DNA of 64,000 nt, taken from the sequence record NZ_CP143948.1. One strand, given 5' to 3'. The notes under the pieces were generated by a model, which worked only from the letters and a program-made list of their open reading frames with translations, was not told the origin of the DNA and ran no database searches. Position numbers and translations under genes: made by a program. This document shows, one piece after another, positions 1 through 64,000 of this stretch. This DNA comes from a plasmid. Every line of letters begins with the position of its first letter. The first letter of the stretch is position 1.

Positions 1-65
1 TTATGGATGGAAATTGCTATTATTTATTACAATGAGTTTGTTGCCGGTTACTAACATTGGTTCGT

Positions 66-336
66 GGCGTAAGACACGGACATGCCACCAACCGCAAGGG
101 GCTCTCAATACGCTAACGCTATGCTGTCAAGAGGCTGTACGAATTATGCCTATATGGTTTTCTATGCTCGACGAAACCGGCTTTTATGCGCCGTCCATGG
201 CGCATAACACCTTGCCCTGCCGTCCATGGCAGGACATTCCTGGGTTCCATGTGCATAATTCTACAGACTCTAAACAGCTCCGCTAGTCGCTTATTGAGAG
301 CCCCTTGCGGTTGGTGGCATGTCCGCATCTTACGCC
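66..336 (+). repeat. Structured repeat element, copy A. Terminal stem 77-110/292-325 is a perfect 34 bp and extends to 66/336 across a 2x2 internal loop; it encloses a conserved ~180-nt core
   Basis: The arms are exact reverse complements. The core (111-291) matches the cores at 42502-42675 and 47843-48017 and carries the gcgcc-gtccat-ggcgc and cctgcc-gtccat-ggcagg hairpins. The tracked ORFs 14..286, 119..328 and 305..625 sit inside or across it and are treated as spurious. Confidence 0.8.
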
Positions 337-427
337 CCTTACTTTATTGGTAACAATTCAGTACTTTGTGGTAAAAATAAAAAGAGCCGGTAAGTATAAT
401 AAATATACTTATCGGCTCCTAACCATC

Positions 428-1699
428 CTATACAAGACGTCGTATAGCAAGTATTGTATGACACTGTACGCTTCTGTTTGCTGTGATTCCTGCCTTTGTG
501 GACTGTGCCTCCACTATAACACCACCACCTGCATATATAGCTACATGTCCCGGATATACCACTACGTCTCCCGGCTGTATATTATCGAAGGATACGGCCT
601 GTCCCACAGACTTAAATGCCTGTGAATATCTCGGTGTGCTGATACCAAAATGTGCATATACCTCATGTACAAAGCCTGAACAGTCTACACCGTTTGTAAG
701 ACTGTTTCCACCCCATACATATGGATTGCCCACAAACTGCATAGCGTATGATACTACAGAGCTTCCTGAAACTCCTGTTGAAGCACCCGGGTTCTTTCCA
801 CCGCCTGCTGCATAGTCACTGGCAATACTTCCGCCCTTACCGGCTCCACCACCATCATAGCTTGGACTGATTGATGAGCTGTTCGCTCTGGCAGCGGCTG
901 CGGCTGCAGCTGCTGCCGCTGCTTCCTGCTCCTGAATGATTTTGCCCTGTGCCGTAATGATATTCTGATAATTATCTGCCTGCTGCTGTGCCTGAGCTAT
1001 CTGGCTTGCATACTGCTCCTTCTGGTTTTCAAGAGCTACTATAGCCGCCTCGACATCTGCCTGCTGCTTCTCATAGTCATCCTGCATGGCTGTGAGCTCA
1101 TTCATGTCGTTGTCAAGCTTAGTACCAATCTCCTTCACCTGCTCAACTGCTGCCTGATAAGAATCCATAAGAGCACGATCCGAATCATATACATCTGACA
1201 CGTACTCTATACGATTGAGCATATCTGTGATACCATTTGACTCAATAATTGCTGTCCAGATATTGTCCTCAGCGCTATTTTCATACATGAACTGTATACG
1301 CTTCTTCATGGCGTCATACTGCTCCTGCTGCTTTTCCTGAGCAGCTGCAAGATCCTTCTGATTCTGCTCTATCTCTGCCTGTTTATTTGTGATATCTGTC
1401 TGAAGCTTCTTTTGTGCTGCAAGAATCTCATCAAGCTTTGCAGATTTATTCTTTATATCATCAGCAGTAGTCTGCTGCTGATCCTTTAGACCATTAATCT
1501 CATTCTTCTTATCCTTGAGATCCTTCTCAGCCTGTGACTTCTTCTTTTCTGCATCCTTCTGCTTCTGTGTCTTGGCATATACCTTCTCAAGTCCACTGTT
1601 TATGTATCCGCTAAATGTAGTGCCCTCTACTGCCGGTCCTGTAAAAACGAGTGCCGATGTTAACACAGTACATATAGCACGTGTCCATTTCTGATTCAT
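428..1699 (-). CDS. Secreted peptidoglycan DL-endopeptidase: N-terminal signal peptide, a long Q/K/E/A-rich coiled coil and a C-terminal NlpC/P60 domain (CwlO/PcsB-like)
   Basis: Signal peptide MNQKWTRAICTVLTSALVFTGPAVEG. The NlpC/P60 catalytic region is GNPYVWGG...DCSGFV...GDVVVY...HVAIYAG. An RBS (aggagga) precedes the ATG. Confidence 0.85.
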   Translation of the reverse strand: MNQKWTRAICTVLTSALVFTGPAVEGTTFSGYINSGLEKVYAKTQKQKDAEKKKSQAEKDLKDKKNEINGLKDQQQTTADDIKNKSAKLDEILAAQKKLQTDITNKQAEIEQNQKDLAAAQEKQQEQYDAMKKRIQFMYENSAEDNIWTAIIESNGITDMLNRIEYVSDVYDSDRALMDSYQAAVEQVKEIGTKLDNDMNELTAMQDDYEKQQADVEAAIVALENQKEQYASQIAQAQQQADNYQNIITAQGKIIQEQEAAAAAAAAAAARANSSSISPSYDGGGAGKGGSIASDYAAGGGKNPGASTGVSGSSVVSYAMQFVGNPYVWGGNSLTNGVDCSGFVHEVYAHFGISTPRYSQAFKSVGQAVSFDNIQPGDVVVYPGHVAIYAGGGVIVEAQSTKAGITANRSVQCHTILAIRRLV

Positions 1700-1890
1700 T
1701 TTATTCCTCCTGTAATACGACGGTCAGATTGACCTTTCCTTCCACAATTTATGTTCAATATACATTCGGATATATTATCGCACAAAATGAATCTTTTTTC
1801 CACATCTTTTTGTAAATTTACAGAATTTTCCACATTTTATATAATGATATGATTAAAAAGTCAAAAGGTATCTTGCCCCTAATTTATGAT

Positions 1891-3465
1891 TCACATACGC
1901 GCTATTATAAGTCTATCATCAGGTTTGATGCTATCTGATGTCAGAGCATTTATTTCCATTATGTTTTCAACAGTGGTGCGGTATCTTTTTGCAATGTCCC
2001 ACATTTTATCATCCTTCTGCACTATATAGCCAACCAGAGCTGCTTCCTCTTCAGTATCAGACGCTGTTTTTTCCTGCTCCACCGATATTATGACTGACAC
2101 TTCATCCTGCTGCAGGGCAATAGCGTTTATGCTGACAACACCCTTAATTTCATATTCGCTGTTGTCGAGCAGATTGACCTGCACCTGGTCTACCTGCAGA
2201 TTTACCTCGCAGCAGGTGTTGGCATCCATGCCGGGTATCTCAACAAACTGTTCAAACGGCACAGAGTCTGTATGCATCTCTATCGGACAGCCATCATCCT
2301 CCACAATATTCACACAGTTCACCTGCAATACACCTGACACAATAATTCCTGTGTCTGCATTTTTTATCTGTGCAATAGCGGCCTGCGTCTTTGTACCGCA
2401 TATTCTTAAAATTCTCTTTTTGCTGTTTTCTCTGTACAACTGCTCCAAAATACGGCATTTTGTGTCATTTTTCATAAGAAGGCTGCATACCTTCATCTTT
2501 TCAAACACAGGTTTTACCGGACATGATACGCTGTACATGTCATTGAGCACCTCTACTGTTTCCTCACTCCAGACCTTTCCATCCACCGCAAGTGCTGCCT
2601 CAATCGAAAGCTGCCTGAGCTCTCCGTCGTAATCATTTTCCGCCTCAACCTGATGCATGGCAGGCTGTGTGCGAAGCCAGGCAATATTTCCGGCATTATC
2701 ACCCTCGCAGCGTATTTCATTTGAAAACCCCTCCTGCACCTCAAAGCAGCAAATTTCCTGTTCTTCACTCAGATACACTATACACGCATGGCACTCGCCT
2801 GTCAGTGTGATATGGTCACGCTCGTATGTATACTCCAGATTTCTCATATCAACAAGACTTGATATGAGCTTGCATATATTCGGCTTGGTCTTTGGCAAGG
2901 TGACGACATTTTTAATTCTGACAATATCCCTTACAACACTGTCAAGCTTAAGCACCTTCATCTGCCCCATAAGCTGCTCCACGTCCTTGTCATCAATCCT
3001 TTGTGCAACCTCAAGATTTTCTTCCCTCTCTCCATAAAGCTCCACGCTTATAATGCCTCTGACCGAGAGCTTTCGCGAATTAATAACCCCAACCGTAAGC
3101 TCATCAAGCCCGGTATACACACGAACCGTATCCTTCTCGCAGACTCCTTGAAGAACAAGCTTCTCCTGAAACGGTATTGCATCCTTTATATGCTCCACTC
3201 TGTTTCCGCCGATATTTTCCTCCGGCTCATCGCCTTCAAAAACTTCCTCTCTCGTATACAGCACTTCAAATTCAATGCTTCCACTCAGCCAGATATTCTC
3301 GCCTGACGCTTTTATCTCGTCAATCTTTACCTGCCCGTTCTGACAAACCACTTTGGAAACATCAGGCTTATTGTCCTTTATGACATAATCCCTGTCGAAG
3401 CCAACCTGCGACATATCCTTTACCTTTTCTATGCATTGTCTGATTTTTTGTGTAATTAATTCCAT
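1891..3465 (-). CDS. DUF3794 (SPOCS) repeat protein with a C-terminal LysM domain; SpoVID-like sporulation protein
   Basis: The C-terminus MWDIAKRYRTTVENIMEINAL...DDRLIIA is a LysM motif. The long N-terminal region has the DUF3794-type architecture seen in Clostridia, and other sporulation genes are nearby. Confidence 0.6.
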   Translation of the reverse strand: MELITQKIRQCIEKVKDMSQVGFDRDYVIKDNKPDVSKVVCQNGQVKIDEIKASGENIWLSGSIEFEVLYTREEVFEGDEPEENIGGNRVEHIKDAIPFQEKLVLQGVCEKDTVRVYTGLDELTVGVINSRKLSVRGIISVELYGEREENLEVAQRIDDKDVEQLMGQMKVLKLDSVVRDIVRIKNVVTLPKTKPNICKLISSLVDMRNLEYTYERDHITLTGECHACIVYLSEEQEICCFEVQEGFSNEIRCEGDNAGNIAWLRTQPAMHQVEAENDYDGELRQLSIEAALAVDGKVWSEETVEVLNDMYSVSCPVKPVFEKMKVCSLLMKNDTKCRILEQLYRENSKKRILRICGTKTQAAIAQIKNADTGIIVSGVLQVNCVNIVEDDGCPIEMHTDSVPFEQFVEIPGMDANTCCEVNLQVDQVQVNLLDNSEYEIKGVVSINAIALQQDEVSVIISVEQEKTASDTEEEAALVGYIVQKDDKMWDIAKRYRTTVENIMEINALTSDSIKPDDRLIIARM

Positions 3466-3553
3466 AAAAAATACCCCACTTCAAATATGTATATAAAATA
3501 CATATTCAAGATGGAGTAACTTTATGCAGATGCAAATATTTAAATTCATGATC

Positions 3554-3581
3554 ATTATAAAAGATGTAACATCTTTACATC
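3554..3581 (-). terminator. Rho-independent terminator of veg
   Basis: Hairpin gatgtaa-catct-ttacatc (3563-3581). On the minus strand it is followed by TTTTAT, 7 nt past the veg stop. Confidence 0.5.
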
Positions 3582-3587
3582 ATGATA

Positions 3588-3830
3588 CTAGCAAAGCTGC
3601 ATCCTTATATCTTTTGTAATCACATCAGTGTAGGAGAAAGATAAGAGCTGTGGCGGATTCTGCTCAAACTCATCATCTATCAGAACCGTAAACACACTTG
3701 GGTATGCCTGCTGAATAACACCCTCCTGAATGTCAACCTTGTTGCGGCCGAGATCCTGCTGGATTTTTACCCTGTTGCCACACTGCTGGTGAATCGATGC
3801 TCTGACTTTTCTAATTTCTGTCTGTTCCAT
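3588..3830 (-). CDS. veg: Veg family protein (DUF1021)
   Basis: The YPSVFTVLIDDE...SFSYTDVI core matches the Bacillus Veg signature (TYPSVF...SYSYADIL). The start is moved to MEQTEIRK, which has an AAGGAGG RBS 6 nt upstream. Confidence 0.7.
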   Translation of the reverse strand: MEQTEIRKVRASIHQQCGNRVKIQQDLGRNKVDIQEGVIQQAYPSVFTVLIDDEFEQNPPQLLSFSYTDVITKDIRMQLC

Positions 3831-4111
3831 TTTAAGCCTCCTTATTGTGGATATGCCCACTGGCACATAACTATAGTCCTCATGGTAACCAGTATTGTAA
3901 CGACGGTGTCATATATATGAAATCAATCTCTGTATAAATATAAAACAGGTCAAATTAATCAACAATTATATCAATCAATATATTTGAATATATAAATATG
4001 TCACCACAATATCTAGTAACTTTACTATAGCAAAGTATCGCAGTGATAGCAATAGGGCATTAGTACTGATTGTCAGTTTTTTCGCAACTTTTAACACAAT
4101 TTACGAAATTT

Positions 4112-4540
4112 TCACTCAAACACAACAGGCATTTCACTCAATTCCGTCTTTATTACTATATACGGATAACTCGCCTGATTGCTGACCTTCTCGCCCTTAT
4201 CCGGGGCTATCAGACGCGTATCAAAATACATTGCCTTATCCTTAACATAAAACTGGTTAACCGTAATACTGTAGCCACCTGTCTCCTTTGTGCCAAAGCC
4301 TTCCGCTATGTATAAATATTCATCATCCTTGTACGTCAGCTTCATCGCCTTTGCCTTGTTTTCATTTATCTGCTTTTTAAACTCCTCCGGGATTTCATCC
4401 CCGCAGATTACCGTGTACTCAACCATCCTGTCACTCTCCGTGCCTGAAATATTTGCATGGCAGCCCGAAATCACTGTCGCTGCCGATATAACAAGCACAC
4501 CTGCAGCCACCACCAGAAATTTTCTCAATTTTTCTGACAT
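4112..4540 (-). CDS. Lipoprotein, PrcB C-terminal-domain-like
   Basis: Signal peptide plus lipobox LVISAATVISGC; small secreted protein. Confidence 0.5.
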   Translation of the reverse strand: MSEKLRKFLVVAAGVLVISAATVISGCHANISGTESDRMVEYTVICGDEIPEEFKKQINENKAKAMKLTYKDDEYLYIAEGFGTKETGGYSITVNQFYVKDKAMYFDTRLIAPDKGEKVSNQASYPYIVIKTELSEMPVVFE

Positions 4541-4670
4541 TTTTTCCTCTCTTTCTTATCATATCGCTTATGATATGATATAATATCAAATATTGAACTA
4601 CATTATATCTATTCTCAATAATTCTGAATAGTTTCATTACAATTTATATTATGAAAAAGAGAGGTCAAAT

Positions 4671-5402
4671 ATGCGTTCAGTTTTAATCGTAATATTCGTA
4701 TTTTTCTATCTGCTGCTCGGTCTTCCGGTGCTCGGAGCCATGTGGATAATACACAAATTTGCCCCGGCATGGGCCGATATGGCACAGCTTCGCCTGGTAC
4801 AGTGGGCTTTCCGTGTCATCATATTCCTAAGCGGAGCAGACATTGAATTTATAGGGGAGGAAAATGTGCCAAAGGACGAGGCCGTACTATATATAGGAAA
4901 TCACCGTAGTTTCTTTGACATCATAATCACCTACTCCAGATGTCCACGCTTAACCGGCTACATCTCAAAGCAAAGCATTACAAAAATACCGGTGCTCGGA
5001 CTCTGGATGAAGCGCCTGCACTGCCTGTTTTTGGACCGCGATGACATCAAGCAGGGACTAAAGGTCGTGCTTGCAGCCATAGATCAGGTCAAATCCGGCA
5101 TCAGCATATGTGTATTTCCTGAGGGCACACGCTGCAAAAACAAAGATGACCTGACAGATGTACAGTCTTTCAAAGAAGGTACTTTCAAGATTGCCACAAA
5201 GAGCAAATGTAAGATAGTGCCAATGGCAATCATGGGAACAAATGAAATATTCGAGGATCACCTTCCATGGGTCAAAAAGAATCATGTGGTTATCCGCTAT
5301 GGCACTCCTATTGATCCGGCAACACTCAGCAAAGAGGAACAAAAGCATCTCGGAGCTCATTGCAGAGAAGTGATTGTGGATATGCTTCATGAAATGGTAT
5401 AG
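4671..5402 (+). CDS. plsC: 1-acyl-sn-glycerol-3-phosphate acyltransferase
   Basis: Acyltransferase HX4D motif NHRSFFD and FPEGTR motif, with an N-terminal TM helix. Confidence 0.85.
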   Translation: MRSVLIVIFVFFYLLLGLPVLGAMWIIHKFAPAWADMAQLRLVQWAFRVIIFLSGADIEFIGEENVPKDEAVLYIGNHRSFFDIIITYSRCPRLTGYISKQSITKIPVLGLWMKRLHCLFLDRDDIKQGLKVVLAAIDQVKSGISICVFPEGTRCKNKDDLTDVQSFKEGTFKIATKSKCKIVPMAIMGTNEIFEDHLPWVKKNHVVIRYGTPIDPATLSKEEQKHLGAHCREVIVDMLHEMV

Positions 5403-5404
5403 CT

Positions 5405-5433
5405 GAAAAAACCGCCCATCCGGGCGGTTCTTT
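5405..5433 (+). terminator. Rho-independent (bidirectional) terminator after plsC
   Basis: aaaaaa-ACCGCCC-atcc-GGGCGGT-tcttt. Confidence 0.8.
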
Positions 5434-5478
5434 CATATCTCCTTGCTTTGGCAGAATATTTTTTGATTCGACATTATG

Positions 5479-6528
5479 TTATATTTCAAATGCTTTTATA
5501 CTTTTAAGTGCATAACCATTATTATCAAAAACAGCTTGATTTTCCCACTCATTCCCCTTTCCACGAGCAACACCAACTCCCTTAATTTGATACCAACCCG
5601 GTTCCCAATAAAAAACACCAGCTCCATTTTTACACATCTTTACTGTTTTAATCACTTTTTCTAAAACTTTTTCTTGATTTTCAACCGAAGGTATTAACCC
5701 CATCACTTTTTTAGTTAATTCACCAGTAACAACATTTTGCATTTCATCATTTGATGTATCCGTATATGGAAAAGCTGTTTCAACAACAATAACCTGTTTA
5801 TGAAATAGATTTCCTATATTTATAATATTATCCATCAAAAGATTATATGTTCCTGACCAATATGGATAATAAGATAATCCTACATAATCAAAATCCCAAA
5901 GTCCTTCACTATTCAAATTTGAAAAAAAATGTTTTGTACGCTCTTTATCAGCACCACATTCTATATGCAATACCGTTTTAATTTTCTTACTATTAGTGCT
6001 ATACTGATTAATCTCTGCAATAGCTTTTAATCCCGAATTGATAAATTTAACTAACTGCTTTATATTATTGATATTGCCAAACTCCCATAACATACCATTT
6101 CCAATTTCATTTCCGATTTGTACAATATCCGGAACTGTTTCTTGTTCTATAAAACAATTTATGACATATTTTGTATATTCATAAACCATTTTTTCAATCT
6201 CAAATGCTTCAAGATTTTCCCAATCATTTGGAATTTTCTGTTGTTTCCAGTCTGCCCAAAAATCACTATAATGAAAATCCAACATAAATCCCAGTCCATA
6301 TTTTTTTATACGTTTCGCCATTCTAAGCGTATGTTTTAAATCACAATAATCTCCCTTATCAAATGATTCAGTTGGCTTATTAAATAACCTTAACCTTATA
6401 CAATTAACACCATGACTTGCAAGAATTTTTATTACATCTCCCTCTTCACCATTTAAATCATAGTATTTAGCTCCATAATCTTCCATTGCCTCTAAGCTAG
6501 AAATGTCAGCTCCTATAATAAAACTCAT
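5479..6528 (-). CDS. GH53 arabinogalactan endo-beta-1,4-galactanase with no signal peptide (cytoplasmic)
   Basis: DFHYSDFWADW and IGNEIGNGM are GH53 motifs. The N-terminus opens directly with the catalytic domain (MSFIIGADISS). Confidence 0.8.
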   Translation of the reverse strand: MSFIIGADISSLEAMEDYGAKYYDLNGEEGDVIKILASHGVNCIRLRLFNKPTESFDKGDYCDLKHTLRMAKRIKKYGLGFMLDFHYSDFWADWKQQKIPNDWENLEAFEIEKMVYEYTKYVINCFIEQETVPDIVQIGNEIGNGMLWEFGNINNIKQLVKFINSGLKAIAEINQYSTNSKKIKTVLHIECGADKERTKHFFSNLNSEGLWDFDYVGLSYYPYWSGTYNLLMDNIINIGNLFHKQVIVVETAFPYTDTSNDEMQNVVTGELTKKVMGLIPSVENQEKVLEKVIKTVKMCKNGAGVFYWEPGWYQIKGVGVARGKGNEWENQAVFDNNGYALKSIKAFEI

Positions 6529-6546
6529 AAACTACCCTTTCAATAT

Positions 6547-7563
6547 TTATACTTTTGTTGATTCTTTTAATAATATCGAATACCCTTGTATAATTCTTTT
6601 TTCTCTACTTTTTCCACATAATAAACCATACAATACATCTGATGCCGTATGAGCCAATTTCATAATATCTAGATTCACACAACTGATTGAAGGATAATAT
6701 TCATCCAAAATCTGGCTATTATAAAAAGATGCAATTTTTATATCTTTAGGTATACGAACTTTATATTTACGCAACGAGTTAAGCACATTTATGCAAATAT
6801 TATCATCCATACATATTATACATTCTATTTCTTCTTTTAACATCTTTAACGTTTGTTTCTCAGCAATTTCCGCATATCCAGTATTATCGAAAACTTTTGT
6901 ACAGTCAAAATCAATTTGGCTTTTCTCATATGCCTGCAAAAACCCCTTCATTCGGCTTTTCGTCACTACATGTGTCATATCTCCACAGAATAACGCAATT
7001 TTACGCATTCCCATTTTCAATATCTGCTCTGTCAAATCCTGACAGCCAGCTTGTTGATTCACATCTACCTGATATACAGTGCTATCATTGTAACTGCCTA
7101 TTACAACAAAAGGCACACCATTATCTTGTAAATATTTAATATCAAGTGCATTTTCTATTGTCCTTGACAATATTACACCATCACATTTATGACTTTTAAT
7201 TATATTTTTTAAAGGTTCTATGTCTCCAGCACTTGTTTTTACCAGAATAACCTGATAGCCCAATGGTTGAAAATAATCATATGCTCCCATTATTACTTGT
7301 GAAAAATATGGAAGCAAACCATAATCTTTTTCTCCTGCAACCGTAATCAGAATATTTTTTGTTTTTCTGTGGGAGTATTCACGATTGTATACAGCAGGCT
7401 GTGCCCCCAGCTCTTCCAGATATTCTATAATTTTATTTCTGGTATCCTCTGACACTCTCCCTTTACCAGAGAGTGCCCTAGATACTGTAGTGGATGAAAT
7501 TGATAAATCCTTTGCTATTTGCTTTATCGGTATAGGTTTGCTTTCCATATAAATCCTCATCAT
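6547..7563 (-). CDS. LacI-family transcriptional regulator of the galactan locus (GanR-like). The true start is probably at MESKPIP, 7548
   Basis: HTH IKQIAKDLSISSTTVSRAL followed by a periplasmic-binding-protein-like sugar-binding domain. Confidence 0.85.
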   Translation of the reverse strand: MMRIYMESKPIPIKQIAKDLSISSTTVSRALSGKGRVSEDTRNKIIEYLEELGAQPAVYNREYSHRKTKNILITVAGEKDYGLLPYFSQVIMGAYDYFQPLGYQVILVKTSAGDIEPLKNIIKSHKCDGVILSRTIENALDIKYLQDNGVPFVVIGSYNDSTVYQVDVNQQAGCQDLTEQILKMGMRKIALFCGDMTHVVTKSRMKGFLQAYEKSQIDFDCTKVFDNTGYAEIAEKQTLKMLKEEIECIICMDDNICINVLNSLRKYKVRIPKDIKIASFYNSQILDEYYPSISCVNLDIMKLAHTASDVLYGLLCGKSREKRIIQGYSILLKESTKV

Positions 7564-7566
7564 TTA

Positions 7567-9150
7567 TTATTTATTTTTCATATATGCATCATACTGAGAA
7601 TCAAATTCCTTGAGTACTTTATCTATCCCCGCATCCTTAAGCTGCGATTTAAAAGACTCAAATGTAGCTTCCGTATCTGCTCCATAAATTCCAAGAGAAA
7701 ATGCCATCTTGTATTCATCTACTATTGACTGTACCACAGTAAACTCAGTTTGTACACTAGAAGGATCAAATGTAAATCCTGTCTGCTTTGGAATGTATTC
7801 CATTTCATCATTGTGCTTATTCACAGCAATTTCACGCTCATCAAGTCCCGCTTCATCTGGTTCATCCTGACGATTTATTGCCCATGCCCAGTTATTCCAA
7901 CCATAACCTTCTGCGCCATCAAGAGTTGTGCGATTTCCATCTGAATCAAGTGAATAGTGTTTTCCTTCTATTCCCCCCAATAACAGTCTATTAAGGTTCA
8001 CATCACCTTTCATATAATCCAAAACCAATGCTGCTCTCTCCGGATCTTCCGATTTTTCCGTAATCGCAATAGCATCTGTTGAATAACTACCACGAGTTCT
8101 CTTCACATCTGGTGTTACATCATATACTGAATATGTTCCAGCCTGTGCTTTTTCGAGATTTTTTCCTGCTGTAAACACAGATGAATTCCATACAAATGAG
8201 CCACTTGTACCATTTTCAAAATAAGCTTGAGCATCACTTGTATCATTTATTGCATCAGAAGACCAAACTTTTGCTGATGCAAGTTCTGCCATCTCATTAC
8301 AGTAATCTTTGTAAAAATCAGAAGTATACAGATACCAAATATCATCCGTTGTTGGAGCTGCATCACTATTATTTGCATAATATTCAAAATCATATCCCTC
8401 TGTAACGCCTTGCACACCTTTCGACTGTCCATAAACTGTCAGCAATTGTTCTCTATTGGCATTTGTATTTAATGCTGTAACACCTGTTTCTCCCTGTTTC
8501 TCTGCAAGTTCTTTTAAATAAGAAACATAATTATCCCAAGAATCAGGTTTTGTTAGTCCATATTTATCAATAAGATCTTGTCTGGCAGCCACTACATTAT
8601 ACGCTGTAAATGTCGATTTTGCCTTCGGAACTGCATATATTTTTCCATCTATTGATATTTCATCCCAACTTTCCTTTGGCTGTAACTCATATGAAAGAGG
8701 CATATATTTCTTTAACCACTCAGAATCAAGTTCTTTAAACGCTTTATTTGCTACCTCGTCATTATAATAACACCAAGCTGCTGTATAAATAAGATCAACT
8801 GATTCTCCACCTGCTAGAAGCAAACTATATTTTGTACTATAATCACTCCAATTTAAAAACTCAAGATCCAATGTAGTATTAAGATTCGGTTCAAAATAAT
8901 CTGCATTCGCTTTATCAAGTACTTCATCCATATCTTTAGGTTTATCCCCAAGCACATACATTACAATAGTTTCATGCTTTGATAAATCAAAATCCTGATT
9001 GGCATATGGACTATCACTCTCTATTTTCGTCCTTGAATCTGCAGCCGATTGTGACGATCCTTTTTCTCCATTTCCACAACCTGCTAATCCAACGGTCATT
9101 CCTGCGATGAGTGCTGCACTCACCATTTTCGTTACAATTTGTTTTTTCAT
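7567..9150 (-). CDS. ABC transporter substrate-binding lipoprotein (family 1, LplA-type, ~530 aa)
   Basis: Signal peptide plus lipobox LAGCGNGEK. Its size and composition fit oligosaccharide binding proteins. Confidence 0.8.
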   Translation of the reverse strand: MKKQIVTKMVSAALIAGMTVGLAGCGNGEKGSSQSAADSRTKIESDSPYANQDFDLSKHETIVMYVLGDKPKDMDEVLDKANADYFEPNLNTTLDLEFLNWSDYSTKYSLLLAGGESVDLIYTAAWCYYNDEVANKAFKELDSEWLKKYMPLSYELQPKESWDEISIDGKIYAVPKAKSTFTAYNVVAARQDLIDKYGLTKPDSWDNYVSYLKELAEKQGETGVTALNTNANREQLLTVYGQSKGVQGVTEGYDFEYYANNSDAAPTTDDIWYLYTSDFYKDYCNEMAELASAKVWSSDAINDTSDAQAYFENGTSGSFVWNSSVFTAGKNLEKAQAGTYSVYDVTPDVKRTRGSYSTDAIAITEKSEDPERAALVLDYMKGDVNLNRLLLGGIEGKHYSLDSDGNRTTLDGAEGYGWNNWAWAINRQDEPDEAGLDEREIAVNKHNDEMEYIPKQTGFTFDPSSVQTEFTVVQSIVDEYKMAFSLGIYGADTEATFESFKSQLKDAGIDKVLKEFDSQYDAYMKNK

Positions 9151-9187
9151 TTTTTCCTCCTAAAATCATTTTATGTCTAAAAGGTTA

Positions 9188-10075
9188 TTATCCCTTTACG
9201 GCACCAAGTGTTAATCCTTTCACAAAATATTTCTGCAAAAAAGGATAAAGTAATACAATAGGTCCTGTTGCAATAACTGTCATAGCCAATTTCAGTCCCT
9301 CTGACGGCATCTGTCCTACCTGCATTCCTGTCTGATTAGCAATTCTTTTAAGCGCTTCCGAACTATTCAATATATTTTGCAATGTGTATTGAAGGTTCCA
9401 ATTATCACTTCCACTCATAAACAACATACAATTATACCAATCATTCCAGTATGCAAGTGCAATAAATAACGTTAATGTTGCTACAAGTGGCTTAGCCATT
9501 GGTAAAATTATTCTCATATATATAAAGAAATCCCCTGCACCATCTATTTTAGCAGCCTCAGTTATTTCAAAGGGAATTCCCTTCATAAAGCTTTTTGCAA
9601 TAATCATGTTCCACACTGAAAATAATCCCGGAATAATAAGTGAATAAATATGATTATTAAAATTAAGATATTGTGTACACAACAAATACCATGGCACCAG
9701 TCCTCCACTAAAAAGAGTAGTGAAAAAGAAGAAAAAAGAAACACCATTTCTCCATGGGAAATCAGGTCTGGATAATACATATCCTGTCATAGTAGTCATA
9801 ATAATTGAAAGTACAGTTCCAATTATCGTTACAAAAATCGTCACACCATAAGCATGTATAATACTTTGTGGATTTTTTAGGGCAAGCTTATAAGCTTCTG
9901 TAGAGATATTTTTTGCTGTAAGAAAAAAACTGTATCCTTCTTTCACTATCGTACTTTCATCAGTTAACGAGCCTGTAACTATCAAATAAAAAGGAAGCAA
10001 ACACGCAACTGCAAATAAACCAACCAAAACATATGCCAATATATTAAAAATTATTTGATCTTTTCCTTTAATCAT
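9188..10075 (-). CDS. Carbohydrate ABC transporter permease (LplC/MalG-type)
   Basis: EAA loop EAAKIDGAGDFFIYMRIILPMAKP; six TM helices. Confidence 0.85.
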   Translation of the reverse strand: MIKGKDQIIFNILAYVLVGLFAVACLLPFYLIVTGSLTDESTIVKEGYSFFLTAKNISTEAYKLALKNPQSIIHAYGVTIFVTIIGTVLSIIMTTMTGYVLSRPDFPWRNGVSFFFFFTTLFSGGLVPWYLLCTQYLNFNNHIYSLIIPGLFSVWNMIIAKSFMKGIPFEITEAAKIDGAGDFFIYMRIILPMAKPLVATLTLFIALAYWNDWYNCMLFMSGSDNWNLQYTLQNILNSSEALKRIANQTGMQVGQMPSEGLKLAMTVIATGPIVLLYPFLQKYFVKGLTLGAVKG

Positions 10076-10085
10076 CTTTTCCTCC

Positions 10086-10997
10086 CTAGAATAATGTGTA
10101 ATCGGGATCTACTTTTTTCACAATTCCATTTGCAACTAAAATTGTCACAAAACATAAAACAGATTGATACAAGCCTGCTGCAGCCGTAAGTCCAACATTA
10201 GGTGATGTAGTCAACATTCTATATATATATGTGTCCAAAATATCTGAGCTCTTCAACAACAACTGATTTGATCCAACTAATTGATAGAACATACCAAAGT
10301 CACCTCTAAATACATTTCCCAATGCAAGTAAAACCATAATCATAATTGTTGGTTTTAAACTGGGTAATGTAATATACCTGATTTTCTGCCAAATAGATGC
10401 TCCATCTATAGATGCTGCCTCATATAAATCCTTACTAATTCCTGCTATTGCAGCAAGATATACCACAGTTCCATAGCCTGTTTGTTTCCATAATCTGACC
10501 AAAACCAAAACTATCGGCCATTTGTTAACTTGTTTATATATACTAAAATCAGTCACCCCAAAATGTGCTAATACTGAATTTAAAACTCCATTATCTCCAA
10601 ATATGTTTAACATAATTGTAGAGACCACAACCCATGATATAAAATATGGGAGAAACATAAATCCTTGAGCAAATTTCTTAAATACAACATTATTAATTTC
10701 ACTTAACAATATTGCAAATCCAACTTCAAATATTAATCCTAGAAATATAAATGCTATATTATATAGCAACGTATTTCTTGTAAGGCTCCATATTTTTCCA
10801 GATACAAATAAATATTGAAAATTGCTCCAACCACACCACGGACTTTTAAATATTCCGAGCGTATACTTGAAATCTTTAAACGCAAGTACTATCCCTGACA
10901 TTGGTAAATAGCAAAATATAATTACATATGCCAAAGCTGGTATCAACATACACAAAAGCACTCTGCTTTTTTTCATTTTTCCACATAACTGTTTCAT
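10086..10997 (-). CDS. Carbohydrate ABC transporter permease (LplB/MalF-type)
   Basis: EAASIDGASIWQKIRYITLPSLKP. Confidence 0.85.
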   Translation of the reverse strand: MKQLCGKMKKSRVLLCMLIPALAYVIIFCYLPMSGIVLAFKDFKYTLGIFKSPWCGWSNFQYLFVSGKIWSLTRNTLLYNIAFIFLGLIFEVGFAILLSEINNVVFKKFAQGFMFLPYFISWVVVSTIMLNIFGDNGVLNSVLAHFGVTDFSIYKQVNKWPIVLVLVRLWKQTGYGTVVYLAAIAGISKDLYEAASIDGASIWQKIRYITLPSLKPTIMIMVLLALGNVFRGDFGMFYQLVGSNQLLLKSSDILDTYIYRMLTTSPNVGLTAAAGLYQSVLCFVTILVANGIVKKVDPDYTLF

Positions 10998-11015
10998 ATT
11001 GTTCTCTATTCCTTA

Positions 11016-12302
11016 TCATTTTTTAAAATCATTAAATATTTGCAGCGATTGTAATGCAACACCATTTTTATCAAATAAAGTCATGTTATCCCACGAACTT
11101 CCTTGTGCAGATGTAGCATATTGAGAACCATTTAATACAAACAAATTCTCATAATTTTCTGAAACTGATGAACTCCATCCAGTTCCACAAGAATCACTAA
11201 TTCTTTTTGAGGTGCCTATCCAAGATGGTTCCCAATAAAATCCACCAAGTCCATATCCTTTTGTTTTTTCTATACTATTAACACTTGCAACCGCATTAAA
11301 AATATCACTAATAGCTTGCTTCTGACCAGAAACACTAATAGGATAATCACAATATGTCATATCTTCTTTAGAGCCAATATTATTCACTGTATCATCAGCA
11401 TTGTTAAAAGTATAAGGATATGCTGTTTCAGCTACCATAACTTTCTTATTATATTTAACAGAAATATTTTTTAATGTAGATGCTAAATCAGATGCATGCC
11501 CAAACCAAAATGGATAAGCTGACACAGACAAAACATCATAATCTACACCTACATTTCTAACCTGCTCTGCATACCATTCAGAAGTTGTTGTTGGATCTGT
11601 GAAATGTAATACACGAAGTATCTTTTTGGAATCTGAATAACCATAATATTTATTAATATCATTTACTGCATTGCATCCACTTTTCAATCCATCTCCTACA
11701 CCAGATGTTAAATTCCACACTCCATCATATAATCCACCCATTCCACACATAGAACCATTTGTTTCATTTCCAATCTGTACCATCCCCACGTTAATTCCCG
11801 AATCAATCAACGTTTTTAATGAACTAAAAGTAAATTGATAAATCGACGATATCTTTTGTGAATTTGAATAATTTTTCCATTCTTTTGGTGCATACTGTTT
11901 TGCTGGATCAGCCCAAAAATCTGAATATTGAAAATCCACAAAAACCTTCATTCCCTTTTCGGTAGCCCTTTTGCCTATTTCTATGGCTTTCCAAATGTCA
12001 TTATTTCCTCCGCCATATCCTAATCCTGTTTCAGTATCATAAGGATTGTTCCACACACGAACCCGTATATAATTTACTCCAGAATTTTTCAAAATATCAA
12101 AAATATCCCCTTGTTTTCCATCTTCGTAATAAAATTTCTGTCCTGATTTTTCAAATGCTATTATGCTTGATAAATCCACTCCTCGCACACTAAGATACGA
12201 ATCTGATGACGCCTTGATAATTTCTTTATTCATTGGAATTGACGAAATAATTATCGCAAGTAACAGAATACAGCATAGTGCTCCTTTTCTAATTTTCTTC
12301 AT
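11016..12302 (-). CDS. Secreted GH53 endo-beta-1,4-galactanase
   Basis: Signal peptide MKKIRKGALCCILLLAIIISS; GH53 motifs FQYSDFWADP and VQIGNETNGSMCG. Confidence 0.85.
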   Translation of the reverse strand: MKKIRKGALCCILLLAIIISSIPMNKEIIKASSDSYLSVRGVDLSSIIAFEKSGQKFYYEDGKQGDIFDILKNSGVNYIRVRVWNNPYDTETGLGYGGGNNDIWKAIEIGKRATEKGMKVFVDFQYSDFWADPAKQYAPKEWKNYSNSQKISSIYQFTFSSLKTLIDSGINVGMVQIGNETNGSMCGMGGLYDGVWNLTSGVGDGLKSGCNAVNDINKYYGYSDSKKILRVLHFTDPTTTSEWYAEQVRNVGVDYDVLSVSAYPFWFGHASDLASTLKNISVKYNKKVMVAETAYPYTFNNADDTVNNIGSKEDMTYCDYPISVSGQKQAISDIFNAVASVNSIEKTKGYGLGGFYWEPSWIGTSKRISDSCGTGWSSSVSENYENLFVLNGSQYATSAQGSSWDNMTLFDKNGVALQSLQIFNDFKK

Positions 12303-12407
12303 ATATGAATCCTCCTTTTTTGATATTAAAATATTACATTTTTTTAATAATTAATGCTACGTCATTATTATCTCAACTTAAAACTCACAAATTATGCAAA
12401 ATGTCAA

Positions 12408-12443
12408 AATCTATTAAAATAAGCGTGCGCAATTGTATAATTG
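12408..12443 (-). terminator. Bidirectional rho-independent terminator: a perfect 13-bp palindrome flanked by A/T runs
   Basis: aaaataa-AGCGTGCGCAATT-gtat-AATTGCGCACGCT-ttaaaaa, just downstream of the GH13 stop on the minus strand. Confidence 0.75.
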
Positions 12444-12492
12444 CGCACGCTTTAAAAATCATCCCTCAATTTAATTATATAATTTAATAATT

Positions 12493-14193
12493 TTACTTCA
12501 AAACAAGCACCGAATACGCCGGCAGCTTTGCCGTTCCATCCTTATATGACGGTGCTTTCTTTGTAGTCTGAAGCATTGCAACAGCATCATTTACTCCAAG
12601 CGATGACACATCCACACTTGCTTCATCTTTTGATGGATTAAATATAAGCACTGCTTTCTCACCATTGTACTCTCTTGTGAATATACACACATTATCATTT
12701 GACAGATCCTTTTCAAAGGTATTTGTACCTCGTGCTATCTCTGGGAAAGCATTTCTTATTGATATTGTCTGCTTCACAAAGTTGTAAATAGAGTATGGAT
12801 CCTCCATCTGCTTATCAAGGGTATCATATGTCTGCTCGGTTTCTTCTGCATTCTGAGGTCCCACACACATTCCCTTAGCTTTTGAATCCCCGCTCCATCT
12901 CATGGCAAGACGCTTCGTCTCATCATTGGCTGTGCCTCTCATGCCGATTTCCTCTCCATAATACAGAAAAGCATTTCCAGGCATAAGAAGATTCATGGCC
13001 TGCGCCATCTTGGTTTTCTCCTCGGCATTATCTCCGTTGTAGTATCCTGCGCTGCGCCCCATATCATGATTTGTATAGAACGGTGCATCAATGTATGAGT
13101 CTGTATACTTCTTTATCTCATTTTCCACATCAACCAAAGCATTGCCGTATGTGCTGGCACCATGATTTGCTGTACCGTTTAACACCTTTCCAATATATCC
13201 ATCCTGCTGTGAAAAATCAAAATTGAACATACTGTCAATTCCACTCTTATAGTACTTCGCATACTCTCTGTATGTAGTCCAGCCCTCACCAACCATATAA
13301 GCATCGGCCTTTTTGCTCTTCACATTGTTCACAAGCCATGTGAGGTCATCTATAGTCTCAGTCTGGTTATTATTATTGTAATAAAGCACAGCATCCAGTC
13401 TGAAGCCATCCACGCCGCGGTCAAGCCAGAAGGATGTAACCTTGTCAATCTCGCCTCTTACAGCTTCGCTCTGCAGATTAAGGTCAGGCATGCTGTCTAC
13501 AAACTGTGACTCGTAATACCAATTCGTGCCCGGCAGCTGGTTGTAGCCTCCGGCATTGGTTTTGCTAAAATTATAGTAATCAACATAAGGACATTCCGAA
13601 GCATCCGGCTCCGCCCCATCAGGAAGCGACTTGATATAATCAGCAGCTGCCTTAAACCATGGATGCTCGTTAGATGTGTGATTTATTACAAAGTCAATAA
13701 TCACATTGATGTTTCGCTTGTGACACTCCGTAATGAGCGCATCAAAATCATCCAGAGTACCATACTGCTTGTCAATATTCATATAATCCGTAATATCATA
13801 CTTGTGGTATGAAGGAGAAGGCATAATAGGCATCATCCAGATTTCATTGCAGCCAAGTCCCTCGATATAGTCAAGCTTCTCTGTAAGCCCCTTTAAATCC
13901 CCAATGCCGTCACCGTCACTGTCAAAAAAGCTGTATACGAACACCTCATAGCATGTCCTGTAATTGTCCTGAATCACATTAGGATCATTTTTCGCATTCA
14001 TCTGCTCCATAGCAGAAGGCTTGTACTCCTTCTTTGCTGCCGTCTCGGTATTCTTTCCACCCGCAGCACATCCCGCAAGCATCGACACCGCCATAGCTGC
14101 CGTCAATGCCACAGCAGTCAGCCTGCCCGCCAATCTATTCACAGCCCTGCCGACCATATTGCGGCCGCCTATTTTATTATTAATCATACGCAC
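12493..14193 (-). CDS. GH13 alpha-amylase-family lipoprotein (cell-surface alpha-glucan hydrolase)
   Basis: Lipobox SMLAGC; GH13 regions DFVINHTS, GFRLDAV and MVGEGWT. Confidence 0.85.
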   Translation of the reverse strand: MRMINNKIGGRNMVGRAVNRLAGRLTAVALTAAMAVSMLAGCAAGGKNTETAAKKEYKPSAMEQMNAKNDPNVIQDNYRTCYEVFVYSFFDSDGDGIGDLKGLTEKLDYIEGLGCNEIWMMPIMPSPSYHKYDITDYMNIDKQYGTLDDFDALITECHKRNINVIIDFVINHTSNEHPWFKAAADYIKSLPDGAEPDASECPYVDYYNFSKTNAGGYNQLPGTNWYYESQFVDSMPDLNLQSEAVRGEIDKVTSFWLDRGVDGFRLDAVLYYNNNNQTETIDDLTWLVNNVKSKKADAYMVGEGWTTYREYAKYYKSGIDSMFNFDFSQQDGYIGKVLNGTANHGASTYGNALVDVENEIKKYTDSYIDAPFYTNHDMGRSAGYYNGDNAEEKTKMAQAMNLLMPGNAFLYYGEEIGMRGTANDETKRLAMRWSGDSKAKGMCVGPQNAEETEQTYDTLDKQMEDPYSIYNFVKQTISIRNAFPEIARGTNTFEKDLSNDNVCIFTREYNGEKAVLIFNPSKDEASVDVSSLGVNDAVAMLQTTKKAPSYKDGTAKLPAYSVLVLK

Positions 14194-14552
14194 TCCTTTT
14201 CTTAACTAAATTCTGAGCAAATTTGTATCTACAAAATCACTACACACATTCTCACATCTTTCACAAGGTAGCAACAAACTTAGCACACGGTACCCTCCGG
14301 CCGGAGGGTACACAGTGTGTTCCGAAAAAAAATATGAACTGCCACGGGGTGCCATGCCCCCACAAACAAGCCACACACCTCATATCTCCAAATCCAAGCA
14401 GCGAAGAAAGCCCGTGGCTGACTTCATATTTTTCTGAGGAATATACTGTGTGCCATGCCGGCACCCCACAACCTGAAAATGCTAAGTTTGCCACAACCCA
14501 ATATAAACCAAAAGCCGCCGCACAAAAGTGCAGCGGCCCAAATAAAACCAAA

Positions 14553-15440
14553 TTAGCCTTTGACAGCTCCTGTAAGTCCATCCACGTAGAATCTCTGCAT
14601 GATGACGAAAAGTATTGAGATAGGTATTGATACAATAACTGCAGCAGCAGCCCATCTTGTGAACCATCCGTTTATAAACTCTTTCTCAAGCATGTTGTAA
14701 AGGAGAAGAGATACTGTCCAATACTTGTCGTTTGGACCAACGATAACCTTTACAAATACGAAATCGAGCCATGGAGCAAGGAATGCTGTAAGCACTGTAT
14801 ATACTACGATTGGCTTACTGAGTGGCAGGATTACCTTGTAAAATACCTGAAACTGTGTACATCCGTCAAGGATAGCCGCCTCAGTAAGAGACTTAGGCAC
14901 AGTATCAAAGAATCCCTTTGCGATATAGAAGCCTACTCCCGATCCTGCTGAGTATATGAGGATCAGTGAAAGACGAAGTACGCTACCCTCTGTAAGTCCG
15001 ATAGCCTTTAAGATAAAGTATACGGCAACCATTGACATGAAAGCCGGGAACAATCCAAGAATCATAGCCAGATTCATGAAAGGCTTACGCATCTTAAATC
15101 TCAGTCGTGACATACAATACGCAACAGAAAGTACAAATACTGTTGAAATGATACATGAGAACACTGAAATAAACAGTGTATTAAAAAATGCTCTCGGGAA
15201 GTTCAACAGTGTAGTCTCTGTGAACAGTCTCGTATAGTTGCTAAATGTAAGGCCATGTGGGAAGAAGTACTTTGTATAAGCACCACTCTCAGCTCTAAAG
15301 CTTGTCATAATAATCCAGAAAATCGGGAACAGCCATACTACAGCAAGTATTCCAAGAATGATATGAACAAGGGAATTCTTTGCTACTTTCTTAGCACGTC
15401 CGGCAGACATAGGTCTTTTTGCTTTTGCTACACTACTCAT
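14553..15440 (-). CDS. Maltodextrin/sugar ABC transporter permease (MalG-like)
   Basis: EAAILDGCTQFQVFYKVILPLSKP. Confidence 0.85.
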   Translation of the reverse strand: MSSVAKAKRPMSAGRAKKVAKNSLVHIILGILAVVWLFPIFWIIMTSFRAESGAYTKYFFPHGLTFSNYTRLFTETTLLNFPRAFFNTLFISVFSCIISTVFVLSVAYCMSRLRFKMRKPFMNLAMILGLFPAFMSMVAVYFILKAIGLTEGSVLRLSLILIYSAGSGVGFYIAKGFFDTVPKSLTEAAILDGCTQFQVFYKVILPLSKPIVVYTVLTAFLAPWLDFVFVKVIVGPNDKYWTVSLLLYNMLEKEFINGWFTRWAAAAVIVSIPISILFVIMQRFYVDGLTGAVKG

Positions 15441-16852
15441 TACATGAATCCCTCCTCATCCTTGTATGATTTTGTATTTCTGTATGTAACAAGCGCTACG
15501 ATAGAAAGTACAATGAATGTGAGGATACCGATAACGGCACCGATATTGTACTCCTGATTATCAATAGTCAGCTTGTACAACCACGTAACCAGAAGGTCCG
15601 TCTTTCCTGCACTGTCTCCGACAGGTGTAGGCTTTCCTGCTGATAACAGGTAGATAACGTTGAAGTTGTTGATATTTCCGGTAAACTGTGTGATGATATA
15701 TGGTCCCATGATAAACATGATATATGGGAGTGTGATCTTAAAGAAGATCTGTGCTGCGTTTGCACCATCAATCTTTGCAGCCTCATAAAGCTCTGAAGGC
15801 ACATTCTGTAATACACCTGTAACCTGAAGCATAGTATACGGAATACCTACCCAGCAGTTGATGAGAATAACAGAAACTCTCGCCCACATCGTATTGGTCC
15901 AGAATGGAAGCGGGTTATCTATCCAGCCCCACTCCAAAAGCAGGTTATTAACAGCACCCTGTGGCTGGAACATCTGTCTCATTACAAGGAGTGATACGAA
16001 CTGCGGTACCGCAATTGAGATAACAAAGCATGTACGCCAGAAAGCCTTGCAATGTGTCTCTTTACGATTGATAACGATAGCAAGAATGAGTCCAAGGAAG
16101 TTACAAAGGAAGGTTGCAAATACAGCCCAGCAGATTGTCCATCCAAGTACTCTCCAGAATATCTTACCAAGCTTACCACCAAGTCCAAGCACCTGTCCGA
16201 ATGAGGCGAAGCCTGTCCAGTCGAACAATACCAGATGATCACCCTTTACCGAATAATTTGTAAAGGCCATTGGAATCATGAACAGCAATGGTAAAACGGT
16301 AAAAACAAATATTCCCATAAGTGGGAGAAACATAAGTGTCTTATGTAGGTTTTTATCAAATAAATCCTTGACATCTTTGCCAAAAGAATTGATTTCTTTT
16401 CCAGCTTTTGAAAGGCATTCTGCCTTATATCCGCTCTTTAAATTCTCGCACCACATGTAAATAAATAATACTGTGATGGCAATTGTTATGACGCCATATA
16501 ACAGTAATAATACTGACTGGTCGCCCGCAACATATTCATAAATCTGCTTCTGCTCATTAAATACCTCTTCCTGCTTTCTCCAGCCAAGTGAAGGCAGCAT
16601 GGAAATGTAATAAGCACCAGCGCTAACCATATATGCTATATATGCAATCTCTATAGCAAGAAAAATCAGACCCTTTACGATCTGCTTATGAGCTATATTG
16701 GCAAGACCCATTACAAGTGCCGATAGCTTAACTGTAGCTCCGCCTTTTGTTAGGGCATTGCCAACAGTATACGGAGTAGCAAATTCCGAAACTTTTTTCT
16801 TTTTGTTTGCTCCTATCATACTTTTCCTCCTGGCATGCATTATATATGCCAA
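15440..16852 (-). CDS. Maltodextrin/sugar ABC transporter permease (MalF-like, with N-terminal extension)
   Basis: EAAKIDGANAAQIFFKITLPYIMF; 470 aa with additional N-terminal TM helices, as in MalF. Confidence 0.85.
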   Translation of the reverse strand: MAYIMHARRKSMIGANKKKKVSEFATPYTVGNALTKGGATVKLSALVMGLANIAHKQIVKGLIFLAIEIAYIAYMVSAGAYYISMLPSLGWRKQEEVFNEQKQIYEYVAGDQSVLLLLYGVITIAITVLFIYMWCENLKSGYKAECLSKAGKEINSFGKDVKDLFDKNLHKTLMFLPLMGIFVFTVLPLLFMIPMAFTNYSVKGDHLVLFDWTGFASFGQVLGLGGKLGKIFWRVLGWTICWAVFATFLCNFLGLILAIVINRKETHCKAFWRTCFVISIAVPQFVSLLVMRQMFQPQGAVNNLLLEWGWIDNPLPFWTNTMWARVSVILINCWVGIPYTMLQVTGVLQNVPSELYEAAKIDGANAAQIFFKITLPYIMFIMGPYIITQFTGNINNFNVIYLLSAGKPTPVGDSAGKTDLLVTWLYKLTIDNQEYNIGAVIGILTFIVLSIVALVTYRNTKSYKDEEGFM

Positions 16853-16921
16853 TCCTTTAAACTAATTTATTCCAAGATCCCGGCTACCCGGAACCTTGGA
16901 ATCATAATCTGATCTACTTAA

Positions 16922-18190
16922 TTATTTAAGAGAATCATTAAGCTGAGTATTGAAGTCCTCTGTCTTCTGAGCTGCATTGTCCTTTGTAATCTGGCCTTCT
17001 GCACCGTTCTGGAAAGCATCACCGAATGGTGTAGCCGCATCCCAGTAACCTGACATATCAATGATAGGCTGTGCTACTGAACAATCAGTTGAAACCTTAG
17101 CCATAGCTGCTGCTACAGGATCTGCTGCGATTTCCTCGTTTGTTGCAAGATTTTTGTTTACAGGAGCCTGTCCTCTTAACTTGAAGTGAGCAAGCTGTGC
17201 GTCCTCGCTGCCAAGGAATGCTGCAAGCTTAACTGCTACTTCCTGGTTCTTGCAGTTAGGGTTAACACCGATAGCCTTAGATCCTAAGAATGCCTTTAAC
17301 TGGCAGTCTTTTCCACCAATATTGATTGTAGGAAGAGCTGCAACACCAACGTTCTCCTCACCAAGTGCCTCTTTAACTTTGTCATAGTTCCAGTTACCAT
17401 TGAAGTAAGCGTTGATAGAACCATCTTTAAGTCCAGCAAGACCAAGTGATCCCTCATTGTTATCCATTACAAAGTTTGGATTTGCAAATAAATCTACGAT
17501 GTAGTTTGTAACTGCTGTACCCTTATCTCCACCGAAATCATATCCGGCAGCCTTGTCTGTTCCGTCTCCGAAGATTGTACATCCGTTTGCTGCATAGAAT
17601 GCATTGAGATACCAGCCGTTATCAAATGGGAATGAAACCTTACCCTTTGTAAGCATTGTATCAAGGCTCTTTACATCATCCTCAGAGAAGACTCTCTTGT
17701 CATAGTACATGAACCATGTGTTTGATGTATAAGGAACTGCGTAGATGTCTCCATCATATGTAACTGTTGCAGCCATAGCCTCTGAGTTAGATGTCTTAAC
17801 ATAATCTGCTGTCTCTCCACCTAACTTGGCAATAGCATCTGCCTTAATTAATGGCTCAAGCTGATCGTTTGCAAACATGTAAACATCAGCTGCTGCCTTA
17901 GGATCCTTTGTAACAACATCCTTTGCGTCTGACTCAGATGATGTAACATACTTGAACTCGATGTTGAAATCAGGATTTGCCTTAGCGAATGCCTCGCACT
18001 CTGTCTTAAGCCAAGCGCCCTGTGCATCGTCTAAATCCTCTGCAGGTCCCATTACTGTAATGGTCTCCTTACCGCCGTCCTTCTTGTCGGCTTTCTCTGT
18101 TCCATTTCCTCCGTTGTCGCTTCCGCATCCAGCAAACATTGTTGCTACCATAGAAGCGCAAAGTAAAGATGCTAATACTTTCTTCTTCAT
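16922..18190 (-). CDS. Maltodextrin-binding lipoprotein (MalE-like). The start is moved to MKKKVLASLL
   Basis: Lipobox MFAGCGS. The Gly/Ala/Asp-rich sequence fits family-1 sugar-binding proteins, and it sits directly upstream of the MalFG-like permeases. Confidence 0.8.
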   Translation of the reverse strand: MKKKVLASLLCASMVATMFAGCGSDNGGNGTEKADKKDGGKETITVMGPAEDLDDAQGAWLKTECEAFAKANPDFNIEFKYVTSSESDAKDVVTKDPKAAADVYMFANDQLEPLIKADAIAKLGGETADYVKTSNSEAMAATVTYDGDIYAVPYTSNTWFMYYDKRVFSEDDVKSLDTMLTKGKVSFPFDNGWYLNAFYAANGCTIFGDGTDKAAGYDFGGDKGTAVTNYIVDLFANPNFVMDNNEGSLGLAGLKDGSINAYFNGNWNYDKVKEALGEENVGVAALPTINIGGKDCQLKAFLGSKAIGVNPNCKNQEVAVKLAAFLGSEDAQLAHFKLRGQAPVNKNLATNEEIAADPVAAAMAKVSTDCSVAQPIIDMSGYWDAATPFGDAFQNGAEGQITKDNAAQKTEDFNTQLNDSLK

Positions 18191-18265
18191 ATCTTCCTCT
18201 CCTTTTTGAATATAAAATGTAAAAAAGTATATATATAAATTGCCGTGCAACTTATATCAAATTAA

Positions 18266-19768
18266 TTATCTGCGGTAAACCACCGCAATGTTTCTAATCC
18301 AGGCTATCTTTTCGTTGTCCAGTCTGTGTGGCTTACTTGTCATGCGCCATCTCCAGTTATGTCCGACTGTCGAAGGATAATTCATCCTCGCCTCATTTCC
18401 AAGCTCTAATATATCCTGCATCTGGACTATCGCCAGCTCTGCGGTGCTGTGATACAGCTCCCTGATAAGAGCGTTTGGAACCTGTGATTTATTTTCAATA
18501 TTCAGATACTCATACATATAAGCAAGCTCATAATCTGTCTTGTCACTGAATGAACCAACTATCGTCTCATTGTCATGTGTGCCAATATATGCAACTACAT
18601 GTGAATCGGTATAATTGTGTGGCAGATATTCGTTTGTCGGATCACCATCAAAAGCGAACATCATGACCTTAGTTCCCATCCAGCCCGATTTTGCAAGGAG
18701 CTTTTTCACTCCCGGTAAAAGGCTTGCTGATGTATAATCATCAGCCACTACATTAACCCCTTCAAGCTCTTCGTTAATTGCATTGACAAGCCTGCGTCCC
18801 GGTCCCTTGAACCATTTCCCGGATAGGCTCTTATCCTGTCCGTACGGTACCGCATATGCTTTCACAATTCCTGCGAAATGATCAATCCTGACAATATCAA
18901 AAAGTTCTCTGCATACACGCATTCGCTTTCTCCACCATGAGAAGTTGTCCTCCTTCATGGCATCCCAGTCATACATCGGATTGCCCCACACCTGTCCGCT
19001 CTCTGAATACTTATCAGGACCGGCAGCTGCAACATACTCTGGTGTATCGTTTGCGCTCATCATAAAGAGTTGTCTCTCTGCCCACACATCTACACTGTCA
19101 TATCCTACATAGAATGAGATATCGCCTATTATGTAGACACCTTTTGAGTTAGCATAATTTTTTAAATCCTCCCATTGCTCGAAGAATTTATATTGACAGA
19201 ACTTCCAAAAAGTAATTGTATTATAATTCTTTTTTTGGTACTTTTCAAGCGCAACCGTTTGCGGATTTCTATACTCGTTTGGCCACTCGCTCCAATTTTT
19301 GTATAAATTGTCGGTTTTCAGTGTCATAAATAATGCATATTGCTCAAGCCACTCCGACTGTTTTTTTACAAAATCCTGAAACTCTTGTGCATTTGTATCA
19401 AATCTTTCAAACGCTTTTTGTAAAATCCTGCATCTGTTCTGATGTAATGCTGCATAATCAATTTCTGATTCGTCTGTGCCCCAGTTATACCCCAGGATCT
19501 CTTCCTTCTCTAACAACCCCTCATCTACCAGCTTATCTAAATCTATGAAATAGATATTGCCCGCACAGCCTGATGATGGTTGATATGGACTATCGCCAAA
19601 TATGGTGGGGCCAACCGGAAGAACCTGCCAGTACTTCTGTTTCAAATCACCAAGGAGATCAACAAAATTGTAAGCCTCTCTCCCAAGAGTACCTATACCA
19701 TATGGTGACGGCAGACTCGAGATTGAAAGAAGTATTCCGGAGCCTCTGAGATTTTCTCTGGCCTCCAA
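18266..19768 (-). CDS. malQ: 4-alpha-glucanotransferase (amylomaltase, GH77)
   Basis: The N-terminus GSGILLSISSLPSPYGIGTLG...YNFVDLL is the classic MalQ signature; 500 aa. Confidence 0.9.
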   Translation of the reverse strand: MEARENLRGSGILLSISSLPSPYGIGTLGREAYNFVDLLGDLKQKYWQVLPVGPTIFGDSPYQPSSGCAGNIYFIDLDKLVDEGLLEKEEILGYNWGTDESEIDYAALHQNRCRILQKAFERFDTNAQEFQDFVKKQSEWLEQYALFMTLKTDNLYKNWSEWPNEYRNPQTVALEKYQKKNYNTITFWKFCQYKFFEQWEDLKNYANSKGVYIIGDISFYVGYDSVDVWAERQLFMMSANDTPEYVAAAGPDKYSESGQVWGNPMYDWDAMKEDNFSWWRKRMRVCRELFDIVRIDHFAGIVKAYAVPYGQDKSLSGKWFKGPGRRLVNAINEELEGVNVVADDYTSASLLPGVKKLLAKSGWMGTKVMMFAFDGDPTNEYLPHNYTDSHVVAYIGTHDNETIVGSFSDKTDYELAYMYEYLNIENKSQVPNALIRELYHSTAELAIVQMQDILELGNEARMNYPSTVGHNWRWRMTSKPHRLDNEKIAWIRNIAVVYRR

Positions 19769-20022
19769 ATTACCATTCCTCTTTCCTAAAATTTTCTATT
19801 TTTTTCGTATCTGAGATTATTTTATTTCCTATTGTCAGATTTGTCAATCTTTTTAGTGGTTTTAAACTCATTTTTGCCATTTTTCACGTAATTTACATTC
19901 ATTTTTTGGTAGTTATTACCACAGTTTCGAAGATTTTTTTCGAAAAATTTATTACAGAAAATATTGCCTATTTCTGATAGTAAATGTATAATTTAATTAT
20001 CACATAAGAAAGGACAAATACT

Positions 20023-21036
20023 ATGGCTACTATTAAGGATATTGCCGCCCGGCTGGGCGTGTCAATCAGCACTGTTTCAAAGGGATTAAATGGTGCCAGC
20101 GATATAAGTGAGGAGCTTCGTCAGACAGTTTTAGACACTGCTGTCGAAATGGGCTACAGCACAAAGCGCTCCAGAAAGGTAGAAAACCGCAAGCTGGCTC
20201 TGTTTATTGAAAATATGAACTACGAGTCTATCGATGAGTTCGGATATGATGTAGTGCTTGGTTTCAAACAGAATGCTTTTAAGCACAAATGGGACGTGGA
20301 CATCATCCCTGTCACACCTCAGCTTCAGGCAGAAGAAAAATATGATACATATATATTAAAGAATGGCTATTGTGGCGCATTTCTGGTAGGTTTTGCTCTT
20401 CACGATGAATGGATGCAGCAGCTCAAAAATACTACAATGCCTACCGTTTTGTTTGATAACTATATAGAAAACAATCCCAATGTAGCCTATGTAGGCACCG
20501 ACAGCTACGAGGGCATTGACATGGCTGTAAAGCATCTGCACAATCTGGGTCATAAAAAGATTGCCTTTATCAATGGTTCTCTTTTTTCCCTGGTTTCAGA
20601 TCAGCGTCAGGAAGCCTTTGAAAACTCTATGCGCGATGCCGGTCTTGAAATCTACCCGGAGCTCATGGGACACGGCTACTATATTCCTGAAACCGCACAG
20701 TATTACGTTTCAAATTTTATTGCAGCAGGTGCCACCGCTATCCTCTGCGGAAGCGACACTATAGCAAAGGGTGTTATCTTAGAGTGCCAGCTGCACGGCT
20801 TCAATGTGCCAAATGATATAAGTGTGGTAGGCTTTGACGATGTCAAGTTTGCCGCAGCCCTTACCCCTCCTCTTACCACTATCAGACAGGAGCGTAATGA
20901 TCTGGGCCGCTGTGCATATATTATATTGAATTCGCTCATTCACCATATTCCAATCAGCCGCACACAGCTACGTCCGATGCTGATTGAAAGAGAATCTACT
21001 GCACGAGTTTCCACCGCACATGCTGCTGAGGAATAG
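20023..21036 (+). CDS. LacI-family regulator, divergent from the maltodextrin operon (MalR-like)
   Basis: HTH MATIKDIAARLGVSISTVSKGLNG. Confidence 0.85.
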   Translation: MATIKDIAARLGVSISTVSKGLNGASDISEELRQTVLDTAVEMGYSTKRSRKVENRKLALFIENMNYESIDEFGYDVVLGFKQNAFKHKWDVDIIPVTPQLQAEEKYDTYILKNGYCGAFLVGFALHDEWMQQLKNTTMPTVLFDNYIENNPNVAYVGTDSYEGIDMAVKHLHNLGHKKIAFINGSLFSLVSDQRQEAFENSMRDAGLEIYPELMGHGYYIPETAQYYVSNFIAAGATAILCGSDTIAKGVILECQLHGFNVPNDISVVGFDDVKFAAALTPPLTTIRQERNDLGRCAYIILNSLIHHIPISRTQLRPMLIERESTARVSTAHAAEE

Positions 21037-21070
21037 CCTGCATATACACCACCTTCCAAAGGAGTCAAAA

Positions 21071-23206
21071 TTGTTCAAACGCAAACATGTAACCACTTTA
21101 ATTACATATTCGCTGGTATTTTTCAGTGCAATCTCCATGACAGCCTGCTCTTTTTCGGATGTCTCTTATCTATTTAAGAGTCCCGCACAAAAGCAGGCTA
21201 TTCTGCACAAATCACCTGCGTTTTGGGAGGATACCACAAGTGTTAAAGGAAGCAGCAATCTGTCTATCCTGCACAATGTCGCCTTTGAGGGGCAGCCGTA
21301 CAATGATACAAGACAGTTTGGTGATAACATCCTTATGGTAGGACAGGGCAGCTACAATAATTCCATCATAGAGACCGATGATCAATCTGTTCAGTATTCA
21401 TTTGATGTATATAATCCCTGGTCCAATGAAATCACGGCAAGCCTCACTCACGACAAAACCGACTGTGATGACTACATGATAAAAGGTGACCGACTCTGGC
21501 TCATCAATTCCGATGCCGGCAGGGCAACAATCTATGATAAGGATTTAAAGGAGATAAAAACCTGCAAATATAATCCTGAGGACTATGATGGCAATTGCGA
21601 TACATCAGATTCTGATGATGGCGATGTGCCGAATCCCGGCAATTATTATGATGTCTCACAGATTGCCACCTCCGCTGACGGAAAATACGCTCTCGTGTCA
21701 GGTGTCACACCCGATACCTACAAATATGCAGTCTCTGATATAAGGATTGACGATAACACAGTGCTTTCAACCTACGAAGGACAAAGTTTTTCCATGTCAT
21801 GTGTCGACTCAAAGGGCTTTGTAATCGAGGCAGATACGGCCAACAATATCTGGAACTATCATTCATCCGATGGAGAAAACAGCTTTTTTTCACTGCCGGA
21901 TGTGGTGGATGTGACTTTGGCAGAGGATGGTGACATGCTCATACGATGCCAGGATTTATCCTCGGACAACATCATCAGTTACTATAAATATTCACCCGCC
22001 ACCGGTGTCAGTTCATCCTTTTCATACAATCTGGCGACTCGAAACACAGGCAAAATGTCCGACAGCTCATCCGACTCTGCGGCAGCCGATACCAAGACCT
22101 ACTGTTCTGCCAACTCGGTATATCTGCCTGATGCAAACTGTGTTATGATGCTTTTGTACACAGCGCAGTGCAACCCGGAAATTCTCATCTGGTCACTCGA
22201 CAAGGGCAAGAATGACAGCAAAGCCGAAATCACGTCATACAATGACTGTGATACACTGCTACAGGCCTTACGCGATGATGGCTCATATGTATCCCCATAT
22301 TCTGCCATAGACCCATCTGACAGTACCGATGAAAATCAGGAGGCTATGGAAGAGGCCGGGAAGGATTCTGACTACAATACATACGGCGACGAGGTCACCC
22401 TGATACCTGACACCGCGTCATATGACTGGGGTGATTTATCCGACATAAATGCACGTATCACAGCCCTTGAACAGAAATACGGCTTTTCCATATATTTCGG
22501 GCCTGAGGTGCCAAAGAGAATTGATTACTACGATATCCATCAATTCAAGAACAAGGATAAGCTGTCGATCGCTCTGGATTCGCTTGAGGAAATACTTGAC
22601 TGTTTCCCTGATGACTTTTTCACACAGCTGTGTTATGGCGATATAAGAGGCATGCGAATCTATCTGTGCGGTGATATTTCATCAGGCCACTCAGATATGA
22701 TAAATGAGCCAAGTGGCTTTATAAATGTAATAAACAACCACAATGTGATGGTTCTAAACTGCAACTACAGCTGGGATTTCAGCTACACCGTTGGCCATGA
22801 GATTTCCCATCTGATTGACCAGAGGCTTGCTTTCATACATACCTATAATGACAAGAGCGAGTTTTCCGAGGAGAAATGGAACAGCTTTAACCCTGACAGC
22901 TTCTCTTATGATGACAGCTACGCAAACTACAATCCAGATGATCCATCGAGCCACATATCCGGGTATTTCATTGATTCCTACGGCATGACCTTTGCAACAG
23001 AGGACCGCTCTGAAATATTCGGAACCGCGATAGACGATTATATTAACGGCATTTATGATGATGCAAGATTCACAGATGATTCGCCGATACGAAACAAGCT
23101 GGACTACTACAGCAGATGTATCCGTTATGGCTTTGATACAAAGGGCTGGCCTGATACGATGTCATGGGAGTCTGTGCTTACCGCCACCGGGGCGCAGGCC
23201 GATTAA
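21071..23206 (+). CDS. Large lipoprotein with an HExxH motif (putative secreted zinc metallopeptidase). The start is a TTG at 21071
   Basis: AAAGGAG RBS 7 nt before TTG. Lipobox FFSAISMTAC. HEISH sits at YSWDFSYTVGHEISHLID, with a Glu about 20 aa later. The Asp/Ser-rich N-terminal half has no obvious family. Confidence 0.5.
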   Translation: MFKRKHVTTLITYSLVFFSAISMTACSFSDVSYLFKSPAQKQAILHKSPAFWEDTTSVKGSSNLSILHNVAFEGQPYNDTRQFGDNILMVGQGSYNNSIIETDDQSVQYSFDVYNPWSNEITASLTHDKTDCDDYMIKGDRLWLINSDAGRATIYDKDLKEIKTCKYNPEDYDGNCDTSDSDDGDVPNPGNYYDVSQIATSADGKYALVSGVTPDTYKYAVSDIRIDDNTVLSTYEGQSFSMSCVDSKGFVIEADTANNIWNYHSSDGENSFFSLPDVVDVTLAEDGDMLIRCQDLSSDNIISYYKYSPATGVSSSFSYNLATRNTGKMSDSSSDSAAADTKTYCSANSVYLPDANCVMMLLYTAQCNPEILIWSLDKGKNDSKAEITSYNDCDTLLQALRDDGSYVSPYSAIDPSDSTDENQEAMEEAGKDSDYNTYGDEVTLIPDTASYDWGDLSDINARITALEQKYGFSIYFGPEVPKRIDYYDIHQFKNKDKLSIALDSLEEILDCFPDDFFTQLCYGDIRGMRIYLCGDISSGHSDMINEPSGFINVINNHNVMVLNCNYSWDFSYTVGHEISHLIDQRLAFIHTYNDKSEFSEEKWNSFNPDSFSYDDSYANYNPDDPSSHISGYFIDSYGMTFATEDRSEIFGTAIDDYINGIYDDARFTDDSPIRNKLDYYSRCIRYGFDTKGWPDTMSWESVLTATGAQAD

Positions 23207-23228
23207 ATGATAATTTCAGAATAACACA

Positions 23229-23260
23229 AAAACCTCAAGTCATACGACTTGAGGTTTTTT
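23229..23260 (+). terminator. Rho-independent terminator
   Basis: AACCTCAAGTC-atac-GACTTGAGGTT-tttt. Confidence 0.85.
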
Positions 23261-23262
23261 AA

Positions 23263-23344
23263 TGGGCAGAGATGGATTCGAACCATCGAAGCAAGTTGCA
23301 GCAGATTTACAGTCTGTCCCCTTTGGCCACTCGGGAATCTGCCC
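23263..23344 (-). tRNA. tRNA-Tyr (anticodon GTA, type II with long variable arm). The 3' CCA is not encoded
   Basis: The reverse complement reads GGGCAGATTCCCGAGTGGCCAAAGGGGACAGACTGTAAATCTGCTGCAACTTGCTTCGATGGTTCGAATCCATCTCTGCCCA: a 7-bp acceptor stem, anticodon loop ACTGTAAATCT and T-loop GGTTCGAATCC. Confidence 0.9.
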
Positions 23345-23852
23345 ATGTATTCAATTACGATACTTGCATAGTTTATCACAACATATGTGATTATGCAAGC
23401 ATATTTTTTAACTATTCAGAACCCCCACGCACATTCGCAAAACCGCACGATACTCGTGCTTTACCGCCGCTACGCAGCTAATTTTGCTCATATGTGTGGG
23501 GGTGGCTCTATTCGAGCCCCCTTGAGAACAAGAAAATCTGCTGCTTACATGCAAGCATGACGCATCAGCTTTTCTTGTTCTCAATTGTTCTGAATAGTTA
23601 CTATTTTTTTAAATTAAAAAAGACAGCCTGCGATCGGCTGCCTTTTAGGAGAAGGTATTTTTACTATGGGGTATAGCAAAAACTATATAATGTATTGGGG
23701 GGTTTTTACGGTTATTATAATATCACGGTTATAACGATAAGTGTTCACAAATTGCATAAAAATCGCGGTTTGTTTTTATGCAATTTGTATAGTGCTTTAG
23801 TCATATTTAATATTTTTCATATAGTGATTGTGTACAAAAACATAGTTGTTTT

Positions 23853-25703
23853 TTAAATATTATGTCCAACTGCTGTTTTGCTGTCCTCGTCAAACAGTGC
23901 TTCAAACTCATCTCTTGTGATTTTCTCCTTCTCAAGAAGAAGTGCTGCACATCTGTCAAGCACATCGCGGTACTCTGCTATCATGCTCTTTGCCTTGTCG
24001 TACGACTCGTCGATGATGCGCTTTACCTCGACATCGATTGCCGATGCTATGCCCTCGCTGTAGTTCTTTGCATGGGCGAGGTCTCGTCCGATGAAGACCT
24101 CCTCCTCATCATCGGCATAGCAGATAAGGCCGATATTGTCTGACATACCGTATTTGGTAACCATCTCGCGCGCAAGCTTTGTAGCCTGCTTGATGTCCTG
24201 TGATGCACCTGTGGTGATATCGTCAAACACAAGTTCCTCTGCGACACGACCTCCTAAGTCTACTACGATTTCCTGAAGCATACGTCCCTTTGTGTTGAAC
24301 ATCTCATCCTTCTCAGGCAGAGGCATGGTGTAGCCTGCTGCGCCTGCTCCTGTAGGGATGATCGAAACTGTGTATACAGGTCCCACATCCGGAAGCAGAT
24401 GGAAAAGGATTGCATGTCCTGCCTCGTGGTAGGCTGTGATGCGCTTTTCCTTGTCAGAGATGATACGGCTCTTCTTCTCAGCTCCGATACCAACCTTGAC
24501 GAAGGATTTTCTGATATCATCCTGTGTGATATATTCTCTGTTTTCGCCCGCTGCACGGATTGCTGCCTCATTCATCAGATTCTCAAGGTCTGCACCTGTG
24601 AAGCCTGCGGTAGTCTGTGCAATCTGCTTTAAGTCTACATCCTCTGCAAGAGGTTTTTTCTTGGCATGGACACCTAAAATTTCTTCTCTGCCGCCCACAT
24701 CCGGTCTGCCTACTACAACCTTTCTGTCGAAACGTCCCGGACGCATGATAGCAGGGTCAAGTATATCCACACGGTTTGTGGCTGCCATGACGATAATGCC
24801 CTCATTGACACCAAAGCCATCCATCTCGACAAGCATCTGGTTCAATGTCTGCTCACGCTCGTCGTGTCCGCCGCCCATTCCTGTGCCACGGCGTCTGGCT
24901 ACTGCATCAATCTCATCGATAAATACGATACAAGGCGCATTTTTCTTGGCATCCTCAAACAAATCTCTCACTCGTGAGGCTCCGACTCCGACGAACATCT
25001 CCACGAAATCAGATCCTGAAATGGTGAAAAACGGTACCCCTGCCTCTCCGGCTACTGCCTTGGCAAGGAGAGTCTTACCTGTTCCCGGAGGTCCTACAAG
25101 AAGGACACCCTTTGGGATTCTTGCTCCAAGTCTGGTGTATTTTCCCGGATCACGAAGGAAATCAACTATCTCTGCAATCTCCTCCTTTTCCTCCTTTAGG
25201 CCTGCTACATCGGAAAACTTGATATGGTTCTCCTCCTGTGTAGTGAGCTTCGCACGGTTCTTGCCGAAGTTCATCATCTTGCCACCGCCGCCCTGTGCTG
25301 CTGCGTTGTTGTTCATCACTGCAAAGAGTATGAACATGGCTCCGAATACCAAAAGATACGGAAGCAGTGTCATAATCCAGCTCTCAGCCGGAACATCCGC
25401 AACTGTATAGTCGGTGTACCCTGCTTTTGTCATGGTCTTTTCGATATTGTTTACATCTGATACATAAAGCACCTTTGATGTGCCATCCTTGAACTTCACC
25501 TCCAGACTTCCTGTCGGTATCTCCCTGTTTTGCACTACCTTTACGCTCTTCACCTGATTCTTGTCAAGATCCTTCTCGAACTGACTCTGTGTGTAAGAGT
25601 TTGATGTAGCCCCGGCGCTCAGCCAGTACCAGATGCAGATTACTGCAAATACAATGATAATGTATACGCCTATTCCGCGCATACCGCTTTTTTGTTTATT
25701 CAA
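23853..25703 (-). CDS. ftsH: ATP-dependent zinc metalloprotease FtsH
   Basis: Two N-terminal TM helices, Walker [12 protein letters not shown] and the zinc motif HEAGHAI. Confidence 0.95.
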
Positions 25704-25717
25704 TTTACTTCTCCTTT

Positions 25718-26263
25718 TTATTTTATTTCGCCCTCGACGAAGCCGATGTAAGGCAGATTTCTGAACCTCTGATCATAGTCAAGGCCATAGCCTACCACAA
25801 ACTTATCAGGAATCACAAAGCCCACGTAGTCTACATTTACATCATCAACCACACGGCGCTCAGGCTTGTCCAAAAGTGTACAGATTGTGAGACTCTTCGG
25901 GTTTCTTTTGGCAAGGAGCTTTGAAAGCCTGCTAAGAGTATTTCCCGAATCAATGATGTCTTCTATGATGATGACATTCTCTCCCTCGATAGAATGCTCA
26001 AGGTCCTTTTTAATCTTGACATCGCCTGATGACTCTGTGCCTGAGCCATAGCTGGATACCGACATGAAATCCATAGTCATAGGCAAATCAATTCTCTTTG
26101 CAAGCTCAGTGGTAAAGAATATTGAGCCCTTGAGTATGCAAATGAGATATACTGACTGTCCCCTGTATTTTTCTGTGATTTGCGCTCCAATCTCTGCGAT
26201 ACGCTTATTGAGCTGCTCCTCTGTCAGGTAAACCGAAATATCATATTTTTTTGAAAAATCCAT
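25718..26263 (-). CDS. hpt: Hypoxanthine-guanine phosphoribosyltransferase. The start is moved to MDFSKK, just after the tilS stop
   Basis: PRTase motif VIIIEDIIDSGNTL. The tilS-hpt-ftsH order is conserved. Confidence 0.9.
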   Translation of the reverse strand: MDFSKKYDISVYLTEEQLNKRIAEIGAQITEKYRGQSVYLICILKGSIFFTTELAKRIDLPMTMDFMSVSSYGSGTESSGDVKIKKDLEHSIEGENVIIIEDIIDSGNTLSRLSKLLAKRNPKSLTICTLLDKPERRVVDDVNVDYVGFVIPDKFVVGYGLDYDQRFRNLPYIGFVEGEIK

Positions 26264-27746
26264 TTTGTTTTCCTCCGTAAAATGTGATCTTAAGTACTTT
26301 TCCTGTCTGTTGTGTGACAAGTGCGCCACAGCCGGATCTGTATCCGATAATGGCATGCACCAGTGATTCATGGGCTATGAGCCACAGCCCCGCTCTCTGC
26401 TGTGCAGGAATTTTATCACCTGTAAATACCTGCTTCAGCTTCTTATGATGGCCCTCGTCATCCACAATTATATAGTCACCGGCTTTTCTTGTTCTTATTT
26501 CAAAGCCTTTCTTCATCTTATCATAATCAAACCATTTCGTATATGGTTTTTTGGGAATTTCGTCCATTTTACCATTAAAATCTTGTATACAAAGTGTGAC
26601 ATACGAGCCATCTGCCGAAAGCTTTATGTTTTTTTGCTCTCCCGTGGCACTCAGTGCCTCAAGCTCTTTTTGCGTAATGTGAATTTCTTCTTTTTCATCG
26701 TCACACCTTCCGGCGAAGAGTATCACCTCGCCAAATGATTTTTCCGCAATAATTCCATATGGCAGATTGATTTTTCTGCCCGACTGCTGCCCTGCAAGCT
26801 TCACAAGTGCACCGATATGCATGCTCGTGATGTCCTTGAGCCGTCCTGACGCCAGATGTATACACTCGCGCGCCACTCCGCTTTTTAATGCCGGATGCAG
26901 ACTCTCAAAGCGACTGATTTCAAGTATCACCCTGCCTTCTTTTTTTGAAACCATGCTGTCACACGCCTCTTTTAGCTGCTCCTCGTAAAAATCATTCATC
27001 ACCGCAAGCTGTCCTGCGCTCTCATTGATATGCTCTATCGCCCTGTCATTAATCTGCAAAAGCAAAGGAAACACATCATGGCGCAGCTTGTTTCTGGAGT
27101 AGGCTGTGTCAGTGTTTGTGGCATCGGTGACAAAAGCCTGTCCGTTTTCCTTCAGATATTCCTCTATCTGTGCGCGTGTTGCTGATAAAAGCGGCCTGAT
27201 ATAGGTGACACCGTTCTTCACAGAAACCGGATGCATGCCGGATAGCCCCTTCGCTCCGCTTCCGCGAAGCATCTGAAAAAGAACTGTCTCTGCGTTGTCC
27301 TCCATATGGTGCGCAACTGCAACGATTACCTGCCTGCTGTTACCCTGCTTTTGGTCTGCTGCATAGGCAGTTTTGCAAGGATATCTGCCTGCCTCCTCTT
27401 CAAACGCCTCATAGCGCAATATCCTGGCGGCCTCCTCCAGCCCGAGTCCATGACTTGCTGCATATTGCGGCACATCCACGGAATGCACATGGCACGGTAT
27501 GTGAAGCCTCTCGCAGAGATCTGACGCAAATCTCGCATCCTCCCTGCTCTCGGCTCCTCTGATGCCATGCTCCACATGTACTGCCTCCAGCGCAAAATCA
27601 AGCTCATCTGCGCACTGTCTTTTTATCTCATTTAACACCAGCAGAAGGCAGACGGAATCCGCACCGCCCGACAGCGCAACAAGCACCGTGCTGTGATTTT
27701 TTATCATTTTGTTTTCCAGAATATAATCTTTTGTCCGTCTAATCAT
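26241..27746 (-). CDS. tilS: tRNA(Ile)-lysidine synthetase
   Basis: PP-loop VLVALSGGADSVCLL; 501 aa including the C-terminal domain. Confidence 0.9.
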   Translation of the reverse strand: MIRRTKDYILENKMIKNHSTVLVALSGGADSVCLLLVLNEIKRQCADELDFALEAVHVEHGIRGAESREDARFASDLCERLHIPCHVHSVDVPQYAASHGLGLEEAARILRYEAFEEEAGRYPCKTAYAADQKQGNSRQVIVAVAHHMEDNAETVLFQMLRGSGAKGLSGMHPVSVKNGVTYIRPLLSATRAQIEEYLKENGQAFVTDATNTDTAYSRNKLRHDVFPLLLQINDRAIEHINESAGQLAVMNDFYEEQLKEACDSMVSKKEGRVILEISRFESLHPALKSGVARECIHLASGRLKDITSMHIGALVKLAGQQSGRKINLPYGIIAEKSFGEVILFAGRCDDEKEEIHITQKELEALSATGEQKNIKLSADGSYVTLCIQDFNGKMDEIPKKPYTKWFDYDKMKKGFEIRTRKAGDYIIVDDEGHHKKLKQVFTGDKIPAQQRAGLWLIAHESLVHAIIGYRSGCGALVTQQTGKVLKITFYGGKQNGFFKKI

Positions 27747-29611
27747 TATTTTTCCCAGATTCCTATTGCAACTACCGTCATATCATCCATGGCGTATCCG
27801 CCTGTGTCAAGCAGCACCCTGTCCAGAATTTCCTGCGCCATCACGCCTGCATTGTCACTTTTGACGCCTGCGATGATATCCATAAGTTTCCCCTGTCTGT
27901 CCTTTACATGCAGATATTCTAGCACACCATCCGTCACCATGACAAGGAAATCGCCACTTTGAAGTGTATTTTTTGATTGTTTACTCTCCTGCCAGACATC
28001 GACCCCCGCCGGGAGTGATTCATTTTCTATAACACTTACTTGTTTCCCTGATTTGATAAATGACGGTGCAGCGCCTGTTTTGGTAAGCTCAAGCTCACCT
28101 GTGTACATGTCTATCGTAGCAAAATCAACCGTGGAATAGGACTCCTCGCCCGCCGATATGACCATGGCAGAGTTCATCAGCTTTAGGGCACTTTCCCTGC
28201 TAAAGCCGGCCTCCAAAAGCTTTTCAAGCAAATCCACCACCAGCGTGCTCTCGGCCTGCGCCTGCTTGCCCGAGCCCATGCCATCGGATACACATACATG
28301 ATACATGCCATCATCCAGCTGAAACATGCTGCAACTGTCGCCATTTGCCTGAGAGCCGGTCTTCTTTTTGGTCGCCACCCCCGAAAGTGCATAGAACTGA
28401 TTCTCCTCGTAAAGCACAATAGATGTCCTCTCATCGGATATTATTGAAACTGTCCCATGTGCCTGCCTGAGCTTCACTCCCATGGCGCGTGAAACCGCCT
28501 GCACATACTTTGAAATTTCAATCCCGCCATCTATCCTGGTGCAGACATCTGCCTTTATACATACCTGCTGCCTTGCGTTCTCATAAATATGGGCATTTTC
28601 CACCTGTATACCAGCCTCTTTTGTATATACATAAACTCTTGTAAGACGCAGCCTTCTTTTTTTATCAATACATTTTTCAGCCCTGCACCAGCTATCCATG
28701 AGCTCTGCCATAGCGTCAAGCTGTGTGGCTATGACGCGTCTGTTTTCCGTGAGACGCCTGTACCAGGCTTCATTTAGCTCAATACGGGCAAATGCCTCTG
28801 TGGCGGCTTCCACCATGCGCGTATAGTGCGGGCAGCCATCCACATATCTGTTTTGCACAATTTCCTCTGTTTTCATACGTTTGCGCACTGCATCAGCAAG
28901 CATTTTTATACTGTCGGAAATCGAAGTCCCGCTTGTCCAGCACACACTGCAACCCTCACAGCATGCACAAAGTCTCCCTGTCACCTCAAGCTGTATTTTC
29001 TCACTCTCATCAGGGATTTTATCTGCCGTACATTTTACAGCCATGACGTTTGCAGTCGAAATAATGCCTGAAAGTCCTGAAACTGCTGTGGCAAATGCCT
29101 CCTCCCTGTCGGGCAGGAGTCCTGCTATGACCGGGTTTTCATTGTGCTCAAGAGCCCTTAAATATTCGCATGCTCTGCAAAGCACAAAGGCCATCGAAAA
29201 CACAACAAGGCTCTCTGCTACCGACAACACTATCTCATCCGTATACGGCTTTCCCAGAAATGTTACCGACAGATTCATCACCGCCGTGGCACAAGCTGCT
29301 ACAACGGCTGTTGTCAGACATCCGTTTTTACTGCTTTTTCTCACAAATAGCCTTTCCCCAAAGTAAATCACCGCAATAATAAAGAGATACTTACATATCG
29401 ACGGTATCGATATAAAGTATCCCATTCCAATAATTAATCCTATGTAAAAAATAATCGTATGCCCACTGCTCAGACAATAAACTCCATACACTGCAGGTAT
29501 CAGCGGATAGCAATCCATCACACACACCAGTGTGGATGCAAATGCCATAAGCCCCCACACAGCCTTTTTTAAATTTGCACTCCTCATCTTTTTGCCTCCA
29601 TCTTTTTTCAA
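27746..29611 (-). CDS. spoIIE: Stage II sporulation protein E (membrane-bound PP2C phosphatase)
   Basis: Polytopic N-terminus, then a C-terminal PP2C domain (DGMYHVCVSDGMGSGKQA...DDMTVVAIGI). Confidence 0.85.
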   Translation of the reverse strand: MKKDGGKKMRSANLKKAVWGLMAFASTLVCVMDCYPLIPAVYGVYCLSSGHTIIFYIGLIIGMGYFISIPSICKYLFIIAVIYFGERLFVRKSSKNGCLTTAVVAACATAVMNLSVTFLGKPYTDEIVLSVAESLVVFSMAFVLCRACEYLRALEHNENPVIAGLLPDREEAFATAVSGLSGIISTANVMAVKCTADKIPDESEKIQLEVTGRLCACCEGCSVCWTSGTSISDSIKMLADAVRKRMKTEEIVQNRYVDGCPHYTRMVEAATEAFARIELNEAWYRRLTENRRVIATQLDAMAELMDSWCRAEKCIDKKRRLRLTRVYVYTKEAGIQVENAHIYENARQQVCIKADVCTRIDGGIEISKYVQAVSRAMGVKLRQAHGTVSIISDERTSIVLYEENQFYALSGVATKKKTGSQANGDSCSMFQLDDGMYHVCVSDGMGSGKQAQAESTLVVDLLEKLLEAGFSRESALKLMNSAMVISAGEESYSTVDFATIDMYTGELELTKTGAAPSFIKSGKQVSVIENESLPAGVDVWQESKQSKNTLQSGDFLVMVTDGVLEYLHVKDRQGKLMDIIAGVKSDNAGVMAQEILDRVLLDTGGYAMDDMTVVAIGIWEK

Positions 29612-29671
29612 CGATTATATGTGGTCAAAAATGAAGGTTTTGACGAAAAAGCGCAACTATATCTTCAAAAA

Positions 29672-29965
29672 TTATTTGTCCTTTTCCTTGAAGATTATTT
29701 CATTGTCATACGCAAGCCCCAGCTTGCTCTTTGCTATATCCTCTATGTACTGGTCACTCTGCATATACTGCTGCATGCTTTCTATCTCATCAGCACGCTC
29801 CGATTCTTTAGTATACTGCTTCTCAAGCTCCGCTTTTTGTGCGGCATATGTAGATTCCTTCTGCTTTAGCTGCACAACCTGGACTACCATAACCACAAGA
29901 AATGCTATAACTATGATGGAAACACTTAAAGTTCCGCCCCTTCTCTTTGCACGACGTTTACTCAT
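29672..29965 (-). CDS. Septum-formation initiator family protein (DivIC/FtsB-like)
   Basis: A single TM helix followed by a coiled coil; sits at the divIC position of the yabP-divIC-spoIIE synteny. Confidence 0.65.
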   Translation of the reverse strand: MSKRRAKRRGGTLSVSIIVIAFLVVMVVQVVQLKQKESTYAAQKAELEKQYTKESERADEIESMQQYMQSDQYIEDIAKSKLGLAYDNEIIFKEKDK

Positions 29966-29982
29966 TATTCCTCCTTAGGTGC

Positions 29983-30267
29983 TTATCTGAATATCCTGCC
30001 AAACATTTTATCTTTCTTTCCGGTCACCTCCGGTACCTTCGAATACGTAATCATGTCTATCTCACCTTCTATATCGGCTTCTCCCTTCTCAAGGTTTAGC
30101 CTGTTTACGTGAAGATCCTTGCCCTTTAGGTCAAGCATGCCCAGCTCCGTCTCCAAAAGTATCTCTCCCACATCAAAGGAGAGCACATCCAAAATGCCTG
30201 TAAAGCTGCCTGTTCTGCGATTATTCAAGATAAGCTTATGACTCTTTGTGCCTGATATTTCTTCCAT
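29983..30267 (-). CDS. yabP: Sporulation protein YabP
   Basis: HKLILNNRRTGSFTGILDVLSFD...ILLETELGMLDLKGKDLHVNRLNLEKGE matches the YabP family. Confidence 0.8.
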   Translation of the reverse strand: MEEISGTKSHKLILNNRRTGSFTGILDVLSFDVGEILLETELGMLDLKGKDLHVNRLNLEKGEADIEGEIDMITYSKVPEVTGKKDKMFGRIFR

Positions 30268-30376
30268 TTCCTGTCCCTCACATAATTTTTAATATGCTCC
30301 ATAGACAGCCGCACATATACATGCCATCTGTGGAATCGCATATGTAAATATATGCCGGGATTCATGAAAATATAAC

Positions 30377-30616
30377 CTATATATACTCAAAAAGATCTTT
30401 TGCTTCTTCCTTCTTTGTTGTGTCAAGGAGATTTAACACCTTAACCTTGACTGTCTTTTGTCCAAATGCTATCTCTATTATGTCTCCGACCTTGACATTT
30501 ACAGATGCCTTTGCCGGTCTGCCGTTTACTGTAACACGGCCTGCGTCACATGCCTCATTTGCCACTGTACGTCTCTTTATCAGACGCGATACCTTCAAAA
30601 ATTTGTCTAATCTCAT
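30377..30616 (-). CDS. yabO: S4-domain RNA-binding protein (YabO/Hsp15-like)
   Basis: S4 motif MRLDKFLKVSRLIKRRTVANEACDAGRVTVNGR. Confidence 0.8.
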   Translation of the reverse strand: MRLDKFLKVSRLIKRRTVANEACDAGRVTVNGRPAKASVNVKVGDIIEIAFGQKTVKVKVLNLLDTTKKEEAKDLFEYI

Positions 30617-30683
30617 TGTTACCTCTGTGTCTTACCTATAATAAATCAATTCATAACCATTACCCTGATTTCAGTGGATATAG

Positions 30684-30716
30684 CCAAAAATGGGCGGAGC
30701 CTTAAAGGCTTCACCC
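30684..30716 (-). terminator. Terminator of hup
   Basis: Imperfect stem GGGTGAAGCC/GGCTCCGCCC followed by ATTTTTGG on the minus strand, 30 nt past the hup stop. Confidence 0.5.
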
Positions 30717-30745
30717 ATTCTTCTACTCCGTGATAGTCTAACTTA

Positions 30746-31018
30746 TTAGTTAAGAGAATCTTTTAAAGCCTTTCCAGCCTTGAACTTAGGAGCCTTAGAT
30801 GCTGCAATTGTCATCTCAGCGCCAGTCTGTGGATTTCTTCCTGTTCTTGCTGCTCTCTCAGATACCTCGAAAGTACCGAATCCAACTAACTGGATCTTCT
30901 CACCTTTCTTTAACTCCTCTGCAACAACATCTGTGAATGCCTTTAAAGATGCCTCTGCATCCTTCTTTGATACTCCGGCCTTCTCTGCCATAGCTGCAAC
31001 TAAATCTGCTTTGTTCAT
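30746..31018 (-). CDS. hup: DNA-binding protein HU (start moved to MNKADL)
   Basis: [22 protein letters not shown]...[21 protein letters not shown]. Confidence 0.9.
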
Positions 31019-31171
31019 GATAAAATTCCTCCTCTGGATTTTCATAATTTATATAATTCGAGCTGTATTCCCAAATTACCTACAAGAATATATATACTTG
31101 TTTTTATGGGGTTTGTCAAGGAAAATGCGCTATTTCCTAGGCTTTTATGTACTTTTACCATTCTTAAAACC

Positions 31172-32506
31172 TTACTTTGAACTTAATAAAGAGGTTAATG
31201 TTGAAAGATAATCGGATATGTCCTTATTTGTCAGACTATTTTTGGAACTGTCAGAGGATTTATTGTTGGTTCCCCGTGATGAATTTGTACTCTGCGAGCT
31301 GCCGGTGGTGCTGCCCTGAGATGTACTTTGATTGTCCTTCTCATCAGCCCTCTCTGAGGCTGTCTCGGAAGGTGTCTGTGCGGTGGCTTGTGAACTGCCG
31401 GTGCTGTTAGTTTTGGTACCTGATGAATCGTTTGCAGAGCTGTCCGTATCGTCATTTATCGTAATCTGTATGGTGGCCTCCTTTGAGTTCACGTAAAGCG
31501 TCCTCGTCCAGGTGTCATAGCCATCGGCTGTTACCTTAAGCGTGTGTTTTCCGTATGTTATCTCAACCGGGCTCGTATAGTCGATTTCACTGCCATCGAC
31601 ATATATTTTCGCCCCCTGCACGTCAACCTCGAAAAGGATGCTGCTCTTTTTAGGCCCCTCACCCTTTAAATCATTTAAATTTACCTTTGTAGTCTCTCCT
31701 CTTTTTATCTCAATATCCGTGCTGCCTCCCCAGCCATTGTTGGCCACAGCGAGTGTATAGCTGCCCTCCGGCACATCAAGCGACATATCCTTAGTGATTT
31801 CTGCAAATATCCTGTCTCCGAGCTGCAAAAAACTGCCCTCAAACAGCGATGTATTGCTAAGCTGCAGTGTGCCGTGCCCTGTCGTGACAGAAATTGACAC
31901 TATATCCTTGTCAATCCCGACAACAGCCAGCTTATCCTGCGCCGTGAGGCTGTCAGTATCTACGACATCCGAGCCTGAAAATATCATGGTGCGCTCACCC
32001 AGCCTGTAGCTGCTATTTCCGATTTCAAGCACGCTCTTATTCTTATCCACAGAAAAATTGGTCACTGCGTCGTTTGTCCACACCTTATCGGATTTTTGTA
32101 TCCGCTTTGCCTTGCCGTCTGAATCTGCCCCTGATATTTCAACCACATCACCCTGATGTATGTCTGAAACTGACATGTGATTGCCATATTTGTCAAAAAA
32201 GCCGGTGGTCAGCCCATAGTAATACTGATACTGCACTCCTGTCGAGTAATTGTATACCCTGATCGTCTCGTTGGCACTGTTTATGTCCGATACTATGAGA
32301 ATATCTGAACTTTTCTTAACGGACTTTCCGTTTTCCTCCGCAGCAGCTTTCAAACCGGACTGCGTGCTTTCTCCCACGGCCTCCGTCGTATCATTCATGC
32401 TGTTATAGAATTTTTTTACACCATCATCCGTGTCCTGTTTTCCACATGCTGCAAGTGACAGCACAAGCATGCATACTATGCAAAATAATCTTTTAAATTT
32501 CTTCAT
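31172..32506 (-). CDS. Lipoprotein with a PEGA domain and a Ser/Thr-rich C-terminal tail
   Basis: Lipobox LSLAACGK; PEGA-like IYVDGSEIDYTSPVEITYGKHTLKVTADGYDTWTRTLYV; low-complexity S/T/N tail. Confidence 0.55.
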   Translation of the reverse strand: MKKFKRLFCIVCMLVLSLAACGKQDTDDGVKKFYNSMNDTTEAVGESTQSGLKAAAEENGKSVKKSSDILIVSDINSANETIRVYNYSTGVQYQYYYGLTTGFFDKYGNHMSVSDIHQGDVVEISGADSDGKAKRIQKSDKVWTNDAVTNFSVDKNKSVLEIGNSSYRLGERTMIFSGSDVVDTDSLTAQDKLAVVGIDKDIVSISVTTGHGTLQLSNTSLFEGSFLQLGDRIFAEITKDMSLDVPEGSYTLAVANNGWGGSTDIEIKRGETTKVNLNDLKGEGPKKSSILFEVDVQGAKIYVDGSEIDYTSPVEITYGKHTLKVTADGYDTWTRTLYVNSKEATIQITINDDTDSSANDSSGTKTNSTGSSQATAQTPSETASERADEKDNQSTSQGSTTGSSQSTNSSRGTNNKSSDSSKNSLTNKDISDYLSTLTSLLSSK

Positions 32507-32610
32507 CTGTATTTCCTTTAATAGCTGGCTTTAAACGTTTTTCTACAATAATAATATATCGTATAGTCATTTACTTTTCAATTAAATTCACTATATATAT
32601 GCATTACTGC

Positions 32611-33579
32611 TTACACTATGGCATGCAGGGCATGCAGATACTCCTCGCGCTCCCCGCTTAGCTGTATGAGCTGTGCAAGCTTATCCACATCACGGTCGCA
32701 TACCCATGACTTGCGCGAGTTGCTATAGTGATTGCAGAGCTTACAAAATTTTTCAGGAAACAAAAGCAGTGCTTGAAGCAGTCTCATTGATGTATCATCA
32801 AGACTTCTTACGCTGCAATAGCTGTCAAGAATTGCATCTGCAACCGCTGTATCCCAGTGATTTTTTTCGAGCATCTTGCGCATGTACTCCGCAAGATCAG
32901 TTTCCGGATATCCCGGATGCATGGTCTCAAAATTGACAGGGAGCCATCTTCCGGACTGTGTATACACGACATTGTGCTGGTTGAAGACTCCGTGACAGTA
33001 TATCGGAACCGATGTTTTACTATTTTCCAGCTCACACAATATTTCCGCCGATTTCTGCCCCTGCTCTAAGAATCTCTCATAGCATTCATAAAACAGATGC
33101 TCAAAAGCATTTGTCTTGCTGCGACGCAGTATGTAGTTTTTAAGCTTTACTATCTGCGCACATTTTCGCTGAGCTTTTTCGTGCAGGCTTTCTACCTCGA
33201 TATCCGAAGGCAGAGGATACTTTTCCAATATATTGTGCAGCTGCGCTAATGCCCTGCTGCCGCCACGCATATCATCTATGCTGTCCGTGCTGCACTCTCT
33301 GCCTGCTCTGTAATCCTTCAATATGTATGCGTCCTCACAGTTATCTCGCGATATGATACACTGCTCCTTTGTCTGTGATATCTGCTCCACATCCATACCG
33401 TTTCTCTGGATAAATGCCAGCGTATCCCGCAGGGTGCATGCCCTTTGCTCATGCCCTCTGTACGGCACGAGCAGCTTCTGCCCGATGCCTGTATCACATA
33501 TATATGCTCCTCTGCCCTTTATTATCCTGCTTACTGTAAGCTCATATTTTTCCAAAGCCACTTCCGGCTGATTATACAA
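32611..33579 (-). CDS. CotS-family spore-coat protein (kinase-like)
   Basis: Aminoglycoside-phosphotransferase-like fold hallmarks: a Brenner-like CHGVFNQHNVV motif, with a downstream DFE. Confidence 0.45.
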   Translation of the reverse strand: MYNQPEVALEKYELTVSRIIKGRGAYICDTGIGQKLLVPYRGHEQRACTLRDTLAFIQRNGMDVEQISQTKEQCIISRDNCEDAYILKDYRAGRECSTDSIDDMRGGSRALAQLHNILEKYPLPSDIEVESLHEKAQRKCAQIVKLKNYILRRSKTNAFEHLFYECYERFLEQGQKSAEILCELENSKTSVPIYCHGVFNQHNVVYTQSGRWLPVNFETMHPGYPETDLAEYMRKMLEKNHWDTAVADAILDSYCSVRSLDDTSMRLLQALLLFPEKFCKLCNHYSNSRKSWVCDRDVDKLAQLIQLSGEREEYLHALHAIV

Positions 33580-33632
33580 AAAAATCCCCCCTCATATAAT
33601 TAATGCATCATAACTATTAAGATGCTTTTTAA

Positions 33633-34976
33633 TCATATGAGAGAGGTTATTATTTTATTCGCAAGCTCTTTAAGTTTTTGTGCTTCATTGAGCGATGGGT
33701 CATCAAGCACCTGCTCATAAAGTCTGTCCAGGATATCGCCAAGCTTCGGTCCCGGCTCTACTCCCATTTTAATCAGGTCGCTGCCATTTATTTTCATTTC
33801 CTTTTTTGATACACACTGGTGGTCTGCAAGGATTTTCCTGTATACACGCTCATATTCTGCGATGTATTCAAGCTTTTCTGCGCGCTTATACATGCTCTGT
33901 CCGAGTGTATCGGCTCTTTTCACCTCAAATAACAGCGGAAAAAGCTCTGTTCCTATGCGGCTCATGGCTCGCCTTACATTGCGCTCTGTGATGGCCGGAC
34001 GGTCATCATGCTCTTTTACGAGCTTACAGCAACAGTCTGTAGTCCTGTTATCAAACTTAAGGCGCCTGAGTATCTTTCTTGTCATATCAGCTCCCACAAC
34101 AGGATGCTTCTTGAAATGATTCTGGCCTTCCTCATCTGTCGTAATGCACACAGGCTTTGCCACATCATGAAGCAGCATGGTAAGCCTTAGGATTTTGTCC
34201 GCTCGCACATGCTCCAAGGTATGAAGCGTATGCTCGCCGACACTGTACATATGGTGCTTATTGTGCTGAGGTGTCTGCATCATCACATCAAACTCCGGCA
34301 TGAATACCGCTGTGAGTCCAAGCTCATACAAATCTCTCATCATCTGCGGATGGTCTGATGTCAGAAGCTTCACAAGCTCCACCTGGATTCGCTCTGCGCT
34401 GACCTTTGACATGGCAGGGGCAAGCTCTTTTATGGCTGCTTTAGTCTGTGCCTCTATATCAAAGCCAAGCTGGGCTGCAAATCGCACCGCACGAAACATC
34501 CTGAGTGCATCCTCACTGAACCTGTCGTGTGCACAGCCCACACATCTGATCACATGTGCTTTTAAATCTGCTATGCCGTCAAATTCATCGACAAGTCCTG
34601 CCCTATGATTATACGCCATGGCATTGATTGTGAAGTCGCGCCTCTCCAGATCAAGCTTCAGATTGGAGGTAAAGGTAACCTCCTTTGGATGGCGTGCATC
34701 CTCGTACTCTCCGTCTATCCTGTAGGTGGTGACCTCATAGCCCACATGCTCCAGCATGACCGTGACTGTGCCATGCTGGATACCTGTGTCTATCGTATGG
34801 TCAAATATCGCTTTGACCTGCGCAGGCTTTGCAGATGTGGTGATATCCCAGTCCTGCGGTGTCCTGCCAAGGAGACTGTCACGCACGCATCCACCTACCG
34901 CATATGCCTCAAAGCCATGCTCGTAGAGCGTGTCTATTATGAAGTTGACATTCTGCGGTAAATCTATGCGCATCAT
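33633..34976 (-). CDS. cca: CCA-adding tRNA nucleotidyltransferase with HD domain (start moved to MMRIDL, which has an AAGGAG RBS)
   Basis: PolyA_pol head GGCVRDSLLGRTPQDWDITT; HD motif HDVAKP. Confidence 0.85.
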   Translation of the reverse strand: MMRIDLPQNVNFIIDTLYEHGFEAYAVGGCVRDSLLGRTPQDWDITTSAKPAQVKAIFDHTIDTGIQHGTVTVMLEHVGYEVTTYRIDGEYEDARHPKEVTFTSNLKLDLERRDFTINAMAYNHRAGLVDEFDGIADLKAHVIRCVGCAHDRFSEDALRMFRAVRFAAQLGFDIEAQTKAAIKELAPAMSKVSAERIQVELVKLLTSDHPQMMRDLYELGLTAVFMPEFDVMMQTPQHNKHHMYSVGEHTLHTLEHVRADKILRLTMLLHDVAKPVCITTDEEGQNHFKKHPVVGADMTRKILRRLKFDNRTTDCCCKLVKEHDDRPAITERNVRRAMSRIGTELFPLLFEVKRADTLGQSMYKRAEKLEYIAEYERVYRKILADHQCVSKKEMKINGSDLIKMGVEPGPKLGDILDRLYEQVLDDPSLNEAQKLKELANKIITSLI

Positions 34977-35390
34977 TGAGTTCTCCTTTTTTATTCTAAA
35001 TGACGCTCGCCGGAGGGGCACATTGCCACAGCATACAACTGTGACACATGCTCTCATAACTCCTTAGTCTGGTGAGAGTAAATACCTCCTGCGGCAGAGC
35101 TTATTAGGCGCGAAAAAATCAAACGCGCTTACGCTTGAACGAGTATTTTTTGCGCCAGCTTCAGCCGCAGGTGGCATTAACTCTCACACACGACACGTCG
35201 TAAATCGAGCATGCGCCACAGCCGTATGCTGCGTCAATGCGCCCCTCCGGCGAGCTGTTTATCATAATAATATACAAAAGTAATGATTAATTCGCGAAAT
35301 AAATTTTCGTAGACGGATGATTACAAACGCAGGCGTAGCGGTACTACGCCGAGGCTTGTAACATTCGTATACGGGAATTTAGGCGCGAAT

Positions 35391-36830
35391 TTAGTATGCC
35401 TTGCCCCAGTATACAAGTTTGTGCGCCGGCTTTCCACAGCATACGCATACGTCGGAAATCTGTTCCTGATCACCAAACGGCATACAACGGCTTGTAACTG
35501 TTGTGTCCTCTTTGATTTTGTTCTCGCAGGCCTCGTCTCCACACCACATAGCACGGATAAAGCCAGGCTTTGTCTCTGCGATTGCCTTGAACTCATTGTA
35601 GTCGTGTGCATCGTTTATATGGCTTGCAAGGAATGCCTTTGCCCTCTCGAGCATGTCATTCTGCATTGTCTCAAGTACCTCTGCGAGCTTCTCATTGACC
35701 TCATCGAGTGAGACAACGATTTTCTCTCTTGTGTCTCTACGAACGATAACGCACTGGTTTTTCTCGATATCCTTTGGTCCAATCTCGATACGTGTTGAGA
35801 TTCCCTGAACCTCCTGTGCTGCGAACTTCCAGCCAGGTGTCTTGTCGGTTGCATCGATTTTCACGCGGAAATCCTTTGAGAGCTTGTCCTTGAGGTCGTA
35901 TGCCTTGTCAAGTACGCCATCCTTCTGCTGCTGGATTGGAATAACCATAACCTGTGTTGGTGCAATCTTTGGTGGAAGCACGAGTCCTGAGTCATCTCCA
36001 TGAACCATGATGATAGCTCCGATAAGACGTGTTGAAACGCCCCATGATGTCTCATGACAGTACTGTAATTTATTGTCCTTGTCTGTGTACTGGATGCCGA
36101 AGGCCTTAGGGAAGCCGTCACCAAAGTTGTGTGAGGTTCCTGACTGGAGCGCCTTTCCGTCATGCATGAGTGCCTCTATTGTGTATGTAGCCTCTGCTCC
36201 GGCGAACTTCTCCTTGTCTGTCTTTCTTCCCTTTACCATAGGGATTGCAAGATATTTCTCACAGAAATCCGCATAGATGTTTAACATCTGTACTGTACGT
36301 GCCTCTGCCTCCTCGGCTGTTGCATGAACAGTATGTCCCTCCTGCCATAAGAACTCTGATGAGCGGAGGAATGGACGTGTTGTCTTCTCCCAGCGCACTA
36401 CTGAGCACCACTGGTTATATACCTTTGGAAGGTCTCTGTGTGACTGTACTGTTTTGCTGAAAAGCTCGCAGAAAAGTGTCTCTGATGTAGGTCTTACTGC
36501 AAGTCTCTCCTGAAGTGTCTCAAGTCCGCCCTGTGTGACCCACGCAACCTCAGGTGCAAAGCCCTCTACGTGATCCTTTTCTTTCTGAAGCAGGCTCTCC
36601 GGAATGAACATTGGCATGTATACATTCTCTACACCTGTCTCTTTGAACATTGCATCGAGATTTTTCTGTATATTCTCCCAGATGGCATAACCATTGGGCT
36701 TAAAGATCATACATCCCTTTACAGATGAATAATCCATCAACTCTGCTTTCTTCACAACGTCTGTATACCATTGTGTGAAATCTTCCTCCATGGAAGTGAT
36801 GGCCTCTACTAATTTTTTCTCCTTAGCCAT
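35391..36830 (-). CDS. proS: Prolyl-tRNA synthetase, archaeal/eukaryotic-like type (~480 aa, with a C-terminal zinc-binding domain)
   Basis: Class II motifs, a C-terminal CVCCGKPA...YWGKAY, and no bacterial-type editing insertion. Confidence 0.9.
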
Positions 36831-36924
36831 TGCTTTTCTCCTTTTTTATTGAAATATTCTATGATATACAGGGCTTTTATGTCTCATCACGCCCCTGCAC
36901 CACGCATAATTTTACTAACATATA

Positions 36925-38070
36925 TTATTCCATAAGCGAGCTGATGTCAATAAGCCTGAAAACCTGTTCTGCAGTGTTTTTCATATTTTTTTGAGCATTT
37001 TTGATATCCATAGCCTCATTAAGCGTTGTTGCCCCTCTTATAATAGGGAAAAACGCATCTATGCCTTCTTTATTACATGCCACTGCATCGTCAGTGACAC
37101 TCCCTGCAAGTGCGATTACTTTACAGCCGTTTTTTCTACCTGCTTTTGCCACTCCGACAGGCACCTTTCCCATGGCGCTCTGTCCATCAAGCCTTCCCTC
37201 TCCGGTCACTACGATATCGGCATTTTTCAGTTCCCTGTCAAGCTGTATTGCGTTTAGCACTATATCTATGCCGGATTTAAGCTCCACGTTCTCAAGTCCA
37301 AAAAGAAACGCAAAGCCAAGACCTCCCGCAGCGCCTGCTCCCGGTGTCTCACTGAAACTTTTTCCCACATACTCCTCAACACAGTCTGCATACTGTCTCA
37401 TCATTTTATCCATCTGTGCCTTTTCATGCTCCTGTACGCCCTTTTGCTTTCCAAAAATGTATACGCAGCCCTGCTCTGTGCACAGTGGATTAGTAACATC
37501 ACATGCTATTTTGAAATGACACTGCTTCAATTCTGAAGGAACCTTATCAGCCTTGATCTTTTTTACCCTTACAAGCGAGCCAAATACCGGTGGAAGAATA
37601 TTGTCATCTTCATCATAAAACTCATAGCCGAGCGCCGTCAGCATTCCTATGCCACCCTCAGTAGTTGCGCTTCCGCCTATTCCGATTATGAAATTCCGAC
37701 AGCCCTTGTGCACGGCATCCAGTATCATCTCTCCCACACCCAATGAGGTCGCTTTCCATGGATCAGGTTTACCTTCAACAAGTGTGATTCCTGATGCTTC
37801 TGCCATTTCCATAACAGCCGTATCATCCTCAAGTACTCCATATGTTGCGTGCACCTTTTGTCCCATCGGTCCTGTTACATCAACATGTTCATATGTGCCA
37901 TTCATGCCCTCTACCAAAGCGGTTACAGTTCCCTCGCCACCATCTGCAAGTGGTCTGACCACCACATCCGCTTTCGGTATTGCCGCCAATATGCCTTCTT
38001 TACATGCCATCCCTGCCTGCATGCTTGTCATGCTTCCTTTAAATGAATCAATTGCTACTACAACCTTCAT
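36925..38070 (-). CDS. glxK: Glycerate kinase
   Basis: MKVVVAIDSFKGSMTS...PLADGGEGTV is the GarK/GlxK signature. Confidence 0.9.
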   Translation of the reverse strand: MKVVVAIDSFKGSMTSMQAGMACKEGILAAIPKADVVVRPLADGGEGTVTALVEGMNGTYEHVDVTGPMGQKVHATYGVLEDDTAVMEMAEASGITLVEGKPDPWKATSLGVGEMILDAVHKGCRNFIIGIGGSATTEGGIGMLTALGYEFYDEDDNILPPVFGSLVRVKKIKADKVPSELKQCHFKIACDVTNPLCTEQGCVYIFGKQKGVQEHEKAQMDKMMRQYADCVEEYVGKSFSETPGAGAAGGLGFAFLFGLENVELKSGIDIVLNAIQLDRELKNADIVVTGEGRLDGQSAMGKVPVGVAKAGRKNGCKVIALAGSVTDDAVACNKEGIDAFFPIIRGATTLNEAMDIKNAQKNMKNTAEQVFRLIDISSLME

Positions 38071-38099
38071 TTAACCATTCCTCTATTTTTTCTTAATAT

Positions 38100-39077
38100 T
38101 TATTCATCTTTCTTATTCAAATCAATTATGTTCATTTTTCTTAAAATCGACTCTTTAATTGCTCCACTTAAATATGCCGGATTTAATTTACGTTTTGCAT
38201 ATGCCAAATAGGTGTCTTTTGTTTGTTCAATCAGAATAGCTGTAAAAAACCTTTCCCAACTGAAATAAAGCTTGCTCTCTACATACTCTGATGGATTACT
38301 CAATATGCTTCTTACTGTATTATTCTTTAAAATATCGGCATCCATAATCATCCATTCAAATGATTCAGGCAAATATAAGGCCACATTTTTTCTGCCATGG
38401 ATAACCTGCAACACCCTGTCAATCTCGGAACCAAATGCCGCCCCATCTGCAATGACAAGTATTTTTTCACCTTTATGTTTGTTCAGATAATGAAAGACAT
38501 TTGATTTTCCATTCATAGATTCACATTTCAAACCATTTTCTATACATACATGTTCAAAAAATTGATATCCTGAATTGCTGTCTTCCGTAATAATAGTCTC
38601 CGGACTCACTTTATCTTCATATGTATCTGTTCCATATATCCGATAGAATTCATGATAACTTTGTTTCAATGTCCCATATCTTCCAGATGTACGAATTCCA
38701 TAGATTTCTTCTACGCTATATGGCAATGCTGGTAAAGCTTCCCTAGTAACAATTACATAATAATTATCTGTTTTTTGAATTTTGTCTGCAAAATCTACTG
38801 TCGTTATGAATTCATTTCCCTCATCAATAAATACAATACAGTCTGATATGCCTGACAACTGCTCTTTCCATAAACTTCCTTCAACCACATGACATTTTTT
38901 ATCACATATCACCTCTACAGGTGTGCCGGTTGGATTATTCACGAAATCACGAATCATATCTACAAGTGTAGTTTTTCCAGTTGCACTGTCTCCCTGGATA
39001 ATCGTCAGATTTCTCCGAAGTTCAAATTCATACTTTAAACGTTTTGTTGATACAATAACTTTATGTTTTCCTTTCAT
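38100..39077 (-). CDS. Miniature ABC/RecF-like P-loop NTPase fused to an uncharacterised ~200-aa C-terminal domain (possibly a degenerate Toprim/DUF4435-like domain); AT-rich
   Basis: The N-terminus KVIVSTKRLKYEFELRRNLTIIQGDSATGKTTLVDMI is an SMC/RecF-type beta-strand plus Walker A. QLSGISDCIVFIDEGNEF, about 45 aa later, is a signature-like LSG followed by a Walker B. C-terminal candidate acidic residues: IITEDSNSG and ILVIADGAAFGSEID. Its own GGAGGA RBS lies in the 15-nt gap from the upstream gene. Confidence 0.4.
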   Translation of the reverse strand: MKGKHKVIVSTKRLKYEFELRRNLTIIQGDSATGKTTLVDMIRDFVNNPTGTPVEVICDKKCHVVEGSLWKEQLSGISDCIVFIDEGNEFITTVDFADKIQKTDNYYVIVTREALPALPYSVEEIYGIRTSGRYGTLKQSYHEFYRIYGTDTYEDKVSPETIITEDSNSGYQFFEHVCIENGLKCESMNGKSNVFHYLNKHKGEKILVIADGAAFGSEIDRVLQVIHGRKNVALYLPESFEWMIMDADILKNNTVRSILSNPSEYVESKLYFSWERFFTAILIEQTKDTYLAYAKRKLNPAYLSGAIKESILRKMNIIDLNKKDE

Positions 39078-39092
39078 CGTATCCTCCTGCCA

Positions 39093-39530
39093 TCAAACAA
39101 ATTCACCTGCAATTGATACCAGTTCTTCCATGGTATGTACAATTTCATTCGTGTTAAGGATTCGGATGTCAAACGGTTCAACTTCAAATTTCATCAAATG
39201 ACGTAAGTTTATTGTTCTGTCTTCTGTTTCTGCAATTTTTAATAACCATTTTGCACAATTATCTCCACAGGTCGATGCATTGAAAATTTTATTTTTTTCA
39301 AACTTCACCAAAATCAATGTTTTAACACCACCTGATAACCCCGTAGGCGGTATTTTTCCTAACACTGGGCTGTCGATTACTCCACTGTCCAAAACAATCG
39401 ACTGATCCACATCCTTTATCATTTTCTTCACAAATGGATCTGTAATCCAGTTATCTTCATAATCATATTTAAAATACGCTGCCGTATTATATACTGCTTC
39501 TTTCATATCTCCATAAAATATATTCAGCAT
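39093..39530 (-). CDS. Small protein of unknown function in an operon with the NTPase; carries an ABC-signature-like LSGG motif
   Basis: 145 aa; ...GKIPPTGLSGGVKTLILV...CGDNC...; same strand as the NTPase gene and AT-rich like it. Confidence 0.35.
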   Translation of the reverse strand: MLNIFYGDMKEAVYNTAAYFKYDYEDNWITDPFVKKMIKDVDQSIVLDSGVIDSPVLGKIPPTGLSGGVKTLILVKFEKNKIFNASTCGDNCAKWLLKIAETEDRTINLRHLMKFEVEPFDIRILNTNEIVHTMEELVSIAGEFV

Positions 39531-39844
39531 ACAAAATCTACTCCTCCTGTTAGATTAGCCTTGAATGAATTTCACCTCACTACAATACAAATGTATTTTC
39601 CAAAACCTAGGTAAGTGCTTACCATATAAACCTCCACGAAATCCATCAATCAGCTGTACTTAGCTACAGTATAGCGGATTGATGGGCAAATTACAATTAT
39701 TATTACCGGTCTTTATGCAGTTACATGATGCGCAACTGCAAGATTGTAAAGTGGTGTAAAGTGGTACAAACAATTTGAAAGTGCATTTTCATGAAATTTG
39801 TGCTAGAATAACATGTTGTTGTATTATGCTAAGGAGAATTTAGA

Positions 39845-40546
39845 ATGGAAAACTATAAACGAGGACTGACAGCGGGAATCCCGATTGCGCTGGGATATCT
39901 GTCAGTTTCATTTACTTTTGGAATTATGGCGGTGTCATATGGACTATCCTGGTGGCAGGCTGTGCTCATTTCGATGACCACTGTCACATCTGCCGGACAG
40001 TTTGCAGGCATCGGAATTATGATGCATCCGGGACAGTATTTCCAGATGCTTATTTCGCAGATTACTATTAATATAAGATATTCCTTTATGTCGATTTCGG
40101 TTGGTCAGAAGGCGGATTCCAGATTTAGCGGAATTTCCAGATGGATACTCGGCTTTATGATGACTGATGAAATTTTTGCCGTGGCAAGCCAGGAGGATTC
40201 TGTGAGCAGAAGCTTTTTTGCAGGACTTTCAACTCTTCCATACATCGGCTGGGCTGTCGGTACGCTGATAGGTGCTATACTGGGAAGCATTCTGCCGGAT
40301 AGGCTTATGAGTGCGCTGAGTCTTGCTATTTATGGCATGTTTGTGGCTATCGTGGTTCCTGAGATGAAGAAATCGCGTGCGGTCGTGTTTGTTGTGCTGC
40401 TTGCACTCGTGCTTAGCTGCATGTTTTACTACGTACCGTTTTTGTCAAGGATTTCAAGCGGTATCACCATCACTGTTGTAGCCATTGTGGCTGCAGTTAT
40501 CGGTTCGCTGCTGTTTCCGGTTGCAGATGATACTGATAAGGAATGA
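39845..40546 (+). CDS. azlC: Branched-chain amino acid exporter, large subunit
   Basis: AzlC-family polytopic membrane protein. Confidence 0.8.
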   Translation: MENYKRGLTAGIPIALGYLSVSFTFGIMAVSYGLSWWQAVLISMTTVTSAGQFAGIGIMMHPGQYFQMLISQITINIRYSFMSISVGQKADSRFSGISRWILGFMMTDEIFAVASQEDSVSRSFFAGLSTLPYIGWAVGTLIGAILGSILPDRLMSALSLAIYGMFVAIVVPEMKKSRAVVFVVLLALVLSCMFYYVPFLSRISSGITITVVAIVAAVIGSLLFPVADDTDKE

Positions 40547-40590
40547 TTTATTAAATATTTGATAATAAGCGTATAAGGAGATTTTACATA

Positions 40591-40899
40591 ATGAAAAACA
40601 GTGTATTTTTTATATATTTACTCATACTTGCGGGCTCCACATATCTGATCCGCGTTATTCCTTTTATCGCAATAAAAGAAAAGATCAACAACAGCTTCGT
40701 GCGATCTTTTCTATACTATATTCCGTATGCAGTTTTAACCGCCATGACTATTCCGGCAGTGTTTTATGCTACTAACTGGTGGGTTGGTGCAGCAGCAGGA
40801 CTTATCGCGGCAGTGATATTTGCATTAAAGGGCAAGGGGCTTACAACCGTGGCCGTGGCTTCCTGTGTGGCGGTATTTATTGTAGAGCTGTTCCACTAA
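40591..40899 (+). CDS. azlD: Branched-chain amino acid exporter, small subunit
   Basis: 102-aa AzlD-family protein directly downstream of azlC. Confidence 0.75.
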   Translation: MKNSVFFIYLLILAGSTYLIRVIPFIAIKEKINNSFVRSFLYYIPYAVLTAMTIPAVFYATNWWVGAAAGLIAAVIFALKGKGLTTVAVASCVAVFIVELFH

Positions 40900-40968
40900 T
40901 TATTTATTTTCCCACCTGAAAGATTCCATCAATACCATATCCGGAATGATGGAATCTTTATTTTTAAT

Positions 40969-42405
40969 TTACTTTCTCCTGTCTATGTCACTGTCACTGT
41001 AATAGCGTGCCTTGCTTGCATACATTCTCCTGTCTGCTTCCTTCGCAATATCGTGTACAAACTCCCAGTCTTCCTCCAGACTTCTTACACATCCGTATGA
41101 GATGGTCATGGAATCGACGATTTTTCCTCTCCATTCAGCTACACTGCTGTCGAAATGCTTTGTCATAGCATCAAGCTCATCCGGCTTTTGTGTAATTATC
41201 ACAGCAAACTCATCTCCGCCTATTCTGTACACCCTGCCAAACTCACCAAAGCTTGCCATCATGCATGTTGCGGCTGCGCAAATCATCTCATCACCTGCAG
41301 CATGTCCATATGTATCGTTTACATGCTTTAAGCTGTTTAAATCAAGTGATATATATATCCACTCTTTTTTCAAATCAAGCTTATTGATATCTGTCTCATA
41401 GGCATGTCTGTTCAGGCACCCTGTAAGTGCATCAGTATTCGATATATACAGCAGCTTTTCTTTCTCATATTTTTCCTTCATAATCTTCGAAAACATATAC
41501 ATAATACAGCACGATGCGAGTATAAGATATATGCCAACTACAAGCAGTGCTACTACGCTGTTCGTCATATAAAAGGATTTGTCAATGGTGACAGCCACTA
41601 TATATTTGTCACCTCTCCTGATTACACATCTGCAGCCTGAATCATTTACGCTAATCTGCCTTACTGTTGGCTTATCGCTTTCCTTAATATCTGTTGGAAT
41701 GCCTAAATCGTGGAAGTTTTTTCCTATTTTGTCACAATCTGTGGCCCCCTTAACCAGTCCTGTATCTGCATCTGCCACATATATTTCCATGCCCTTGTAC
41801 ACAGGCATGTCAGAAACCACTGTAGATATTTCATTCTGCTTCAATTCATCTAAGAGCCTTTGCGGCTTCAAACCCACCTGTACCATCATTGTACCAGCCT
41901 CATTCCAGGTAATGGCATACATCATTGCCTTTCCCTCTGATGTATTCGGTGTGACATCCTGACACATCGTAAGGCTCTTATCGGTGAGCATTGGTTTAAA
42001 ATATGACATCTGAGTCCCCGAATCAAAGCTGTAGCCAAAGTATTTTGGCACGCTGCCGCTGGTTATACAACCTGTTTCATCAAACAGATGTATCTCATCT
42101 ACCGACATCAGCTTTGCTATCTTTTGCAATTCCTCCACATCATTTTCTACCTGTGGCTTTGCATCTACGATATATGACACTGCCTTTGCCCTGACTATAT
42201 AATCGTCCTTTAACGATTCTATAAGTTCCTCCTCACTCTGGTCATTTTTATTGAGCACAGTGACAACACGATCCAGAAGCACCTTTGATAGCCTATATGC
42301 ATTTGCATCATTTACATATTTCAAAATTCCCGCCTCGAGAATCAATGCTACTACGATTACTGAAACTGAGACCATTGCAAATCTTCGCTTATTTTTCATA
42401 TCCAA
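40969..42405 (-). CDS. Membrane sensor diguanylate cyclase (N-terminal TM plus extracytoplasmic sensor, C-terminal GGDEF)
   Basis: Intact GGDEF (RIGGDEFAV) with the upstream RHAYE. Confidence 0.85.
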   Translation of the reverse strand: MDMKNKRRFAMVSVSVIVVALILEAGILKYVNDANAYRLSKVLLDRVVTVLNKNDQSEEELIESLKDDYIVRAKAVSYIVDAKPQVENDVEELQKIAKLMSVDEIHLFDETGCITSGSVPKYFGYSFDSGTQMSYFKPMLTDKSLTMCQDVTPNTSEGKAMMYAITWNEAGTMMVQVGLKPQRLLDELKQNEISTVVSDMPVYKGMEIYVADADTGLVKGATDCDKIGKNFHDLGIPTDIKESDKPTVRQISVNDSGCRCVIRRGDKYIVAVTIDKSFYMTNSVVALLVVGIYLILASCCIMYMFSKIMKEKYEKEKLLYISNTDALTGCLNRHAYETDINKLDLKKEWIYISLDLNSLKHVNDTYGHAAGDEMICAAATCMMASFGEFGRVYRIGGDEFAVIITQKPDELDAMTKHFDSSVAEWRGKIVDSMTISYGCVRSLEEDWEFVHDIAKEADRRMYASKARYYSDSDIDRRK

Positions 42406-42455
42406 ATTATACCAAATATATGCTGATTACGCTATATTTTTCTATAAAATTACGG

Positions 42456-42721
42456 ACCGCAGGTCACCGCCTGCCGGGCAACGCACATACTCCCCGTAAG
42501 CTACGCTGCGCGGCTAAGATTCTGTACGAAATTATGCTTACAGTCTTTCTATGCTTGACGAAACCGGCTTTTATGCGCCGTCCATGGCGCATAACGCCTT
42601 GCCCAGCCGTCCATGGCTGGGCATTTCTGTGTTTCATGGCATAATTTCTACAGTATCTAAGCCGCTTCGCTATTCGCTTACGGGGAGTATGTGCGTTGCC
42701 CGGCAGGCGGTGACCTGCGGT
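42456..42721 (+). repeat. Structured repeat element, copy B: a perfect 45-46-bp terminal stem (42457-42501/42676-42720) around the conserved core
   Basis: The arms are exact reverse complements, and the core aligns with copies A and C. Confidence 0.8.
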
Positions 42722-42749
42722 ACTTACTCTTTGCTAAAACTCAGGTACT

Positions 42750-43151
42750 TTATTGTGGCTTCGGTATCTGGCAGTCAACATACAGGATATGGTTTATCAG
42801 CCAGTCTGTGAGGTATTTAAGGATTCCCATAATCTGCTCATCCTGATCTATCTCCTCATCACTGTGATGCTCAATGAACTCATCCAGCTTTTGTACAAAT
42901 TCCATATGCTGAACCTTCTGTGTAAACATCTTCTTGTAATGGATTGATTCCATGTACTGCTCCTCGTCAGCAAAGTGCTTTACCGTGTAGTCGCGCAGCT
43001 TCTCCAAGATGATATCCATCTTATCATATTTATCCGGTGTAAACTCATCATGCAGCAGTTCATATGCCTCATCTGCATATTTAAATAACTGCTTGTGCTC
43101 TTCATCAATCATATCTATTCCGATATAATATTCTGGTTTCATTTCATACAT
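42750..43151 (-). CDS. Bacteriohemerythrin
   Basis: Hemerythrin metal-ligand pattern H..E...H....H...D with HF/EE motifs. Confidence 0.8.
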   Translation of the reverse strand: MYEMKPEYYIGIDMIDEEHKQLFKYADEAYELLHDEFTPDKYDKMDIILEKLRDYTVKHFADEEQYMESIHYKKMFTQKVQHMEFVQKLDEFIEHHSDEEIDQDEQIMGILKYLTDWLINHILYVDCQIPKPQ

Positions 43152-43346
43152 AATTTCATCCTTCTTTCTTATGTAGTAATATATAAACTTTATGTTTTAT
43201 CATTAGCAACACTTTAACATTTCAACCAAAATGACTTATGATGTATAACGTAAACAGGTTGCTGTGCGACTATTTCAAGCGCCAGAACCATAAAATATGG
43301 TACTGCCGGTCACATCGCAGTGTGGCTGGTGATAACCGGACAGTCA

Positions 43347-44027
43347 TTAATTTATGGATTTTATATGCTTCCGGTTGTAGATCAGATGCAGATACATCGC
43401 ATCGTGGGCACGGACGGCATCGTGGGCTGCAATTGCATCTGCAATTTCACGATGAGTTTCGATGGTTTCATCCCGCAAGGTGAATTCTTTAGACTCACTG
43501 ATCAGAGGAATTGAACTGTTGATGATAGGAACCAGCTTTGGAACAACTATATTTTTGCTGCTTAAGGCAATAGCAGTATGAAATGCTCTATCCTTTTCAG
43601 TGTGATTTTTATTTGCAAGAAGGAGCTTTTCGGTATTTTCACATGCAGTAAGTATGTTTTTGATATCTGTCTCATCTGCACGGATAGCGGCCATGGCAGC
43701 TATGGATGGTTCGATTAGAAATCTGATTTCCATCAGATCTTTAATCATCTTTTGTTTATCTTCAACAAAGGTCAGGCCGAATGGATCATCAATCATCCCG
43801 GGAGTGGCGGAAACATATGAACCGGAGCCTTGGCGTATGGTGATTACATTACGTGATGCGAGTGCTCGCATAGCTTCACGCAGAGAGCTTCTTCCAACAT
43901 TCAGCCGTTCACACATTACGGTTTCGTTCGGAAGCTTGTCACCCGGCTGCAGATTTTCATCCAGTATGTATTTGATAATTCTCTCTGCAATCCTTTGGGA
44001 AAGAGTTTTTTCTTTGGAATTTTGCAT
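43347..44027 (-). CDS. GntR/FadR-family transcriptional regulator (FCD domain)
   Basis: wHTH LPNETVMCERLNVGRSSLREAMRALASRNVI plus a C-terminal FCD. Confidence 0.8.
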   Translation of the reverse strand: MQNSKEKTLSQRIAERIIKYILDENLQPGDKLPNETVMCERLNVGRSSLREAMRALASRNVITIRQGSGSYVSATPGMIDDPFGLTFVEDKQKMIKDLMEIRFLIEPSIAAMAAIRADETDIKNILTACENTEKLLLANKNHTEKDRAFHTAIALSSKNIVVPKLVPIINSSIPLISESKEFTLRDETIETHREIADAIAAHDAVRAHDAMYLHLIYNRKHIKSIN

Positions 44028-44141
44028 GTGATTTGCCTCCTGTTGCCCAATGCCTTGATGTTTAGTTTTTCTGTTCGTTTAAATATTCTTTCAAATATTT
44101 CATTGGCATTCTTTTTGTCTGTAACTCCCGGAAAATATTCC

Positions 44142-45818
44142 TTATATCCCATAGTTGTTTAAAAACACGCCTTTTTCGCATGGTCTGCCATACAGATATC
44201 CCTGCATATAATCTACATAGATTTCTTTCATTGCGCAAGCCCACTCTTCCTTCTCAATTCCCTCAATGCAGATTTTTATATTTATACTGTGAACCATCTC
44301 TATAATCTTTCTGAACAGCTCATAGTCCTTCTCACTGCTCATCGCCCTTGCCGTAAAATCCTTATCTATCTTTACATAGTCCGGGTTCATCTCACTGATA
44401 TAGCGAAGATTTGAATAGCCTGTTCCAAAATCATCTATTATGAACTGGATATTATTCTCATCAAGCTTTTTCCTGAAGCTGCAAAAACATGGCGTCATAT
44501 CCATGAATCCACTCTCTGTCATTTCGATACAGATGGATTCAGGTCTCAGATTGTTTGCCCGGATAGCAGTAAGGATTTTATTTGCCATACTTCCACGCAT
44601 AATCTGTATATATGATACATTGATATTTACCCTGAAATCCGCAATATACTGCTGCATTTCACGGCACATTTTTGCTGCTTCGTTCAATACAAACTCTCCA
44701 ACCGGAATGATGAGCCTGCTCTTCTCCAGTAAAGGAATAAACTCAACCGGGGAAATCATTTCATCGCCCTCATCCGAATGCATGAAAAACCGTAAAAGTG
44801 CCTCTGCACCGATTATTCGATTAGCACTATCTAAGATAGGCTGATAATATACCTCAAAGCCTTCAAAATCATTTACAGTTGCGCTACGAAGCGCACTCAG
44901 GATGGTATTTTTGCGCAATGACACTTTATAATCCTCTTCCTCGAAGAAATAAAGGCTTCCTCCGCCTCTTTTTTTTGCGCATTTTAAAGAAAAATCCGAC
45001 TTTTTCCTGCACTCTATTGCGTCCTCTGCCAGTGTTGATATATCTGTCACTCCGGCAGAAATCGAAAAGATTGATTTATAGTTTTCATCAACTATAAACT
45101 CATCAATTTTTTCACCTATCCTTTTGAACAACTGCACCACATCATCCTGCGATTTGCTAAGCATATCCACAAGCATATACTTATCTGTAACAAGATGATA
45201 TATTCTCTGACCGCTTGAGAGACATTCTGCTATGCATTCGGCCACTCTTTTAAGTATGTAGTTGCCATATATCTGACCCTGAACATTATTGATTATCCCA
45301 AAATCGTCAATTCCAATCTGTATGAAATAACCTGACAGCTTCTCTTTAGGCTGTGAATAGAGATATGATGCCATCTCCTTTTCACCTAACAGCCCACTGA
45401 TATTGTCAGCTCGCTGCCTTGTTCCTGTCTCGTTCATGCAGCCTATAATATATCGTGGTTTCCCCGCCTCGTCATTGATGACCTCCCCACGGCAGTTAAT
45501 CCATACCGGGAGATTTTTGCTGTTCATCAAACGACATAGCACGTTGTACCTTTTTTCTTTTCCATCATATATTTTACGCTTGTGATTTTCGAGCAGCTTA
45601 CGGTCTTTCTCATAAACCAATGTACGAAGATGCTTTGTTGCATCATTCATAAATTTATCAGGAAGCATAAAACGCTCTACCGCTGACTGTGATATCCTCA
45701 GTGTATCATTCTTTAAATCTATAATATACAGATAATCATCCATACAAGGTGCAATTAAGTCTATCAGACTTCCTGCCTCCTGCTCGTCAAGTATTTTATA
45801 TGCATCAAAAGCCCTCAT
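44142..45818 (-). CDS. c-di-GMP phosphodiesterase: N-terminal sensor region, a degenerate GGDEF (GIDDF) and an intact EAL
   Basis: EALLRF plus DDFGTGYSNL; the GGDEF motif is replaced by IGIDDFG. Confidence 0.8.
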   Translation of the reverse strand: MRAFDAYKILDEQEAGSLIDLIAPCMDDYLYIIDLKNDTLRISQSAVERFMLPDKFMNDATKHLRTLVYEKDRKLLENHKRKIYDGKEKRYNVLCRLMNSKNLPVWINCRGEVINDEAGKPRYIIGCMNETGTRQRADNISGLLGEKEMASYLYSQPKEKLSGYFIQIGIDDFGIINNVQGQIYGNYILKRVAECIAECLSSGQRIYHLVTDKYMLVDMLSKSQDDVVQLFKRIGEKIDEFIVDENYKSIFSISAGVTDISTLAEDAIECRKKSDFSLKCAKKRGGGSLYFFEEEDYKVSLRKNTILSALRSATVNDFEGFEVYYQPILDSANRIIGAEALLRFFMHSDEGDEMISPVEFIPLLEKSRLIIPVGEFVLNEAAKMCREMQQYIADFRVNINVSYIQIMRGSMANKILTAIRANNLRPESICIEMTESGFMDMTPCFCSFRKKLDENNIQFIIDDFGTGYSNLRYISEMNPDYVKIDKDFTARAMSSEKDYELFRKIIEMVHSINIKICIEGIEKEEWACAMKEIYVDYMQGYLYGRPCEKGVFLNNYGI

Positions 45819-45839
45819 TAAATTTCACCTTCTATTATA

Positions 45840-47552
45840 TTACTCTTCAATGTCTGAGATTTTGAATTTTGCTATCATTTCACTCAGATTTTCTGATTCA
45901 CTGCTCATCTGCTGGCTCGCAGCCGCACACTCCTGTGATGTTGCTGAATTGGTCTGTACAACATCATTGATCTGCTCAATTCCTTCGTTAATCTGCTTGA
46001 TCTCACTGGTCTGGGTCTCCAGTGTATCAGCTATATTAGTCACCTCTTTTGTAATCACCTTAGAGTTCTCTGCTACTTCTTCAAGCTGTGAAGCTGTCTG
46101 CTCTGCAATATTCATGCCTTTTTCAACAGCCTGCACAGATGTCTCTATAAGCGCAGCTGATTCCTTTGCAGCCTGTGCACTTTGATCGGCAAGCATATTT
46201 ACCTGATTTGCCACAACCGCAAAGCCTTTTCCTGCCTCCCCTGCTCTTGCTGCCTCAATAGAAGCGTTTAATGCAAGCAGGTTGGTCTGTGATGCAATCT
46301 CATTAATGGTTGATATAATCTGGTCAATCTGTTTAGAGGCTTCGTTTATTTCATGCATAGATGTAACCATCTCCTGCATCTTTCCATTGCTTTCCCAAAT
46401 TGCACCTCCAAGCTCATCCACTCTTCCACTGATTTCCTTTGCACTCTTTGAATTCTGCTCCACCTGCTCTGAAACTCCCTCAACCGTCGCTGTCAGTTCC
46501 TCTACAACCGCAGCCTGATTGGTTGCACCGTCTGCAAGGTCATTTGAGCTTGCAGCTACCTGCTCTGCCGCACTTGAAACCTCGCTTGATACATTCTGGA
46601 TTCCCTTTATGGTGACTGCCATACTTTTTTCAAATTCCATAAATGAATGTAAAATACCTACAAAATCGCCTCTCCACTCTACTTCCGGCTGTGCATCAAA
46701 ATGTCCGTCCGCAAAGAGCTTCATCGACCTGTCTATATCATCCACATATGAGCCGAGAATACGGATAGACTTTCTCATGCTGTGTGCCAATCTACCGATT
46801 TCATCCTCTGAACGGTAATCAAGTGTGCTGTGAAGATTTCCTTCTGTCAGCTCCTTTGCCACTTCCTCGATTGCATGTAATGGCTCAAGGATTGTATCAA
46901 GCACGATCTTTCCTGTTCTCTTTGTCAACTGCCATGCACATATCAGACAGATAATGATGACCATGAGTCCGACTGCAGCACATACATATGTCCTTACAAC
47001 TGCCTGATGGCTTCTTTCGTCAGTCAGCTTGTTGATTTCCTTTGCAAGCTCAACTGTTTTATTTAACTTTGGTGTACACTCATTGATAATCTGATCAACA
47101 GCCTCATCCTTCTGTCCGGCTTTAATCTTATCCATGATTGAGTATCCGATATTCGCCCAGTCAGAAAGAGCCTTTGAATATTCATTATACTGATTCTCAG
47201 GAACGATACCTGATTTTTTTATTGTTTTTAACTGCACATCAACATCTTCAAGCTTTTCTTTTGCGCCCTGCTCATAGTCGTCATATGTTGATTTGTCAGG
47301 ATTAAGTGCCATCTCTCTTACATTTCTAGCCGCTGCATTTACATTTATTCTACATGTCTTAACCGCCTGATCGGCAGCATTTACCTTGTTTACATAGTTT
47401 AACATATTGAAAAACAACACACCAATGACCGCAATCGAAAGCAGTCCCGAAATAAGCATCATGGTAATAACCATTCTATAGCCATAGTTAATCCTTTCAC
47501 CCAAATGCATGTTTTCCAATTTCTTTTTCATCGCATCTTTTTTTGAAGACAT
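45840..47552 (-). CDS. Methyl-accepting chemotaxis protein
   Basis: TM, HAMP and the highly conserved signalling domain NLLALNASIEAARAGEAGKGFAVVANQV. Confidence 0.9.
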   Translation of the reverse strand: MSSKKDAMKKKLENMHLGERINYGYRMVITMMLISGLLSIAVIGVLFFNMLNYVNKVNAADQAVKTCRINVNAAARNVREMALNPDKSTYDDYEQGAKEKLEDVDVQLKTIKKSGIVPENQYNEYSKALSDWANIGYSIMDKIKAGQKDEAVDQIINECTPKLNKTVELAKEINKLTDERSHQAVVRTYVCAAVGLMVIIICLICAWQLTKRTGKIVLDTILEPLHAIEEVAKELTEGNLHSTLDYRSEDEIGRLAHSMRKSIRILGSYVDDIDRSMKLFADGHFDAQPEVEWRGDFVGILHSFMEFEKSMAVTIKGIQNVSSEVSSAAEQVAASSNDLADGATNQAAVVEELTATVEGVSEQVEQNSKSAKEISGRVDELGGAIWESNGKMQEMVTSMHEINEASKQIDQIISTINEIASQTNLLALNASIEAARAGEAGKGFAVVANQVNMLADQSAQAAKESAALIETSVQAVEKGMNIAEQTASQLEEVAENSKVITKEVTNIADTLETQTSEIKQINEGIEQINDVVQTNSATSQECAAASQQMSSESENLSEMIAKFKISDIEE

Positions 47553-47798
47553 AGTTTGTTATTTCCTCCTATCTTATGATACCTTTTGACCCTTTAATCA
47601 TATTATTATTTATACTCAAGTCTGAATTCGTCAGATGAATTTAGTATAGTACTATTTTTCTAAGGGCACAATACTGTATTCTCAATAATCTTTATGTGAA
47701 TCTTTCTATTAAATATGTGGTTTTGCACAAAATGGTATGATTTTTTCGCAATTCCCTCAAAATACGTATGATGATTTTTATCTTGTTTTATGTAATGA

Positions 47799-48063
47799 TG
47801 CAAGTCCCGGCTGCCCGACCGGCCACACAGCTTCCCCGCGTGCTACGCTGCGCTACTAAGATACTGTACGGAATTATGCTTGAAGGGCTTCTATGCCTGA
47901 CGAAACCGTCGAAACGCGCCGTCCGTGGCGCGGTTCTCCTCGCCCCTGCGTCCATGCAGGAGCGTTTCTGTGTTTCATGGCATAATTTCTACAGTATCTA
48001 AGAAGCTTCGCTATTCGCACGCGGGGGAAGCTGTGTGTGCCGGTCGGGCAGCCGGGGCTTGCA
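47799..48063 (+). repeat. Structured repeat element, copy C: a ~44-bp terminal stem (47800-47842/48018-48062, one wobble and two bulges) around the conserved core
   Basis: Arms are complementary; the core aligns with copies A and B. Confidence 0.8.
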
Positions 48064-48082
48064 GTTATATATTCAAGAAAAA

Positions 48083-48859
48083 TCAGCTCAGAAGTGAAAA
48101 TGCAAATACCACGATGCCAAGTATTACAAGCACAATACCTGTGGCACGGTTTAAGGTTTTTGCGGATGCCTTGTTTGCAAAGACCGCTGCAATTCTCGCC
48201 CAAAGGAGTGTAAATGCAATACATAAAAGCAGCACAAACCAGTCCGGTTTTCCACCGATGGCAAAGTGCGAGGCAGCTCCTGTAAAGGCTGTAAATGCCA
48301 TGATAAATACGCTCGTTCCGACTGCAGTCTTAAGCTCATAGCCAAGCACCGATGTGAGGATGAGGAGCATCATCATACCGCCTCCCGCACCTATGAAGCC
48401 ACAGATAAATCCGATAAGCACGCCGCAGATGATTGACTGGACAGCTCTCTTTTTAGCTGAAACTCCCTGCATGGCCTCCTTTGTTGTCATGACAGGACGG
48501 ACTATAAACTTGATTCCGAGTAAAAATGTCATAAATACCGAAAAGTTGCCCATTGTTGCTGACGGCACGAGGCTTGATACATAGCTCCCGACAACCGTGA
48601 AGCATAAAACCGTGACCATCATTATGAGCCCGTTTTTTACATCAAGGTTCTTGTTCTTTCCATATGTATAGGCTGACACTGCGCTGGCAAGTACATCAGA
48701 CGACAGGGCTATTCCCACTGCCATATAAGGATCCATTCCCAAAAATGTAATGAGCATAGGGCTTATTACTGCTGCTGCGCTTAGTCCCGCAAAGCCGGTT
48801 CCAAGGCCTGCGCCCATACCGGCAAAAAATGTTACTATTATAGTTATTAATGTGCTCAT
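48083..48859 (-). CDS. TSUP-family (TauE/SafE) membrane transporter
   Basis: Gly-rich polytopic protein of 258 aa. Confidence 0.75.
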   Translation of the reverse strand: MSTLITIIVTFFAGMGAGLGTGFAGLSAAAVISPMLITFLGMDPYMAVGIALSSDVLASAVSAYTYGKNKNLDVKNGLIMMVTVLCFTVVGSYVSSLVPSATMGNFSVFMTFLLGIKFIVRPVMTTKEAMQGVSAKKRAVQSIICGVLIGFICGFIGAGGGMMMLLILTSVLGYELKTAVGTSVFIMAFTAFTGAASHFAIGGKPDWFVLLLCIAFTLLWARIAAVFANKASAKTLNRATGIVLVILGIVVFAFSLLS

Positions 48860-49323
48860 TTGTGTGATTTCCTCCTGATTATTTCATCCATATTATTCTC
48901 AAGCTGTTCCATAACAATCGTCAGCTGCTTTTTCTGCTCCTCATCTACCCCTGCAAACAGATTTGCTGTAAACTGCTGCTGTATACGCCTTCCTCTTTCA
49001 ATGACAGTCCCGGCCTTTTTTGTACAGACAAGCTCCGTCTTCCTCCTATCATTTTCCACAGGTTTTCTCTCCAGATAGCCCTCATTCACAAGCTTATCAA
49101 CATTTACAGACACAAGATTTGCCTTGATTTTTCTTATTTCAACTATATCCCTTGCCGTCTTATATTCCGGATTGTTCGCCAGAAACATGAGTATATCAAA
49201 GGCTGTCTGCGGAAGCTTTAGCTCATGGCACAGTGGTCTGCACTCATCGCTGTAGGTTCGCGAAATCTTCTCTGCAAACTCAAAGTTAAATTTCATATGT
49301 GATATTCCTTCTTTTCTTTTCAT
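48856..49323 (-). CDS. MarR-family transcriptional regulator; overlaps the TSUP gene by 4 nt (operon)
   Basis: wHTH ...TARDIVEIRKIKANLVSVNVDKLVNEGYLERKPVENDRRK. Confidence 0.8.
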   Translation of the reverse strand: MKRKEGISHMKFNFEFAEKISRTYSDECRPLCHELKLPQTAFDILMFLANNPEYKTARDIVEIRKIKANLVSVNVDKLVNEGYLERKPVENDRRKTELVCTKKAGTVIERGRRIQQQFTANLFAGVDEEQKKQLTIVMEQLENNMDEIIRRKSHK

Positions 49324-49651
49324 ATTTTGCTGCTTCGTTATACATTTTTGAATTATTCATTTTTGAACTAATTATATATCTCTCTGTCATTTTGTCAAGC
49401 GGTTATCGTAATTTATACCCTGCAATGCTATACTTTTTGAGGCATTTTTTCATTAACTATTATGATATGATTTAACAGTTATATAATACCTTGAAAGTAT
49501 CCTGCAGTCATGGTATTATATGTAATTGGCGCTTTGTTGCACATTTTAAACACCGGCTAATCTACCGGTGATTTTAATTTTAATAACTAAAGCTTCGTAC
49601 ATATATAATGTAGGAGTTTTAAATTAACAATCATTTACAATAGGAGGAATT

Positions 49652-51049
49652 ATGAGTCAGGAAACAAATTCAGCCCCTGTAACAGAGAACAAGATGGGAA
49701 CCATGCCTATCGGCAGACTTGTATTTAACATGTCTTTGCCTATGATGATTTCCATGCTCGTACAGGCTCTATACAACATCGTGGACAGTATTTTCGTTGC
49801 AAAGCTGTCCGAAAACGCACTCACAGCAGTTTCACTTGCCTTCCCTTTGCAGACACTCATCATCGCTGTCGCAACCGGTACAGGTGTAGGTGTAAACGCG
49901 CTGCTGTCAAAGTCCCTCGGCGCCCATAAATACGACGAGGCCAACAAAATCGGCATCAACGGTGCCGTGCTATATGCATTCAGCTACGTAATATTTCTGA
50001 TTCTCGGACTTACAATCGTAAAGCCTTTTTACATGAGTCAGATTGGAAATGCTGATATCGAAATCATGGATATGGGTGTGAGCTACCTGAGTACTGTTAT
50101 GATTTTTTCATTTGGTATTTTTGCGGAAATCTTTTTTGAGAGGGTGCTTACATCGACAGGAAGAACTATTTTCAGCATGACCTCACAGCTTTGCGGTGCC
50201 ATCACAAATATCATTCTGGATCCTATCATGATCTTTGGACTGCTTGGCTTCCCTAAGCTCGGTGCTACCGGTGCAGCCGTGGCAACCGTTGTGGGACAGT
50301 GCGTAGCCGCCGTTGTTGCCTTTGCCTGCAACCACAAATTCAATCATGAAATCAGCCTGAGCTTCAAGGGCTACAGCCCGGATTTCAAAATCATGGGAAC
50401 CATTTATGCTATCGGTATTCCGTCAATCATCATGCAGTCTATAGGCTCTATAATGACATATGCCATGAACAGAATACTTATCGGCTTTTCATCGACTGCC
50501 GCTGCTGTTTTCGGTGTTTATTTCAAGCTGCAGAGCTTCTTCTTTATGCCTGTATTCGGACTGAACAACGGAATCACACCTATCATCGCATTCAACTACG
50601 GTGCTCAGAACAGAAAGCGTATGGTTAAAACAATAAAGGTCAGCCTGATAACAGCATTCTGTCTGCTCTTCGTTGGCTTTGCCTGCTTTGAGTTCATACC
50701 ACATGTGCTTCTTGGAATGTTCAGCGCCTCTGACGATATGCTTAAAATCGGTGTTCCGGCGCTCAGAATAATCGGAGTGCATTTCCTCATCGCATGGTTT
50801 TGTATTATCGTCGGCACAGTATTCCAGGCTTTGGGAAAGGCGGTCTTTTCCATGATCGTATCAATCATGCGTCAGCTTGTGGTTTTAATTCCGGCAGCAT
50901 ACATCCTTTCAAAGCTCGGTGGACTTCACGCAGTATGGTGGGCTTTCCCGATAGCAGAGGTGATATCCTTTACTGTTTCGACATTATTCTTAATCAGGAT
51001 CAACAGAACTGTCATCTCAAAGATTCCTGATGGAAGCGATGTGCTGTAA
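49652..51049 (+). CDS. MATE-family efflux transporter
   Basis: 12 TM helices, 465 aa; the N-terminus is typical of MATE (NorM/DinF). Confidence 0.85.
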   Translation: MSQETNSAPVTENKMGTMPIGRLVFNMSLPMMISMLVQALYNIVDSIFVAKLSENALTAVSLAFPLQTLIIAVATGTGVGVNALLSKSLGAHKYDEANKIGINGAVLYAFSYVIFLILGLTIVKPFYMSQIGNADIEIMDMGVSYLSTVMIFSFGIFAEIFFERVLTSTGRTIFSMTSQLCGAITNIILDPIMIFGLLGFPKLGATGAAVATVVGQCVAAVVAFACNHKFNHEISLSFKGYSPDFKIMGTIYAIGIPSIIMQSIGSIMTYAMNRILIGFSSTAAAVFGVYFKLQSFFFMPVFGLNNGITPIIAFNYGAQNRKRMVKTIKVSLITAFCLLFVGFACFEFIPHVLLGMFSASDDMLKIGVPALRIIGVHFLIAWFCIIVGTVFQALGKAVFSMIVSIMRQLVVLIPAAYILSKLGGLHAVWWAFPIAEVISFTVSTLFLIRINRTVISKIPDGSDVL

Positions 51050-51085
51050 AAAATTTTACTTGAGCTTTAAAATAATCAACAATAA

Positions 51086-51138
51086 AATCCGCTGCATTAT
51101 ATCATGTGCGTAATCATATGATATAGTGTAGCGGATTT
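51086..51138 (+). terminator. Large stem-loop downstream of the MATE gene (possible terminator or structured element)
   Basis: A 12-bp stem AAATCCGCTGCA/TGTAGCGGATTT around a ~30-nt loop that is itself palindromic (tatatcat...atgatata), then an A/T run. Confidence 0.35.
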
Positions 51139-51337
51139 ATTATATTTATGTCATATTTTCACATATTTCTGATTTCTGCACCAGCTTGGTGCAGCTTATG
51201 AACCGACTCCATCTTGCGTATTATCTTGCGTATTTTCTTCCTCTATTATACGTATTTTATGTTGCTGGTCACACTGTTCGGTGTGAACAGTAACGATTTT
51301 ATATAAAAAGTGTAATCTGCAGATTCAAACCTCTTTT

Positions 51338-51460
51338 AAAAAATGCGATTTTGTGGTAAAATAGCAAAAAAGAAAATGCGATTTTGTGGTAAATCGTTGA
51401 AATAAAAAATGCGATTTTGTAGTAAAACATCAAAATAAAAAATGCGATTTTGTAATTTTA
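51338..51460 (+). repeat. Four phased direct repeats (~21 bp, period 33-34 bp) upstream of the DUF4143 ATPase gene
   Basis: AAAATGCGATTTTGT(G/A)GTAAA, with the atgcgatttt cores at 51343, 51377, 51410 and 51443. The last copy abuts the RBS (aggaga) of the gene at 51474. Confidence 0.8.
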
Positions 51461-51473
51461 TTAGGAGAATATC

Positions 51474-52802
51474 ATGTTTAAGCGAAAAATATATGATAAA
51501 TTATTGCAATGGAAAAAGGATTCCGATGGTAAAACAGCACTCTTAATCGAAGGAGCCCGTCGTATAGGCAAGTCAACCATCGTAGAGTCATTTGGACGAA
51601 ATGAATACAAAAGTTATATAATCATTGATTTCTCAATCGTCTCAAAAAATATACGTGAACTGTTTGAGGATATTTCAGATCTGAATTATCTGTTTTTGCA
51701 GTTGCAGCTCCAATACAAAGTCGATCTCTATGAGAGAGAGTCTTTGATTATTTTTGACGAAGTACAATTATGCCCCCGCGCAAGACAGGCTATCAAATCA
51801 CTTGTAAAAGATCACCGATATGATTATATAGAAACCGGTTCTCTGATTTCTATCAAAAAAAACGTACAGGATATACTTATTCCAAGCGAAGAGAGAAAGC
51901 TAAACATGTATCCTATGGATTATGAAGAATTTTTATGGGCTTTGAATGATGAAACAACTATCCCCCTAATCCATAAGCTATTCGATTCTCAAAAACCCTT
52001 CGGAGAAGAGATTAATCGTAAATTGATGCGTGATTTCCGTCTTTATATGCTTGTCGGGGGAATGCCGCAGGCAGTTGATGAATATATCAAAACCAATAAC
52101 TTCCGTAAGGTTGATGACGTGAAGCGTGATATTCTGAATCTTTATGAAGATGATTTCAAAAAAATAGATGCCACTGGAAAAATATCTATGCTTTTTGATG
52201 CAATTCCTGCGCAGCTAAACAAAAATGCTTCGCGATATCAGGTATCAAGCGTACTGACAAACAATCGCGCCGATAATACACTGGAACTGATTGCAGAGTT
52301 AAAAGACTCAAAAACTGTTTTGGTATCATACCATGCAAATGACCCAAGTGCCGGTATGTCAACCAACAAAGACTTAACCCGGTTTAAACTATTTTTATGC
52401 GATACCGGGCTGTTTACTACATTGATGTTTAAAGACAAAGATTTCACAGAAAACATAATTTATGAAAAATTGTTAAATGACAAGCTAGGAACTAATCTAG
52501 GCTATCTTTACGAAAATGTAGTTGCACAGCTTTTAACGTGTAATGGCAACGAATTATTTTACTATACTTTTTTTAATGAAAGTTCGCGCCATAATTACGA
52601 AATAGATTTTCTTATTGCCAAAAAAAATAAGGTTTGCCCAATTGAAGTAAAATCCAGTGGCTATAAAACCCATAAGTCCCTGGATGAATTTTCAATAAAT
52701 TTTTCAAACCGTATTCTTCAAAAATATCTCGTATATACAAAGGATTTCTCAAAAGACAAAGACATACTCTGTCTGCCTGCTTATATGATTTCGTTTTTGT
52801 AA
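51474..52802 (+). CDS. AAA-family ATPase with DUF4143 (AAA_14/DUF4143 family); AT-rich
   Basis: The N-terminus LLIEGARRIGKSTIV is a P-loop; family length and architecture fit. Confidence 0.75.
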   Translation: MFKRKIYDKLLQWKKDSDGKTALLIEGARRIGKSTIVESFGRNEYKSYIIIDFSIVSKNIRELFEDISDLNYLFLQLQLQYKVDLYERESLIIFDEVQLCPRARQAIKSLVKDHRYDYIETGSLISIKKNVQDILIPSEERKLNMYPMDYEEFLWALNDETTIPLIHKLFDSQKPFGEEINRKLMRDFRLYMLVGGMPQAVDEYIKTNNFRKVDDVKRDILNLYEDDFKKIDATGKISMLFDAIPAQLNKNASRYQVSSVLTNNRADNTLELIAELKDSKTVLVSYHANDPSAGMSTNKDLTRFKLFLCDTGLFTTLMFKDKDFTENIIYEKLLNDKLGTNLGYLYENVVAQLLTCNGNELFYYTFFNESSRHNYEIDFLIAKKNKVCPIEVKSSGYKTHKSLDEFSINFSNRILQKYLVYTKDFSKDKDILCLPAYMISFL

Positions 52803-52858
52803 GAAGAATACTTTTTAAATATGATTTTAATACACACACTTATATGGAGGATTAAGAC

Positions 52859-53614
52859 ATGAAATTTATATCGTGGAATGTAAATGGACTGCGCGCATGC
52901 GTCCAGAAGGGCTTCCTTGATTTTTTTAACAGTATAGATGCGGATTTCTTTTGTATACAGGAGTCCAAGCTACAGGCGGGACAGATTGATCTTGACCTGC
53001 CCTGCTATCACCAGTACTGGAATTATGCCGAGAAAAAAGGCTATTCCGGCACAGCCATTTTCGCCAAAAATGAGCCATTATCTGTGTCTTACGGCATAGG
53101 CATTGAGGAGCATGATAAGGAAGGACGTGTCATCACACTCGAATATGACAATTTCTATCTCGTAACCTGCTATACTCCAAACTCACAGAATGAGCTGAAA
53201 AGGCTGCCGTACCGTATGCAGTGGGAGGATGATTTCCGTGAATACCTTAAGACTCTCGATGCCCAAAAACCTGTCGTACTGTGCGGTGATCTGAATGTTG
53301 CACACAATGAGATTGACCTGAAAAATCCAAAAACAAACCGCAAGAATGCAGGTTTTTCAGATGAGGAACGTGCTAAAATGACGGAGCTTTTAGGTTCCGG
53401 CTTTACCGATACCTTCAGATATTTTTATCCGGATGCCGAGGGTATATATTCCTGGTGGTCATACCGTTTTAAGGCTCGCGAGAAGAACGCAGGCTGGCGT
53501 ATCGACTACTTTATCACATCAAAGCGCATCAACGATAAGCTGCAAAAGGCAGCGATCCATACCGATGTGCTCGGTTCAGACCACTGCCCTGTAGAGGTTG
53601 ATATTGAATTTTAA
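52859..53614 (+). CDS. xth: Exodeoxyribonuclease III
   Basis: MKFISWNVNGLRA...ADFFCIQESK; 251 aa. Confidence 0.9.
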   Translation: MKFISWNVNGLRACVQKGFLDFFNSIDADFFCIQESKLQAGQIDLDLPCYHQYWNYAEKKGYSGTAIFAKNEPLSVSYGIGIEEHDKEGRVITLEYDNFYLVTCYTPNSQNELKRLPYRMQWEDDFREYLKTLDAQKPVVLCGDLNVAHNEIDLKNPKTNRKNAGFSDEERAKMTELLGSGFTDTFRYFYPDAEGIYSWWSYRFKAREKNAGWRIDYFITSKRINDKLQKAAIHTDVLGSDHCPVEVDIEF

Positions 53615-53632
53615 ATTTAAGGTTATGTATTT

Positions 53633-55879
53633 TTACAATCCCTTATGCAGCACCTTCTTCTCGAGCTTATCCCCATCCAGGGTATACTCAACAGCATTAT
53701 ACGCACCATCTCTGTATGCAAACGTCTCATTGTCATCCTGATAATGCACGAAGCTGCCCTTGCCCGGATATGTCAGTATACTGATCTTATCCTCTGTAAT
53801 GTCCTCTGTAGAGCGGATTTCTCCGTCTGCAACAGGGATAATGGCTCCTGCTTTTATGAAGACAGGTACTTTATCAAGTGGTGCATCTGCTAAAATATAT
53901 CTGCCGCCACTGTATTTTTCGCCTGTGTAGTAATCATACCAGTCGCCGTCAGGCAGATAAACCTCTCTTGCCTCCTTGCCCGGTGCGATCACAGGTGCAA
54001 CCAGTACAAAGCTTCCGAGCATATATTCATCGGAAATATTTCTCACATGCTTATCTGCAGGATATTCGTATACGAGCGGGCGCACGATAGGTGCTCCTGT
54101 CTTTTCACACTCATGTGCCAGATCATATATATATGGGATAAATCTGTATCTGAGCTTTACTGTCTTTCTGACTGCATCTATCGTAGTCTCATCAAACTGC
54201 CAAGGCTCCTGTCTGCGTGTTCCCATCGCTGAATGATTTCTGAAAAACGGCACAAATACTGCTGCCTCATAAAATCTGACAAGAAGCTCCGGTGTAGTAT
54301 CACTTCCGAAACCGCCTATATCGCTGCCGCACATGGCAAGTCCGCTGACTGACAGATTGCACACCTGCTCGAGTGAAAGTGCTATATGCGCCCAGATGCT
54401 GTGATTGTCTCCGGTCCAGCCACCGCAGTATTTCTGGCTTCCGGCATACGCAGCCCTGGTAAGTACAAACGGACGTTTTCCACCATCATTTTTCGCAAGT
54501 CCCTCATATGTGGCTTTTGCCATAAAATGTCCGTAAATATTGTGAACCTTTTCATGTGCTCCATACTCAAACTGCACATCATCCGGCAGTGGTCCGTTGA
54601 AGCTTGCAGGCTCATTCATATCATTCCATATGCCACTGATACCGTGCTCGAGAAGTATCTTTGTCTTGTCTCCCCACCAGCTTCTGACGCTTTGCTTTGT
54701 GAAGTCCGGAAATACCGATGTTCCCGGCCAGACAGCATTTTCATATACACTGCCATCTGTATCATGTGCAAATGCATCCATCTCCATGCCCTCTTTGTAC
54801 ATGAAATAGTCCTCATCCTTTTTCACACCCGGGTCAATGATGGATATGAGCTTTACACCCCTGTCAGCAAGCTTCTCTGAAAGACCCTTTACATCCGGGA
54901 ATTTCTTGTCATCAAAGGTGAATACCCTGTAGCCATTCATGTAATCGATATCCATATGTATCACATCGCATGGGATATCAAGCTCGCGGAATTTGTCAGC
55001 TATATCAAGCACCTCATCCTGCGTGTAATAGCCCCAGCGGCTCTGATGGCTGCCGTATATCCATCTCTGATAAAGCGGTGTGGTGCCTGTCAGTGATGTA
55101 TAAAGTCCTACCACCTCTGCCATATCATTTCCCGGCATAAAATAGTAGTCCAGCTCGCCCTTCTCATGCTCGACGAAATAGTAATCTGTGTTTTCATAAC
55201 CGAAATCAAAGGTTGTCTTGTAGGTATTATCCGCAAAAATTCCATAACAATATTCATCGCCCAACACGATAAAAAACGGTATGGATTTGTACAGCGATTT
55301 GAAGCTGTCCACATGTGGCGCAGGATCATCTGTGTTCCAGTTTACATATGAATATCCACGCTTGTTGAGGCATCCCGGCTTATCTCCCAGACCGTAAATA
55401 GCATCATCCTTTCCAAGCTTTTTGATGATGGTAACAGCGTCAGTTTTTTCTTCATCTTTTCCGACAGTATGTCCCTCAAGCTCTGCGATGGCAAGATCCT
55501 CGTACGGATTCTTCTCACTCTTTTTGCGTGCTTTTTCATAATCTGAAAGCACAAGCTTCCCTTTGTAATAAATATCAAGCTTCTCGTTATCCTTTACATT
55601 TACAGTAATATCCCTTGCACTTATGACTGCTTTAACCGCTGCATCGCTTACACCGGCTTCTGCTGCGGTACTCTTGGCATCAGACGTATCCTTGCATGTT
55701 ACGTCCGGTGTGGCAGCCTTCGGAATAAAGCCCTCTTCTATTGCAACACTTTCGATGCCGGGTTTTTGTGCAACATGCACTATGTTGTTTTCAAATATGG
55801 TAACAAACAGACTGCCTTTCTCGTAGATCAGCTCTGCTGTGTTGTCCTGTATTTTACAGTTCTTATATAAATTTCCCAT
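53633..55879 (-). CDS. GH31 alpha-glucosidase
   Basis: Nucleophile motif GIWNDMNEP and acid/base region GGWTGDNHSIW. Confidence 0.85.
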   Translation of the reverse strand: MGNLYKNCKIQDNTAELIYEKGSLFVTIFENNIVHVAQKPGIESVAIEEGFIPKAATPDVTCKDTSDAKSTAAEAGVSDAAVKAVISARDITVNVKDNEKLDIYYKGKLVLSDYEKARKKSEKNPYEDLAIAELEGHTVGKDEEKTDAVTIIKKLGKDDAIYGLGDKPGCLNKRGYSYVNWNTDDPAPHVDSFKSLYKSIPFFIVLGDEYCYGIFADNTYKTTFDFGYENTDYYFVEHEKGELDYYFMPGNDMAEVVGLYTSLTGTTPLYQRWIYGSHQSRWGYYTQDEVLDIADKFRELDIPCDVIHMDIDYMNGYRVFTFDDKKFPDVKGLSEKLADRGVKLISIIDPGVKKDEDYFMYKEGMEMDAFAHDTDGSVYENAVWPGTSVFPDFTKQSVRSWWGDKTKILLEHGISGIWNDMNEPASFNGPLPDDVQFEYGAHEKVHNIYGHFMAKATYEGLAKNDGGKRPFVLTRAAYAGSQKYCGGWTGDNHSIWAHIALSLEQVCNLSVSGLAMCGSDIGGFGSDTTPELLVRFYEAAVFVPFFRNHSAMGTRRQEPWQFDETTIDAVRKTVKLRYRFIPYIYDLAHECEKTGAPIVRPLVYEYPADKHVRNISDEYMLGSFVLVAPVIAPGKEAREVYLPDGDWYDYYTGEKYSGGRYILADAPLDKVPVFIKAGAIIPVADGEIRSTEDITEDKISILTYPGKGSFVHYQDDNETFAYRDGAYNAVEYTLDGDKLEKKVLHKGL

Positions 55880-56020
55880 TGCATAATCCTCCCTTGAATT
55901 ATATAGTTTCTCCTGATGTTTCTTATAAAAATACTTCCGTTTACTATAATAGTATCATCCATTTTTAATTTTTACAACAAAGAAAGTCACCGGTCACACC
56001 TAGTATGACCGGTGACTGCC

Positions 56021-58414
56021 TCAGGCTGTAAGTATCTCTGTCAATACACCATACAGCTCTGTATCAAGCTCCTTTGCCTTGAGCTCTGATAAAATCACTG
56101 TTGTTTTCTTTCCCGATGTAATAAGACCGTAGATTTCATCCTTTAGCACAAAGCCTATCTCTGCCTGATTCAGGAAATCAAAGCATCTTTTTTCGATTTG
56201 ATTATCAAGCGCTACTGTGTCTTTCGATATTGCAACGCTTATTTTGCTCGCTGTCGATGCATTTACAGTAACGATGAGCTTTCTGTTTTCTTTATCATAT
56301 TTACTCTTTGCCAATACCTCTTTACCATCCACAGATACCTTTACCTTATCGGCTGCTGCCTCGGTTCTTCTTTCAAAGACAAGCTTACAGGTTCTGTTGT
56401 CAGGTATTAATGATGTATCTCCATCTGCCGGAGAAATGACAAACATATCTTTATCCGCAGAATATTTCATAGCTGTGGTCACACATCTGCCATCCACATA
56501 TCCGCAGGATTCATTGTCATCCTCGTATAGCTCAAACTCACCATCAGCCTCCGGGAATACCCTGACACATAATACATCAGGATTTTTGATAACAGATCTT
56601 GCATCAAGCTCATCAGCATCTGCACACACAAGTATGCCTCCCGCCTTCGCAAACACCGGTATGCTGCTCAAATCCCTGTAAACCTCCAGCATTCTTCCAC
56701 CATCATAGCGCATGCCTGTATAGATATCATACCAGATGCCCTCCGGGAACCATACTTTGGTTCTTGCCACATTAAGTCCCTTAATACGTGGAGTTGTAAC
56801 AGGTGCTACCATAAGCTGGCTGCCAAAGAAATACTGATTCTTTACCTCATAAGCCTCTGCATTTTCAGGATACTCATAATACATAGGCTCAATCAGCGGC
56901 ATATTCTCGGCATAGCTGCGATAGTTCATAGTATACAGATACGGAATCATACAATGCCTCTGTCTGAGCGCTGCCTCCATCGCTTCCTCAGTCTCTTTTT
57001 TAAATCGCCACGGCTCCTTGCCGTTAAATTCGCTGCATGAGCTGTGCAGACGCATTATCGGAGAGAATATACCATATTGTGTCCATCTGGCTGTCAGCTC
57101 ATCATCCTTGTAGCCAAGCATATGTCCGCCAATATCATGGCTCCACCATCCATATCCGATGTTTGTCGCTGTCGTTGTAAAATACGGTTGAAAATCAAGC
57201 GACTCCCATGTAATATGTGTATCTCCCGAAAATCCAATCGGATATCTATGGCTTCCCGGACCTGCATAGCGCGAAAATGTCATTGGACGCCTGCCGTCTC
57301 TTTTATTATCGAGATAATGAAAATGATTAAAAATCCATAGCGGATCCAATCCTTCAACCTTGCAGTTACTGCCCTGCTGCCAGTCAATCCACCAGAAATC
57401 CACACCTTCAGCCTCTCTCGGATGGTGAAGATACTTAAAATATGCATCCATAAACTTTGGGCTTGCCGGATCACATACAACCGGGTCCTCATTTTCATAG
57501 TCCACGCCCATTTCCTTTGCCATATCAACATACATTTCTTCACAGCCCTGCACACCATCCGCAGGGTGTACGTTCAGGGTAGTATGCATTCCTCTGTCAT
57601 GGAGCTTTCCAAGAAAGCGCTTCGGATCCGGGAAAAGCTTTTTGTTCCAAGTATATCCTGTCCATCCGCTTCCGTATTTAGGGTCCACATCAACCTGATG
57701 CCAGTCCATATCTATTACAGCTACCGTGAATGGGATATTCTTTTCATCGAATTTGTCCATCAGCTCCATATAGCTTTCTTCTGAGTATTTATAATATCTG
57801 CTCCACCAGTTTCCCAGTGCATATCGCGGAAGCATCGGAGTCTTGCCGCAAAGCCTGTAAAAATCATTGAGCGCCTGTTTATAATCATGTCCATATCCAA
57901 AGAAATACAAATCAGACACACCTTTTTTTCTTGGCTCAATCCATCCATCGTCAAGTAAAATCTGTGATTTACTGTCATCAAGAATTGAATATCCAAAGCG
58001 TGAAACAACACCGTGTCCAAGCTCAACCTCTCCGTTTACGTCATCAAGTGTACGCGCTGTACCCTGCAAATCATGCACCTTCTCGCCATAATGCCAGATG
58101 CTGTGATATGCGCTCAGGTTTCCCTTAATCTGTATACTCAGTCCGTGTGATGAGAACTCCTTCTCATTATATATCAGGTGCAGCATTGATGTATGAACCT
58201 CAATTCCATCAGCGTTACGCACCACATGATAGCCGGTCTTTGGAAAATCCCTGAACAATACTGTCTGTGTTGCCCTATCCTCGAATACGCCATCTTCACT
58301 GTATTCCAAACGGACAAGGGCTTCTGTCAGAACTGTAATCCTGTATTTTTCACCTATTATCATATTGTCCGATAATGCCACCGGACTTGTCTTTACTCTG
58401 TATATTTCCTGCAT
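56021..58414 (-). CDS. GH31-family glycoside hydrolase (alpha-xylosidase/alpha-glucosidase-like, 797 aa)
   Basis: DFWWIDWQQG and GFSGDTHITWESL correspond to the two GH31 catalytic regions. Confidence 0.7.
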   Translation of the reverse strand: MQEIYRVKTSPVALSDNMIIGEKYRITVLTEALVRLEYSEDGVFEDRATQTVLFRDFPKTGYHVVRNADGIEVHTSMLHLIYNEKEFSSHGLSIQIKGNLSAYHSIWHYGEKVHDLQGTARTLDDVNGEVELGHGVVSRFGYSILDDSKSQILLDDGWIEPRKKGVSDLYFFGYGHDYKQALNDFYRLCGKTPMLPRYALGNWWSRYYKYSEESYMELMDKFDEKNIPFTVAVIDMDWHQVDVDPKYGSGWTGYTWNKKLFPDPKRFLGKLHDRGMHTTLNVHPADGVQGCEEMYVDMAKEMGVDYENEDPVVCDPASPKFMDAYFKYLHHPREAEGVDFWWIDWQQGSNCKVEGLDPLWIFNHFHYLDNKRDGRRPMTFSRYAGPGSHRYPIGFSGDTHITWESLDFQPYFTTTATNIGYGWWSHDIGGHMLGYKDDELTARWTQYGIFSPIMRLHSSCSEFNGKEPWRFKKETEEAMEAALRQRHCMIPYLYTMNYRSYAENMPLIEPMYYEYPENAEAYEVKNQYFFGSQLMVAPVTTPRIKGLNVARTKVWFPEGIWYDIYTGMRYDGGRMLEVYRDLSSIPVFAKAGGILVCADADELDARSVIKNPDVLCVRVFPEADGEFELYEDDNESCGYVDGRCVTTAMKYSADKDMFVISPADGDTSLIPDNRTCKLVFERRTEAAADKVKVSVDGKEVLAKSKYDKENRKLIVTVNASTASKISVAISKDTVALDNQIEKRCFDFLNQAEIGFVLKDEIYGLITSGKKTTVILSELKAKELDTELYGVLTEILTA

Positions 58415-58441
58415 GAAATACTCCCTCTCATATAAATTACG

Positions 58442-59263
58442 CTATCCCTTGACAGCCGATGCCGCAATTCCTGCGATAAACTGCTTCTGGAAGAACAGAT
58501 ATATCAGTAAAACCGGTATGATAGATATTGCCGTTGCCGCAAAAAGTGCGCCATAATCTGTTGAATACTGTCCGTTAAACATCTTAAGACCAACTGCCAA
58601 TAGCTGCTTTTCCTTGGTATTGATTACAAGATAAGGCCACAGATAGTCTTCCCATGTCCACAGGAACTGAAAAATGGCTATACTTGAAATTCCGTTTTTT
58701 GCCATCGGAAATATAATCCTGTGAAAGATATAAAACTCATTAGCGCCATCCATTCTGGCAGCTTCAATAATCTCATCAGGAATGGTCTCAATGTGCTGCT
58801 TCATCATAAATATTCCAAATCCGCTGAACATAGCCGGAATAATAAGTGCCTTATAGCTGTCCATCCATCCGAATTTCTGAATCATAGTGTATTTTGGAAT
58901 AATTGTTACACACCATGGAATCATCATAGTAGCCAATACAAAGCCAAATAGGATATTTCTGCCCTTAAACTTATATTTGCTTAATACAAAACCACAGATT
59001 GTACTGGTGTATACCACAAGCAGGGTTACAACAATCGTGATAAACAAACTGTTTCCAAAAAACCTCATGAAATTGAAATGCGAATTCATGCTGATGTAAT
59101 TGTCTATTGTAAACTCTTGTGGAAGCAGATGTTGCTGCAACGCCATTATTTCCTTATTCTGCTTAAATGATGAGCATAGCATCCATATAAACGGATAAAC
59201 TGTAACAATGCCCAATAATAGAAGGAATACATTTAAAACTATACTGCTTACTTTTTTTCTCAT
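58442..59263 (-). CDS. Carbohydrate ABC transporter permease
   Basis: EAARMDGANEFYIFHRIIFPMAKN. Confidence 0.85.
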   Translation of the reverse strand: MRKKVSSIVLNVFLLLLGIVTVYPFIWMLCSSFKQNKEIMALQQHLLPQEFTIDNYISMNSHFNFMRFFGNSLFITIVVTLLVVYTSTICGFVLSKYKFKGRNILFGFVLATMMIPWCVTIIPKYTMIQKFGWMDSYKALIIPAMFSGFGIFMMKQHIETIPDEIIEAARMDGANEFYIFHRIIFPMAKNGISSIAIFQFLWTWEDYLWPYLVINTKEKQLLAVGLKMFNGQYSTDYGALFAATAISIIPVLLIYLFFQKQFIAGIAASAVKG

Positions 59264-59275
59264 GATATTCTCCTC

Positions 59276-60154
59276 CTACTCTTCCTTGCCCGATACTTTG
59301 AAAGAAAGCACGGTAAGCACTGCGGTAATCACAAAAAGCACAAATGAAAGTGCTGATGCATATCCAAAGTTGTATTTGACAAAGGCCTCATCGTAAATAA
59401 TGTAAGAAGCCAGATATGTTGATGTTCCCGGTCCACCCTCTGTCATGATGAGTATCTGAACATATGCCTGGATATACGAAATAATTGATGTAATGACTAC
59501 AAAAAGTGTCATAGGCTTAAGCAACGGCAATGTAATGTATCTGAATTTCTGCCAGCCACTCGCTCCGTCAACCTGTGCTGCCTCCATGACATCTGCCGGA
59601 AGTGAGTACAGGCCTGCCATATACATGACAACCGCATATCCAAAATCCTTCCAGATGGTCATTATCATTACTGCAATCAGAGCAGTTTTGGGATTCATCA
59701 GCCAGTTGATATCGAGCCCGAATATTTTGTTGATGGTTCCGATCTGTGGATTGTACATGAACTTCCATACAAATGCCACTGCAACCATAGGCGTTACTAC
59801 AGGCATATAGTAAACTGCCCTGAAAAAACTCTTATGCTTTATAAGCGTTGAATAAATAGCATACGCGATTCCCAGTCCCAGACCAACTCTGAAAACAATT
59901 ACAACTACCGAAAAAATTACGGTATTGAACATTGATTTACCGAACAATTTGCTCGTGAACACCTGCTTATAATTTTCCAGACCTAAATACTTGTATGTTC
60001 CGCTTAACGGGTTCCACTCATGAAAGCTTCCTGCAAATGCTATACCGATTGGTATTATCAAAAATATTGTAAAGAAAGCTACCATAGCTACAACAACTAT
60101 GTTTCTTAAAATTATTTCACTCTTACTTTGTAATGGATGTGATTTTTTAAACAT
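59276..60154 (-). CDS. Carbohydrate ABC transporter permease
   Basis: EAAQVDGASGWQKFRYITLPLLKP. Confidence 0.85.
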   Translation of the reverse strand: MFKKSHPLQSKSEIILRNIVVVAMVAFFTIFLIIPIGIAFAGSFHEWNPLSGTYKYLGLENYKQVFTSKLFGKSMFNTVIFSVVVIVFRVGLGLGIAYAIYSTLIKHKSFFRAVYYMPVVTPMVAVAFVWKFMYNPQIGTINKIFGLDINWLMNPKTALIAVMIMTIWKDFGYAVVMYMAGLYSLPADVMEAAQVDGASGWQKFRYITLPLLKPMTLFVVITSIISYIQAYVQILIMTEGGPGTSTYLASYIIYDEAFVKYNFGYASALSFVLFVITAVLTVLSFKVSGKEE

Positions 60155-60184
60155 TAATAATCCTCCGTAGTGAATCTCTACATG

Positions 60185-61558
60185 TTATTTTGCAAACTCA
60201 TATAGATTCTCGACTGATTGGAATGAACTGCTCTTCATATCCTTTATAATATCAGCCTGTGCCTTGTCTAAAGCCGTATCAATATCTACTCCATTGTAGA
60301 ATATATCCTCTCCGGCCTTTTTCATATCCTCCTCAACACATGAAGGCATCGGACCCGGCCAGATGTAGTGGTCAATGTGCTCTGCAAGTACCTTAAGCGA
60401 TGGGTTTTTAAGTATTTCCTCATTGTCTGCAAGGGATTTCTTTGCAGGGAAGGTACTCATAGCAAGATTGAAATCTACCTGAGACTCATCATCGCAGAGG
60501 AAAAACTTTACAAAATCCTGTGCAACTGCCTGCTGATCCTTTGGTGCTTTTTTGTTTACACCGAATGTTGACTCACCGTTATATCTATTGTATGCATATG
60601 GATTTCCGTCAAATGTAGGAATTTCAAATACGCCAAAATCTATATCGCTCCATGTGGTCTTAAGTGTATTGTAATAATGTCCCCACTGAATAACCATTGC
60701 CGACTGTCCCTGTCCAAAGCTGTCTGCGCAGTTCTCGCCAAAATCCTTTGAACCAATCTGATCCTTGTCGTACATATCAACAAGCATCTGCATTACCTTC
60801 TTCATGGCATCTGAATTGACATTAGGTGTCTTTCCATCCTCCTTAAAGAGGTTCTCACCAAGCTGATAATTAAGACCAAGCAGGTAATTCTGGTGGAAAT
60901 CATTATTGAAATTGAGTCCGGCCTGGACTATCTTGTCTCCGTCCTTGATGGTAAGCTTCTTTGCCACCTCAATCATTTCATCCCAGGTCTTTGGAATATC
61001 ATCATCTGTTAGTCCGGCTTCCTTCCACATCTCCTTGTTGTAATAAACAGAGCCTGTCATCATTCCGTAATCAATGTAATAAACCTTACCATCAATCACA
61101 TGAGCGCTCACTCCATTGAAGTCCTGCTCCAAATCCTCAACAGGAATATCAAGCGGAGCCATATAGTTGATAAGATTCTCATGATAGCTGTTATGTACAT
61201 CGAAGAGTGCCGGTCCGTCCTCACCATCGAGTGCCAGAGGAAGCTTTGTCCAGTAATCTTCCCATGGATTATCCACCAGGTTTATAGTTACATTAGGATG
61301 AATAGCTGTGTATCTGTCAATAACCTTCTGAAATAATTCATCGCTTCCCCACTCCCACAGGTCAATTGAGATATCCTTTCCATCATTAATCTCAACCGAA
61401 GGGTCATACTTCACCGTATCGCCAAATGGCTTTGTTGGTACCTTTATGTCCTTTTTAGCTGATGAAGCCGATGAGCTGCCACAGCCTGTAAGCGCTGTCA
61501 CTGCCATTGTAGCTGCCATAACTGTTGCAATAAGTTTCTTCTTCATAGAAATCCTCAC
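60185..61558 (-). CDS. ABC transporter sugar-binding lipoprotein
   Basis: Lipobox ALTGCGSS; family-1 SBP, 457 aa. Confidence 0.85.
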   Translation of the reverse strand: MRISMKKKLIATVMAATMAVTALTGCGSSSASSAKKDIKVPTKPFGDTVKYDPSVEINDGKDISIDLWEWGSDELFQKVIDRYTAIHPNVTINLVDNPWEDYWTKLPLALDGEDGPALFDVHNSYHENLINYMAPLDIPVEDLEQDFNGVSAHVIDGKVYYIDYGMMTGSVYYNKEMWKEAGLTDDDIPKTWDEMIEVAKKLTIKDGDKIVQAGLNFNNDFHQNYLLGLNYQLGENLFKEDGKTPNVNSDAMKKVMQMLVDMYDKDQIGSKDFGENCADSFGQGQSAMVIQWGHYYNTLKTTWSDIDFGVFEIPTFDGNPYAYNRYNGESTFGVNKKAPKDQQAVAQDFVKFFLCDDESQVDFNLAMSTFPAKKSLADNEEILKNPSLKVLAEHIDHYIWPGPMPSCVEEDMKKAGEDIFYNGVDIDTALDKAQADIIKDMKSSSFQSVENLYEFAK

Positions 61559-61809
61559 TTTCTTAATTCAATATCCTCTTTTTCGTTCAAATTAGTTTAG
61601 CGCTAAATCTAACTATAATCTACCACCACCTTATACATTCGTCAATAGTTTTTTGTTTTTTTATCACTTTTCATATTATTTTCATATGTTTTTTGTGCAT
61701 TTTTACATGTAAATTAGGGTTTTGTCTAAATATTTGCAAAAACCGATTGCTATTTGCAAAATAAAAATGTATACTTAAGATAATTTATAAACCCATATTT
61801 TGAATCATA

Positions 61810-61875
61810 TTCGGTTTATGTATAAACTCATCATTGTTTATGTTCAAACATATTGTGGTTTATGTATAAACTTTA
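61810..61875 (+). promoter_or_regulatory. Candidate LacI-type operator palindromes in the divergent promoter region
   Basis: GGTTTATGTATAAACT occurs twice (61813-61828 and 61858-61873) with TGTTTATGTTCAAACA between them; each is a near-palindrome. Confidence 0.35.
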
Positions 61876-61902
61876 TAGTAAAAAATTATAATACTGAATA
61901 GA

Positions 61903-62940
61903 ATGGAGTTTAATATGACGCTTAAGGATATTGCCGAAATGGCAGGTGTGAGCACAATGACCGTCTCAAACGTAATCAACGGAAAGACAAGCCGTGTTTC
62001 ACAGAAAACAAGGGATAAAATCAATTCAATTATAGAGGAATATAATTATGTTCCGAATATGAACGCAAGAAGTCTTTCAAACAATTCCTCACACATTATC
62101 GGAGTTGTTACATTTCTGGAGGATAAGGATTATGCTTCAGGATACAATTATTTTGAGAACCCATATGTCAGTACAATGATTGGTACGATAGAGACAGAGC
62201 TTCACAAAAACGGATACTTCACCATGCTTCAATCAGTATCCAGAAGCTCCGACATATTATCTTTGGTTAAGAACTGGAATGTCGATGGGATGATTCTGGT
62301 TTTCCCCACCTCTGCCCAAAATCTTGAAAAGCTGATGGATGCAGCCAACTGCCCTATTGCTACCTTTGACAGCAATTACTCTCACCCTAATCTCATAAAT
62401 GTAATATCTGATGACGAAAAGGGCTTATATTTGTCAACCAAATATATGATAAATCACGGTCACACCGAGATTGCATTTGCAACTGATTATGAGGGAAATA
62501 TCGTCCTCACCAAACGTTTTAACGGATACAAAAAAGCTTTGGAGGACAGTCATATTCCTTTCCGTCCTGAATATATTTTCAGCTATCCACCTTCATATGA
62601 GGGCGGTATCGAAGCCGGCCGTGCCATTGCAGGCAGCAAGTCACCAATCACAGCAGTGGTAACAACTGCCGATATATGTGCTATCGGCATCATGGAGGGT
62701 GCGCGTCTCGGCGGTTACCGTGTCCCGATTGATTTATCTGTCATAGGCTATGATAATTTGAATCTATGCCAGTACACCGTACCGAAGCTTACATCGGTAT
62801 CACAAAATGTACCAAAAAAAGCCCGGCTTGCAACCGAGCTTCTCCTAAAGAAAATACATGACAATGAATCAGACAGTAATTTGGGTGAGATTATGGATGT
62901 TGAGATTGTTGACAGGCAATCCGTCATCTCGCTTTATTAA
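61903..62940 (+). CDS. LacI-family transcriptional regulator (start probably at MTLKDIA, 61915)
   Basis: HTH MTLKDIAEMAGVSTMTVSNVINGK. Confidence 0.85.
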   Translation: MEFNMTLKDIAEMAGVSTMTVSNVINGKTSRVSQKTRDKINSIIEEYNYVPNMNARSLSNNSSHIIGVVTFLEDKDYASGYNYFENPYVSTMIGTIETELHKNGYFTMLQSVSRSSDILSLVKNWNVDGMILVFPTSAQNLEKLMDAANCPIATFDSNYSHPNLINVISDDEKGLYLSTKYMINHGHTEIAFATDYEGNIVLTKRFNGYKKALEDSHIPFRPEYIFSYPPSYEGGIEAGRAIAGSKSPITAVVTTADICAIGIMEGARLGGYRVPIDLSVIGYDNLNLCQYTVPKLTSVSQNVPKKARLATELLLKKIHDNESDSNLGEIMDVEIVDRQSVISLY

Positions 62941-62992
62941 GCCGATAACCGACCTACTCCCTGTGCACACGCTTGTTTTCATACATTTTCCA

Positions 62993-64000
62993 TTATCTTG
63001 TCAAATCCTTTACCCACTTGTATTTTTTAAAATGGATGAGTGTCCACGGTATCTTTCCAACCTCATCCACGCAGGTGCACGCATATACCACAACCACCGG
63101 CCAGTTCAAAAAATATGTGCCTGCAACTGCAAGCGGTATTGCTATGCCCCACATCGTCACAGCAAGAGAGTACATATCAAACATCGTATCTCCTCCCGAA
63201 CCAAAGACACCGTTTATGATGATTTCATTTACCGATCGTCCAATCATGTAGAAGGCAAGTACACCGAATAACTGCTTCAGATACTCTGCAGCCTGCGGTG
63301 TGAGCTTTACAAAATGTAAAATCACCGGTGCTGAAACCGCCATAAGCACTGTCATAACAGCTCCACACAAAAATGACAGCTTTGCCATTCTGATGCCATA
63401 TGCTTTTCCACGCTTTAAATTCCCTGCGCCAAGCTCATTTCCTATCATAATGCCTGCTGCACTTGATATACCTGCACTGAGACAGCAAATGATATCACGC
63501 ACAACCGCTGCGACGGAGTTGGCCGCTGCCGCATCTGTTCCCATGTGTCCCATAAATGTAGAGTACGATGTAAAGCCTATTCCCCATACAAGGCTTGCTC
63601 CGAGAATCGGTCCGGAGCACTTCATAAAATCTGCTGACAGCTCCTTGTTTCTCACCAAAAGCTCCCGGATTTTAAGCCTGATATATCCCGGTCTGTAAGA
63701 AAATGTGATTGAAAGCATAAGCTCCAGCACTCTTGATATGAGTGTGGCAAGTGCCGCTCCCCTCACATTCATGCTCTCGATGCCAAATGCACCATAGATA
63801 AATATGGCATTGAGCATTATGTTTATAAGCACTGTAATTGAGCTGACTGCCGCCGCAGTACCCGCGTGCTCTGATATCTTCATCATGACTATATAACACT
63901 GCGAAAAACCAGTCAATAAATATGAAAAAGAAGCTATTTTCAGATAGCTTACACCATAATCTATAAGCACCGGCTCGTTTGTGAAAATAAGCATCAGATA
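62993..64000 (-). CDS. MATE-family efflux transporter, C-terminal part (the gene continues beyond the window end)
   Basis: Polytopic; the ORF is still open at the window edge; MATE-like composition. Confidence 0.6.
   Translation of the reverse strand, partial: YLMLIFTNEPVLIDYGVSYLKIASFSYLLTGFSQCYIVMMKISEHAGTAAAVSSITVLINIMLNAIFIYGAFGIESMNVRGAALATLISRVLELMLSITFSYRPGYIRLKIRELLVRNKELSADFMKCSGPILGASLVWGIGFTSYSTFMGHMGTDAAAANSVAAVVRDIICCLSAGISSAAGIMIGNELGAGNLKRGKAYGIRMAKLSFLCGAVMTVLMAVSAPVILHFVKLTPQAAEYLKQLFGVLAFYMIGRSVNEIIINGVFGSGGDTMFDMYSLAVTMWGIAIPLAVAGTYFLNWPVVVVYACTCVDEVGKIPWTLIHFKKYKWVKDLTR

Follow-up and report, generated by a model that had tools for sequence, protein, structure and literature searches.

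The range of TwoAYGGAY RNA has been given as the human gut, Clostridiales, and gamma-Proteobacteria, and its discoverers remarked in the 2010 supplement that the closing stem, P1, "is often very large" (Weinberg et al. 2010, Genome Biol 11:R31). Binding of this RNA to CsrA was already proposed in the 2015 RMfam paper (PMC4333381). Our literature search found no follow-up paper on TwoAYGGAY expression or CsrA binding.

The RNAs that titrate CsrA or RsmA, namely CsrB and CsrC as well as RsmX, RsmY, and RsmZ, present GGA in hairpin hexaloops matching CANGGANG and occur as several paralogs per genome, as does TwoAYGGAY. However, TwoAYGGAY has only two high-quality sites, compared to 5 to 22 in these RNAs, shows no sequence homology to them, and carries a very long closing duplex that they lack. 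The known CsrA antagonist in Firmicutes is a protein, FliW. Long duplexes are found in precursors cut by RNase III, such as those of rRNA and the Bacillus subtilis scRNA, where the 5′ and 3′ flanks likewise enclose a structured RNA and the duplex sequence is similarly free as long as pairing is kept. This likeness is one of architecture alone, seen in the light of general knowledge of RNase III processing stems.

Certain DNA elements are comparable as well. REP/BIME, Correia, RUP, and ERIC elements resemble the elements described here in being multi-copy, intergenic, hairpin forming, variable among strains, and often located just past stop codons. They keep their terminal repeats constant, often with a target-site duplication or a cognate transposase. 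Invertons, e.g., the RecV switches of Clostridioides difficile, consist of a segment between inverted repeats that is found in both orientations in nature, which is also true of the approximately 170-bp segment studied here. In invertons, this segment is a promoter or an untranslated region (UTR), whereas here it is a conserved RNA gene.

Results

Three elements match the TwoAYGGAY family

We analysed a stretch of DNA of 64,000 nucleotides (nt), referred to here as the window. It contains three copies of an element of about 265 nt in the same orientation, at positions 66 to 336 (copy A), 42456 to 42721 (copy B), and 47799 to 48063 (copy C), where the initial annotation had located them. As it had described, each copy has a conserved core, of about 170 nt, between long inverted-repeat arms. 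The cores (positions 116 to 285, 42503 to 42672, and 47845 to 48013) were compared to the Rfam covariance models. All three were full-length matches to TwoAYGGAY RNA (RF01731) over model positions 1 to 168 of 168, with scores of 137.3 bits for copy A, 159.2 bits for copy B, and 148.6 bits for copy C; the gathering threshold of the family is 43 bits. A match to a known Rfam family, which the earlier reading had named as a refuting result, was thus obtained at 137 to 159 bits. Its proposal of a structured noncoding RNA (ncRNA) selected for a long helix was right as to the ncRNA, but this RNA is a catalogued one. All RF01731 matches lie on the minus strand; the RNA is thus read from that strand and not from the one quoted in the initial annotation.

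Read on the minus strand, the hairpin loops are AUGGAC at positions 193 to 198 and 222 to 227 in copy A and at 42580 to 42585 and 42609 to 42614 in copy B, while copy C has ACGGAC at 47921 to 47926 and AUGGAC at 47950 to 47955. Thus, AUGGAC is present in five loops and ACGGAC in one, which fits AYGGAY. The proteins encoded in the flanks are assigned by their sources to Agathobacter/Agathobacter rectalis, within the range of the family, and the arms span 45 to 52 bp in all three copies, as befits a large closing stem. The present copies belong to the family without any difference. They are already catalogued as members of an RNA family of uncharacterised function and are no new kind of mobile element. 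The three elements are very probably paralogous TwoAYGGAY small-RNA genes in the A. rectalis chromosome, transcribed from the minus strand of the window.

Relatives of these elements were collected from metagenomes with a tightened core pattern. The pattern first applied to a genome collection was too degenerate, and most of its 120 matches arose by chance in GC-rich genomes. A phage origin was dropped as well, as the five viral contigs matched by a loose core pattern contained no real TwoAYGGAY by nhmmer. The consensus helices of 44 dereplicated cores comprised 1,229 Watson-Crick, 48 G·U, and 7 A·C pairs, and many pairs covary (for example, CG/GC at 29:15 and UA/CG/AU at 15:15:9). The excess of G·U over A·C pairs (48:7) indicates that the core is under selection on the transcript.

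Anatomy of the three copies

The low-coordinate arm of each copy is the 3′ arm of the RNA, and the high-coordinate arm is the 5′ arm. In copy A, positions 66 to 110 are the reverse complement of positions 292 to 336 with 95.6% identity over 45 nt; a perfect stretch of 34 bp is lengthened, across two wobble pairs, by a further 9 bp, so that 45 positions are paired. In copy B, positions 42456 to 42501 are the exact reverse complement of positions 42676 to 42721 (46/46 Watson-Crick). Outside these perfect arms, a basal extension (5′-GUAAGUA.../...UCCGUAA-3′) enlarges the element to positions 42450 to 42727. In copy C, positions 47800 to 47843 pair with positions 48017 to 48062 with one C·A mismatch and two one-base bulges. 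The arms had been described as exact reverse complements within every copy, which is accurate for copy B and not for copies A and C. That no credible open reading frame (ORF) lies in any copy was borne out: the ORFs that cross the copies were dismissed, and the arms differ by one-base indels among strains.

Copy B folds into a single rod with a minimum free energy of −190.8 kcal/mol (z = −19 compared to shuffled sequences). The helix is about equal on either strand (−190.8 versus −185.8 kcal/mol for folds of copy B). Each RNA would take the shape of a rod of about 270 nt. At its apex, a three-way junction is predicted to bear two hairpins with hexaloops of the form C-A-Y-G-G-A-Y-G, 29 to 30 nt apart. 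Under the apex would lie the helices conserved in the Rfam model together with a conserved internal loop (GAAUAGCGAA/GCAGCGUA), and the base would be the closing helix of 45 to 52 bp in which the 5′ arm pairs with the 3′ arm. Two features of this helix go beyond the published description of TwoAYGGAY: in this Lachnospiraceae subgroup, it reaches 45 to 52 bp past the 168-position Rfam model, and it contains a conserved basal module.

Pairing and sequence of the arms

Among approximately 45 distinct loci of gut Lachnospiraceae, the arms measure 40 to 55 bp and are about 88% Watson-Crick paired, the perfect copy B being the exception. The 142 elements fell into 51 arm classes, most with 40 to 57 aligned positions beginning 1 to 13 nt from the core. 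In the inner 40 arm columns of 45 loci, we counted, from pairwise alignments, 1,586 Watson-Crick pairs, 65 G·U pairs, 37 A·C pairs, 68 other mismatches, and 37 gaps. G·U pairs thus exceed A·C pairs in the arms (P = 0.007), an excess far weaker than that in the core (65:37 versus 48:7), and about 6% of the arm positions are plain mismatches. The weakness of this excess and the mismatches indicate that RNA-level selection on the arms is modest. Processes at the DNA level may be equally important.

The initial annotation had held that the arms share no sequence between copies. This is the case for A compared to B and for A compared to C, which resemble each other no more than shuffled sequence does; the comparison of B with C is borderline (P ≈ 0.05). 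Across the family, the arms are not entirely without resemblance, as short motifs recur. The inner 12 nt or so adjoining the core are semiconserved in the arm profile of 45 loci (cTCTCg.g.GAGC), and 16 of the 45 carry CCACARCGTAAGG as a motif in the 5′ flank. By eye, CGTAAG recurs close to the base of the arms in these loci. The accompanying assumption that stems stay similar among ordinary paralogous RNAs is an unsafe rule, since helices constrained for pairing alone can lose all similarity. A role of the arms as guides or antisense sequences was rejected, as a search of the window revealed no arm match elsewhere beyond chance matches of 9 to 12 nt.

At loci A, B, and C, the orthologous alleles in other A. 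rectalis strains hold the same arms. The arms are part of the element, inherited at orthologous loci, and are not captured target DNA. They are also the most polymorphic stretch of each locus: nucleotide diversity (π) was 0.034 to 0.071 in the arms and 0.004 to 0.025 in the flanks, a 2- to 5-fold difference that overstates the excess over neutral DNA because the flank baseline includes coding sequence. Two alleles (L124 and L125) have a one-base insertion matched in both arms, a compensatory change from A-U to G-C, and three additional wobble pairs. The arms are constrained chiefly for pairing, and less so than the core. We infer that the arms of paralogs came to differ by fast substitution followed by compensation. 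Exchange between the two arms at the DNA level, e.g., by template switching or gene conversion, would aid this divergence and could bring back near-perfect pairing, as in copy B. The earlier suggestion of a mechanism that copies one arm from the other survives weakly in this form, without the mobility that had been attached to it: the matched indels in both arms, the core inversions, and the high polymorphism of the arms compared to the flanks are evidence that the two arms do interact as DNA.

The core is inverted and converted in natural strains

Between unchanged arms, the core was inverted in 6 of 27 alleles of loci A and C, i.e., in 4 of 16 at locus A (L148, L197, L261, and L170) and in 2 of 11 at locus C (L135 and L246). 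No inversion was detected in nine alleles of locus B. In L129, the centre of copy B is of the C type, the core having been converted from another copy; conserved cores thus undergo gene conversion between copies. By eye, L130 shows the same C-type centre.

A segment found in both orientations between inverted repeats could be a programmed invertible switch (inverton), with the arms as recombination sites and a flip that changes the transcribed strand and thereby toggles the predicted CsrA decoy or the expression of GGDEF or chemoreceptor genes. A GGDEF gene and a chemoreceptor gene do lie downstream of copies B and C. Three or more flank haplotypes carry inverted alleles, one of them differing from standard alleles by 2 to 3 bases in 546, and in a single metagenome assembly (GCA_964261755.1), the C locus is represented by standard, inverted, and deleted alleles, each on a different contig of megabase size. 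Dissimilar repeats are no obstacle to this reading, as the inverted repeats of the RecV-dependent switches of C. difficile also differ between loci. However, no recombinase domain was detected in the 50 window ORFs scanned, typical recombinase sites are much shorter than the present repeats of 45 to 52 bp, and repeats of 45 to 50 bp are of sufficient length for general recombination, or template switching during replication, to act on them occasionally. The inverted alleles carry substitutions of their own, which points to stable lineages rather than fast switching and sets them apart from invertons; in L170, the arms have a recombinant appearance, and the inverted form may therefore pass from strain to strain instead of arising repeatedly. 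Of the loci that have the 5′ flank motif, 16 carry the core in the sense orientation and 2 carry it flipped, which fits a preferred orientation with rare accidents. Moreover, locus B contributes no inverted allele, and some of the orientation calls rest on short-read assemblies. We consider a programmed switch improbable. The broader proposal that every TwoAYGGAY gene is an invertible cassette, which would act as a heritable on/off switch of a predicted CsrA decoy and, by way of CsrA, affect motility, chemotaxis, and c-di-GMP genes such as those adjoining copies B and C, appears equally doubtful.

Position relative to neighbouring genes

The genes of the window serve housekeeping and carbohydrate use. 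Between copy A and an NlpC/P60 gene (positions 428 to 1699), the sequence inspected by eye contains a terminator-like hairpin with a U-run on the minus strand (positions 377 to 420), so copy A is probably not transcribed by simple read-through. No dedicated promoter was recognised: alignment of the 55 nt upstream of CCACARCGTAAGG displayed a short AT-rich patch and no −35/−10 pair, and in a promoter consensus scan around copy B, sites were no more frequent than in shuffled sequences. Where a stop codon abuts the element, 6 elements were co-oriented with the gene concerned and 12 convergent, with no preference.

The stop codon lies at most 35 nt from the base of the helix in 18 of 33 distinct loci, while gene starts are mostly 50 to 500 nt away. 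The arms might act chiefly on behalf of adjacent genes, either as a strand-symmetric terminator or as a 3′-end stabiliser directly after stop codons, with the core as a passenger or in a separate role. A helix that forms alike on both strands would explain why inversions are tolerated, and AAUUUUAU follows copy B. Copies A and C, however, have no U-tract after the 3′ arm, and copy A is preceded by its separate, conventional terminator hairpin (positions 377 to 420). Deletion alleles are common in natural strains, which makes the helix dispensable for the neighbours, and the strongly conserved, strand-specific core would be left unexplained. As an account of the elements, this reading is very unlikely, although termination or 3′ stabilisation could be a secondary role beside that of a TwoAYGGAY RNA gene.

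Alleles without the element are deletions

Comparison with strains lacking a copy had been put forward in the initial annotation as a check on the origin of the arms. Alleles without the element were present at all three loci and represent five distinct deletions (two at A, two at C, and one at B), with junctions at direct repeats of 4 to 5 nt (GCAGG, CTGT, CCGG, GCCAC, and TGCGG). Each left a different arm remnant, and none is a clean empty site; these alleles are therefore deletions and not ancestral sites. The single empty B allele (L122) first resembled a short hairpin with an insertion, as if the arms were derived from the target or the element had entered a palindrome. This interpretation was dropped when two different empty alleles each at C and A proved to be deletions at short direct repeats throughout. 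As long inverted repeats, the arms cause both these deletions between short direct repeats and the inversion of the core. The behaviour of the helix in wild populations, where it recombines as an inverted repeat, again goes beyond the published description of TwoAYGGAY.

The same alleles bear on whether the elements are nonautonomous mobile elements, similar to miniature inverted-repeat transposable elements (MITE) or REP, that insert by gene ends and take their arms from the target or from pre-existing palindromes. Copy number (three in the window and up to three per few kilobases at some loci), the presence/absence polymorphism at all three window loci, and an arm base close to a stop codon in the 18 of 33 loci mentioned above, as is often seen with REP-like elements, would be in keeping with mobility. 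The sequence CCACAA occurs on both sides at a few loci, and in one genomic array, YhgA/Rpn-like "Transposase_31" genes alternate with the copies. Striking as it is in that array, the tie to these genes was rejected, because an Rpn-like gene lies within 2.5 kb at only 3 of 33 distinct loci, which are closely related and apparently constitute one array. One ancestral empty site cannot yield five different deletions with different remnants. We detected no consistent target-site duplication: the longest word shared between flanks averaged 4.96 nt, compared to 4.56 nt in mismatched loci, so flanking direct repeats are no longer than those between unrelated loci. None of the 50 window ORFs scanned contains a transposase, recombinase, or reverse-transcriptase domain. 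The arm sequences of A, B, and C are absent elsewhere in the window, and copies A, B, and C do not have the common terminal repeats required of MITE or elements derived from insertion sequences. In contrast to REP/BIME, Correia, RUP, and ERIC elements, the arms here vary by copy, no target-site duplication is seen, the empty alleles are internal deletions, and what is conserved is a structured RNA specific to one strand, the G·U over A·C asymmetry of which reflects selection on the transcript. A mobile element that captures its arms from the target, as the initial annotation had envisaged, is thus highly improbable.

Discussion

With the three elements regarded as TwoAYGGAY RNA genes, their likeliest role would be that of a CsrA decoy. 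Exactly two CANGGANG motifs, 29 to 30 nt apart, were found in 43 of 44 cores and none on the opposite strand. The consensus of the high-affinity CsrA/RsmE site that we used was taken from general knowledge and the RMfam paper (PMC4333381). In line with the earlier proposal, we hold with moderate confidence that one CsrA dimer would be bound by both CANGGANG hairpins and that the RNA titrates CsrA off its mRNA targets. The CsrA of A. rectalis is reported to be functional in B. subtilis, where it inhibits motility (PMC13443453). The long helix would probably protect or define the ends of the RNA, and it may work either as a processing stem of the RNase III type or as an exonuclease barrier. A spacing of 29 to 30 nt could let a single CsrA dimer bridge both sites. 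A perfect RNA duplex of 46 bp is expected to be a substrate of RNase III, and a decoy would need to survive the cleavage.

The elements are explained by a catalogued RNA family, and the remaining value of the finding is modest. The CsrA-decoy proposal goes back to 2015 and is no novelty of this work. Among gut Firmicutes that are abundant and flagellated, TwoAYGGAY is still an orphan RNA, and if it is a CsrA decoy, it would be the first RNA antagonist of CsrA in Firmicutes, going by the 2015 RMfam paper and our literature search. What we add is a fuller anatomy, that of a rod of about 270 nt with a conserved basal module and hypervariable mid-arms. New here is that the arms recombine as inverted repeats. 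Owing to these long arms, the gene is unstable in natural populations of A. rectalis, in which it undergoes deletion, inversion, and conversion between copies, and this instability is relevant to the design of probes, knockouts, and covariance models for TwoAYGGAY.

TwoAYGGAY elements in the window

With gathering thresholds applied, an Rfam 15 scan of the window gave four matches, namely, one tRNA and three full-length copies of RF01731 (TwoAYGGAY RNA). The latter lie on the minus strand at 116-285, 42503-42672, and 47845-48013 and scored 137-159 bits against a threshold of 43. The initial annotation had suggested an Rfam search, and all three cores match this known family. TwoAYGGAY was described by Weinberg et al. 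(2010) in human-gut metagenomes, Clostridiales, and gamma-Proteobacteria. Gardner and Eldai (PMC4333381) reported that both loops match the CsrA-binding motif and that the external stem is poorly conserved, and they put TwoAYGGAY forward as a clostridial small RNA that binds CsrA; our literature search turned up no functional study after theirs. All three elements thus belong to a family already described, whose often very large closing stem its discoverers had noted and for which a function had been proposed. The proteins flanking copies B and C carry the source name Agathobacter rectalis, and the remaining window genes are ordinary chromosomal ones (carbohydrate use, tRNA and protein metabolism, sporulation, and signalling).

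Direct reading and alignment bore out the three co-oriented copies, A (66-336), B (42456-42721), and C (47799-48063), each with a common core of ~170 nt between long inverted repeats (arms). Mean column identity was 78% over aligned stretches of ~320 nt, flanks included. The arms had been described as perfectly self-complementary, which holds for copy B (42456-42501 and 42676-42721), where they are exact reverse complements (46/46), and not for the other two. The arms of copy A (66-110 and 292-336) pair at 43 of 45 positions, both exceptions being U.G or G.U wobbles on the minus strand, and those of copy C (47800-47843 and 48017-48062) contain one C.A mismatch and two one-base bulges. The claim that arms are unlike between copies stood, as pairwise similarity among A, B, and C was no higher than for shuffled sequence. 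The computed fold of copy B is a single rod (-190.8 kcal/mol; z = -19 against dinucleotide shuffles), and the opposite strand is nearly as stable (-185.8 kcal/mol).

The long helix across the family

One reference-genome scan and one metagenome-contig scan provided 275 sequences, the window counted in. An nhmmer profile built from the three window cores detected 151 full-length cores in this set, 142 of them with 100 nt of flank on both sides. The 5' and 3' flanks of these 142 elements fell into 51 arm classes, nearly all of which pair over 40-57 aligned positions with an onset 1-13 nt from the core. Across the inner 40 arm columns of 45 distinct loci, we counted 1586 Watson-Crick pairs, 65 G.U pairs, 37 A.C oppositions, 68 other mismatches, and 37 gaps; the longest unbroken Watson-Crick run had a median of ~18 bp. 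The flawless arms of copy B are unusual in the family. In a few loci an arm is damaged or there is none, as the discoverers had also noted.

A core-anchored arm profile revealed a semi-conserved inner segment of ~12 nt (cTCTCg.g.GAGC) followed by a conserved internal loop, GAATAGCGAAGC. By eye, CGTAAG recurs close to the arm base. In the 5' flank, the motif CCACARCGTAAGG occurs at 16 of the 45 distinct loci and at the flipped-core position in only 2. Together, the pairing counts and these motifs show the arms to be part of a conserved architecture, of which the middle 25-30 positions are free to vary. CCACARCGTAAGG is conserved, strand specific, and directly 5' of the long helix (for example, in contigs L173, L262, L180, and L160), with a short AT-rich patch directly upstream; degenerate versions lie on the minus strand of the window at 337-350 and 42722-42735. 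Possible roles are those of a promoter part, the transcript start, or a processing site. CCACAA is also found 3' of the 3' arm in three or four loci. Some loci carry head-to-head TwoAYGGAY pairs (L074:2701-3292, L248:10257-10709, and L219), their cores only ~110-250 nt apart and their arms nearly abutting.

Strand-specific selection and genomic position

Pairs were taken from the RNAalifold consensus of 44 cores dereplicated at 93% identity. They comprised 1229 Watson-Crick pairs, 48 G.U pairs, and just 7 A.C oppositions, with covariation at several pairs. Since G.U becomes A.C on the opposite strand, the excess of G.U in the cores shows that selection acts on a transcript read from the Rfam strand (the minus strand of the window). 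The asymmetry is weaker in the arms (65 G.U against 37 A.C; p = 0.007); RNA pairing therefore matters there, less strictly than in the core. TwoAYGGAY is thereby shown to be a structured RNA, specific to one strand, with a long helix closing it.

Each window copy lies downstream of a co-oriented gene: copy A after an NlpC/P60 gene (a distinct terminator hairpin lies between the two at 377-420), copy B 23 nt past the hemerythrin stop codon, and copy C 14 nt past the TauE stop codon. A GGDEF gene and a chemoreceptor gene lie downstream of copies B and C. A stop codon was located no more than 35 nt from the helix base in 18 of 33 distinct loci, the gene being co-oriented with the RNA in only 6 of these and convergent in 12. 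We looked for a shared promoter and found none, and sense-RNA production is the weakest point of any functional account. A TATAAT hexamer at 42410-42405 (window 42397-42410, minus strand) precedes the first ATG (42399) of the GGDEF gene that follows copy B by only 5 nt. Since gene callers placed the start at another ATG, eight codons into the frame, this suggests a leaderless mRNA or a mis-set start.

Inheritance and loss in natural populations

Exact-protein look-ups with the genes adjoining each copy yielded ten A. rectalis contigs per locus. Every strain compared had the same arms at the same locus, so the arms are inherited and not regenerated. Nucleotide diversity was 0.034-0.071 in the arms versus 0.004-0.025 in the 250-nt flanks, a contrast that is an upper bound on the excess over neutral DNA because the flanks contain coding sequence; in the cores at loci A and C, it was 0.008-0.018. 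In two strain contigs, L124 and L125, a one-base insertion in the 5' arm is mirrored by one in the 3' arm; these alleles also have three additional wobbles and a double change from A-U to G-C. Other strain alleles have mismatches without compensation. Strain variation in the B arm clusters in a mid-helix stretch of ~10 nt (5' arm, about window 42690-42700, minus strand) with at least five 5'-arm haplotypes (CCGGGCAACG, CAAGGCATCG, CCGTGGTAGCG, CCGTGGCAACG, and CAGGGCATCG); outside it, the arm is almost invariant.

Element-less alleles are present at all three loci. In contig L122 (locus B), the 5' arm base runs directly into the final 26 nt of the 3' arm, with GCAGG shared at the junction. Locus C has two kinds of deletion: L131 and L139 retain the final 30 nt of the 3' arm (junction CTGT), and L137 retains 23 nt from the start of the 5' arm and 7 nt from the end of the 3' arm (junction CCGG). 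A G-to-A variant in L137 also occurs in L140, a filled allele. Locus A also has two: in L142 and L145, nothing but the beginning of the 5' arm is left (junction GCCAC), and in L146 the bases of both arms are joined at TGCGG. These empty sites are not ancestral insertion sites; the five different scars mean that a long palindrome was lost repeatedly when short direct repeats slipped against each other, something for which long inverted repeats are well known. In one A. rectalis strain (L126:500-2800), an IS110-family transposase gene is inserted in a GntR/FCD regulator gene, and the GGDEF gene and copy B are absent except for ~10 nt at the very end of the 3' arm base.

The initial annotation had also raised a mobility mechanism, which the data do not support. 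None of the 50 window ORFs scanned contained a transposase, recombinase, or reverse-transcriptase domain, flanking direct repeats were no longer than for mismatched loci (mean, 4.96 versus 4.56 nt), the arm sequences had no other occurrence within the window, and the empty alleles are deletion scars. Five pattern matches on viral contigs were examined, none of which was a real core. In one metagenomic Lachnospiraceae region (L214:1-3074, L185:3000-6831, L248:900-3800, L211:3700-6543, and L266:4000-5900), TwoAYGGAY copies whose arms resemble one another are interleaved with paralogous genes (300-390 aa) that match Pfam Transposase_31 (YhgA/Rpn-like PD-(D/E)XK nuclease). This array looks like a tandemly duplicated unit of ~1.8 kb; of the 33 distinct loci, just 3 have a Transposase_31-type gene within 2.5 kb. 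The element is not demonstrably mobile.

Core inversion and gene conversion

In 6 of 27 alleles at loci A (L148:4262-4800, L197, L261, and L170) and C (L135:3765-4320 and L246), and in none of nine B alleles, the core is flipped while the arms around it are unchanged. Inverted cores occur on at least three flank haplotypes, and the arms of L170 look recombinant, which makes spread by recombination as likely as repeated inversion. That the inversions serve as a functional on/off switch is unlikely. Standard (L133), inverted (L135), and deleted (L137) alleles of locus C occur together in metagenome assembly GCA_964261755.1, each on a megabase contig of its own.

The B copy of contig L129 (L129:3392-3800) has B-type arms and outer core around a C-type centre of ~85 nt, which spans both AYGGAY hairpins and is identical or nearly so to copy C. 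The same centre was seen by eye at locus B of L130. A C-type centre within a B-type copy indicates gene conversion between copies 5 kb apart. On a low-coverage metagenome contig (L152:2300-2700), the region upstream of the chemoreceptor gene (locus C) is joined to an A-type core and 3' arm, either by inter-copy rearrangement or through chimeric assembly.

Proposed function and arm divergence

Two invariant C-A-N-G-G-A-N-G hexaloop hairpins, 29-30 nt apart, are present in 43 of 44 cores, and none on the opposite strand. Both loops conform to the high-affinity CsrA/RsmE site. CsrA is a dimer, and the spacing fits one dimer bridging both loops. A. rectalis has a functional CsrA (PMC13443453). Given the loop fit, the spacing, and the host CsrA, we favour a CsrA decoy, a role to which we would assign about an even chance.

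By analogy, the long helix would most likely define or protect the RNA ends, as an RNase III-type processing stem or an exonuclease block; we liken it to the RNase III-type processing stems of rRNA and of B. subtilis scRNA precursors. In the arms, the constraint is on pairing alone, and it is weak. No other part of a locus is as polymorphic as its arms, and arm-to-arm exchange can restore complementarity. A weak, pairing-only constraint combined with high polymorphism and arm exchange would thus give rise to copy-specific arms, while selection and inter-copy conversion would maintain the likeness of the cores. To a known family, this analysis adds a more extended anatomy and the finding that natural populations are polymorphic for deletions, inversions, and conversions, a useful but incremental advance.

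Follow-up and report, generated by a model that had tools for sequence, protein, structure and literature searches.

What is the strongly paired segment at positions 42502-42675 of the 64-kb stretch of DNA analysed here (hereafter the window), and what could its recurrence mean? The sequence-only reading saw in it one of three copies (A, B and C) of a repeat whose core forms twin hairpins and a long-range helix, and took it for a folded functional RNA. We identify the segment, almost certainly, as the TwoAYGGAY RNA motif (Rfam RF01731), present here in full length. The feature is therefore already known, as this is a curated and earlier described family. Our best reading, which we hold tentatively and from sequence, is that of a dispersed structured repeat whose RNA apex may bind a CsrA dimer. 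Three RF01731 matches were found in the window (159.2, 148.6 and 137.3 bits; gathering score 43), with E-values of 5.6e-30 for copy B, 1.5e-27 for copy C and 5.3e-25 for copy A; all lie on the minus strand and span model positions 1-168 of 168. Besides one tRNA the Rfam scan of the whole window returned nothing else, and a scan with the covariance model built here (R1) found no copies in it beyond these three. A long hairpin at 35005-35255 was considered as a diverged fourth copy and rejected, having no meaningful Rfam match, no R1 match and no relatives among the collected loci.

The motif was described from human-gut metagenomes, Clostridiales and gamma-proteobacteria, with the rating 'probably RNA, not cis-regulatory' and a P1 helix that is 'often very large, e.g. 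24 bp' (Weinberg et al. 2010, Genome Biol 11:R31; PMC2864571). Its structure was later refined with R-scape, and the curators added R-scape-supported pairs (Rfam 15, PMC11701678), which is the same check that the sequence-only reading had proposed. Rfam places the family in the clan CL00106 (Csr/Rsm protein-binding). The window copies have a core identical in kind to that of the family: full-length matches, two adjacent hairpins with AYGGAY terminal loops in all three copies (in RNA sense AUGGAC and AUGGAC in A and B, AUGGAC and ACGGAC in C), and a large, covarying closing P1, from which the helix runs on for a further 46-52 bp. The 64-kb stretch is assigned, by exact protein matches, to the chromosome of Agathobacter (Eubacterium) rectale, a gut Clostridiales host that agrees with the family's range (human-gut Clostridiales or gamma-proteobacteria, no fixed downstream gene). 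Relatives occur in metagenome-assembled genomes of Agathobacter, Lachnobacterium, Lachnospira, Roseburia, Waltera and other Lachnospiraceae. No match to the element was found in 2.9 million viral contigs, 72,556 plasmid records and 50,697 phage records, and a phage or plasmid origin was dropped on this ground. The outer helix, the end motifs, the head-to-head doublets and the swapping, inversion and deletion of apices reported below are undescribed in the literature consulted; they are secondary to the known family identity.

Each copy carries its apex on top of a hairpin of 270-300 nt (~290 nt being typical in the window). Going from outside inward, a variable outer helix of 28-55 bp is followed by a conserved internal loop and a P1 of ~25 bp; above P1 lies an asymmetric internal loop (9 nt versus 21 nt) with conserved bases including CGUCA, and beyond it a 5-bp junction helix and two neighbouring hairpins whose loops and closing pairs read CANGGAYG. 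The core of copy B, comprising P1, the junction helix, the two AYGGAY hairpins and the conserved internal loop, is placed by RF01731 at 42503..42672 on the minus strand, where all the following parts of this copy lie as well. RNA hairpin 1 (UGCCCAGCC-AUGGAC-GGCUGGGCA, 42600..42623), recognised from the sequence, the Rfam alignment and the loop census, has a loop plus closing pair reading CAUGGACG. RNA hairpin 2 (UUAUGCGCC-AUGGAC-GGCGCAUAA, 42571..42594) is defined by the sequence, the Rfam alignment and its invariant columns, and nothing in the family is conserved more strongly than its GCC...GGC closing pairs and GGA. The numbering is the reverse of that in the sequence-only reading, which had followed the plus strand and whose quoted letters are all there: on that strand copy B has ttatgcgcc-GTCCAT-ggcgcataa at 42571-42594 and tgcccagcc-GTCCAT-ggctgggca at 42600-42623. 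Its twin GUCCAU loops are real, but the strand that resembles a binding site is the opposite one, with AUGGAC/ACGGAC, as in the minus-strand RF01731 matches; and the gap between the loops, given there as 20 nt, is in fact 23 nt (28 nt from start to start). The long-range helix exists as it was described, pairing ctgtacgaaattatgc (42522-42537) with gcataatttctacag (42639-42653) in 15 bp plus one bulged c. In RNA sense these are the 3' strand of the inner P1 helix (GCAUAAUUUCGUACAG, 42522..42537; seen in the fold, the Rfam alignment and the covariation) and its 5' strand (CUGUAGAAAUUAUGC, 42639..42653; seen in the sequence, the Rfam alignment and the fold). The outer stalk of copy B, visible as an inverted repeat and in the MFE fold, extends beyond the Rfam model with a 5' arm at 42676..42731 and a 3' arm at 42446..42501, the two arms of 56 nt being 93% complementary and forming an unbroken helix of 46 bp in the MFE fold.

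The other two copies share this layout on the same strand. The core of copy A lies at 116..285 (RF01731) within a whole hairpin at 66..336, delimited as an inverted repeat (z = -18.0), whose outer arms (66-113 with 289-336) are 48 nt long and 94% complementary. It has the ttatgcgcc-type hairpin of copy B together with ccctgcc-GTCCAT-ggcaggg, and its long helix lacks one a and the matching t (gaattatgc/gcataattc), a compensated loss of an A-U pair that had been pointed out before and that recurs identically at locus L055. The core of copy C lies at 47845..48013 (RF01731) within a whole hairpin at 47799..48063, its approximate ends being set by the MFE fold (-172 kcal/mol, z = -16.3) and by strain alleles, whose deletions and inversions fall inside this interval. 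Here both proposed hairpins were recovered, as cgcgcc-GTCCGT-ggcgcg and cctgc-GTCCAT-gcagg, but the seventh pair claimed for the former (a...g) is a mismatch. The cores of A, B and C are 81-86% identical, and their arms are far less alike. Around the base of P1 there are strings resembling plasmid single-strand origins (TAGCGT/TAGCGA-like); their conservation is limited to the Agathobacter subgroup, and this likeness was discarded.

The compensatory changes first noticed among A, B and C call for a wider sample. Since the differences among these three copies partly reflect whole hairpin haplotypes moved between loci by gene conversion, they are not independent compensatory events, and the evidence that counts for covariation is the wider alignment. 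Two samples were assembled. A pattern scan of a genome collection gave 18 further copies passing Rfam; the first such scan was too loose, most of its hits being chance matches in GC-rich genomes, with ~17 of 120 loci genuine. A metagenome scan followed by a covariance model made from the first alignment and the Rfam structure yielded 119 human-gut copies, 109 of them distinct. Among the 18 diverse copies 82.3% of the cells pair, compared with 60% after column shuffling and 38-40% with slid partners, and 41 of 54 pairs show double-sided changes; among the 109 distinct metagenome copies the corresponding values are 86.0%, 70.5% and 33-41%. P1 pairs covary in both alignments. Pairing is thus kept in both samples, the larger alignment included. 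The three window copies also fold far more stably than their dinucleotide shuffles (z-scores of -16 to -19).

Which nucleic acid, and which strand, this conservation concerns is a separate matter. Copy B folds about equally well on both strands (-190.8 versus -185.8 kcal/mol). With R1 its minus strand scores 161 bits and its plus strand only 15 bits. Over the core together with P1 the mismatch spectrum counts 109 G.U against 42 A.C, once one mis-registered pair, the conserved G.U pair and two loop-closing pairs are excluded (109:100 if only the mis-registered pair is restored). In correct register the mis-registered model pair is a tandem G.A/A.G. Tandem G.A pairs occur in hairpin 2, and such pairs were noted earlier (PMC4333381). 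One G.U pair is kept in 97 of 99 sequences. The core G.U excess, the conserved G.U and the tandem G.A favour an RNA read from the AYGGAY strand. The long closing helix of the stalk, with 48 G.U and 45 A.C, carries no RNA-specific signal because the two counts are equal, and its apparent compensation could come from DNA-level palindrome repair. Here the main rival to a CsrA-binding RNA apex comes in, namely a palindromic DNA repeat that is selfish or partly so, comparable to REP/REPIN, ERIC, Correia or BOX, which we consider somewhat unlikely. On such an account the ~300-nt hairpin would be the spreading or duplicating unit, its folded single-stranded apex and its ends would be recognised by a transposase or recombinase acting in trans, and compensation would result from the need for a DNA hairpin combined with arm-to-arm correction (template switching, gene conversion). 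The balanced stalk suits this account, but the features of the core fit RNA better. Diversity within the species likewise separates apex from arms. At locus B the unconverted core (0.008) is at least as conserved as coding sequence, that in its flanks giving 0.011-0.017, while arm diversity of 0.03-0.07 is 3-6 times that of flanking coding sequence (0.006-0.017) and many arm polymorphisms are uncompensated. The apex is the part retained by selection, across genera and within the species.

The surroundings of the copies give little sign of a dedicated gene. Copies lie between genes, and the genes beside them have no function in common (type IV pilus genes, solute-binding proteins, a hydrolase, an MCP, a GGDEF protein, TauE and NlpC/P60). 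Across 57 loci, 30 gene 3' ends face the 5' side of the element and 32 its 3' side, and 21 gene 5' ends face each side; orientation relative to genes is random, with only a mild preference for gene ends (62 versus 42). A cis-regulatory leader was rejected on account of the unrelated neighbours and the random orientation. Consensus scans of 54 loci show no promoter enrichment upstream (mean best score 7.9, against 7.7 on the control side) and no T-tract downstream of the stalk, and at copies A, B and C, too, such scans brought up neither promoters nor terminators. An sRNA gene defined by its own promoter and terminator was accordingly rejected for these copies and loci, and the consensus scans alone reveal no independent strong transcription unit of the kind expected of Csr/Rsm sRNAs. 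A TGgCATAAT-like site on the plus strand within the apex is confined to the Agathobacter subgroup, and a terminator-like form of hairpin 1 inside copy B is not conserved across the family.

This setting also bears on a proposal that dispenses with CsrA, in which the element is a context-independent RNA punctuation mark: its duplex would, between genes and in either orientation, stabilise 3' ends, block the path of transcription or offer a processing site to RNase III, and the apex would bind some other protein or merely nucleate folding. It accommodates the stalk, since this is found in 18 of 18 diverse copies and folds equally on both strands, and it accommodates the position of the elements within a few tens of nucleotides of gene ends, with 62 3' ends against 42 5' ends. 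Copy B, for instance, lies 19 nt past the hemerythrin stop codon and just before the TTTGGTATAAT promoter-like site of the GGDEF gene, and at loci L212 and L209 each gene is trailed by one copy. However, no U-tract stands behind the stalk; copy A lies downstream of a separate GC-rich, terminator-like hairpin with a T-run (this was read from the sequence, unlike the terminator scan of positions 1-520 of the window, which reported none); many arm mismatches within the species are uncompensated; and the contrast of a conserved apex and GGA loops with a free stalk sequence is left unexplained. We regard this proposal as quite improbable. The number and arrangement of the copies are considered next.

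Numerous intergenic repeats of bacteria show a comparable distribution. REP/BIME, REPINs, ERIC, the Neisseria Correia elements and the pneumococcal BOX are multi-copy and intergenic and frequently follow closely on the 3' ends of genes; they are found in both orientations and as inverted doublets, can form long hairpins when transcribed and vary between strains. The present element resembles them in being multi-copy, strictly intergenic and placed in either orientation beside unrelated neighbours, and in its inverted doublets. There are 3 copies per 64 kb in the window, and loci totalling 784 kb, each picked as holding only one copy, contained 19 more; the density is ~1 per 20-40 kb in the sequence examined. 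Close pairs are mostly head-to-head (12, at ~9 distinct loci, with 3 tandem and none tail-to-tail), and in one such doublet ~25 nt separate the two stalks. At L212 a whole-hairpin unit of ~300 nt is repeated at 88-89% identity, and its four copies are mosaics. The outer helix beyond P1, of 28-55 bp in 18 of 18 diverse copies, is unrelated in sequence between distant copies, and at ~24-27 of 57 distinct loci its base bears the 5' end motif CCACA(A/G)CGTAAGG, situated 61-69 nt ahead of where the model starts; the motif is almost exclusively sense-oriented, is accompanied by a 3' CCGTACTA-like motif and occurs in the window copies only in degenerate versions. A copy number that looks high in the sequence examined, preferred head-to-head pairing, a repeated hairpin unit, asymmetric end motifs conserved in about half of the loci, the lack of detected transcription signals in the consensus scans and the spread of the family over Clostridia and gamma-proteobacteria all speak for a palindromic DNA repeat.

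Other observations run against such a repeat. Target-site duplications are not consistently seen, a flanking CCACAA repeat being present in only 3-5 of 24 loci. The middles of the arms are not conserved between copies, the opposite of transposon terminal repeats; compared with REP, ERIC, Correia and BOX, conservation sits in the centre and leaves the arms free, which is the other way round from terminal-repeat elements, and the apex shows RNA-type covariation across genera. No near-identical copies occupy different A. rectalis loci (80-86% identity), the viral, plasmid and phage collections hold no match, and no partner transposase was identified in the sequence examined.

The genes flanking copies B and C recur in tens of thousands of assemblies, and ten of the listed contigs were compared at each locus. 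Locus B retains the element in 8 of 10 of them; the deletions in L122 and L126 differ, with junctions at GCAGG and ACCTG microhomologies. At locus C, 3 of 10 are deleted in two ways, at CTG and CCGG microhomologies, and one head-to-head doublet elsewhere is known with a partly deleted allele. All five short alleles are differing, imprecise deletions at microhomologies of 3-5 nt, with no clean empty site among them. Clean empty sites and target duplications were hence discarded as proof of mobility, only imprecise deletions and a minority of loci with the CCACAA repeat being available, and the loci examined contain neither the empty sites nor the near-identical copies elsewhere that a mobile repeat should leave; this weighs against the palindromic DNA repeat, while the gene conversion, inversion and microhomology-mediated deletion themselves suit it. 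Apices are also exchanged: L129 and L130 have copy-C-type hairpins within copy-B arms at locus B, and a swap of the same kind was seen at a second locus. Since copies are deleted or inverted in some strains, single copies are not essential.

Inversion deserves separate attention. At locus C the core is inverted between unchanged arms in L255, L198 and L226, and probably also in L214 (a partial match), while the window and at least 9 other contigs are not inverted; the L255 case sits in a 3.3-Mb contig. Both orientations are clear at two further loci (L055 versus L154 and L131 versus L196), and in L168 versus L215 an inversion was flagged by the flanks, with a fragmented follow-up alignment. 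Segments flanked by inverted repeats are thus found in both orientations at three loci clearly and at a fourth probably, in different strains or samples, which is what a programmed invertible switch (inverton) would produce, its arms being recombination sites and its apex orientation toggling a neighbouring gene or the transcribed strand. We think this very improbable. Flipping is rare or occasional, because canonical polarity relative to the fixed end motif dominates (~24-27 against 2), and only ~6% of orthologous pairs are inverted. The arms differ between copies and so provide no common recombinase site; the apex contains no conserved promoter or polar signal family-wide, the TGgCATAAT-like site belonging to the Agathobacter subgroup only; and ordinary homologous recombination between inverted repeats of 50-100 bp is enough to explain the flips. 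Some short-read assemblies might also mis-orient the segment, though this hardly applies to the L255 contig. Both the punctuation mark and the invertible switch are less likely than a CsrA-binding apex or a palindromic DNA repeat. In parvoviruses, the AAV inverted terminal repeats form T-shaped terminal hairpins with flip and flop orientations. The element recalls them, as a structural analogy only, by its long stem capped by two small hairpins and its asymmetric tip in two orientations, but it is chromosomal and internal, shows no sign of hairpin-primed replication or of a nicking protein, and inverts rarely, through recombination between its arms.

The conserved loops lead back to CsrA. Classical sponges, e.g. 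CsrB, bear many GGA sites, and flagellin and motility are under CsrA control in other bacteria. Our loop census shows hairpin 2 as CCAYGGANGG in 109 of 109 distinct copies and hairpin 1 as NCANGGAYGN in ~90% of copies. Both loops, CANGGAYG, match two published consensus sequences, that of CsrA from SELEX (RUACARGGAUGU, its GGA being placed in a hairpin loop; PMC4347634) and that of RsmE, (A/U)CANGGANG(U/A) (PMC6849547), with two sites per unit only. Gardner and Eldai (PMC4333381) already noted that both loops fit a CsrA-binding-site model and proposed a putative CsrA-binding sRNA in Clostridia, with a CsrA dimer on the two GGA loops and validation described as in progress; the dimeric partner suggested by the sequence-only reading agrees with this putative arrangement. 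The A. rectalis host has csrA, as do the motile Lachnospiraceae in which the motif occurs: all genomes of E. rectale, E. eligens and Roseburia that were examined were reported to have it, in a flgM-csrA locus (PMC3720852). Searches by tblastn with B. subtilis and E. coli CsrA and with FliW (approximate queries) found neither csrA nor fliW in the window or in loci L001-L130, and these genes were excluded as neighbours of the element there. No experimental report on TwoAYGGAY expression or CsrA binding was found in the literature searched. In Firmicutes the known CsrA antagonist is a protein, FliW, not an sRNA (PMC4347634).

The element is akin to the Csr/Rsm sponges (CsrB, CsrC, RsmX/Y/Z) in its GGA hairpin loops with CANGGANG context, its CsrA-bearing host and its Rfam clan (CL00106). 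It differs from them in being dispersed over many copies where they have one or a few genes, in the great length of its closing duplex and in its Firmicute host, and also in its two sites per unit, in the lack of a detected dedicated promoter or terminator and in a CsrA binding that is predicted only. According to the mechanism we propose, the AYGGAY strand would be transcribed, most likely inside neighbouring transcripts, and the stalk would let the apex fold independently in any context. One CsrA dimer could then hold the two GGA loops, ~30 nt apart, with its two RNA-binding faces, and the many dispersed copies might together titrate or recruit CsrA as a distributed element of motile Lachnospiraceae. 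Their long duplex might additionally be a substrate for double-strand-specific processing (e.g. by RNase III) and a barrier to exonucleases. Single copies are dispensable and behave like DNA repeats.

Taken as a whole, the combination of TwoAYGGAY identity, hairpin-apex anatomy and a CsrA-dimer mechanism with dispensable copies is the best explanation, and in our judgement its chance of being right is only a little short of even. Two GGA sites per unit and a stalk without G.U excess count against CsrA, and random orientation means that read-through would give the non-GGA strand about half the time. A palindromic DNA repeat remains the main rival, and several of the facts suit it at least as well. 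The view of a folded functional RNA is in this sense partly supported: a conserved, covarying fold matching RF01731 stands, but the element behaves as a DNA repeat, no promoter or terminator signal was detected and its orientation to genes is random. The original observation was correct and its interpretation sensible. A broader picture, in which TwoAYGGAY is the apex of a polar, high-copy hairpin repeat of ~300 nt with conserved ends and with swapping and flipping apices, CsrA-titrating if bound or else a new hairpin mobile element, is one that we would call unlikely.

Since its description in 2010 TwoAYGGAY has stayed an orphan motif, and one of the commonest bacteria of the human gut carries it in abundance. 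The stalk, the end motifs, the doublets and the dynamics of the apex turn an unexplained motif into testable hypotheses on its function, with the caution that long palindromes can acquire covariation through processes acting on DNA. If the element were a DNA repeat after all, it may represent a new kind of mobile element, hairpin-shaped and with a tip that a dimeric enzyme reads as single-stranded DNA. If instead the CsrA link is true, it would mean RNA-based control of CsrA in motile Lachnospiraceae. Binding of CsrA by the AYGGAY strand would make the copies a genome-dispersed titrating system built from repeat elements, its effective CsrA-titrating dose would depend on the strand that each copy offers to transcription, and it would give Firmicutes their first RNA acting as an antagonist or co-factor of CsrA.

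Several features of TwoAYGGAY elements lie outside the part described by the Rfam model. Among the 57 distinct loci that we examined, drawn from other genomes and metagenomes (L-numbered contigs, e.g. L146 6790, L206 8254 and L181 4624), conserved and asymmetric end motifs were found: CCACA(A/G)CGTAAGG at the 5' end, often preceded by a T-rich run, and a CCGTACTA-like motif at the 3' end. Both motifs are missing or degenerate in the three copies of the window (A, 116-285; B, 42503-42672; C, 47845-48013).

Neighbouring copies are mostly arranged head-to-head, with their 5' ends facing, and some form tandem pairs, while no tail-to-tail arrangement was observed among adjacent copies at the collected loci (L189 1502-1955, L016 4652-5265, L015 1353-2050, L133, L158, L168, L209, L223 and L054). 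In a type IV pilus-like cluster (L212), four copies share one orientation, one after each of four genes. As for other gene neighbourhoods, one Agathobacter rectalis strain has a GntR regulator gene, adjoining a hemerythrin gene, that is interrupted by an IS110-family transposase (L126 1067-2275); its GGDEF gene is mostly lost. Gamma-proteobacterial copies are known from Psychromonas ingrahamii (NC_008709), where other local repeats surround them; in rows of the Weinberg 2010 alignment their loops read ACAUGGAUGU and fit the CsrA SELEX consensus still more closely.

The window also contains a fourth long hairpin (35005-35255, about 250 nt; arms 35005-35053 and 35207-35255), which is intergenic and flanked by prolyl-tRNA synthetase and CCA-adding-enzyme genes, with a predicted minimum free energy of -171 kcal/mol (z = -16.3). 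Its geometry is like that of TwoAYGGAY elements, but its core is unrelated: no meaningful match was obtained in Rfam, none to model R1 (our covariance model of TwoAYGGAY copies), and no relatives were found among the collected loci. The sole Rfam match in the window besides the TwoAYGGAY copies is a minus-strand tRNA gene (23263-23344). An array of four motif copies at 33-nt spacing (51304-51453; AAAAAATGCGATTTTGT plus flanks), immediately 5' of an AAA_14/DUF4143 ATPase gene (51474-52802), resembles an array of iterons or operators.

Copies B and C also occur as short alleles (L122 3420-3450; L126 3400-3420; L251, L259 and L257 at about 2290-2330). All five differ, and every junction falls at 3-5-nt microhomology at the hairpin base. 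They are recurrent imprecise deletions of the type common in long palindromes rather than clean empty sites.

The apex, comprising the two AYGGAY hairpins, varies as well. The apical hairpin pair found at one and the same chromosomal locus is of the B-type in some strains and of the C-type in others, within unchanged locus-specific arms (L129 and L130 3475-3651; L167 and L149 against L189), an alternation due to gene conversion between dispersed copies. Across contigs, moreover, the asymmetric core is found reversed between the same arms and flanks, at the site of copy C (L255, L198, L226 and, less certainly, the partial match L214) and elsewhere (L154 versus L055; L196 versus L131). The apex is therefore able to flip, probably via recombination between the inverted arms.
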